NCBI RefSeq assembly: GCF_028641065.1
Contig: NC_073396.1
Coordinates: forward strand, 1,054,001 to 1,118,000
DNA from: Leucoraja erinacea
Taxonomy: Eukaryota
Reading direction: 5' to 3'
DNA length: 64,000 nucleotides
Part shown: positions 1-64,000 of the stretch, one piece after another
How the letters are laid out: each line of letters starts with the position of its first letter
How positions within the stretch are numbered: the stretch's first letter is position 1
Notes under the pieces: generated by a model
Told to the model about the DNA's origin: nothing
The model's input: only the letters and a program-made list of their open reading frames with translations
Databases searched by the model: none
Position numbers and translations under genes: made by a program

Positions 1-476
1 CAGGTGGTGTCAGGACTGTCTTATGAAGAAAGAATGGATAGACTTGGTTTATACTCTCTAGAATTTAGGAGATTGAGAGGGGATCTTATAGAAACTTACA
101 AAATTCTTAAGGGGTTGGACAGGCTAGATGCAGGAAGATTGCTCCCGATGTTGGGGAAGTCCAGGACAAGGGGTCACAGCTTAAGGATAAGGGGGAAATC
201 CTTTAAAACCGAGACGAGGAGAACTTTTTTCACACAGAGAGTGGTGAATCTCTGGAACTCTCTGCCGCAGAGGGTAGTCGAGGCCAGTTCATTGGATATA
301 TTTAAGAGGGAGTTAGATGTGGCCCTTGTGGCTAAGGGGATCAGGGGGTATGGAGAGAAGGCAGGTACGGGATACTGAGTTGGATGATCAGCCATGATCA
401 TATTGAATGGCAGTGCAGGCTCGAAGGGCCGAATGGCCTACTCCTGCACATAATTTCTATATTTCTATGTTTCTAT
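1..476 (+). mobile_element. CR1/HER1-like LINE 3' end
   Basis: LSYEERMDRLGLYSLEFRRLRGDLIETYKI...FFTQRVVNLWNSLP; 3' UTR with (TTTCTATG)n tail. Confidence 0.92.
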
Positions 477-729
477 CAGGATTTACTACCATACACACAT
501 ATGCAAAGAGACGTTACGGAAAAGAGAGAAAGATAACGCGCTATTAAATCAATCCCCCCATGTTGGGGGAGTCCAGAACCAGGGGTCGCACAGTTTAAGA
601 ATAAGGGGGAGTCCATTTAGGACTGAGATGAGGAAAACTTTTTTACCCAGAGAGTTGTGAATCTGTGGAATTCTCTGCCATAGAAGGTAATGGTGGCCAA
701 TTCACTGGATGTTATCAAGAGAGAGTTAT

Positions 730-1290
730 GGACCAGTCCCACTTGGGCAACTTTTTAGGTGACTGCACATGGTCGCCACATTTTTGCGGGTGGTTGCCGG
801 GAGAGTCGCCTTCATGGTCGTGAGGAGTCCCCGCATTCTGGGAACTAGTCGCGGCCTCATTTTGGTGACTAGAATGAAGCCGCCACGGAGAGTAGCGAGA
901 ATTCTCGTGTCATAGGTGCAGTGGTAGTGGGTTGCCAGGAGGTCGAAGGTTGTCGTAGGTTCTCATGGATTGTAGCCGGTGCTGGCCAGTGAATTTCATT
1001 GTCTCATTGGGGAAAAAAACGTAGACAGTAGTTTTCAGAACCAAGGATAACCGGCCGGTAATGTTAAATGTCCGTCGAGCTTCACAGCCGTGTATCTCTG
1101 GCTTCTTACAACTTGTCTCTCTACTCCGTATCCCCCCTTTTAAAGGATTTACGTACACTGTGCTTTGACTGTCTTAATTACAACGCCAACCTTCCTGTTC
1201 ATCGCGGTGTGTCTGTATTGCATTGGCTTTGTACAGTGTGAATTTCACTCAGCCACCATTCCCCCCATCCCCCGCCTGCTTAACGAGCTG
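730..1290. mobile_element. Probable DNA-transposon remnant (Harbinger-like left end)
   Basis: Begins ggaccagtcccacttgggc, with CpG-rich GTCGCC/GTCGT subrepeats; no clear matching right end. Confidence 0.35.
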
Positions 1291-1294
1291 GTGA

Positions 1295-1406
1295 GTGTGT
1301 GTGTGGCCTCAAGCCCTCCCCCTACTCCAGGATCCTCCCCCCCGGGTTGAGTTGGGGGACCAGGCCTCCCGTGTGACAGGGGCCCAACGGGTCCCACTTA
1401 GTCTAG
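1295..1406 (+). mobile_element. Helitron-like 3' terminus, related to the 15422-16291 element
   Basis: Hairpin GGGGCCC-AAC-GGGTCCC then CTAG|T; internal gcctcaagccct...ctccagga shared with the 15.8-kb element. Confidence 0.65.
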
Positions 1407-2760
1407 TAAAGACTAAAACTCTATTGGGTGGATCAGCACGACTTGGCTATATATACTCCAGTTACAATCACAAATCTAATGAAACACAATCTAATGATTA
1501 ACATAAGCCTTCCAATATTTGCAGATGATAACTTAAGAACTACAGCAGATCACGTGACAGCTGCATTCCTCAGGATTGCGCCCAAGTTCTGCTGCAGTAA
1601 TGAATAGAGAGTTTCGTTCCTTGCATGTTGACTGTGGAAATGGGAGCAGACAGCAACAGCAGGGAATGCACAGCTGCCGCCCATCATGTCCCTAATTAAC
1701 TCACAAACAGATATCCTTCCATATAAATGTTTTTTCTTAGATCAGTGGTTTCAGCAAATACCATCCATGTTCATATACATTTTCACTATAATATTTTAAT
1801 ATTTCCGACCTGTAATGTCAGCCGTCCATTCCTTCCGCAGATGATGCCAAGCCCACTGAGATCCCTTTCTGTTCACTTGGGTCATTACAAGAAGTGGAAT
1901 GTATACTAATTTAAAACAAACACTAACTAAGAGAACCTAAATAATATTGAAAAAGTCCAGATAAAATGTTGACCTTTATCATAATACAAAAAAATTGTTT
2001 TAAATTGTGTGCTGAAGTTAGTGGTGACCAATATCTAAGCTCAAATCAGAATCATATATGACATCAAGGTCGATAACTAGACTGTTTCTGTTTCAGACAG
2101 AGAGAAGTGCAGACTTGGTGGTTAAGGAATAGAATTTATAGATGAAAAGGAGAAGACACCTGTGCTGGCGGGTGAGAGGGGGACTGAGAATATCCTAAAT
2201 TGCCATAATAATAACATTGAGAATCAAGGAACCAACTCTGTCCCAGCACAGTGGAAATCCCAACTCCTCTCCCATATAAGTTGCAGGTGAATCAATTGAC
2301 ATTCTCAGATTGATAGAACTTTGTTGTGCAAGGAGGGTGGATCAAACGCAGAAAGCCAGTTTCGCCCAAAGATAACAGGATGGTAGAACAAGGTCACCGC
2401 TGGAAAGGTTTACCCCCTGTGCTGTAGTCCTTAAAATAGCATTTCACTCATGAGCTTTTCAGCTGACGTTTCTGCTTTGGATCACGGAACTTTGCTCCAA
2501 GCGCAACACCTATTTCCTACAATATTTGCGATTTGGATTCAAAATTATGGATTGCAAAATGACAAAATAATTTGGTTCTGATGTAAATGTGTCATCAAAA
2601 CCATTTCAAAAAACTAATTTGATGATTCCTGCGATTCTTTAGAAAATTCTTTACACAGTGTTTTTCCACTGTTACAATCTCCACTGATTCCACTGCTTAC
2701 ATTCCTCTTTCAGAATGTCCACCTTAATTACATTAAACAAAAATCATCTTTACAACGTAC

Positions 2761-23613
<20,853 letters not shown>

Positions 23614-23690
23614 CTTGCCGCGGCCGCTCATGTGACCCGCGCCGGGGACAGTGCGTCAGCGCGTCAGCGCGTCAGTCCGTGCGTCAGCGA
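23614..23690 (-). promoter_or_regulatory. CLCN7 proximal promoter/5' UTR with M-box/CLEAR-like site and half-CRE repeats
   Basis: TCATGTGAC at 23628-23636; four GCGTCA (TGACGC) copies at 23653, 23661, 23669, 23681; CpG-rich. Confidence 0.65.
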
Positions 23691-24125
23691 CGTGGAACGC
23701 GGTAACGCCAACGCCGTAACGTGGTAACGCGGTAACGCCAACGCCGTAACGTGGTAACGCGGTAACGCCAACGCCGTAACGTGGTAACGTGGTAACGCCA
23801 ACGCCGTAACGTGGCAACGCGGTAACGCCAACGCCGTAACGTGGTAACGCGGTAACGCCAACGCCGTAACGTGGCAACGTGGTAACGCCAACGCCGTAAC
23901 GTGGCAACGCGGTAACGCCAACGCCGTAACGTGGTAACGCCAACGCCGTAACGTAGTAACGCCAACGTCGCAACGTGGTAACGCCAACGCCGTAACGTGG
24001 CAACGTGGCAACGCCAACTCCATAACGTGGAACGTGGTAACGCCAACGTCGCAACGTGGCAACGCCAACGCCGTAACGTGGCAACGTGGTAACGCCAACG
24101 CCGTAACGTGGCAACGTGGTAACGC
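23690..24125. repeat. CpG-rich minisatellite, ~30-bp unit GGTAACGCCAACGCCGTAACGTGGYAACGY, ~14-15 units
   Basis: Directly visible tandem array built from 6-8 bp AACG subunits. Confidence 0.95.
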
Positions 24126-25668
24126 TTGATGTTGTGTATCTGGGCCCATGTGCAGGCAATGCTGCTGCAAGATTCTCATTGTACCTGCCTGCACCTCACT
24201 GTACTTGTCCAGCTGGCAATTAAACAAAGATAGACACAGAAAGCTGGAGTAACTCAGCGGGACAGGCAGCATCTGTGGAGAGAAGGAATGGGTGATGTTT
24301 CGGGTCGAGACCCTTCTTCAGACTCGAAACGTCACCCATTCCTCCTATCCAAGTCAAGTCAAGTTTATTTGTCACATACACATACGAGATGTGCAGTGAA
24401 ATGAAAGTGGCAATGCTCGCGGACTTTTGTGCAAAAGACAAACAACCAAACAAACTATAAACACAATCATAACACACATATTATTTTACATAATAAATAA
24501 TGGAAGGAAAAACGTTCAGTAGAGTTAGTCCCTGGTGAGATAGGCATTTACCGTCTGAATGGCCTCTGGGAAGGCATCCAGAGATGCTGCCTGTCCCGCT
24601 GAGTAATTCCAGCATTTTGTGTCTCTTCAGTTCCTTCCTGACAATAAACAAAGTTATCTTGACTTGACCGTGTTCTGAGCACTTAATAACCCACATGAAA
24701 AGATTTTACTTTATGAAGGAATCCTTCCTTCTACTTCATGTTGCAATGAGCTGAACTGACCTTACTTCGTGTGTAGTAGAAACAAACAAAGATTCAGCAA
24801 TGTTATATTAAATATTTGTAGTTGGACCTGTGTATTCTTGCATAACATTTTATTTGCAGTCCCAGAGGGATAATGATCATAGATTGGCACATGTTCCTGT
24901 AAATCTATCCTATCCATGTACTGTACCTGTCCAAATGTTTCTTAAACATTGCAATGGTACCTGCTTCAACTACCTCCTCCGGCAGCTCGTTCCATATCCC
25001 TACCACTCTTTGTGTAGTTGCCCCTCAGGTTCCTATTAAATCTTAAATACACAACCTGATGCAAACCCCTGGAATTGATACAGCAATATGAGTATTAAGA
25101 AAATGCAGCACATGTAGCGGAAGTTTGATATCAAATCAGTTTATCAGTAAAATATATTACAAAAATACAAGTATAATTAATGCATTTCAGTAAGGAGTCA
25201 CCACAGGATACCAACAAATATGATCAGGCCTTCATAAGGAAGCACTATAATACATAATTAAATTTAATTATCAGCTTTCCAATTAATATGACACAATTTA
25301 AGTTTATAAATTATAAGTATTTACAAAAAATAGATTCTGCAAGGCTACTTTAGGCATTAAAATTTCAGAATCCTCATACTTGGTCTTAAATTATATTCGG
25401 TGAAGATCTTTACACATGTTGAACTTTTTTCATGTATGTCACAAGCCTTTTATTTTTAATAGTACATGTTTGCAGTTATACTACAATCAAAACGTTAGAC
25501 AAAATCACTGCTTGGTTTCTGAGAGTATTCAAATCATTTTTTGTTGTAAATCAGATAGGTGAAAGATGAAAAATACAACTGAATTCCCGTACAATACACT
25601 TTGCATTTGCCAAAAGCCGTATATGGTAGAAGGCAGTGTTGAATGAATCCCAATACAGTACAGTTGGC

Positions 25669-26309
25669 TTAGTAACAATGATCTAAGCATGTACAATTAA
25701 CATGTTGAATAGCGCCGTTGAGAGTGGAAATATCATTGAAGGTTAAAATTCTGCTTCCAGGCAGAGCCTTTCCTGTGGCAATGCCTGAGACTTCCCCAGG
25801 AGACAAAGCGCGGTTCCAAATTGTGAATCCAGCCAAATTCCCCACAAAAGCCTCAGTGTGGTCAAATTCCCCTCCCATTTTGTCCTGTTCCTGGCCTACT
25901 ATAATTATTCCACCAGCTGGGATCTCATAGCCTTTTTGAAACTTGGAGCCAGCAGCTATCAGACGCCTGTCTATGTAGTACCAGTACTTACCCTCGAAGG
26001 AGGACCATATAATGCAGAGGTGGTGCCAGTGGCCGTCTAGGAGAGGTTCCACAGGAAGCTCTCGGTACGCTGGATCTCCGATTACAAGATGGATGCTGCT
26101 TTGTTTGCTGGTATTCCTGCCGTGAAGCACCAATTTGTTGTCGTTGTCTTCCGTGGCGTACGACAGTATGGTTCCTAAATAATTTGACTTGGTGCTGACC
26201 CAAGAACAGATGGTCATTTCAAATAGGCCAGTGGAAAGATTTTTGCTGAATGTTGCATAGTTTTCAGTGGAAGAATTGGGAAAATGCAGCATTGATTTCA
26301 CATTGCAGA
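25669..26309 (-). CDS. PTX4: PTX4 exon 3 (pentraxin domain)
   Basis: ICNVKSMLHFPNSSTENY...WHHLCIIWSS...GQEQD...CTCLDHCY*. Confidence 0.95.
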
Positions 26310-29300
26310 CTGTAATAAAGGAAAATGAAGAAGCTGTAGAATGGATGTACTACAAATAAAACAAAATCAATTCAACATCTAAACAATTATTAAATGAAAC
26401 CTATTTGTCAGATCTTGACGACGTTTCGGGTCAGGACCCTTCTTCGGACTGCTTGCAGTAGTGGGCAGAAAGAGTACCTCTCTTTCCAGATTTCTCCCCC
26501 ATGCTACAATCAGTCTGAAGAAGGGTCCTGGCCTGAAACACCATCTGTCCATTGCCTCCACTGATGCTGCTTGACCCACTGAGTTCCTCCAGCACTTTGT
26601 GTTTAACTCTGACATAATCCACACTCTTCGACTTTTCTTGAACGACGAAGATATAATTTGACTTAACTACTCACCAAAATCAACAAATGTTGTCCCTGAT
26701 TGTATGCTGGAAGCTTTATGCTTGTTACTAATGAATTTTTCACTGAGTGAACCAACTTCCTCTCCTCATTATCCACTTACTGGCCATAGATCATAAATTG
26801 TTTACTAACATTTATATTTAACAGCATTTGCAGAATGTTAACCTGGATACTCCATGGATGTAATTTAGCAGCATCATGCTCTGGATTATTGTGACTGTTC
26901 ATCATTCTGCAGACTGGGATTTTGAAACACACAACTATTCTGGGGTTGGGAGGGAGTGGGCGTGGGAGAGAGCTGAAGTGTCAGCACTGCGTATTAATTT
27001 TAGTGAAACATCTAATCGTGGCCTTGCTTTATAAATGGAATAGAGCACGATGTGTACACTCACAAAACAAGTATTTCCTTACCACTGCCTTGATTAAATC
27101 ACAACTTGGTTTATGAAAAATGCACAGGCAGGAACCGCAGATGCTGATTTAACTCGAAGACAGACACAAACTGCTGGAGTAATTCAGCGGGCCAGGCAGC
27201 ATCTCTGGAGAGAAGGGATGGGTGATGTTTCGGGTCGAGATCCTTCTTCAGACTGGAAAATTTCACATGAAAAATGCAGCTGTGTTTCGGATGTTAGGGG
27301 CTTTTCCTATCTTTTTATATCCTAATTTAAATGTAAGGTCTGTATCACAAACCAATGCAAATGTTACTGGGATGATTTTTTACATTTGAAAACTTTTACT
27401 TTGCATTGGAATTATGTTTTTCCAGCGTAGAGAATTCTATAACTAAAGGGCACAGCCTCAAGGTGAGAGGGGAGAGGTTTAGGATGGAACTCAGTGGCAA
27501 CTTTTTCACTCAGAAGGAATTCCGTTTCTGTACCAGTTGGCAGAGGAAGCTGTAGAACCAGATACAATGGTGTCTTTTAAAATACATTTGGACAGATGGT
27601 ACAATTTGGACAGGCGGTCGCGGTGGCACGACAGTAGAGTTGCTGCCTTACAGAGAATGCAGCGCCAGAGACCTGGGTTCGATCCTGACTACAGGTGCTG
27701 TCTGTACGGAGTTTGCACGTTCTCCCTGTGACCTACTTGGGTTTTCTCCGAGATCTATGGTTTCCTCCCACACTCCAAAGACATACAGGTCTGTAGGTTA
27801 ATTGGCTTGGTAAATGTAAAAAAAAATGTCCCTAGTGGGTGTGGGATAGTGTTAATGTGTGGGCATCGCTGGTCGGCGCGGACTCCGTGGGCCGAAGGGC
27901 CTGTTTCCATGCTGTATCTCTAAACTAAACTAAACTAAACTAAAGATACAAGGAACTGCAGATGCAGGCTTTCCAAAAAAAAGACACACAATGCTGGAGT
28001 AACTCAGTAGGTCAGGCAGCATCTCTGGAGAACATGAATAGATGACGTTTTGGGTCTGAAGGAAGGTCCTGACCTGAAATGTCACCCGAGTTACTCCAAC
28101 ACTTAGTGTCTTTTTTTTGTAAATCTGCATCTGCAGTTCCTTGTTTCCACATCTCACCTTTACTTGTGTTGGGGTGAAGTGAAATGCATAACATGATGTG
28201 GAGAGGGCAGGTTTGTAGGGCAATGCGTGCAAGTGGGACTAGCCCTGTAGGGCAACATGGGCATGGATAAGGTGGGCCGAAGGGCTTGTTACAGCTCTAC
28301 AACTAATTGGAGGGAGAGGCAATTGAAATCAATGCAAGCCGGCATCCTTTGGATGAGATTTTAAGTGCTGATCAATGATGGGAGGCTGTGATTTTAATTG
28401 GGGAGAAGGATGTTTGTTTAGTTGGTGGGAAGCCTTCAACAGCCTTGCTGGCTGAACACATTGGCAGCTTTCACAGCCAATCACAGAGAGTTGTGGACGC
28501 AGCCCAGACCATCACACAAACCAACCTCCCTTCCATCCACTCCATCTATACCTTACGCTGCCTCGGCAAGGCCAGCAGCATCATCAAGGACCAGTCTCAC
28601 CCTGGCCACTCCCTCTTCTCCCCTCTCCCATCAGGCTAGAGGTACAGAAGTGTGAAAACGCACACCTTCAGATTCAAGGACAGTTTCTTCCCAGCTGTTG
28701 TCAGGCAACTGAACCATCCTATCACAACTAGAGAGCGGTCCTGACCTACTATCTACCTCATTGGTGACACTTGGACTATCTATGATTGGACTTTGCTGGC
28801 TTTACCTTGCTGGCTTTACTAAACGTTATTCCCTTTAGAAACATAGAAACATAGAAATTAGGTGCAGGAGTAGAGGGCATTCGGCCCTTCGAGCCTGCAC
28901 CGCCATTCAATACGATCATGGCTGATCATCCAACTCAGTATCCCGTACCTGCCTTCTCTCCATACCCTCTGATCCCCTTGGCCACAAGGGCCACATCTAA
29001 CTCCCTCTTAAATATAGCCAATGAACTGGCCTCAACTACCCTCTGTGGCAGAGAGTTTCAGAGATTCACCACTCTCTGTGTGAAAAAAGTTTTTATCATC
29101 TCGGTTTTAAAGGATACTTCCCCCTTATCCTTAAGCTGTGACCCCTTGTCCTGGACTTCCCTAACATCGGGAACAATCTTCCTGCATCTAGCCTGTCCAA
29201 CCACTTAAGAATTTTGTAAGTTTCTATAAGATCCCCTCTCAATCTCCTAAATTCTAGAGAGTATAAACTAAGTCTATCCAGTCTTTCTTCATAAGACAGT

Positions 29301-31676
29301 CCTAACATCCCAGGAATCAGTCTGGTGAACCTTCTCTGCACTCCCTTTATCATGCATTTGTGCATTGAGGATGGTTCAATTGCAATCATGTATTGTCTTT
29401 CTGCTGACTGGTCAGCACGCAACAAAAGCTTTTCACTGGGCCTCGGTACACGTGACAATAAACTGAACTAATAGTAATGGTCATGTAGTAATGACCCATG
29501 TTCAATGTGTCATTCCGTGGCTGGTCGCTGTATGAGGTTGTCACGGTTGCGGGCAGAGCACCAAGGCCAGCATTCCTTGTATGTGAATACCACGGCCAAT
29601 GAAGCGTTGAAGTTCATTCGGAGATCATCTGCACCGTGCCAGGCTCATTCATTCATCGATTCATACATTCATTCATTCATATAAATAGTACATACTTGAC
29701 CCTTCTTTTGCGGGCGACCTCTGCGCGCCACTGGGCGACTGGTTGAGGACCTTGGCTCGCTGGACTGGCGGGGCTGCCGGGGGGTCGCGGTCCGGAGAGG
29801 TGGGCCTGACGGAGAGCGCATCATTCTGCAGTGCGCTCTTCATCTGCTGCTGGAAGCGGGCTATTTGGACATGTTGCTCCTTGATGTCCTCCTGCATCCT
29901 GTCCATGGCCTTGTGCAGCCGCTCCTTGCCCGCCGTTAGGGCGCTGATCTGCTGCCTCTGTTCCTCCACTTGGCTGTTCAGGTTGGAGGTGACCTCGCCC
30001 TGCTGCTTCTTCTCCGTCCACGCTTGCTTGCCCCTCTCGTTCGCCACTTTCTCCAAGGTGGACATCTTCAGGTCGATCTTCTTGTTTTCCTTCAGCAGCT
30101 TTTTGACCCATGATTTGAGGCTGGTGATGTCGTGGCTGGTGGCCGCCTGGAGGCCGCTCACGGTGGCCGTGATGTTCCTGAACTGCTCGGCCAGTATCTC
30201 CAGCCGGAGATCCACGGTGGAAGAAGCGTTGAAGTTCTCGGAGATGATCTGCAACCGTGCCAGGCTCAGTTCTTGGAAACGACGGAACTACGGCAATGAA
30301 TGGGAGGAGGTGACATGTTACAACACCAAGCAGCAGAGGTTTATTGATTGAAAGATACAGCACGGAAACAGGCCATTCGGCCCACCCAGTCCGCACCGCC
30401 CATCGCTCACCCATCACTAGTTCGATGCTAACCCACTTTCTCATCCACTCCCTACACTCGGGGCCATTACCCTCCAATCCCACACGCCTTTGGGATGTGG
30501 GAGGAACCCCACGGGGAGAAAGTACAAACTCCACACCGAGAGCAGGGGGGTGGGGATAGAAGCTGGGTCTCTAGCGCTGTGAGGCAGCGGCTCTGCCCGC
30601 GGCCTCTGTGTCCCGTTGCGAGGACATGTTTCATTTGGACACGGAGGCAGATAAAGATATCCCACAAATTCATGTTCTGGCCGGTAAACCTTTTCACCTC
30701 ATTCATTTTATTCCACCTGGAATTGTCCCGAGAAGTGCTTAAATTCTAAACGCGTTTCATCAGCGTGTACATAGATACATAGAAAACAGGCGCAGGAGTA
30801 GGCCATTCGGCCCTTCGAGCCAGCACCGCCATTGGCTGATCATTCACAATCAGTACCCCGTTCTTGCCTTCTCCCCATATCCCCTTGATTCCGCTAGCCC
30901 TAAGAGCCCACGTTTGAATGCATTCAGTGAACCGGCCTCCACTGGCTTCTGTGGCAGAGAAGTCCACAGATTCACAACTCTCTGGGTGAAAAAGTGTTTC
31001 CTCATCTCCGTTCTAAATGACCTACCCCTTATTCTTAAACTGTGGCCCCTGGTTCTGTACTCCCCCAACATCAGGAATATGTTTCCTGCCTCCAGCGTGT
31101 CCAAACCCTTAGTAATTGCATATGTTTATGTGAACCCTATCATCCTTCTAAATTCCAGAGAATGCAAGAGAATGTCCTTCCTCAAACTAGTCAAAGAAAA
31201 GTGTCCCGAACCGACACGTCGCCTGTCCACTCTCTCCACACATGCTGCCCGTCCCGCTGAGTTCCTCCAGCAAAAGAAAGACACAAAATGCTGGAGTAAC
31301 TCAGCGGGACAGGCAGCATCTGTTGAGAGAAGGAATGGGTGACGTTCTTCAGTCTGAAGAAGGGTCTCGACCTGAAACGTCGCCCATTCCTTCTATCCAG
31401 AGATGCTGCCCGACCCGCTGAGTTCCTCCAGCACTTTGTGTTTTGCTGGAGGTTCCAGCATCTGCAGTTCCCCGTGTCCCAGGGGAACAACAACAAGCCC
31501 CCTCGTGTACAGAGATCGCTGTCACACACCTGCTCCTCCAAGCGTCGGAACCGCTCGAAAAAAGGCTTCCTCTGTTTCATGCTGTCGGCGCTTTCAGCGC
31601 AGGTGGCGGCGTGTAGAACACAGCAGACACACAGCAGGGATAGCCAGGGGGGAGGTTTGCTGAAGTCCATCCTCAT
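25669..31676 (-). CDS. PTX4: Pentraxin-4 (long pentraxin), 3 exons, 459 aa
   Basis: Exons 31676-31530, 30287-29696, 26309-25669 (1380 nt including stop). Signal peptide, RKPFFERFRRLEEQ|FRRFQE motif, coiled coil, and pentraxin domain with HHLCIIWSS signature. Adjacent to CLCN7 as in other vertebrates. Confidence 0.94.
27613..27942 (+). mobile_element. HE1-like tRNA-derived V-SINE
   Basis: tRNA-like head (GGTTCGATCC B box), V-domain ggagtttgcacgttctccc...ggtttcctcccacactccaaagac, CR1-like tail ending (TAAAC)n. Confidence 0.82.
28480..28830 (+). mobile_element. Rex1/Babar-type LINE 3' fragment
   Basis: QRVVDAAQTITQTNLPSI...HPGHSLFSPLPSG. Confidence 0.78.
28836..29346 (-). mobile_element. CR1-like LINE 3' end
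   Basis: GVQRRFTRLIPGM...SRTRGHSL plus tail. Confidence 0.9.
29696..30287 (-). CDS. PTX4: PTX4 exon 2 (coiled coil)
   Basis: FRRFQELSLARLQIISENFNASSTVDLRL...SPAKEGS; TAG acceptor, GTATGT donor, phase 1. Confidence 0.9.
30345..30600 (-). mobile_element. HE1-like V-SINE (degenerate)
   Basis: V-domain and tail on the minus strand. Confidence 0.7.
30770..31165 (-). mobile_element. CR1-like LINE 3' end in PTX4 intron 1
   Basis: RTRGHSLRIRG...FFTQRVVNLW. Confidence 0.85.
31530..31676 (-). CDS. PTX4: PTX4 exon 1
   Basis: MRMDFSKPPPWLSLLCVCCVLHAATCAESADSMKQRKPFFERFRRLEEQ; alternative ATG at 31670. Confidence 0.88.
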
Positions 31677-31725
31677 GTCTGACTGTGACCCCCAGCAGAC
31701 GGGCCGCCGTGGCGAGCAATGCTGC

Positions 31726-31733
31726 TTTATATA
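31726..31733 (-). promoter_or_regulatory. PTX4 TATA box
   Basis: TATATAAA on the minus strand ~50 nt upstream of the ATG. Confidence 0.65.
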
Positions 31734-33842
31734 CACACGCCAGCTCTATCTTTGAAATGATTTATGATCCCATCCCAGCCCGGCTAATGTTACAGGCTAA
31801 ACGGAAATAGAGGCGTTCTGGCAGACGAGGTTTGCAGACCTGACCCACTGCGCTGCCACAGCCCATTGACAGAGTCTTACTCTAACTTGGCAATGGGCGA
31901 TGCCATGCGCTGTTGTTCAGTGAATGGCTGGAGGTACCTTTGTATGAATGGTTTCCAGCTGTTCCAAACACTGGACATTGGATACACAAGGAACTGCATA
32001 TGCTGGAGTCTGGAGCAACACACAAAGTACTGGAGGAACTCAACGGGTCAGGCAGCATCTGTGGATTTGGATAGAGAACATTTCGGATTGAGACCCTTGA
32101 TTGAAAGGTGCAGCAAGGGAACAAACCCAGAGTCCACGCCGACCATCGATCACCCATTGACACTAGTTCCACGTTGTCCCACTTCAGCATCCACACCCTG
32201 CACACACACTGGCAGCACCGGACGTCAGGATGGAACTCAGTAACTGGCGTTGTGAGGCAGCAGCTCTACCCGCTGATGGACTTAGAACAAAATAAAACAC
32301 ACACAGAAATACACAAGTCAGCCAGTCAGGAAGGAGAAGAGTTATGGTCATTCATTCTTATTGTGTGTCTTCCTTGAATCCCAATGCACAAAGTGGTTGA
32401 GGATACACTGACCGCACCCAGGTCCTCCTCTCGGGCATTTCCTGGCCACTGAGGAGCTGTCATTTCCAGTCTGGTTTTGTCAGACGTCTGATGAGAACAA
32501 TGTGTGAACTGAAACTCTTGCACAGGTGGGTCTGGGGAGGGGGTGGGTTGTGAGGGTGTTGTTTCCTGCACCCTGCAGTCTGGGTGTGCTCCCTAAATAC
32601 AGTTCATCGATTTTGAGCGGTTGTGGGCCTGAGATTAATCAATTAATATAACAGCTAGTAATAAGCAAACTGGAACGTGCACAAAGAAGATACGCAGTGC
32701 TGGAGTAACTCAGCGGGTCAGGCAGCATCTGTGGAGAATATGGATAGAAACATTACCTATCCATGTTCTCCAGAGATGCTGTCTGGCCAACGAGTTGCTC
32801 CAGCACAGTGGACTACAAGCTTATTTTTTTTTCGTTTTCATCTTGGTAGTGGCTGGGTTTTTGCTGTGTGGGGGGAAGATGTTTTAAATAAAATACTTCA
32901 TGAAAGATTAATTTGGATTGAAAATACATGTGTGAAAGTAATAGTATAATTACTCACTTAAATATCCAGACTTCCTCTAGTCCCTCTGCTATCATCATTA
33001 CAGTTTCACACGATTGCCAAGGTCCTTCACGGGCTAGCTAGAGTCTAGCGGAAAGAATAAACAGAGGTTTGGCTCAGTCTGTGTAAACGTGGTGGGATGG
33101 AGGATATGAGATCTAATGAGAATAACACAAACCAAACAATAAAGTGGATGTTAGGTACACAAAATTGCTGGAGAAACTCAGCGGGTGCAGCAGCATCTAT
33201 GGAGCGAAGGATGCTGCTGCACCCGCTGAGTTTCTCCAGCAATTTTGTGTATCTTCGATCTTCCAGCATCTGCAGTTCCTTCTTGAACAATAAAGTGGAT
33301 GTTACTTATTAGCCTTTAACATCCCCCTTCAGCTGACACTACTGACAATTGACAATAGACATTAGGTACAGGAGTAGGTCATTCGGTCCTTCGAGTCAGC
33401 ACCGACATTCAATGTGATCATGGCTGATCATCCCCAATCAGTACCCCGTTCCTGCCTTCTCTCCATATCCCCTGACTCCACTATCTTTAAGAGCCCTATC
33501 TGGCTCTCTCTTGAACGTATCCAGAGAACCGGCCTCCACCGCTCTCTGAGGCAGTGAATTCTCTGTGTGCGAAAGACGGTGTCATTTCTTATACCTTCTA
33601 TCCCATTACATACTTTCCCGGTTTTTACCACCGCACCTGACATACCCTCTAACTTAAAAATATATTTTCCCTCTCATTTTCCATTTCTGATGAAAGGTAA
33701 TCAGCCTGACTGAGAATTCTGTTTCGCTTTCCACAGTTGTCGCCTGACGGCTAAATATTTGTTGTACTTTCTGTATGTATGAAACATTAAGAAGGAATCG
33801 ACAAGTCAGACGGGGTAATCTACAAATAAAAAGGCACAAAAT

Positions 33843-34297
33843 ACTGGAGTAACTCAGCGGGTCAGGCAGCATCTGTGGAGAACATGGATAGGTGACGTTT
33901 CACAGAGTGCTGGAGTAACTCAGCGGGTCAGGCAGCATCTGTGGGGAACATGGATAGGTGACGTTTCACAGAATGCTGGAGTTACTCAGCGGGTCAGGCA
34001 GCATCTGTGGAGAACATGGATAGGTGACGTTTCACAGAGTGCTGGAGTAACTCAGCGGGTCAGGCAGCATCTGTGGAGAACATGGATAGGTGACGTTTCA
34101 CAGAGTGCTGGAGTAACTCAGCGGGTCAGGCAGCATCTGTGGAGAACATGGATAGGTGACGTTTCACAGAGTGCTGGAGTAACTCAGCGGGTCAGGCAGC
34201 ATCTGTGGAGAACATGGATAGGTGACGTTTCACAGAGTGCTGGAGTAACTCAGCGGGTCAGGCAGCATCTGTGGAGAACATGGATAGGTGACGTTTT
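33843..34297 (+). repeat. 66-bp tandem array (~7 copies)
   Basis: Same unit as at 4631. Confidence 0.93.
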
Positions 34298-35229
34298 GGG
34301 TCGGACCTCTTCTGATCTATAATCTCCAAACCCTATGCCCTTCCCACGTTGAACTTCATCTGACTTCTAAATTTCTAATCCTCTTTATTGACCATTTACT
34401 CGCACTTTTGATTTGTTTTCTCTTTGCAAATTCTTTGTCCGCGTTTAGCTGCCTTTAGAATCTATTTCGCAAACTTCCTCATAAATCTTCTTCTGTGCTT
34501 CCCATCTCAAATCTGCACCATTCTCTCTTTCCCCTGTTGAATTGATGGCCTTTCACAAAAACTCTTTCATATAATTGCTCATGCGATAGATTTTTTCAAT
34601 TCAGTCATCACAACACCAGGAGGCTTTTCATATTTCCACAACAAAGGTTCGTAAATTCTTGGAACAGAATTAGGTGGACTATATCTGCTGCTTGGACAGG
34701 GTGAATGCACAGTGTATTTTACACGGAGTAGAAGAATCAAGAACATAGAAACATAAAAAATAGGTGCAGGGGGAGGCCATTCGGCCCTTTGAGCCAGCAG
34801 TGCCATTCATTGTGATCATGACTGACATAGGTTTAAGTTTGAGAGGAGGAAGATTGAATGAGAATCTGAGGGGTAACTTTTTCACACAGAGGGTGGTGGG
34901 TGTATGGAACGAGCTGCCAGAGGAGGTAGTTGAGGCTGGGACTATCCCAACGTTTAAGAAACATTTAGACAGGTACATGGATCAGACAGGTTTAGAAACA
35001 TAGAAACATAGAAATTAGGTGCAGGAGTAGGCCATTCGGCCCTTCGAGCCTGCACCGCCATTCAATATGATCATGGCTGATCATCCAACTCAGTATCCCG
35101 TACCTGCCTTAGGGATTTGGAGGGATATGGGCCAAACGCAGGCAGGTGGGACTGGTGTAGATGAGGCATGTTGGCCGGTATGGGCAAGTTGGGCCGAAGG
35201 GCCAGTTTCCACACTGTATCACTCTCTGT

Positions 35230-35313
35230 GACACAGACGCTGGTCCTCCAACGCCTCCCGCCCGCAGGGTGGCGCTGTGACCACCCCGGTTCCGGTTCCG
35301 GTTCCGGTGAGGG
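35230..35313 (+). promoter_or_regulatory. ECI1 CpG promoter with CTCF-like and tandem ETS-like sites
   Basis: CCGCAGGGTGGCGCTG at ~35262-35277; three tandem CCGGAA on the minus strand at ~35286-35307. Confidence 0.5.
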
Positions 35314-35350
35314 ATGGCGGCGGCGCTGGCGGCCCGAGGCCCGGGGACGG
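35314..35350 (+). CDS. ECI1: ECI1 exon 1
   Basis: MAAALAARGPGT(G); gggATGG Kozak context, GTTAGT donor, CpG island; phase matches exon 2. Confidence 0.75.
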
Positions 35351-35401
35351 GTTAGTGTCACGTCACGCGTCATGCCCCTCCCCCCCCCCCCCCCATTTAC
35401 T

Positions 35402-35439
<38 letters not shown>

Positions 35440-38400
35440 GGGACCACGGGCAGGGTGGTGTCCCCCCTCCTCACCCCTCACCCCCCCCTCTGGGGGCCGG
35501 GCCCAGGTGTATGTTATTTCCCCCCCCCCCCCCCTGGGGGTCAGTGGCCCCATGGTGGAGAGCGCGGGCCTCACTGCAGCACCCGCTGGGGAGAGGAGGG
35601 GCAGTGGGCACAGGGCCAGCAGACCGTACATTGTCAGTGAACAGCACCCATCCCAAACAGCAAACAGCCCCCACCCCATCCCCCGAACCAGCACCCCCCC
35701 CCCCAAACAGCCCCACCCCCCCAAACAGCACCCATCCCCCAACAGCACCCCCCCCCCCAAACAGCACCCATCCCTACCCCCCCAAACAGCACCCACCCCT
35801 ACCCCCCAAACAGCACCCATCCCCCAAACCCACCCACCCCCAAACAGCACCCACCCCTACCCCCCCAAACAGCACCCACCCCCTACCCCCCCAAACAGCA
35901 CCCACCCCATCCCCCCAACCAGCACCCACCCCTACCCCCCCCAACCAGCCCACCCATACCCCCCCCCCAAACAGCACCCATCCCCCAACCAGCACCCATC
36001 CCCCCAAACAGCACCCACCCCCCCAAACAGCACCCATCCCCCCAACCAGCACCCATCCCCCCCAACCAGCACCCATCCCCCCCAAACAGCACCCATCCCC
36101 CCAAACAGCACCCATCCCTGGCGACAGCACCCATCCCCTGGTTGAGCACCCTAAGACCAGTGTCCAGTGTAGCACCTATCATGGGACCAGTGCCTAGAGC
36201 AGCAGCATCCGCAGTGCCACAGCAGTGCTGTTATCCTGCCCAGCACCACTGCAGCCTGCACCACTACCCAGCACCACTCCAGCCCGTAGCACTGCCCAGT
36301 TCCAATGCCTATCTCATATCATTACAGCACTAAACGAAACACAAAGTGTTGGAGGATTGCAGTTTCTCCGGCACCATCTGTGGAGGTACAGACAACATTT
36401 TGGGCCGGGACCCTGCTTCACACTGCCTGGAGTAAGGGGGAGAAAGCTGGAACCCACCGCCCTCTAACCCCCTGTACTTGCCATGCCCCCTCCACCATGG
36501 TGTACACACACACACACACACACATATCTTCCCCCACACTTGTTACCCATTCTGCCTACACTCAAGTGGGTCAAAGAGAATACAAGTCAATGAATATACT
36601 GGGAGATCCAACATTTCTTGCAGCGTTCTTTTCGCAGTGCTCTGCAATCTTATTTGTAGAAATTGATTACATTTGGATCTAGTATTTCACAAAACCGCCA
36701 ACTTTTGTATTTGAGCTGTCTAATATAGACTAAGCCATTTAATGTTCAGCAGAGTGGCTAAAACCATTTAAAGGAGATATGCAGTGCAATAGTCTTTCAG
36801 GTGGGCTCCTGGTTCCCAAGATGGCGCCCAACCCAGGCGACTATTTGCGTGCTAGCCATGGAAGCAGATCTACAAACAAGTATTACAATCGCTCCGCTCT
36901 CTGAAATCTCTACTCCTGAAGCAACATTTCTTACACTGTAAATGGTTCGATTGTAATCATGTATTGCCTTTCTACTGGTACACAAAAATGCTGGAGAAAC
37001 TCAGCGGGTGCAGCAGCATCTATGGAGCGAAGGAAATAGGCGACGTTTCGGACCGAAACCCTTCTTCAGACTGATGGGGGGTGGGGGGGGAGGAGCCCGA
37101 GGGGGGGGGGGGGGGGAGGAGACAGCTCGAGGGTTAAGGAAGGGGAGGAGACAGCAAGGGCTAGCAAAACTGGGAGAATTCAACGTTCATGCCATCCGGA
37201 CGCAAGCAACCCAGGCGGAATATGAGGCGCTGTTCCTCCAATTTCCAGTGTTGCTCACTCTGGCAATGGAGGAGACCCAGGGCAGAGAGGTCGGATTGGG
37301 AATGGGAGGGGGAGTTGAAGTGCTGAGCCACCCGGAGCTCAGGTAGGTTATTGTGGACTGAGCGGAGGTGTTCGGCGAAACGATCGCCCAACCTCTGCTT
37401 AGTCTTTCTACTAACTGGTTAGTACGCAACTATAGCTTTTCATTGTGCCTCGGTACACGTGACAATAAACTGAACTGACTGGACAGAACTGAGCTGGGCG
37501 TTCAGGTAATAGAGGCATATGGTTCAGCACGATGTTAATCAAAACAGAGTGCTGGAGGAACTCAGAGGATCAGGCAGCACCTGTGGAGGGAATGGACAAG
37601 AGAGGTTTTGGTTTGGGACCCTTCTTCAGGCTTTCAGTGGAAGAGATACCGATGGGTTAGATGTCCATTCAATACTATACCGGTTATTTTTTTTGTGTTT
37701 TAGGACGTACTTCACTTTATGGCATTACAAAATTACTACATAAGCACGGAAGGATTTTGTGTCAATTACCATGCAAGTCATCAAGCCAGAGGAGGGCGTT
37801 CACAAATAAGAACATGGCTGTCGAACTGGACACCAACACAGGTAATTTAACAAGAATCTTGCTCTGTAATCTTTTGCAGATGAAGCAAGGACCAATGTGG
37901 GCACTTTGGAGACAGAGACAGAAGAATTTATAAATGGAAAGTAAAAAATGGTCCAGGAATTAAACAATTACCATGTGCTTGATCCATAGAAGAAGACACA
38001 GAAAGATTGCTGAATAAAATGGAGAAGCTAGTGTCGAATGAGAATGATAAACTACAGGTCTTTACTGTTCGTGACAAAATAGTACGAGAGAAGTGATTGA
38101 GCTTGGAACTCGAGTCCCAAAGACCTGATGTTAAGGTCTCTAAAGTTAACCTGGTTAACTTTATATATAGTGGATCCTCAGGGAGACATCTTTCAAGAGT
38201 CTATAAATTTTAGAATTGTCACTGTGATAGCAAGGTAGCAAATGTGACCCCAATTTTAGAACGGAAAAAGCCTGCAAACCAAACAACTAATCTGTTAATC
38301 GAACTTCTGGGTTAGTTTAATTTTTGTTGTAATTGAATGGCCAGGTTTGGACTGAGACAGACTCAGTCATTTGATGTCATTTACAGAAAGTGCTGTCCAC

Positions 38401-41400
38401 AACCATGCCTTACGCTGTCTGAGAATGGTAAGTATCAGTGGGCTGAGGATTAATCCGTTTGCTAATTGAATAAGGAGTTTTCTGTCAACTTGGACATATC
38501 TGGCTAACATTTTGTTGCGTAAAAGAACAACACAAACACTTTGTAGAAACAAAGGACCTGCTGATGCAAGTTAATAGAAAAAAGGGCAGAGTGTTGGAGT
38601 AACTCAGCGGGTCAGGCAGCATCTGTGGAGAACATGGATAGGTGACGTTTCACAGAGTGCTGGTGTAACTCAGAGGGTCAGGCAGCATCTGTGGATAACA
38701 GGGATAGGCGGCATTTCACAGAGTGCTGGAGTAACTCAGCGGGTCAGGCAGCATCTGTGGAGAACATGGATAGGTGACGTTTCACAGAGTGCTGGAGTAA
38801 CTCAGCGGGCCAGCCAGGCAGCATCTGTGGAGAACATGGATAGGTGACGTTTCACAGAGTGCTGGAGTAACTCAGAGGGTCAGGCAGCATCTGTGGAGAA
38901 CATGGATAGGTGACGTTTCACAGAGTGCTGGAGTAACTCAGAGGGTCAGGCAGCATCTGTGGAGAACATGGATAGGTGACATTTTACAGAGTGCTGGAGT
39001 AACTCAGCGAGTCAGGCAGCATCTCTGGAGAACATGGACAGGTGACGTTCTGAAGGAGGGTCTTGACCTGAAACTTCACCTATCTATGTTCACCAGGGAA
39101 GCTACTTGATCTGTTGAATTACTCCAGCACTTTGTGTCCTTGTGTAGAAAATAGTTTAACGTTTATAACTTTTTTTCAGGAGTGGCTGTGATTAAAATGC
39201 AGAAGCCTCCTGTTAACAGTCTCAGCCTGGAATTTCTCACGGAGTTTGCAATTAGCATGGAAAAGCTGGAGATGGATCGGGAATGTCGTGGAGTGATTCT
39301 CACTTCTGTATGTATGATGAATAACTCTGCTTCACTGAATCATGGAATGATATACCATTTGACCCATCATGACTATGAAGACTCATTAGTAGACTCCCGT
39401 GCATATTTTTCCTATATCTATTAATCTAGGAAATATCTAATTCCCATTTAATTGCTATGATTGAACCTATCTTTTGCATCATTTTGTTTTGTGCATTTCA
39501 CGACACACCAACATGTGTACAGCAGATGTAGAAACAAGGAACTGCACATGCAGGTTTACAAAAAAGACACCAAGTGCTGGACTCAGCGGGTCTGGCAGCA
39601 TCTCTGGAGAGCATGGATAGGTACAAAGTGCTGGAGTAATACAGTGAGTCAGGCTGCATCTCTGGAGAGCATGGATATGTGATGTTTTGGATCGAGATGG
39701 CTGTCTTCTGGTACAAGAATATGATAATTAAGAACCAGATGATGTAGGTTTAAGGTGAAAGGAGAAAGATTTAATAGGAACTGGAGGGGCAACTTTTTCC
39801 ACACAGAAGGCAGTGGGCATGTGGAATGCCAGAGGTGGTTGAGGCAGGTTATTATAACAACATTTATAAGACATTTAGCAGGTACATGGATAGGAAAGGT
39901 TTAGAGAGATTTGGGCCAAATGCGGGCAGGTGGCACTAGCTCATAGGCAGAGTTGTAGAGTTACAGTATGGAAACAGGCCCTTCGACCCAACTTGCTGAT
40001 GCTGCCAAGATGCCCCATCTACACCTGCCCATGAGGCATCTTGCTCGGCATGGACAAGTTGGGCCAAAAGGCCTGTTTCCGTGCCGAATGTCTATATAAT
40101 TCTGATAGGCACATATTAAATGGTAATGAGATTACTGCTCTTTTGAATTAATGATGTGGCACCAATGTGTAAAATGAGTAATTGAATTTTCAAATGAAAT
40201 CGCACAAGTTTATCCCAATAATCTTCCCATGTGCTTGAACTGGTCCATATTTCGGAAAGCTAAAATGGAATTGTGCTTTAATTTTAGTCTATTCCCAACA
40301 TCTTTTCTGCTGGTTTGGATATCACCGAGATGTGTGGGAAGTCCCCAGAACATACGGGGGAGTTCTGGAGATCAGTGCAGGAAATGTGGTTGAAACTCTA
40401 CGGATCCAGCCTAGTGACCATCGCTGCCATCAATGTAAGTGGCACAGCCGTCTTTCAATTGAATTGAATTGAATACGTTTTATTAGCCAAGTATGCATAC
40501 ATACAAGGAATTTGCCTTGGTGCTTTGCTCGCAAGGATAACAATACAACATACAGTAGACAATTAAAAATAAAACATTATAATCTAAATATGTGAAGAAT
40601 AAAATAAAATACCAGAGCAAAAGGAGGCTACAGACTTTTGGCTGTTGAGTAGAGCTACTGCTCATGGGGAAAAAAAGCTGTTTTTATGTCTGGCTGTGGC
40701 AGCTTTGACAATCCGGAGTCGCCTTCCAGAGGGAAGTGATTCAAAGAGTTTGTGGCCAGGGTGAGATGGGTCAGAGATGATCTTGCCCGCTCGCTTCCCG
40801 GCCCTTGCAGTGTACAGTTCATCAATGGGGGGGAGATTGCAGCCAATAACCTTCTCTGCTGATCGTACAATGCACTGCAGCCTCCGGGTGTCGTGCTTGG
40901 TGGCTGAGCCAAACCAGACCATTATGGAGAAGGTGAGGACAGACTCTATGATGGTAGTGTAAAACTGGGCCATCATTGCCTGTGGCAGATTTAATGATTT
41001 GTAATTTACAAATCATTTGTTTAAGTTGTTACTTATCCTCACATTTTTCAAGGAAGGGGCAATGAAACTGAAACATGAAGATTGACAGATCCACGTTCAT
41101 TTAGGCACCTCACTATCATCATTTATTTGCAAAGTCAAACAGATTTTGGACCTTATTTGAATGGATAAGCACCCAATGTGTACATTACGGATACTTTGGA
41201 TGGGACTAAAAAGTGCAGAAGGATAAAACAAAAACAGAAAATGGTGGACACACTCAGCAGGTCAGGCTGCATCTGTGGAGAGTGAGAGATGCAGAGAGAA
41301 CATTTCAGTTGGGACACCCACTGTAAGAACTGAAAAGGTGACAAAAGAAAGTCGCAAAACTGCAGAGAGGGGGATGATGAGCTAAAACTGGGGTGACCAC

Positions 41401-43221
41401 TGATGCTGCCTGACCCTTTCAGTTTCTCCAGCATCTTGTTCTTCAAACCTAGATTTTTGTACTTGTGGTTCTAATTGGAACGTAAATACACCTTGAGTCC
41501 AAACTAACAGCGGAGGCATGGCATTCTGTCGCTCTCTCTCTCTGCTCATAGCTGTGTTGTCTGACAGACCTTTATTAAAAGCAACGATTGTAATTAAAAA
41601 GTAACATTAGTTTGGCTGTGCTGCTGTTGTAGTAACTCGGTGTAAGGTGTGAAGCTGCCGTGTCTGTTGTGAATTGCAGGGAGCCAGCCCAGCTGGGGGA
41701 TGTCTCATGGCTATGTCATGTGACTACCGAATCATGGCAGATCACCCAAAGTATCAAATCGGCCTGAACGAGACGAAGCTGGGGATTGTTGCACCGTTCT
41801 GGTACGTTGTCACGCAGCCCTCCGCTGAACTTTACACATCTACCTGTCTCTACCCAGCAGCTACGGTCACCCATCTACCTGCCTGGCTCCATCTGCCCAT
41901 CACTCTCTCCCTCACCTGGTTCCAGTTGACGCCGCCAGCTCCTGCCTCCCCCTTGCCCTCACCTCTTTACACTCTCTCCCCTCCCTGCTCTCAGTCCTGA
42001 TGCAGGGCCTTGACCCGAAATGTCGAGTCCCCTTTGCCTCCACAGATGCTGCCTGACCCTCTGACTGCCTCATCAGTTTGTTTATGTGCCATTTATTAAA
42101 TAGCGAATGGATTTTGGTTAATGTGGCTCTTTCTCCATGTCATTGGCAAAGGTTCAAGGACACAATAACAAACACCATAGGGAGGCGGGCAGCCGAGCGT
42201 TCCCTCCAACTTGGCCTCTTGTACCCTGCCCCAGAGGCTTTGAGAATCGGACTTGTCGATCACCTCGTACCACAGGATAAAGTTATGCCAACTGCTTTAA
42301 GCACCATGTCAGAATGGTTGACTATTCCAGGTAAAACTGGTCTGACTTTATAAATCATAAAATAGTTCCGATGATTTTTGTTTTTCAGGAAGATCTTATT
42401 TTATTCCTGCACAAAATTAAAGAACAATGCGTGCGCAAGAAAGTTTGCTGAAAATGTACTCGGTGTTGTTAGAAATGATAACGTGACTTTCTCAGTTGGA
42501 AAAGCAAACAATTTGTTATTTTAGCTCTGAATTTTGTGATCTTTTCACATTGAGGAAGCCTTTAAAATGTCCGTGGTGCTTTTATAATTCAGCTTCTATG
42601 TTCTTTATGTGCAAAGCTGATTTTGCAAGCCAAAATTAATAACTGCACTGGGCTGTAATAACCTGTGCCCAGAATGCCATGTGCTATGATCAGCCATGAT
42701 CACATTGAATGACGGTGCTGGCATGAAGGGCCGAATGGCCTACTCCTGTACCTATTGTCTATACCAGTTAGGGACAGTATAATTAGCTGCCATACTTGAG
42801 GAAGCACCTCCTGTAGATCCCTTCGATGGTACAGAGCTCAGTGCTCCTGGTGGACCGGGCAAGATTAGGTGAATTTAGTGAATTACACACAGCTTGATTG
42901 GCAAGTCTTAATGTAAGACATTACTTTATTAGCTTGAACGTGCTTTTTATTCCTGTGTCCCAATGTTATTTAAATTAACAAATTATTTGGAGTCAGGTTT
43001 TGTCCTTCAGTTTCTTCACAGATCCGTTACCTTTTCGAATGGTTTACCTTGCAGATCACGCTCGACAGATCACTAAGGCCATGATGCGGAAGCCAACACT
43101 CGATCGGCTTTTGACTCAACGCGAATCAGATATACAAAATTTTGTCAATTTTGTCAGCAAAGATTCTATTCAGAAATCGCTTGAGATGTACATGGGGATG
43201 CTAAAACAAAGAAAAAGCTGA
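35314..43221 (+). CDS. ECI1: Enoyl-CoA delta isomerase 1, mitochondrial; 7 exons, 305 aa
   Basis: Exons 35314-35350, 37704-37841, 39180-39307, 40288-40434, 41680-41801, 42152-42330, 43055-43221 (918 nt). Crotonase-fold motifs PPVNSL, FSAGLD, AINGASPAGG and IGLNE (catalytic Glu); basic N-terminal presequence. Confidence 0.95.
35640..36140. repeat. C-rich minisatellite (AACAGCACCCATCCCCC-like unit) in ECI1 intron 1
   Basis: Visible tandem units; produces spurious Pro-rich and Gly-rich ORFs. Confidence 0.9.
36977..37400 (-). mobile_element. Penelope-like element 3' end: GIY-YIG endonuclease C-terminus plus pseudo-LTR
   Basis: GDRFAEHLRSV...VAQHFNSPSH...KLEEQRLIFRLGCLRPDGMNVEF, followed by CTGAAGAAGGGTTTCGGTCCGAAACGTC. 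Confidence 0.85.
37704..37841 (+). CDS. ECI1: ECI1 exon 2
   Basis: GRTSLYGITKLLHKHG...SQRRAFTNKNMAVELDTNT(G); presequence and likely cleavage region. Confidence 0.82.
38591..39049 (+). repeat. 66-bp tandem array (~7 copies)
   Basis: Same unit as at 4631. Confidence 0.93.
39180..39307 (+). CDS. ECI1: ECI1 exon 3
   Basis: VAVIKMQKPPVNSLSLEFLTEFAISMEKLEMDRECRGVILTS. Confidence 0.95.
40288..40434 (+). CDS. ECI1: ECI1 exon 4
   Basis: SIPNIFSAGLDITEMCGKSPEHTGEFWRSVQEMWLKLYGSSLVTIAAIN. Confidence 0.95.
40457..40990 (-). mobile_element. Rex1/Babar-type LINE 3' end in ECI1 intron 4
   Basis: FYTTIIESVLTFSIMVWFG...HPGHKLFESLPSGRR; (AATTC)n tail. Confidence 0.82.
41680..41801 (+). CDS. ECI1: ECI1 exon 5
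   Basis: GASPAGGCLMAMSCDYRIMADHPKYQIGLNETKLGIVAPFW. Confidence 0.96.
42152..42330 (+). CDS. ECI1: ECI1 exon 6
   Basis: FKDTITNTIGRRAAERSLQLGLLY...WLTIP. Confidence 0.95.
43055..43221 (+). CDS. ECI1: ECI1 exon 7
   Basis: DHARQITKAMMRKPT...SIQKSLEMYMGMLKQRKS*; AATAAA at 43419-43424. Confidence 0.95.
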
Positions 43222-44017
43222 GTTACCTTGTCCTTATGCAGGGAGGCTCAGCTTACTGGATAATTACTCCTGGGACTCTCTTAATATCACTTCTCTTTAA
43301 TTGTTCCAAAAGATTTGGGAATGTTTCTGTTATGTTATCAATGACAGGTTTCAGCCTTTTCCAAATGACTACAAGACAGACTGAATTAGTGTCCAGACCA
43401 TTGCAATATAAAATATGCAATAAAGTGCCTAAATTTGTGCCAGTCTCTTGATTGTGTAGATTAATCAAGGATAATGCCTCAATAATAATATTTTCATGGT
43501 GTATCTACTATTTTTACTTATTTGGTTGAATCTTTCGAAAGCAAGTCCAGGCATTAATTTGGGCATTCAGCACTTAAACTTTGTTGGGATGCTAAACTTG
43601 TTTTTCGTTTTCCAGAGAACTTTTTAAAGAATGTCTCTTTCAAATGAGTAAGTGATTTGTAGTAATCTGTTCTATGTATGGAACCAAATCTGCAGAGTGG
43701 CTTACATTAGGGGACAGAATAAACTTTTATACAACTGTCTTTCTCTATGATCTTAACATAGTTGTTGTAGGTGAGTGAAAGATAACTGACAATCGGGTGA
43801 TTGAGATAAAGTATGATTTGTCACATGTACCGAGGTACAGTGGAATACACTTTGGTATACAGTTCAGAACAAGTATCACTATACATAAACGCTTAGATAC
43901 ATCTTAGATGAGCACCTCAGATACAGTACAAGTGTATAGCAGTAGCACACTGAGACAGTACACAGAGTCGACAGCTTGGCATCATTTTCAAGTCCTCACT
44001 GTGATGCACCAGGTGTT

Positions 44018-44375
44018 AGAAACACAAAAATAGGTGCAGGAGTAGGCCATTCAGCCCTCCGAGCCAGCACCACCATTCAATATAATCATGCCTGATCATC
44101 TAAAATCAGTACCCCATTCCTGCTCTTCCCCGCCATATCCCTTGATTCCTTTAGCCCTAAGAGCTAAATCTAACTCCCTTGAAAAGATCCAGTGAATTGG
44201 CCTCCACTGCCTCTGTGGCAGAGAATTCCACAGATTCACAACTCTCTGGGTGAAGGAAGTTTTTCCTCATCTCAGTCCTAAATGGCCTGCCCCTTATTTT
44301 TAAACTGTGACGCCTGGTTCTGATCTCCCCTAGCATTGGGAACATTTTTCCTGTGTCCTACCTGTCCAATCCTAT
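44018..44375 (-). mobile_element. CR1-like LINE 3' end
   Basis: Same ORF2 C-terminus and 3' UTR. Confidence 0.85.
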
Positions 44376-46599
44376 AAGAAAGCCACTCTTGTGGTAATAG
44401 TGTTTGTGCAGCTGCTGCAGTCAGAACATAGAACAGGATGGCACAGAAACAGGCCCTTTGGCCCAGAATGTCCATGCCAAGTTAAACTAAAACCAGGTCT
44501 TTGGTCGGTGGTGAACTCTGGGATGATCTAAGTGGGTTATTTGCTGATGAGAATGTTGTTGATGTCAAGGTGAGGTGATTACTGTTCCTCTAGTTGGAGA
44601 TGGTCAATGCCTGGCACTTTCATGATGTGTACAGAGGTTGTCACGTTTCATTCACAGCAGGTATGCTTGTCATGTCTTGCTTCATTATCTGAAAATCTGC
44701 TATTGGAATCGACCACCATTGTAATTATTCAATACAAATTTTGAAAACTTGTTTTGTTGCCTTTTTTCATTGCAAATTACTTCTGCACAGTTTAGTCTTT
44801 GGTTAAAGTCTTCTTCCGGCCATATATGTAACCAGTGCATTTTTTGTAGACAAAAATGTGCTTGTACATATATCAACTAAGCCACATTTATCAACATTTT
44901 TTTTCTATGGACTCTCTTCTTCTGTGATATGATTTTGTGATCAATCAACTTCAAACTTAATAAACATTACTAAAAAATATAAAATTGACACAGGATAAAA
45001 AGTAAACATATTATTAAAATTATCATTTTTAGAGGTGCCGGTATGTCGTACCATTACAAAAAAAAGCACTGCCTGTAACCCAAGGTAGACAAAAATGCTG
45101 GAGAAACTCAGTGGGTGAGGCATCATCTAGGCGACATTTCGAGTTGAGACCCTTCTTCAAACTACTCCACTGTCTGTAACCCAATAATTTTCATATCTTT
45201 TAATACACTGCACAGATTTAACTTGTTTAAAAAAATGATAGACAGTTTTTTTTATTATAGATATAAACTTTTATGTTAACTTTGTTTTAACTTTTCAGTC
45301 TGGCCCACAAACTTGCTGGTAAAATCTTTTCCTCCTTTTACATACACTCGTGGAAATAACAAGTGACTCTTATGGATTTTTTCTTTCTGAAAAACAAAAC
45401 GATTCCACTTTTCATCTTATGAATTGAGGATGTCACAGGGAAATGGAAATCAACCCCGCACACAGTGAAATTTGAGTTGCCACTTAAAACTTTGTTTTGC
45501 TGAGAAATGAAGGTTGAGCAAATTTGTCAAACATACTTTACATTTCATAAAACCATGTTTGACCAGAGTTTATTATATTCATCTTTCCAAAATGATTTTC
45601 CTCTGATTATTCACTCCAGCAGCTTGCCAGTAATATAGCTGTTAGTTGGATTAGTTGGATAACTGGATTTCTCTTCGTTCTGACTTTTTTGGATGAGGGA
45701 ATTATGTTGGCTCTTCTACAATCTTCTGGAAGTCTCCTTTAAATCCCCACCTCCTTTCTCCTTTGGCCCGTTCTTTAGGAAAACTGCACAACCTGGAATA
45801 TTGATCACTCTGCAACCATGTTTCGGTAATAGCAATTACATCGGACAACTTATTAAGAAAGAACTGCAGATGCTGGAAAAATCAAAGGCAAGACAAAAAT
45901 GCTGGAGAATCTCAGCGGGTGAGGCAGCATCTATGGAATGAAGGAGTAGGTGATGTTTCAGGTCGAGACTCTTCAAGACAACTTAAAGTAGTACTTAAGA
46001 AGTTTTTAAGAAGGAACTGCAGATGCTGGTCTGAAGAAGGGTTTCGGCCCGAAACGTTGCCTCTTTCCTTCGCTCCATAGATGCTCCACTGAGTTTCTCC
46101 AGCGTTTTTTTGTGTACCTTAAAGTAGTACTTTATTGGACCTCGTGAAACACGAGGCATTGGAAATGATTTCCACACGGCCTGTTTTGAAAACATTTGTC
46201 ATTATATACTAACTAAATATCAAAGTGAATCTGAGAAGAAACCCCAGCAATTTGAACTTTGTCAAAATATTAAATTAGTTTTGACTGCTGCCTTAATGGA
46301 ACTTTAAATGTGGATTGAGGTAGGAACAGCAACAACATTTAAAAGACATATGGTTCTGTCTTTAAATAAGGCAAAATTCAGCCCATAAAAACTGTTTGGC
46401 ACAATAACATCTAAACTCAGAGTGAAAGGCAGAGTTCTTTAGCATTACCGTTACATGTGGGAGAAAGAAATGTATCACCCAGATCTGATGTGTCACAGAT
46501 GTAGAGGGAGGTGGGCAAATTAGAAAAATTTAGATGGGGCATTTTGGTCGGTATGAAGTAAAAGGGGTGTCTTGGATTGCATGGAATATATGGGGCATT

Positions 46600-46915
46600 A
46601 TAGACAATAGGTACAGGAGTAGGCCATTTGGCCCTTCGAACCAGCACCACCATTCAATGTGATCATGGCTGACCATCCCCAATCAGTACCCCGTTCTTGC
46701 CTTCTCCCCATATCCCCTGACTCCGCTATCTTTAAGAGCCCTATCTAGCCCTCTCTTGAAAGTATCCAGAGAACCGGCCTCCACCGCCCTCAGAGAATTC
46801 CACACACTCACAACTCTCTGTGTGAAAAAGTGTTTCCTCATCTCCGTTCTAAATGGCTTGCCCCTAATTCTTAAACTGGCCCCTGGTTCTGGACTCCCCC
46901 AACATCGGGAACATT
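46600..46915 (-). mobile_element. CR1-like LINE 3' end
   Basis: Same ORF2 C-terminus and 3' UTR. Confidence 0.85.
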
Positions 46916-47539
46916 TTGGTCAGCATGGACCATGAGACATCTTGGTTGGCATGGAGTAGGGAAGGCATGTTATCTATTCAGCATGGATTAGATGATGGAT
47001 CTTGGTCAGCATGGACTAAATGGAGCGTCTTGGCCAGCATCGTTAGATGGGCCAAAGGGCATGTGCCGTGCTTTTTGGGTCTGTGTAGATGATATAAAGA
47101 CAGCAGATAGAAACACAATGCTGATGTAACTCAGCAGGTCAGGTAGCATCTTTGGAAATAAGGAATATGTGATGTTTCAGGTGAGAACCCTTCTTCAGGC
47201 CTTCAGTTTAAACCAGCACCTGCTGTTCCTCCCGACACATGACATGATGGGTTGGGTGATGAGCTGCCATGAGTGAGTAACTGAGTGGGTGAGGGAGGGA
47301 GGGAGTGAATGAGGGAGTGAGTGAATGGGTGGGCGAGTGCTTGAGGGAGGTTATGAGTGAGGGGGCTGTGTTGAGGGGGAGTCAGTGAGAGGTGGAGGGT
47401 GAGGGAATGAGATGAGAGTTAGTGAGGGTGAGTGAGTGAATTAGTGGGAGAGTTAGTGAGGGTGAGGGCCCTGTGTTGAGGGTGAGGAGTGAGTGAGTGA
47501 GTGAGTGAGTGAGTGGTGAGTGTTGAGGGTGAGGGAGGG

Positions 47540-47726
47540 CGGGCCTCCCCTCCTCGCCGCGCGCTCTGACTCTGACTCCGCCCGCCCGCCCCGGGCTCGA
47601 GTTGAAGCGGCCGCCGAGCGGCGGGAGTCAGGCCCGGGGATCGGGGATCGGGGATCGCGCCGCCAGGCCCCGGCTTCCCTCCCAGCTGCGGCCCGACACA
47701 AACCACAGGCCGTGGCTCCGGCGGCG
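47540..47726 (+). promoter_or_regulatory. INTS15 CpG island and putative non-coding exon 1
   Basis: GC boxes and CpG density; GCG|GTGAGT donor at 47727; matching acceptor at 49360-49361 just before the ATG. Confidence 0.6.
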
Positions 47727-47804
47727 GTGAGTGAGTGAGTGAGTGAGTGAGGAGCGGCGGCGGGAACACACGGGCTCCGGCATCACCCGGCCCGGCCTGA
47801 GGGT

Positions 47805-48290
47805 GAGAGGGAAGGAGTGAAGAAGGAGTGAGTGAAGGAGGGAAGGAAGGAGGGAGAGAGGGAGTGAAGGAAGGCAGAGAGGGAAGGAGTGAAGGTAGGA
47901 GAGAGAGAAGGAGTGAAGGAAGGAGGGAGAGGGAAAGAGTGAAGGAAGGAGGGAGAGAGTGAAGGAAGGAGGGGGTGAGTGAAGGAGGGAGGGAGTGAAG
48001 GAAGGCAGAGAGGGAAGGAGTGAAGGTAGGAGTGAGTGAGGGAGGGAGGGAAGGAAGGAGGGAGGAAGAGAGGGAAAGAGTGAAGGAAGGAAGGAGTGAG
48101 TGAAGGAGGGANNNNNNNNNNNNNNNNNNNNNNNNNNNNNNNNNNNNNNNNNNNNNNNNNNNNNNNNNNNNNNNNNNNNNNNNNNNNNNNNNNNNNNNNN
48201 NNNNNNNNNNNNNNNNNNNNNNNNNNNNNNNNNNNNNNNNNNNNNNNNNNNNNNNNNNNNNNNNNNNNNNNAAGGAAGGAGGGAGGGGAT
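47805..48290. repeat. Purine-rich (GAGT/GGAA) low-complexity tract containing an assembly gap
   Basis: GA-rich repeats; N run at 48112-48271 (160 N). Confidence 0.95.
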
Positions 48291-49367
48291 GCTGGAAAAG
48301 CTCAGGCCTTGATGTTCTGCGTTTGGGCGGCGCCTGCCCCATCCCTGTCCACAGAGAAGCCGTTTGCAGGCGGCTACAGCAGAGAGAGGGAGGGGGGGAG
48401 GGGGGAGGGGGGAGAGGAACACCCTCGCCAGGAACCGGCTCACCTCTACCCCACTGTGGACATTGGACCTTGTCTCTGGACCTGGTGCTGTCAACTATAT
48501 TCTGTACTTTATAAGTTCCCCTATGCTCTACCTATTGTACATACGTTTGAACTAATTGTATTTGTCAATAGTATTATCTGATCTGTTTGGATAGCACGTA
48601 AAACCTTTCACTGTACCTTGGTACACGTGACGTTCATAAGCCTAAACCTAGAGATGTTCCATAGATGGTGGCCAGGACACCTAGACCATCGCCTCCACTT
48701 CCTCCTGCATCTTGGTGGCATGAGTAGAGATGCAGTCTTCCATTGAAGTCCTGCTATTGTAGTATTATGGCATTGTAGTACTAGTTTCTACAAGCGTTTA
48801 TTTTTCCCCAGTGTGAGATTTGAACCCAGGAACATTAGCCTCAAATTAGAATGTACTGCCAGCTAGGTCTGCAAACATACAGCATGGAGCAGTAGTCCAA
48901 AGCAACTTCTAAACTCCACCATTCACACATCTTGAGTCAAGATGGTTTATAAAATAATATTTATTAACCAAATTCGGCAGTCAACCAAGATGCTTAAATG
49001 AACAATCTTAAGCTACTTAGGACAACAATCTGCCATAAACACCATCAAGAGGGACCGATATGTGTCCTCGCACCTTTCAATCCACACTAAAATATGTTAG
49101 TAAACATATTTAAACTTTTGTGGACTTGAATTTAAATTATAATGTTATCAAGGCCAAATGTCCAATTGTGTCTGATTTGTCTGAAGAAGGGTCTCGACCC
49201 AAAATGCCACCCATACCCTCTCTCCAGAGATTCTGCCTGTCCCTCTGAGTTACTCCAGCATTTTGTGTCTATCTTTACTTCAAATCTGTTATCTCCCTTC
49301 TGTGGAATGAAATGGTAACTAGTGTTTTGAAGTTATGCTGAAGATTTTTGTGTGTCTGCAGGATAAG

Positions 49368-49559
49368 ATGACGGATATTCGCCACTCCCTATTACGCCGC
49401 GATGCTTTAAGTGCCGCGAAAGAACTCCTGTACCATCTGGACATTTTCTTCAACAGCCAGCTGCAGAATGTCCCTGGATCACTGGTTGACAAATCCACCA
49501 TTGAGCTGGTCGAGGAATTTATATTTCAACTTCCAAAAGAACGTAATGCTCAACCAAAA
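49368..49559 (+). CDS. INTS15: INTS15 coding exon 1
   Basis: MTDIRHSLLRRDALSAAKELLYHLDIFF...KERNAQPK. Confidence 0.95.
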
Positions 49560-52500
49560 GTAAGTTGTACAAGATAATTTCAGAAGATCTATAATTTACC
49601 ATTTTAAAAACTACCTACTGTCCCTCTGAGTTACTCCAGCATTTTGTGTCTATCTTTACTTCAAATCTGTCAGGCAATGCCCTTTTTGAGAATGGGGTCT
49701 AGGCTTGAAACATTTATCCATTTGTTGAAGAAGTGTCCAGACCCAAAACATTGCCTATCCAGAAATGCTGCCTGACCTGCTGAGTTACTCCAGCACTTTG
49801 TGGAGTTGCTCTCGCGTCTGCAGTTCCTTGTGTCTCCATTCATCCATCTCTTCTTGTCATAGACGATGACAGACCTTTAGAGAATGTTCCATATGTGATA
49901 GGTTAAGCATAAACTAGCATGAATAAGGAAGCTCCAAATTTTTGAAACTTGGGCAACATGCTTGATTGAGTAACTCTTCCTTTTGTCTCCATAATCAATC
50001 ATAAACTACATTATTTGTCAGTATTTGCATGATAGAGGAACTTTATTTGAGACAGTCATACCCATAAAAAGGCAATATGGGTTAAGCATACAACTAGCAT
50101 GAATAAGGAAGCTCCACATTTTTGAAAAGCGTAAAAAATGCTTGATTGAGTTTGTCAAAGTGGTTTTAACCTTCTTGACGGGACGACCTTACTCCCGTAG
50201 CCGGCGGTGGGCGTCCTCGTTGGGGCAAGCGAGCTCCTGCATTGGGGGGGGGGATCTCAGCTTCCCTGCGCCGGGTGATCTACCCCGGGTCGGGACTAGT
50301 GGAATGTTGTGCGGCTTTTGGAGCTTCCTGACGTCGGTCTCTTACCTGAGACTGCGAGCTCCTTGATGTTAAAGTCCGCAGGCCGCGGTTGGAGAGTCGA
50401 TCCCAGACAAAGGATCGGCTGCGATGGTAAGTCCACACCCCCGCGTTGGGGCTCCAAGTCAGTCCCGAGCATGACCTCCAGCTCCATGATGTTAGGCTGC
50501 AGAGCGACCGGAGATACGACCCGGAAAACAATCGTATATCTCCGGCAAGGTTAGAGTTTGAAAAAAGGTTTCCTCCCGATCCCCTCCCCCACCCCCCACA
50601 TAAAACAAACCAGAGAACATTAACACAAATGTGGAGAAACGGCAAGTAATTCATGTAATTCTTTACTACTGAGCTCATTTTTTTTAGTACTTTCTGGTGG
50701 TTTTACAACATTTTAAAGTAATTTTAATCAGTTAGTTTTGTATGTTGGTGAATAACAGAGACATTCTCAAATACTCAGGCTGTTTTTATCTTGTGTTCGG
50801 GCTCGTAACAAAGTTAATTTGGTTGCCAAAAGCACTTCTGTCAGCTATGCAGGACCTCAGTTCAAGACGGTTTAAATAGCGATATCTATTCTGCAGAAGA
50901 TCTCAGGAATGAGTAGGTTAACATATGATGAGCATTTGACGGCACTGGGCCTTTACTCGCTGGAGTTTAGAAGAATGAGGGGGGACCTCATTGAAATGTA
51001 CAGAATAGTGAAAAGCTTGGATAGAGTGGATGTGGAGAGGATGTTTCCACTAGTGGGAGAGTCTAGGACTAGAGGTCATGGCCTCAGAGCCAGCATCCCC
51101 ATTCAATATGATCATGGCTGATCATCTAAAATCAGGATACACAGAAAAGCTGGAGAAACTCAGCGGGTGCAGCAGCATCTATGGAGCGAAGGAAATAGGC
51201 AACGTTTCGGGCCGAAACCCTTCTTCAGACTGATCGGGGGTGGGGGTGGGTGGGGACAAGAAAGGGAAAAGGAGGAGTAGCCAGAAGGCTGGAGGGTGGG
51301 AGGAGACAGCAGGGGAGCTGAGGAAGGGGAGGAGACAGCAAGGACTAACAGAATTGGGAGAATTCGATGTTCATGCCCCGGGGGTGTAGACTCCCCAAAC
51401 GGAATATGAGGTGCTGTTCGGCCCGAAACGTTGCCTATTTCCTTCGCTCCATAGATGCTGCTGCACCCGCTGAGTTTCTCCAGCTTTTCTGTGTAACCTT
51501 CGATTCTCCAGCATCTGCAGTTCCCTCTTAAACACCATCTAAAATCAGGAACCCGTTTCTGCTTTTTCCCCGTATCCCTTGATTCCTTTAGCCCCAAGAG
51601 CTAAATCATACTCTTAGATTCACCTCTCAAGGAGCTGAGAAATTTCTTTAGTCGGAGGGTGGTGAATCTGTGGATTTCTTTGCCACAGAAGGCTGTGGAT
51701 ATTTTTAAGGCATAGATAGATAGATTCTTAATTAGTACGGGTGTCAGAGGTTATGGGGAAAATGCAGAAAAGGGAGCGATAAATCAGCCATGATTGAATG
51801 GCGGAGTGGGTTTGATGGGCCGAATGGCCTAATTCTGCTCCTATCACTTATGACTTTAAGAACTGGATTGGGGACAGATGAATTCCGATTATGCTGTTTC
51901 CGCTGATTATAAGCTATTTGGGCTATTTTGTCTCCAGTGATGTGTGTCCTTTTTTGTATTTCATTGTGCTTTCTTCTGTACTAACCTTTAGTTTCCTTTA
52001 TTGCAAGAGATTGAGTTCATTGCAGGAGCTACAACTGCTGGAGATCATGTGTTGTTATTTCCAAGAACAAAGTAAAGATGCAGTTCGACAGATCATCTTC
52101 TCTGCACTGTTTGGTCCTCAGGGTAATAAAGCTGATGACAATAGACTGGCTATGTTGGGGAAACTCGTCTCCATGGCCATAGCAATCTGTCGTGTTCCCA
52201 TTCTGGAATGTACTGCCATGTGGTTACAGGTATGTCCCGCCCTCTGAAAGCGTAAGGTAAAATATTGGAATGTTGCAAAGTAAATGGCTATCCAATAATA
52301 ATGAATGAAAGTAGAGTGTGTGATTTGTTCCACCTTTTTGTTTGTTTTGTGAAGAGAGAGAGATTATTAGTTGATGCAAGTGAAGAATGTCTGCTTCCCC
52401 ATCCACTGCCCCACCCCGCCTTTACAGCTTTCTCCACCCCTTCCCTTCTACTATCCGTCTGAAGAAGGGTCCTGACCCAAAACATCATCTGTCCATTCCC

Positions 52501-55500
52501 TTCCTGATGCTGCCTGACCACTGTGTTGGTCCAGCATCTGTTTTGCCCGAGAATATTTTACTTAGTATGACTGTATGGTAACTCAAATTTCACTGTACCT
52601 TAATTGGTACATGTGACAATTAAATTGAATCTTGAATTTCTATGTATAATGTTTATAAAAAATAATGTTTTATATCTGTGCATGAAACTTTTCTGTCTTA
52701 CCAAACCAACAGCACTATATTGTGTGTGCACTGTTACACCTTTAACTTTTAAATGTTTAAAAAACTTTAAAATTAAATCCATCCTTGCATTTGTCATTTA
52801 TTGATATCTAACATTAAAGGTGTTTGAAATTAAATCACAATTGAATTAATTTAGATGACCTATGCAATGATTTGAAGATAGACACAAAGTACTGGAGGAA
52901 CTCGGTGAGACAGGCAGCTTCTCTGGAGAGAAGGACTGGGTGACTTTTTGGGTCTAGACATCACTCAAACCTTCTCTCCAGAGATGCCGCCTGTCCCGCT
53001 GAGTTACTCTAGCACTTTGTGTCCATCTTCGGTGTAAACCAGCATCTGCAGTTCCTTCCTACACATTTCATGTGCAATGATTTTTCTCTGTGGCTGTGTT
53101 GCAGAGAACACACGCGGTATTCTGTGTGAAACTTGCGAAGGTCTTGGTGGAGGATTACTGCATTCTGGTGCCTGGCTCTGTACAGACACTCAAGCGGATT
53201 GTTCACGCCAGTCCACGCTTCTGCTGCCAGCTGATCACTGCAGTCACTGCCCTCTATGACCTCTCCACAGGTATGGTATTGACACCATCTTTAAAAAGCA
53301 CCTGTTTGAATCGTTTTACCTTTCACAATTTTACAATGTACTGCACATATTCTTGCTTTGTTCTGTGATTATGTTATTTTTTCATTGATGGGAATATTGA
53401 AACCTCTAATTCATTTGTTCCTGTTTTTCTCTTCTGCTATAATTACTTATTATATCATCTTCCATCTCTAAACCTTTATGGTTATCATGTACTTTTGCAC
53501 ACGTGAGGCAATAAACTGACCTGAACTGGTTGCAGTATCTTTAAAGAAGGTTTGTGGGGGGAACGGGGTGACATAGCAGTAATGCTGCCTTTTCTCTGAG
53601 CTCAGTTGTTCTATAGACAATAGGCAATAGGTGCAGGAGTAGGCCATTTGGCCCTTCGAGCCAGCTCCGCCATTCAATGTGATCATGACTGATCATCCCC
53701 AATCAGTACCCCGTTTCTGCCTTCTCCCCATATCTCCCCCTGACTCGTCTATTTTTAAGAGCCTTGTCTAGCTCTCTCTTGAAAGTATCCAGAGAACCGA
53801 CCTCCACCGCCCTCCGAGGCAGGAAATCCCACAGACTCACTACTCTCTGTGAGAAAAAATGTTTCCTTGTCTCCGTTCTAAATGGCTTACTCATTATTCT
53901 TAAACTGTGACCCCTGGTTCTGGACTCCCCCAACATTGGGAACATGTGCCCTGCCTCTAGCGTGTCCAAGCCCTTAACAATCTTGTTCTGTTGCAGATGA
54001 CCTGATTCCTCCACAAGATCTGCTGGAGATGGTCGTATCCTGGGTGTTCGAGGATCCACGGTTGACACTCATCACGTTCTTGAACAGTGCAGCGAATCTC
54101 CCACGCGGGTTTCTGGAGCTGACACCGCTGCCAGGCCTGATCCGCTGGTGTGCACTTGCACCACTAGCTTACAAAAGGAACTGCAAGACTCCCTCAGCAC
54201 CAAGCTTTGTGAATGGGCACAGCAACAAAATGTGCAAGGAGGTTGAAAGTGACGGAAACAAGGACATCAAGATCCTTTACTCAAAGCTGCATCTAAGTGT
54301 CCTTCAAGTCCTTATGATTCTTCAGGGCCATTTAACGGAGAAAAACTTGTACGGACGGTTAGAACTCATCATGTTCGATCACATCGAACGGCTTGTTGGA
54401 GACATTAACAAATTGGTTAAAGAACTGAACCTTTCGAATCCCGTGAAGGAGGTTGAACTGGCGTTGGACAGGTTAGCTCAAGCTCTGCAAGTTGGTATCG
54501 CATCAGGAGCGCTGCTGTGTGCCCGAGGTAAGCTGAGGACATTACTTAGAAACAAGCAACTGCACATCCTGGCTCCTGGCTTCCTCCTTTGTGTGCAAAA
54601 GGATACAAGCTGCTGGAGTAACACAGTGGGTCAGGTAGCATCTGTGGAGAACATGGATAGGTGATGTTTCACAGAGTGCTGGAGTAACACAGCGGGTCAG
54701 GCAGCATCTGTGGAGAACATGGATAGGTGACGTTTCACAGAGTGCTGGAGTAACTCGGGTCAGGCAGCATCTGTGGAGAACATGGATAGGTGACGTTTCA
54801 CAGAGTGCTGGAGTAACACAGTGGGTCAGGCAGCATCTGTGGAGAACATGGATAGGTGACGTTTCACATTGAGTTCTCCAGTGATGCTGCCTGATCTGCT
54901 GTGTTACTCCAGCACTTTGTATCCTCTTCAGGACCTAACTGTGTTGAAATAAATTAATTGGGTTATCTTGCAGAAAGGTTGTTGAATATAATTCAGTTAC
55001 ATTCCTTAGCCAGACTCTTTGATTATTGAAAATATGAAACAATTTACATTATGTGGTTTTTCTTTGATATTCTGTTTTTGTTTTCATATTATGACCAGAA
55101 GTTATATCATCCCAAAGTTATAACAGTAATTGTAGGGTACTTTCCCAGAAGGTGAGGTCAAATAAGTAGGCAAAGGGTAAATCAGTCACTGTGGGATTTT
55201 TAGTGACCCAGTTCAAGTGAGTAGTTCAAGCATTGCTTCAGTAGATATTTAGTAGACATATTGTTCAATAAACAATGATATTGTGCTTGAGAAACTAGAA
55301 ACCGATCTAAACTCCGAAGTATGTTCCAGATCTAAAATGTCACCAATCCATGTTCTCAACAGATGCTGCCTGACCCGCTGAGTTACTCCAGCACATTATC
55401 TTTTTTTGTAAACCAGCATCTGCAGTTTATCCATTAAATTGACAATATTGTTTTAACTATATTTTATTTAACTCTGATATATTGATTGAATTTATTAATT

Positions 55501-58443
55501 AGATTTTCTCCTTTTTATAAAACTGCTATACATAGGGTTTTATTAATTATCACATCAGCAGCAATTCATATTTAATAATTTAAGCTCAATGATTCTTGGT
55601 TGAGTTTGTCTATCTACATGTAAATACACACTAATTCAATCTATGGGTTATGTTGCATTCAATATTAGTAAATTTCTAAGTGTTGAAAAGGAACAAGAAT
55701 TAAATTTGACAACTGGGGCAGTGTGGTTTAGCATCTGGAGGAGCTGTTTGCATTCTTATTTCAAGGCCAGATCACCCTCCTTGCTCTGCCTATTGAATGG
55801 GATAACACTGGGAAATATATGTCTTTTACATGTTTTCATTATAATTCCAAAGAAGAAAGAGGGGAACATAAAATTTGCCTGAACACTGTGATTTGTAAAC
55901 AATACAGATTTTATTTAAAAAAAGACTGCCAAATTCTGTGATGTGTAATGTTAGATTACTTAACAATCTGATCTTCCCAAGATAAAACATGGTCTTGGAC
56001 AGACTTTCAGTGACATCACATTTTGGTGTATATTTTCAATTTAAATCTCTGACTAATCAGTTTAATCTTCTTGCGTTTGGCGTGCACAGCCTAGAGTTGT
56101 AGGTCAACCTGTTCTATTTGGTCTATTTGTTTGTACACGTCGGGTTGATTGCGTTAGGCGAAGCAGGGTGGACCACGTGAAGGTTGCAATCTCCCATCGT
56201 ATCAGTTTGATAAAAAATCAGCAATATCTTTAACCTCGTTACTCTGGTAAAGGTTAGTTTATTTTGGAAATGTAAATTTGGAAAACATAAAAGTAATTTA
56301 AATTATTGAATGTATAAATATTTACATATTGTTGACTAAATGAGTTTACTTTATTAATTGTTATCATGCATTTTCTAGATAATTTGCGTTCCATCTGCTC
56401 TGCACTTCCACCTCACAAGTAAGCAAGCTTATTCTCTACAGTATTTGATAATTTCTGAGAAAAACATTAATTTAAAATAGTTGCTGTGAACTTTACGTTT
56501 TTATTTCTGTGCTACGAAAAATTGCTCACATTTTTTAGTCTGTGACTCTCTGAAAATAGACACCGTGGTGCAGCTGGTAGAGTGGTGGGCTCACGGCTGG
56601 TAGAGCGGTGGGCTCACGGCTGGTAGAACCGCGGGCTCACGGCTGGTAGAACCGCGGGCTCACGGCTGGTAGAGCCGCGGGCTCACGGCTGGTAGAGCCG
56701 CGGGCTCACGGCTGGTAGAACAGCGCCAGAGCCCCTGGTTCAAGTCTGGCCTCGCTTGCTGCCTGTGTGGACTTTGCACGTTCTCCCTGTGACTGTGGCT
56801 TTCCTCAGAGTGCTCCAGTTTCTTCCCATGTCCCAAAGACTTGTGGGTTTGTAGGTTAATTGACCTGGAAATTTCCCCTAGTGTGTAGGGAGTGGATGAG
56901 AAAATGGAGTAACTTAGAACTAGTGTGAAGGGGGTGATTGATAGAAACATAGAAAAAAATTGGTGCAGGAAGTAGGCCATTCGAGCCAACACCATCATTC
57001 AATATGATCATTGCCGATCATCCAGATTCACAACTCTCTGGGTGAAGAAGTCTTTCCTCATCTCGGTCCGAAATGGCCTGCCCCTTATTCTTAAACTGTG
57101 ACCCCTGGTTCTGGACTCCCCCCAACACTGGGAATATTTTTCCTGCATCTAGCCTGTCCAATCCTTTAAGAATCTTATCTGTTTCTATAAGATCCCCTCT
57201 CATCCCACTAAATTCCAGTGAATACAAGCCCAGTCGAACCATTGTTTCATTGACAATGACAATTCAATGACAATTAAATGTATCTTGTATCTTGTTGATG
57301 GTCTGCGTGGACTCAGTTGCTCAAAGGGTCTGTTTCCGCGTTGTATCTTTAAATCGATCAAAATAACTTAAATAGATATGAATATATTGGGCTGTCAATA
57401 AGCAGCATGCATCCAGAAAAAGAGATTGCGTCCTTCTTTATCTGTCTCTAACGTTATAGATATTTTAATTGTAATCAGCATTTTTCTTCAAGCATTCTAC
57501 ACCCAGTGAATTTTTATTCTCCGGGTCATCTGATCACTCAGTAACTGCCAGTGCCATATTTCTGGTGTACAGGTGGTTGGGGTCAGCTTACAGCTCCTGG
57601 CTCCCTCACCAAGTCACTGGGAGCTAAAGCTGCAGGTCTCAGTGACAGGGGGCCAGTGCTCCTTCACCAAGACTCTCAGCCTATTGGTGAAAGAACTCTG
57701 ACTGAGATCCTGGGTGGATAGAATGGATGTGGAGAGGATGTTTCCACAAGTGGGAGTGTCCAGGACCAGAGGTCACAGCGTCAGACGAAAAGGACGTATC
57801 TTTAAAAAGGAGATGAGGAGGAATTTATTTTGTCAGAGGATGGTGAATCTGTGCAATTCTTTGCCACAGAAGGCTGTGGAGGCCGTCAGTAGATATTTTA
57901 AAGGCAGAGATAGATAGATTCTTGATTAGTACGTGTGTCAATACCAATTATATAAAGACTTTTACATTGGAAATTGAATTTCATAGTAGGGATAAAATAA
58001 ACGTTTTTAGTGTGAGCTTGTAGAAAAACAATAGGGAATAGATAGCAGCAGCTGAAAATGGCTTTAGTTAATTTGCATTTCTTGCTTGCTGTCACCATTA
58101 ATCATCTATCATGCATTATTATCTCTCTTATTGTCACTTTTACGGGGATGATTGAGTGCTATGAGAATTAAAAAATATATATTATTATTGAACCTGATTT
58201 GCCAGGTCACGGATTTTAAGAAGTTGAACATAAGGAAAGCTAGTTGTAACGTTTATTTTGTTTCTGGACAGCTTGCTTCAGTTGGTTTTGACGGGACCAG
58301 TCCAGCAGCCATCACATACAGCGTTGCCGCCTGGCTTCTACCCACACATCCACACGTCCCCAGCTCGCTACCCCATGTACTCAACTCACCCGGTGCAGAC
58401 GTACATGCCGGGCATGGCTTTCTCCTATCGGCCGATCCGGTGA
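49368..58443 (+). CDS. INTS15: Integrator complex subunit 15 (C7orf26 orthologue), 6 coding exons, 440 aa
   Basis: Exons 49368-49559, 52008-52229, 53105-53270, 53997-54527, 56379-56418, 58272-58443 (1323 nt). N-terminus MTDIRHSLLRRDALSAAKE and C-terminus LPPGFYPHIH...RPIR* match C7orf26. Confidence 0.95.
51137..51535 (-). mobile_element. Penelope-like element 3' end with inverted terminal arms
   Basis: Degenerate HxFRLGSLHPxGMNIEF remnant plus the same pseudo-LTR in both orientations. Confidence 0.75.
52008..52229 (+). CDS. INTS15: INTS15 coding exon 2
   Basis: RLSSLQELQLLEIMCCYFQEQ...ECTAMWLQ. Confidence 0.95.
53105..53270 (+). CDS. INTS15: INTS15 coding exon 3
   Basis: RTHAVFCVKLAKVLVEDYC...ALYDLST. 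Confidence 0.95.
53613..53982 (-). mobile_element. CR1-like LINE 3' end inserted in the INTS15 3' splice-site region
   Basis: KIVKGLDTLEAG...FFSQRVVSLW; flanked by TTGTTCT at 53606-53612 and 53983-53989 (probable TSD). Confidence 0.88.
53997..54527 (+). CDS. INTS15: INTS15 coding exon 4
   Basis: DDLIPPQDLLEMVVSWVFEDPRL...ASGALLCAR. Confidence 0.95.
54610..54868 (+). repeat. 66-bp tandem array (~4 copies)
   Basis: Same unit as at 4631. Confidence 0.9.
56379..56418 (+). CDS. INTS15: INTS15 coding exon 5 (40 nt)
   Basis: DNLRSICSALPPH(N); phases 1/2 fit neighbours; compare human DDLRTLCSRLPHN. Confidence 0.88.
56560..57352 (+). mobile_element. HE1-like V-SINE with amplified head, interrupted by an antisense CR1 (~56941-57240)
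   Basis: 23-bp head repeat, B box GGTTCAAGTC, V-domain; tail resumes at ~57295. Confidence 0.75.
58272..58443 (+). CDS. INTS15: INTS15 last coding exon
   Basis: LLQLVLTGPVQQPSHTALPPGFYPHIHT...FSYRPIR*. Confidence 0.93.
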
Positions 58444-60059
58444 AAGATTCTCCATTACAAAGATATCCATCCACCTCGTTCGTGGATATGTATAGTTTTT
58501 GCATTGAAACCAATTGCGAAGAGTTATTTCAGTACCTTTTTTTAAAAACTGAAAATTTGTACTTATCAATGAAGATAAAATGAATTGGTTGAAACCATCT
58601 GCGTATTTTATACTTTCTTAATGAGGTTTACCAAACTTTTACCTACAGCAGTAACATGGTTAAGAATTTTGTACATCCACAGTTTTAAAAACACACCCAT
58701 CCTACATCAGTCTGACGAAGGGTTTCTGCCCGAAACGTTGCCTATTTCCTTCGCTCCATAGATGCTGCCGCACCCGCTTAGTTTCTCCATCACTTTTGTC
58801 TACCTTTAAAAACACACATCCTTCTTGTGGATTTAAGGAACTGCAGATGCTGGAAAATCGAAGGTACACATGTGTACCCGCTGAGTTATAACACAATATG
58901 TTTTTCTAAAAAGCTCCTTAATTTTGTAAAGTTTGTGCCTTTTATGAGCATCTTTCAAGTGAAAGAGTACACCAAATCTGCTGTTTTTCATTATTTGGAG
59001 CAGTGTAGAAGAATGAACAAGTTATGACTACTTTTAAAATAGAGCAAAATAAAATGTTGCATGAAAGTAACAGTGAAACTGTATACATAATGCCTTCTGA
59101 AAATTGGGCCAATGCACAGGTCACAAAAAGTACATCTCTCTCATCATTTAAGGATTATTATTCTTCTGCTTCAAGTATTACGATTTATTCGTATGACCAA
59201 TTAATGTATTGAATGAATGAATTAATACTTTGTCACGTGAGTAGTCCCTGTGAAATTCTTTGCTTGTATGCAACAGTCGCCACATCAGATTCAGATTCAA
59301 TCTTTATTGTCATTGTGCAGTGTACAGTACAGAAAGAACGAAAGGCCGTTGCTAAAGTTACAAAGTGTCACGTGCTAGGTTCACCTTTGTTCTCCACCCC
59401 ACCCCTCACGGTGGCCCATACCCTCAAGGCAGCCCCCTCCTCTCACGGCTCCCCCCCCCCTCCCCTCAATAGCAAGAATGTCCTTCTGGTTCTGGTTGAT
59501 TAGATTCAGATTCAGAAAACTTTATTGTCTGTTGTAACAGAAAATCTTCTTTGACATGGCTCAACATACAGACAGGACAATGTACTGATAAGCAGTCATA
59601 CAACACAGATTTCTGCGAGCACACACAGTGTGTATCGAGCTTAAAAGCAAATATAAAGATTAAAAACTGTAAAAATAGACAAGATAAAATTACTGGGCAA
59701 ACACCTCATAAGTGGTTATCTCGCTTAGGTCCTTCCTCAAATTAGGACAAAATGGGGCTAGTTCAGAATAGAAACATAGAAACATAGAAATTAGGTGCAG
59801 GAGTAGAGGCCATTCGGCCCTTCGAGCCTGCACCGCCATTCAATATGATTATGGCTGATCATCCAACTCAGTATCCCGTACCTGCCTTCTCTCCATACCC
59901 CCTGATCCCCTTAGCCACAAGGGCCACATCTAACTCCCTCTTAAATATAGCAATATAACTCTATGCAGAATAGCACAGAAACAAGGGCATGGTATTTGTG
60001 ATGTGAGTTTGTATCAGGGGCAATCCCCTTCAATGGCACTCTTGAGACTGTCAATCACC

Positions 60060-60600
60060 AGGCGAGTGGGCGGGACAGGAAGTAGCACCTGGAGGCGTGG
60101 TGAAATAGAGAAACGTCGGCGGGCGGGACGGGAAGTGACGTCACAGACGGGATGGATGGGCGGGCACCGGAAGCTACGTCGGCGGCGGTGGGGGGGGGGC
60201 GGGGACCGGAAGCTGCGTCGGCGGGCGGGCGGGCGGGCGGTTGAGTGCGGCGCTCCGCTGGTTCACTGTGAGGAGAATGCCCGCTCTCGCCCACTGATCC
60301 AACACGTCCCCCCCCCGGCCCCCCAGCCCCAGCCCAGCCCAGCCCGGCCCAGCCCAGCCCAGCCCGGCCCGGCCCCACGGATCGTCCCGCTCCTTCCCCG
60401 CACGTTGTGGCGGCAGCGAGGTGAGCGCCGGGCCGCGGGGGGAGGGGGCGACCCGCCCGTGGGGCGGGGCGGCGAGGCGGCGTCTGGGCGCATGCGCGGC
60501 ATGGACTGGGCGGGTCACACCGTTGACGGACGTGGGGGGCGACCAATCGGGACCGCAGCCTGTGGCGTAACTGGGCAACGCTGGGGGCGGGACCAAGAGT
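60060..60600 (+). promoter_or_regulatory. CpG-island housekeeping-type promoter and probable non-coding first exon of an unidentified gene
   Basis: ETS-CRE composite CGGGAAGTGACGTCAC 60129-60144, further CCGGAAG sites, GC boxes, NRF1 GCGCATGCGC 60488-60497, CCAAT; donor GAG|GTGAGC at 60421. Confidence 0.7.
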
Positions 60601-60867
60601 GAGGTCAGGGAGGGGGATGGGGCAGAGGTTACAGGTTAAGGGTCAGAGGGACGGGGGGGGGGGGGGGGAAGGGGTAAGGGGTTAGTCAGGAGTGTTTTAT
60701 TGTCCTTTGTCCCAGATAGAGCAATGACATTCTTACTTGGGGTAGCTGAGATTGTGGTGCGGGCCAGAGATGGTCTGACATGTCGCTGCCTGACCCCACT
60801 CCATTACACCAGCACCCATGGCGGCTTGACCTAGGAAACTGAGCCGCTTGGGGAAGGAGAACTGCTG

Positions 60868-61631
60868 ATAGAAACATAGAAACATAGAAATTAGGTGCAG
60901 GAGTAGGCCATTCGGCCCTTCGAGCCTGCACCGCCATTCAATATGATCCTGGCTGCTCATCCAACTCAGTAGCCCGTACCTGACTTCTCTCCATACCCTC
61001 TGATCCCCTGAGCCACAAAGGCCACATCTAACTCCCTCTTAAATATAGCCAATGAACTGGCCTCAACTACCCTCTGTGGCAGAGAGTTCCAGAGATTCAC
61101 CACTCTCTGTGTGAAAAAAGTTCTTCTCATCTCGGTTTTAAAGGATTTCCCCTTTATCCTTAAGCTGTGACCCCTTGTCCTGGACTTCCCTAACATCGGG
61201 AACAATCTTCCTGCATCTAGCCTGTCCAACCCCTTAAGAATTTTGTAAGTTTCTATAAGATCCCCTCTCAATCTTCTAAATTCTAGAGAGTATAAACCAA
61301 GTCTATCCAGTCTTTCTTCATAAGACAGTCCTGACATCCCAGGAATCAGTCTGGTGAACCGTCTCTGCACTCCCTCTATGGCAATAATGTCCTTCCTCAG
61401 ATTTGGAGACCAAAACTGTACGCAATACTCCAGGTGTGGTCTCACCAAGACCCTGTACAACTGCAGTAGAACCTCTCTGCTCCTATACTCAAATCCTTTT
61501 GCAATGAAAGCTAACATACCATTCGCTTTCTTTACTGCCTGCTGCACCTGCATGCCTACCTTCAATGACTGGTGTACCATGACACCCAGGTCTCGCTGCA
61601 TCTCCCCCCCTCCCAATCGGCCACCATTTAG
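60868..61631 (-). mobile_element. CR1-like LINE ORF2 3' fragment (longest in the window, frame still open)
   Basis: RDLGVMVHQSLK...LVRPHLEYCVQFWSP...GIRGYGEKSGTGY* plus tail. Confidence 0.93.
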
Positions 61632-62936
61632 ATGCTGGACGTTGGAGCCAAGCACAAAGTGCTGGAGGAATCTATGGAAGGATGACGTTTCAAGTCAAGA
61701 CCCTTCTGATGACTGATAGGAAGGATGACTGAATCAGTCTGTAGAAGGATCCGAAACGTCACCTGTCCATGTTCTCCAGGGACACTGCCTGACCTGGTGA
61801 GTTAATTGAGCACCCTGTTGTGTCTTTTGTCAACCAGCATCTGCCGGTTGCTAGTTTCTACATTCAGCCTAATGGAGTTGGGGCGGGCCAAAGACTGACA
61901 AGTGACGGGTAGATAAAGGTGCATGCATGGTGATTGAGCAACGGAAATGGTTTGGAACAGGGTTTTTCAATAAAGTGTGCCCATGTGATTCACTCGGATT
62001 GGAGTCGGCACATCAGAATGATCAGTTTATGAGACACAGTGTCTTTAATTGGTATCAAATGTAAGATGATAAATCTGCAATGGGTATATTATCTCATAGT
62101 GTATGAACAGCTTGTTGATGATAATTTAAGAATGAAACGTTATCTTTGTTCTCTGTGTGGGTGGGTGAAGTGATGCAGACAACTCACCCAACGTTCTCCA
62201 ATGGAATAAGAAGGAACTGGAGATGCTGGTTTATACTAGTGTGGGCGTTCTACAGTATTGCAACAGGAAACAAACTCCATTGGAGAATAAACACAAAATG
62301 CTGGAGTAACTCAACAGTTCAGGCATCTCTGGAGAAAATGGATATGTGTCGTTTCGGGGTAAGACACGTCTTCAGACCTGAAAGTTCTCTAGAGAACGTC
62401 ATGTGCTCCAGAGGTGCTGCCTGAACCACTCAACAACTCTAGCACTTTGTGCCTATTCTCTAATGGGGTTTGTTTCCTGATGCAAAACTGAAAAAAGCCC
62501 ACGTTAGAATTTCATAAATTGCCATTTCCTCGTCATCCATCTGGAGTGTGATGTTTGATGAGTGAAAATACGTAGTTGCTTCCAATCAGAAGCTTACCCA
62601 TTCCCCGACCAGCTTTATGGCCATATCTTTTCTTTGTCATATTTACGATTGTGCACTCCTGCCATTAACAAAGCGGTAATTTCCTCGGTTGATTGATTCA
62701 GCTGTGATTTCATCTCGTGTGGGTCTCTGCCCACCAAAGTAAGTCTGCCTCCTTCAGTGTTACCATTTTGGACATTGTTTAAATGAGCTGTGGTACAAGT
62801 TAAATGTTGTTCGTATTGATTGGGCCCCATCTGCATCAGAATAAGTGTGAAGAAATGTCTCGACCCGAAACGTCACCCATTCCTTCTCTCCAGAGATGCT
62901 GCCTGTCCCAGTATTTTGTGTCTACGAGGAAATGTT

Positions 62937-63150
62937 GGGACGACAGATGGCGCAATGGGCTAAGTGTTCGCCTGGCGACCGGAAGGTAGCCGGTTCGAAT
63001 CCCGCTTGGAGTGCATACTGTCGTTGTGTCCTTGGGGCAAGACACTTCACCCACTTTTGCCTGTGTGTAAAATGTAATGTAATTATGTGAAGCACTTTGG
63101 GGTCAATGCAAGTTGACTAAAAATGTGCTATATAAATAAGATTATTATTA
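62937..63150 (+). mobile_element. tRNA-derived CORE-SINE with L2-like tail
   Basis: A box TGGCGCAATGG, B box GGTTCGAATCCC, CORE gtgtccttggggcaagacactt, tail tgtgaagcactttg...gctatataaat...(ATT)n. Confidence 0.8.
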
Positions 63151-63409
63151 CCTTCGGAGTAAGTGATATCTGGTCCAGTAACAATCATTGCACCAAAACA
63201 CTGTTTATGAGCATTATGAATTTAAAGGGGGATTCGGTGTTGATCAAACTCAGTGGGTGAGGCAGCATCTATCTCCATAGATGCTCCCTCACCCGCTGAG
63301 TTTCTCCAGCATTTTTGTCTACCTTCGATTTTCCAGCATCTGCAGTTCCTTCTTAAACATTCAGTGTTGATCATATTGTTTTAGTTGGATCCAAGTTGAG
63401 TCACGATAT

Positions 63410-63750
63410 CAGTTTCCATTCCTAAAAGGCAGCAGTGAACTTGTCCGACGGCCCGGGACTCTTGCACTGAGCCTGCTCCGTGGCCGGAGCTGCAGCGAGC
63501 AGCTCGCCAGCCCGGCAAACACTTGCCAGCCCCGGCTCCCCATCCGCATCCGCCCCCGCTTCTGCTTCCATCCCTCCCTCAGCCCCGGCTCTCCCAACAC
63601 TTGCGGCCCATGCACTAGATAAGAGTTTTTAAATTCTCGTTGATCACAGAATTTCTCACGACAGAGTGTGAGAAATTTGTGATCCGCGTGAGAGCGTGAG
63701 AATTTGTCGAAATGCCCGAGTCTCTTAAAGCGTGAGAGTTGGCAGCCCTG
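63410..63750. mobile_element. hAT-like transposon end fragment
   Basis: Ends GTTGGCAGCCCTG (reverse complement CAGGGCTGCCAAC) with CGTGAGA subterminal repeats; opposite TIR not seen. Confidence 0.5.
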
Positions 63751-64000
63751 CCTATCCATGTTCTCCAGAGATGCTGCCAGACCCGCTGAGTTACTCCAGC
63801 ACTCTGTGTCTAAATATGGCTACTGTCTAGACCTATGTGGTAGAAGCAGGTTTTGATTTCTATCTTGTCCTTCAACAGCTACATTTTGGATATAAATATG
63901 GCAGAATTCCACTGAATTCACTTATGTAATTCACTTTCTAAATGAGGTTGATTGAAATGCACTGTGCAATGATTGTATGTGCTTTATTTTGAAGAGTTTG

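Follow-up and report, generated by a model that had tools for sequence, protein, structure and literature searches.

Minimal hammerhead ribozymes are already known as a class from Penelope-like elements (PLEs), and the family that we describe here from the skate Leucoraja erinacea is a further member of that class. As described in PMC4209133, PLE hammerheads lie in the pLTR, carry an extra base between positions 9 and 10.1 and a G10.1-C11.1 pair, have a palindromic 15.2-16.2 stem with no loop 3, and occur mostly as single truncated copies with some pairs on opposite strands; in all of these respects the skate family is like them. However, helix I is 2 bp long in the skate whereas the Schistosoma motifs have 4-5 bp, a length of 2 bp being given for D. 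virilis alone, and the 4-bp helix II of the skate motif is unlike that of the motifs described there (PMC4209133). Exact cores number 58,946 in the skate against about 4,000 in coelacanth and about 9,000 in Xenopus, counts that were obtained with different descriptors (PMC4209133). Low activity in vitro has been reported for PLE minimal hammerheads, and no cartilaginous fish is named in the passages of that survey that deal with them (PMC4209133). Our own search for literature on PLE hammerheads in skates or sharks, which covered neither Repbase/Dfam nor most subscription journals, found nothing on this family; elasmobranch motifs may stand in the supplements of earlier surveys.

In the Anolis Poseidon element PAc, the hammerhead is described as protein-assisted and dispensable for insertion, and reverse transcription starts at two internal sites, by which the tail is defined (Frangieh et al., 2024; PMC11167929). 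The skate element resembles PAc, as presented there, in its two tail-defining start sites for reverse transcriptase (RT), in an apparently unprocessed RNA substrate and in having no RNA ends at the cut site. It differs in that the PAc ORF starts at stem II, whereas the first in-frame ATG of the skate element lies at about +164 (locus L058) (PMC11167929). Furthermore, the skate linker carries CX4CxxC, which is a Neptune/Nematis trait (PMC8557442).

Non-LTR retrozymes, as outlined in PMC7229834 and bioRxiv 2026.07.22.740005, have a type I hammerhead, PLE ancestry and tandem derivatives in common with the skate family. They carry a complete hammerhead in each unit of 150-450 bp and form circular RNA, whereas the skate copies are dispersed and their tandem units lack the core.

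A Penelope-like element with a hammerhead motif

The window, by which we mean the whole 64,000-nucleotide stretch of skate DNA analysed, holds a 427-bp PLE insertion that has a 9-bp duplication on both sides and includes the final 80 codons of a GIY-YIG domain. An earlier note on this DNA had placed a hammerhead core just past the end of that ORF on the minus strand; read directly from the window, the 28-nt motif has the letters given by its author, and the core starts 91 nt after the stop codon. The features of the insertion are as follows.

36968..36976, minus strand: target-site duplication, 3' copy, 9 bp (direct reading)
36977..37403, minus strand: 5'-truncated PLE insertion comprising GIY-YIG tail, 91-nt pyrimidine-rich spacer and hammerhead, ending at the short (+93) site
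37042..37069, minus strand: focal hammerhead core, with C3 at 37069 and a predicted cut after 37042; stem II decayed; antisense to an ECI1 intron
37070..37075, minus strand: ATCAGT, immediately before C3, holding the 2-bp strand of stem I and the putative start region of the element RNA (from sequence and 5'-end clustering)
37161..37403 (tail 37164-37400), minus strand: C-terminal GIY-YIG remnant and stop, 91% identical to the L021 RT and GIY-YIG protein
37404..37412, minus strand: target-site duplication, 5' copy, 9 bp (direct reading)

Longer copies contain a single ORF encoding an RT with a C-terminal GIY-YIG domain. The L021 protein scores just under the Pfam cut-offs for both RVT_1 (E 5e-6) and GIY-YIG (E 9e-4); a shark relative of 68% identity passes RVT_1, and the best named relatives are proteins of sharks and rays (64-72% identity). 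Near-complete elements at L056 and L058 run from 5' repeat through ORF to 3' repeat, and a partial-tandem pLTR arrangement was found in 22 of the 30 loci that hold the 5' region of the ORF. The hammerhead motif is located in the pLTR of an endonuclease-bearing PLE. Translations show CX4CxxC between RT and endonuclease; a CX2-5CxxC linker in this place is given as a Neptune/Nematis trait in PMC8557442, and the likeness to that clade is one of linker. The GIY-YIG tail has 88,020 preliminary candidates in the 2.19-Gb genome, and because some copies are 99-100% identical over 400 nt, their sequences suggest that the element was recently active.

Several other observations were made on these loci. 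At L058:1310-1470 there is no stop in the ORF frame between the TGA of the core and the first ATG at about +164, and the same holds for all three full-length copies. The full-length copies at L056 and L057 have homologous 5' flanks, and the same flank family follows another copy in L056; this shared flank is possibly a preferred target repeat. At L217, L218 and L219 (about 1440-1530) the spacer is absent and the GIY-YIG end is fused to the hammerhead at short shared words, the join coming after an inverted arm in L217 and L218. These joins look like template jumping.

Abundance and predicted fold of the core

Besides the focal core, the earlier note had listed five further copies. All of them stand where it placed them, and together the six cores (10869, 31354, 37042, 46031, 51201 and 58712) are the six window matches to a strict minimal-hammerhead descriptor. 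The insertions carrying the other five are these.

10791..10959, both strands: head-to-head pair; core 10869-10896 (plus) antisense in an intron of the CLC gene
31276..31445, both strands: head-to-head pair of an older subtype; core 31354-31381 (plus) antisense in an intron of the pentraxin gene
46029..46120, plus strand: short copy whose 5' end is at -1, preceded by an inverted piece of tail and with a target duplication; its core, 46031-46058, is intact, and the ECI1 stop lies about 2.8 kb upstream
51134..51419, minus strand: second ORF-linked copy and short-tail palindrome arm, with GIY-YIG tail 51348-51419 and intact core 51201-51228; antisense to INTS15
51417..51535, plus strand: inverted long-tail arm of the preceding insertion, starting at +13, with the 5' half of the core missing
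58707..58806, plus strand: short copy, in sense orientation in the predicted 3' UTR of INTS15; its core, 58712-58739, is intact and has C at N7

In 114 scattered 10-kb loci (1.14 Mb) the strict descriptor gave 74 matches against 0-2 per shuffle in 10 shuffles, a density that extrapolates to about 140,000 cores genome-wide. The exact core pattern had 58,946 matches in the genome and its reversed control none, and a looser pattern matched 21 times in the window against a mean expectation of 4.2. With a DNA profile, 87 repeat pieces amounting to 6,175 bp were found in the window and 635 in the genome sample (about 1.2 million by extrapolation), 239 of the latter spanning the core and the downstream part. 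The hammerhead motif is real and far above chance.

The CUGANGA, GAAA and UH core, the extra base and the G10.1-C11.1 pair are all present in the family. Stem I was said in the earlier note to be of 2-3 bp; it is of 2 bp in 53 of 86 descriptor matches and of at least 3 bp in eight, but the 10869 copy has only 0-1 bp in register. The 31354 copy has a G10.1-U11.1 pair. In the focal core at 37042-37069 a private change leaves two G-U pairs in stem II, and the hairpin energy is +0.5 kcal/mol against -5.1 for the family form; this copy is decayed. Stem III, described earlier as an ACGU palindrome without a loop, is exactly that in all eight cluster consensuses, which allows a dimer stem III. PLE-associated hammerheads that cleave as dimers were reportedly described by Lunse et al. 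in 2016. These are reported to have a very short palindromic stem III and to cleave as dimers (reviewed in PMC6765202); the skate motif shares the short palindromic stem III, a likeness at the level of description.

Folding gave a less favourable picture. A hammerhead was not predicted in any of 10 monomers (z -0.64 to +1.64), in all six copies folded as dimers the best dimer fold was more stable than the hammerhead fold by 13-34 kcal/mol, and the hammerhead was not favoured in arrays of a head plus a unit. An alternative hairpin is predicted across the hammerhead region in family A. A scan against Rfam matched no hammerhead family, even at E 5. From its sequence, the motif is nonetheless predicted to be a minimal type I hammerhead of the PLE kind, in which A9 is followed by an extra base and stem III is palindromic, and this assignment, also that of the earlier note, agrees with the description given in PMC4209133.

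Insertion ends and the RNA template

All main subtypes of the hammerhead repeat were found directly behind GIY-YIG ORF ends. In the youngest family (family A; 111 sampled copies, numbered with C3 as +1), 3' ends fall at +86 to +103 in 58 copies and at +117 to +142 in 46, the other seven lying elsewhere, and so define two end sites about 36 nt apart, a short tail at +93 and a long tail at +130. Among 16 head-to-head pairs, three of which had unclassifiable ends and were dropped, long+short combinations made up 11 of 13, short+short two and long+long none (p = 0.01). A target duplication of at least 8 bp surrounds 19 of 43 short non-inverted solo copies (control mean 0.44, maximum 3). An inverted 5'-truncated copy and a tail of 30-40 bp at one end are among the known PLE features given in PMC8557442, and two tail sites, target duplications and long/short palindromes are typical hallmarks of PLE insertion. 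The short repeats are insertion ends of autonomous PLE lineages. Between the upstream duplication and the 5' end of short copies such as those at L192, L194, L201 and L132 there are 2-16 extra bases, several of them purine-rich.

A hammerhead cut would give a 5' end at +29, and only 4/111 family A copies start at +27 to +31, whereas 71 start at -12 to +12, 11 at +13 to +26, five further 3' and 20 upstream. The 5'-end hazard is 0.061 per nt at -12 to +12 against 0.002-0.008 elsewhere. Among the 30 loci that include the 5' region of the ORF, seven have their start no more than about 8 nt from C3 and one starts further in, the others being the partial tandems. The cluster is spread over about 25 nt and includes inverted junctions (32 paired arms and 21 partial), and BLAST ends are blurred in the C-rich spacer. 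Most copies still hold the 5' half of the core, so their templates were uncut; and because 71 of 111 start no more than 12 nt from C3 and only four at the cut site, the templates of family A were likely uncut RNAs beginning at the ribozyme. The simplest reading, we infer, is an RNA start at the initiator-like TCAGT. An internal Inr/DPE promoter has been described for D. virilis Penelope (PMC2377424).

We consider it probable that a predicted minimal type I hammerhead sits in the pLTR of an abundant elasmobranch PLE, and that the short intronic repeats are the insertion ends of this element, likely reverse-transcribed from uncut RNA with its 5' end at the ribozyme. The transcript would begin a few bases before C3, for which reason only a 2-bp stem I would be left. 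Having nicked the target, the element protein would prime at an internal site, +93 or +130. A copy of 95-135 nt, ending where the RNA starts, would come from priming in the 5' repeat, and palindromes from priming on both strands. By analogy with Anolis PAc, cleavage in source elements is likely weak and would need a second copy and the element protein, and the inserted copies are likely passengers. A more specific version of this proposal is plausible but tentative. The transcript would start 2-5 nt before C3, so that the hammerhead would be the very 5' end of the mRNA and a second copy would have to pair with it for the fold to form; the genome would then contain several hundred thousand complete, strong-stop-like reverse transcripts of just the uncut 5' repeat, mapping the start site and explaining regeneration of the pLTR.

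Alternatively, the RNA might start elsewhere, with RT stalling or folding back at the hammerhead hairpins of a longer read-through RNA. This stays a rival because many of the 5' ends, at +7 to +11, are inverted junctions within a self-complementary stretch, and the alternative hairpin of family A covers the region. However, non-inverted solo copies cluster as well (34/58 at -12 to +12), the same start is found in long copies that reach the ORF 5' region (7/30), and the foot of the hairpin (+20) is not favoured (hazard 0.008). We regard stalling as unlikely.

Other marks of the RNA 5' end were also sought. In a check for a cap-derived G, position -2 was G in 15, T in 11 and C in two of 28 copies (p = 0.009), several of the G cases keeping pLTR upstream and perhaps reflecting A-to-G change; position -3 was G in 4/10 (p = 0.3). 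The CAG before the core was considered as a splice acceptor, as in D. virilis, and this reading was not supported: eight genome matches to the pattern were found, and in three of them the ORF end runs directly into the core, joins that microhomology can account for in each case; no splice-type joint of ORF end and core was present among the 15 RNA joints listed of 205. In four raw-read RNA runs, chosen by species label and made from fragmented libraries, 13,642-20,158 reads each lay on the pLTR junction and 79-94% of them ran on into unrelated sequence, while the ORF 5' region was almost without reads. There was no pile-up of starts or ends in these four runs, whose fragmented libraries cannot reveal cleavage. 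Since the reads run into unrelated sequence, the ORF 5' region is nearly empty and no pile-up is seen, the pLTR-junction reads fit passive co-transcription.

Constraint in source lineages

Across 278 copies, non-CpG catalytic positions differ in 2-9%, against flank means of 6-8%, and G12, which lies in a CpG, is mutated in 26%, as are CpGs of the flank. Inserted copies thus decay neutrally, the core of each copy at the rate of its flank. A different result was obtained for seven subtype consensuses, taken from clusters built on downstream positions only after one singleton cluster (1/278 copies) had been dropped: catalytic positions are invariant in 11/11 cases against 38/55 for the flank (p = 0.027), and subtype changes are located in loop II, at 11.4 (a wobble pair) and at H17. 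The source lineages appear to have kept the hammerhead core. Conservation of the core beyond its flank, which the earlier note had looked to as a test, is seen among subtype consensuses but not in the decay of individual copies. Compensatory change in stem II, its companion test, was absent: no two-sided change separates the subtypes, which differ only by U-A/U-G at 10.4/11.4 and at 2.1/1.1. The free variation that the note had proposed for N7, from CUGACGA in the 58712 copy, is borne out by single variants genome-wide, which number 2,590 at N7, 1,369 at the extra A, 1,491 at A6 and 1,224 at A9; N7 variants are 1.9 times as frequent as those at the extra A, which has the same trinucleotide context.

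These data bear on the idea that a promoter or protein-binding function (the initiator-like TCAGT with a downstream element) is what keeps the sequence, which would no longer cleave. The internal promoter of D. virilis Penelope (PMC2377424) offers a precedent, hammerhead folding is unfavourable, no cut-site ends are apparent in genome copies or RNA reads, and constraint at the extra A is on a par with that at A6 and A9. Yet the pattern is that of a hammerhead, with subtype variation in loop II, the wobble pair and H17 and selective tolerance at N7, and the similar PAc motif is reported to cleave with protein (PMC11167929). We find such a promoter or protein-binding role in place of cleavage rather improbable.

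Tandem arrays

Four arrays of 66-bp units occur in the window.

4630..4939, minus strand: 66-bp tandem array (repeat analysis)
33844..34296, minus strand: 66-bp tandem array with a damaged hammerhead head
38587..39049, minus strand: 66-bp tandem array whose unit is a pLTR stretch starting at G12 and ending at the short tail site; units without CUGANGA and stem II
54611..54868, minus strand: 66-bp tandem array (repeat analysis)

Units after the first keep the cut site and lack CUGANGA and stem II. The array junction has 17,899 exact matches genome-wide; among the matches listed, junctions are clustered near the end of C1 and at 24-26 Mb of C2. The arrays are a non-coding derivative of the pLTR and could have arisen from repeated template realignment by a telomerase-related RT, or from one master copy. 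That a single head core cuts every headless downstream unit in cis, as one enzyme with many substrates, strikes us as most improbable.

The earlier note had suggested a retrozyme-like non-autonomous family, and short repeats spreading independently through self-cleaved circular RNA would indeed accord with the great excess of non-coding over coding copies, with the non-coding 66-bp sub-lineage and its 17,899 exact junctions, and with a preprint in which animal retrozymes are reported as PLE-derived (bioRxiv 2026.07.22.740005). That suggestion is not supported, however, since the repeats are ends of autonomous PLE lineages and the sole tandem arrays have no core after the first unit. Subtypes follow GIY-YIG ORFs, and the copies end at the tail sites of PLEs rather than at the cleavage site. 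The sample holds 30 head-to-tail groups, and in at most one of them do two units pass even a loose core test, whereas the preprint, in its definition, requires that consecutive units each have a complete hammerhead. An intact neighbour on the same strand within 1 kb is present for only 4 of 50 exact cores. The repeats are not non-LTR retrozymes in the sense of a complete hammerhead in each consecutive unit, and their independent spread is very unlikely.

Host genes

The genes of the window, which we take to be CLCN7, PTX4, ECI1 and the last exon of INTS15, lie on the minus (CLC and pentraxin genes) and plus (ECI1 and INTS15) strands. The earlier note had further proposed that self-cleaving motifs and long hairpins are placed in their pre-mRNAs. 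The hairpins stand, as palindromes, a known inverted-end insertion structure of PLEs according to PMC8557442, do place them in introns. The self-cleaving motifs fare less well: four of the six intact cores (10869, 31354, 37042 and 51201) are in antisense orientation to their host gene, the 46031 core lies 2.8 kb beyond the ECI1 stop and behind three AATAAA, and only the 58712 core is sense. This last lies about 270 nt after the predicted INTS15 stop (about 58441-58443), with the next AATAAA at 59048, and is predicted to be within the INTS15 3' UTR. An effect on host pre-mRNAs is thus weakly supported. Regulation of CLCN7, PTX4, ECI1 and INTS15 transcripts by cleavage at single copies deserves very little credence: host RNA carrying the repeat is abundant and the stem II of the sense INTS15 copy is predicted to fold in isolation (P = 0.99), but the hammerhead fold of that copy is not favoured in its 261-nt context (z = 0.22), most window cores are antisense, core-spanning pieces inside genes are 9 sense and 10 antisense, and copies decay neutrally. 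For these host genes the motif is probably of little consequence, and only the copy in the INTS15 3' UTR merits a test.

Two further features were noted at the CLC gene: a Tc1/Sleeping-Beauty-like transposase remnant at 19816-20487, within the gene, and an array of 22-30 bp repeats at 23690-24125, just upstream of the start codon.

Conclusions

The skate family is real, apparently constrained in its source elements and likely passive in the window. Its point of interest is the evidence for uncut templates beginning at the ribozyme. The role of PLE hammerheads is described as unsettled in PMC8557442, and the skate genome has no fewer than 58,946 intact cores whose ends can be read. As these cores point to constraint in the source, later neutral decay and uncut templates, a model in which the RNA would start at the ribozyme and serve uncut as the template is directly testable.
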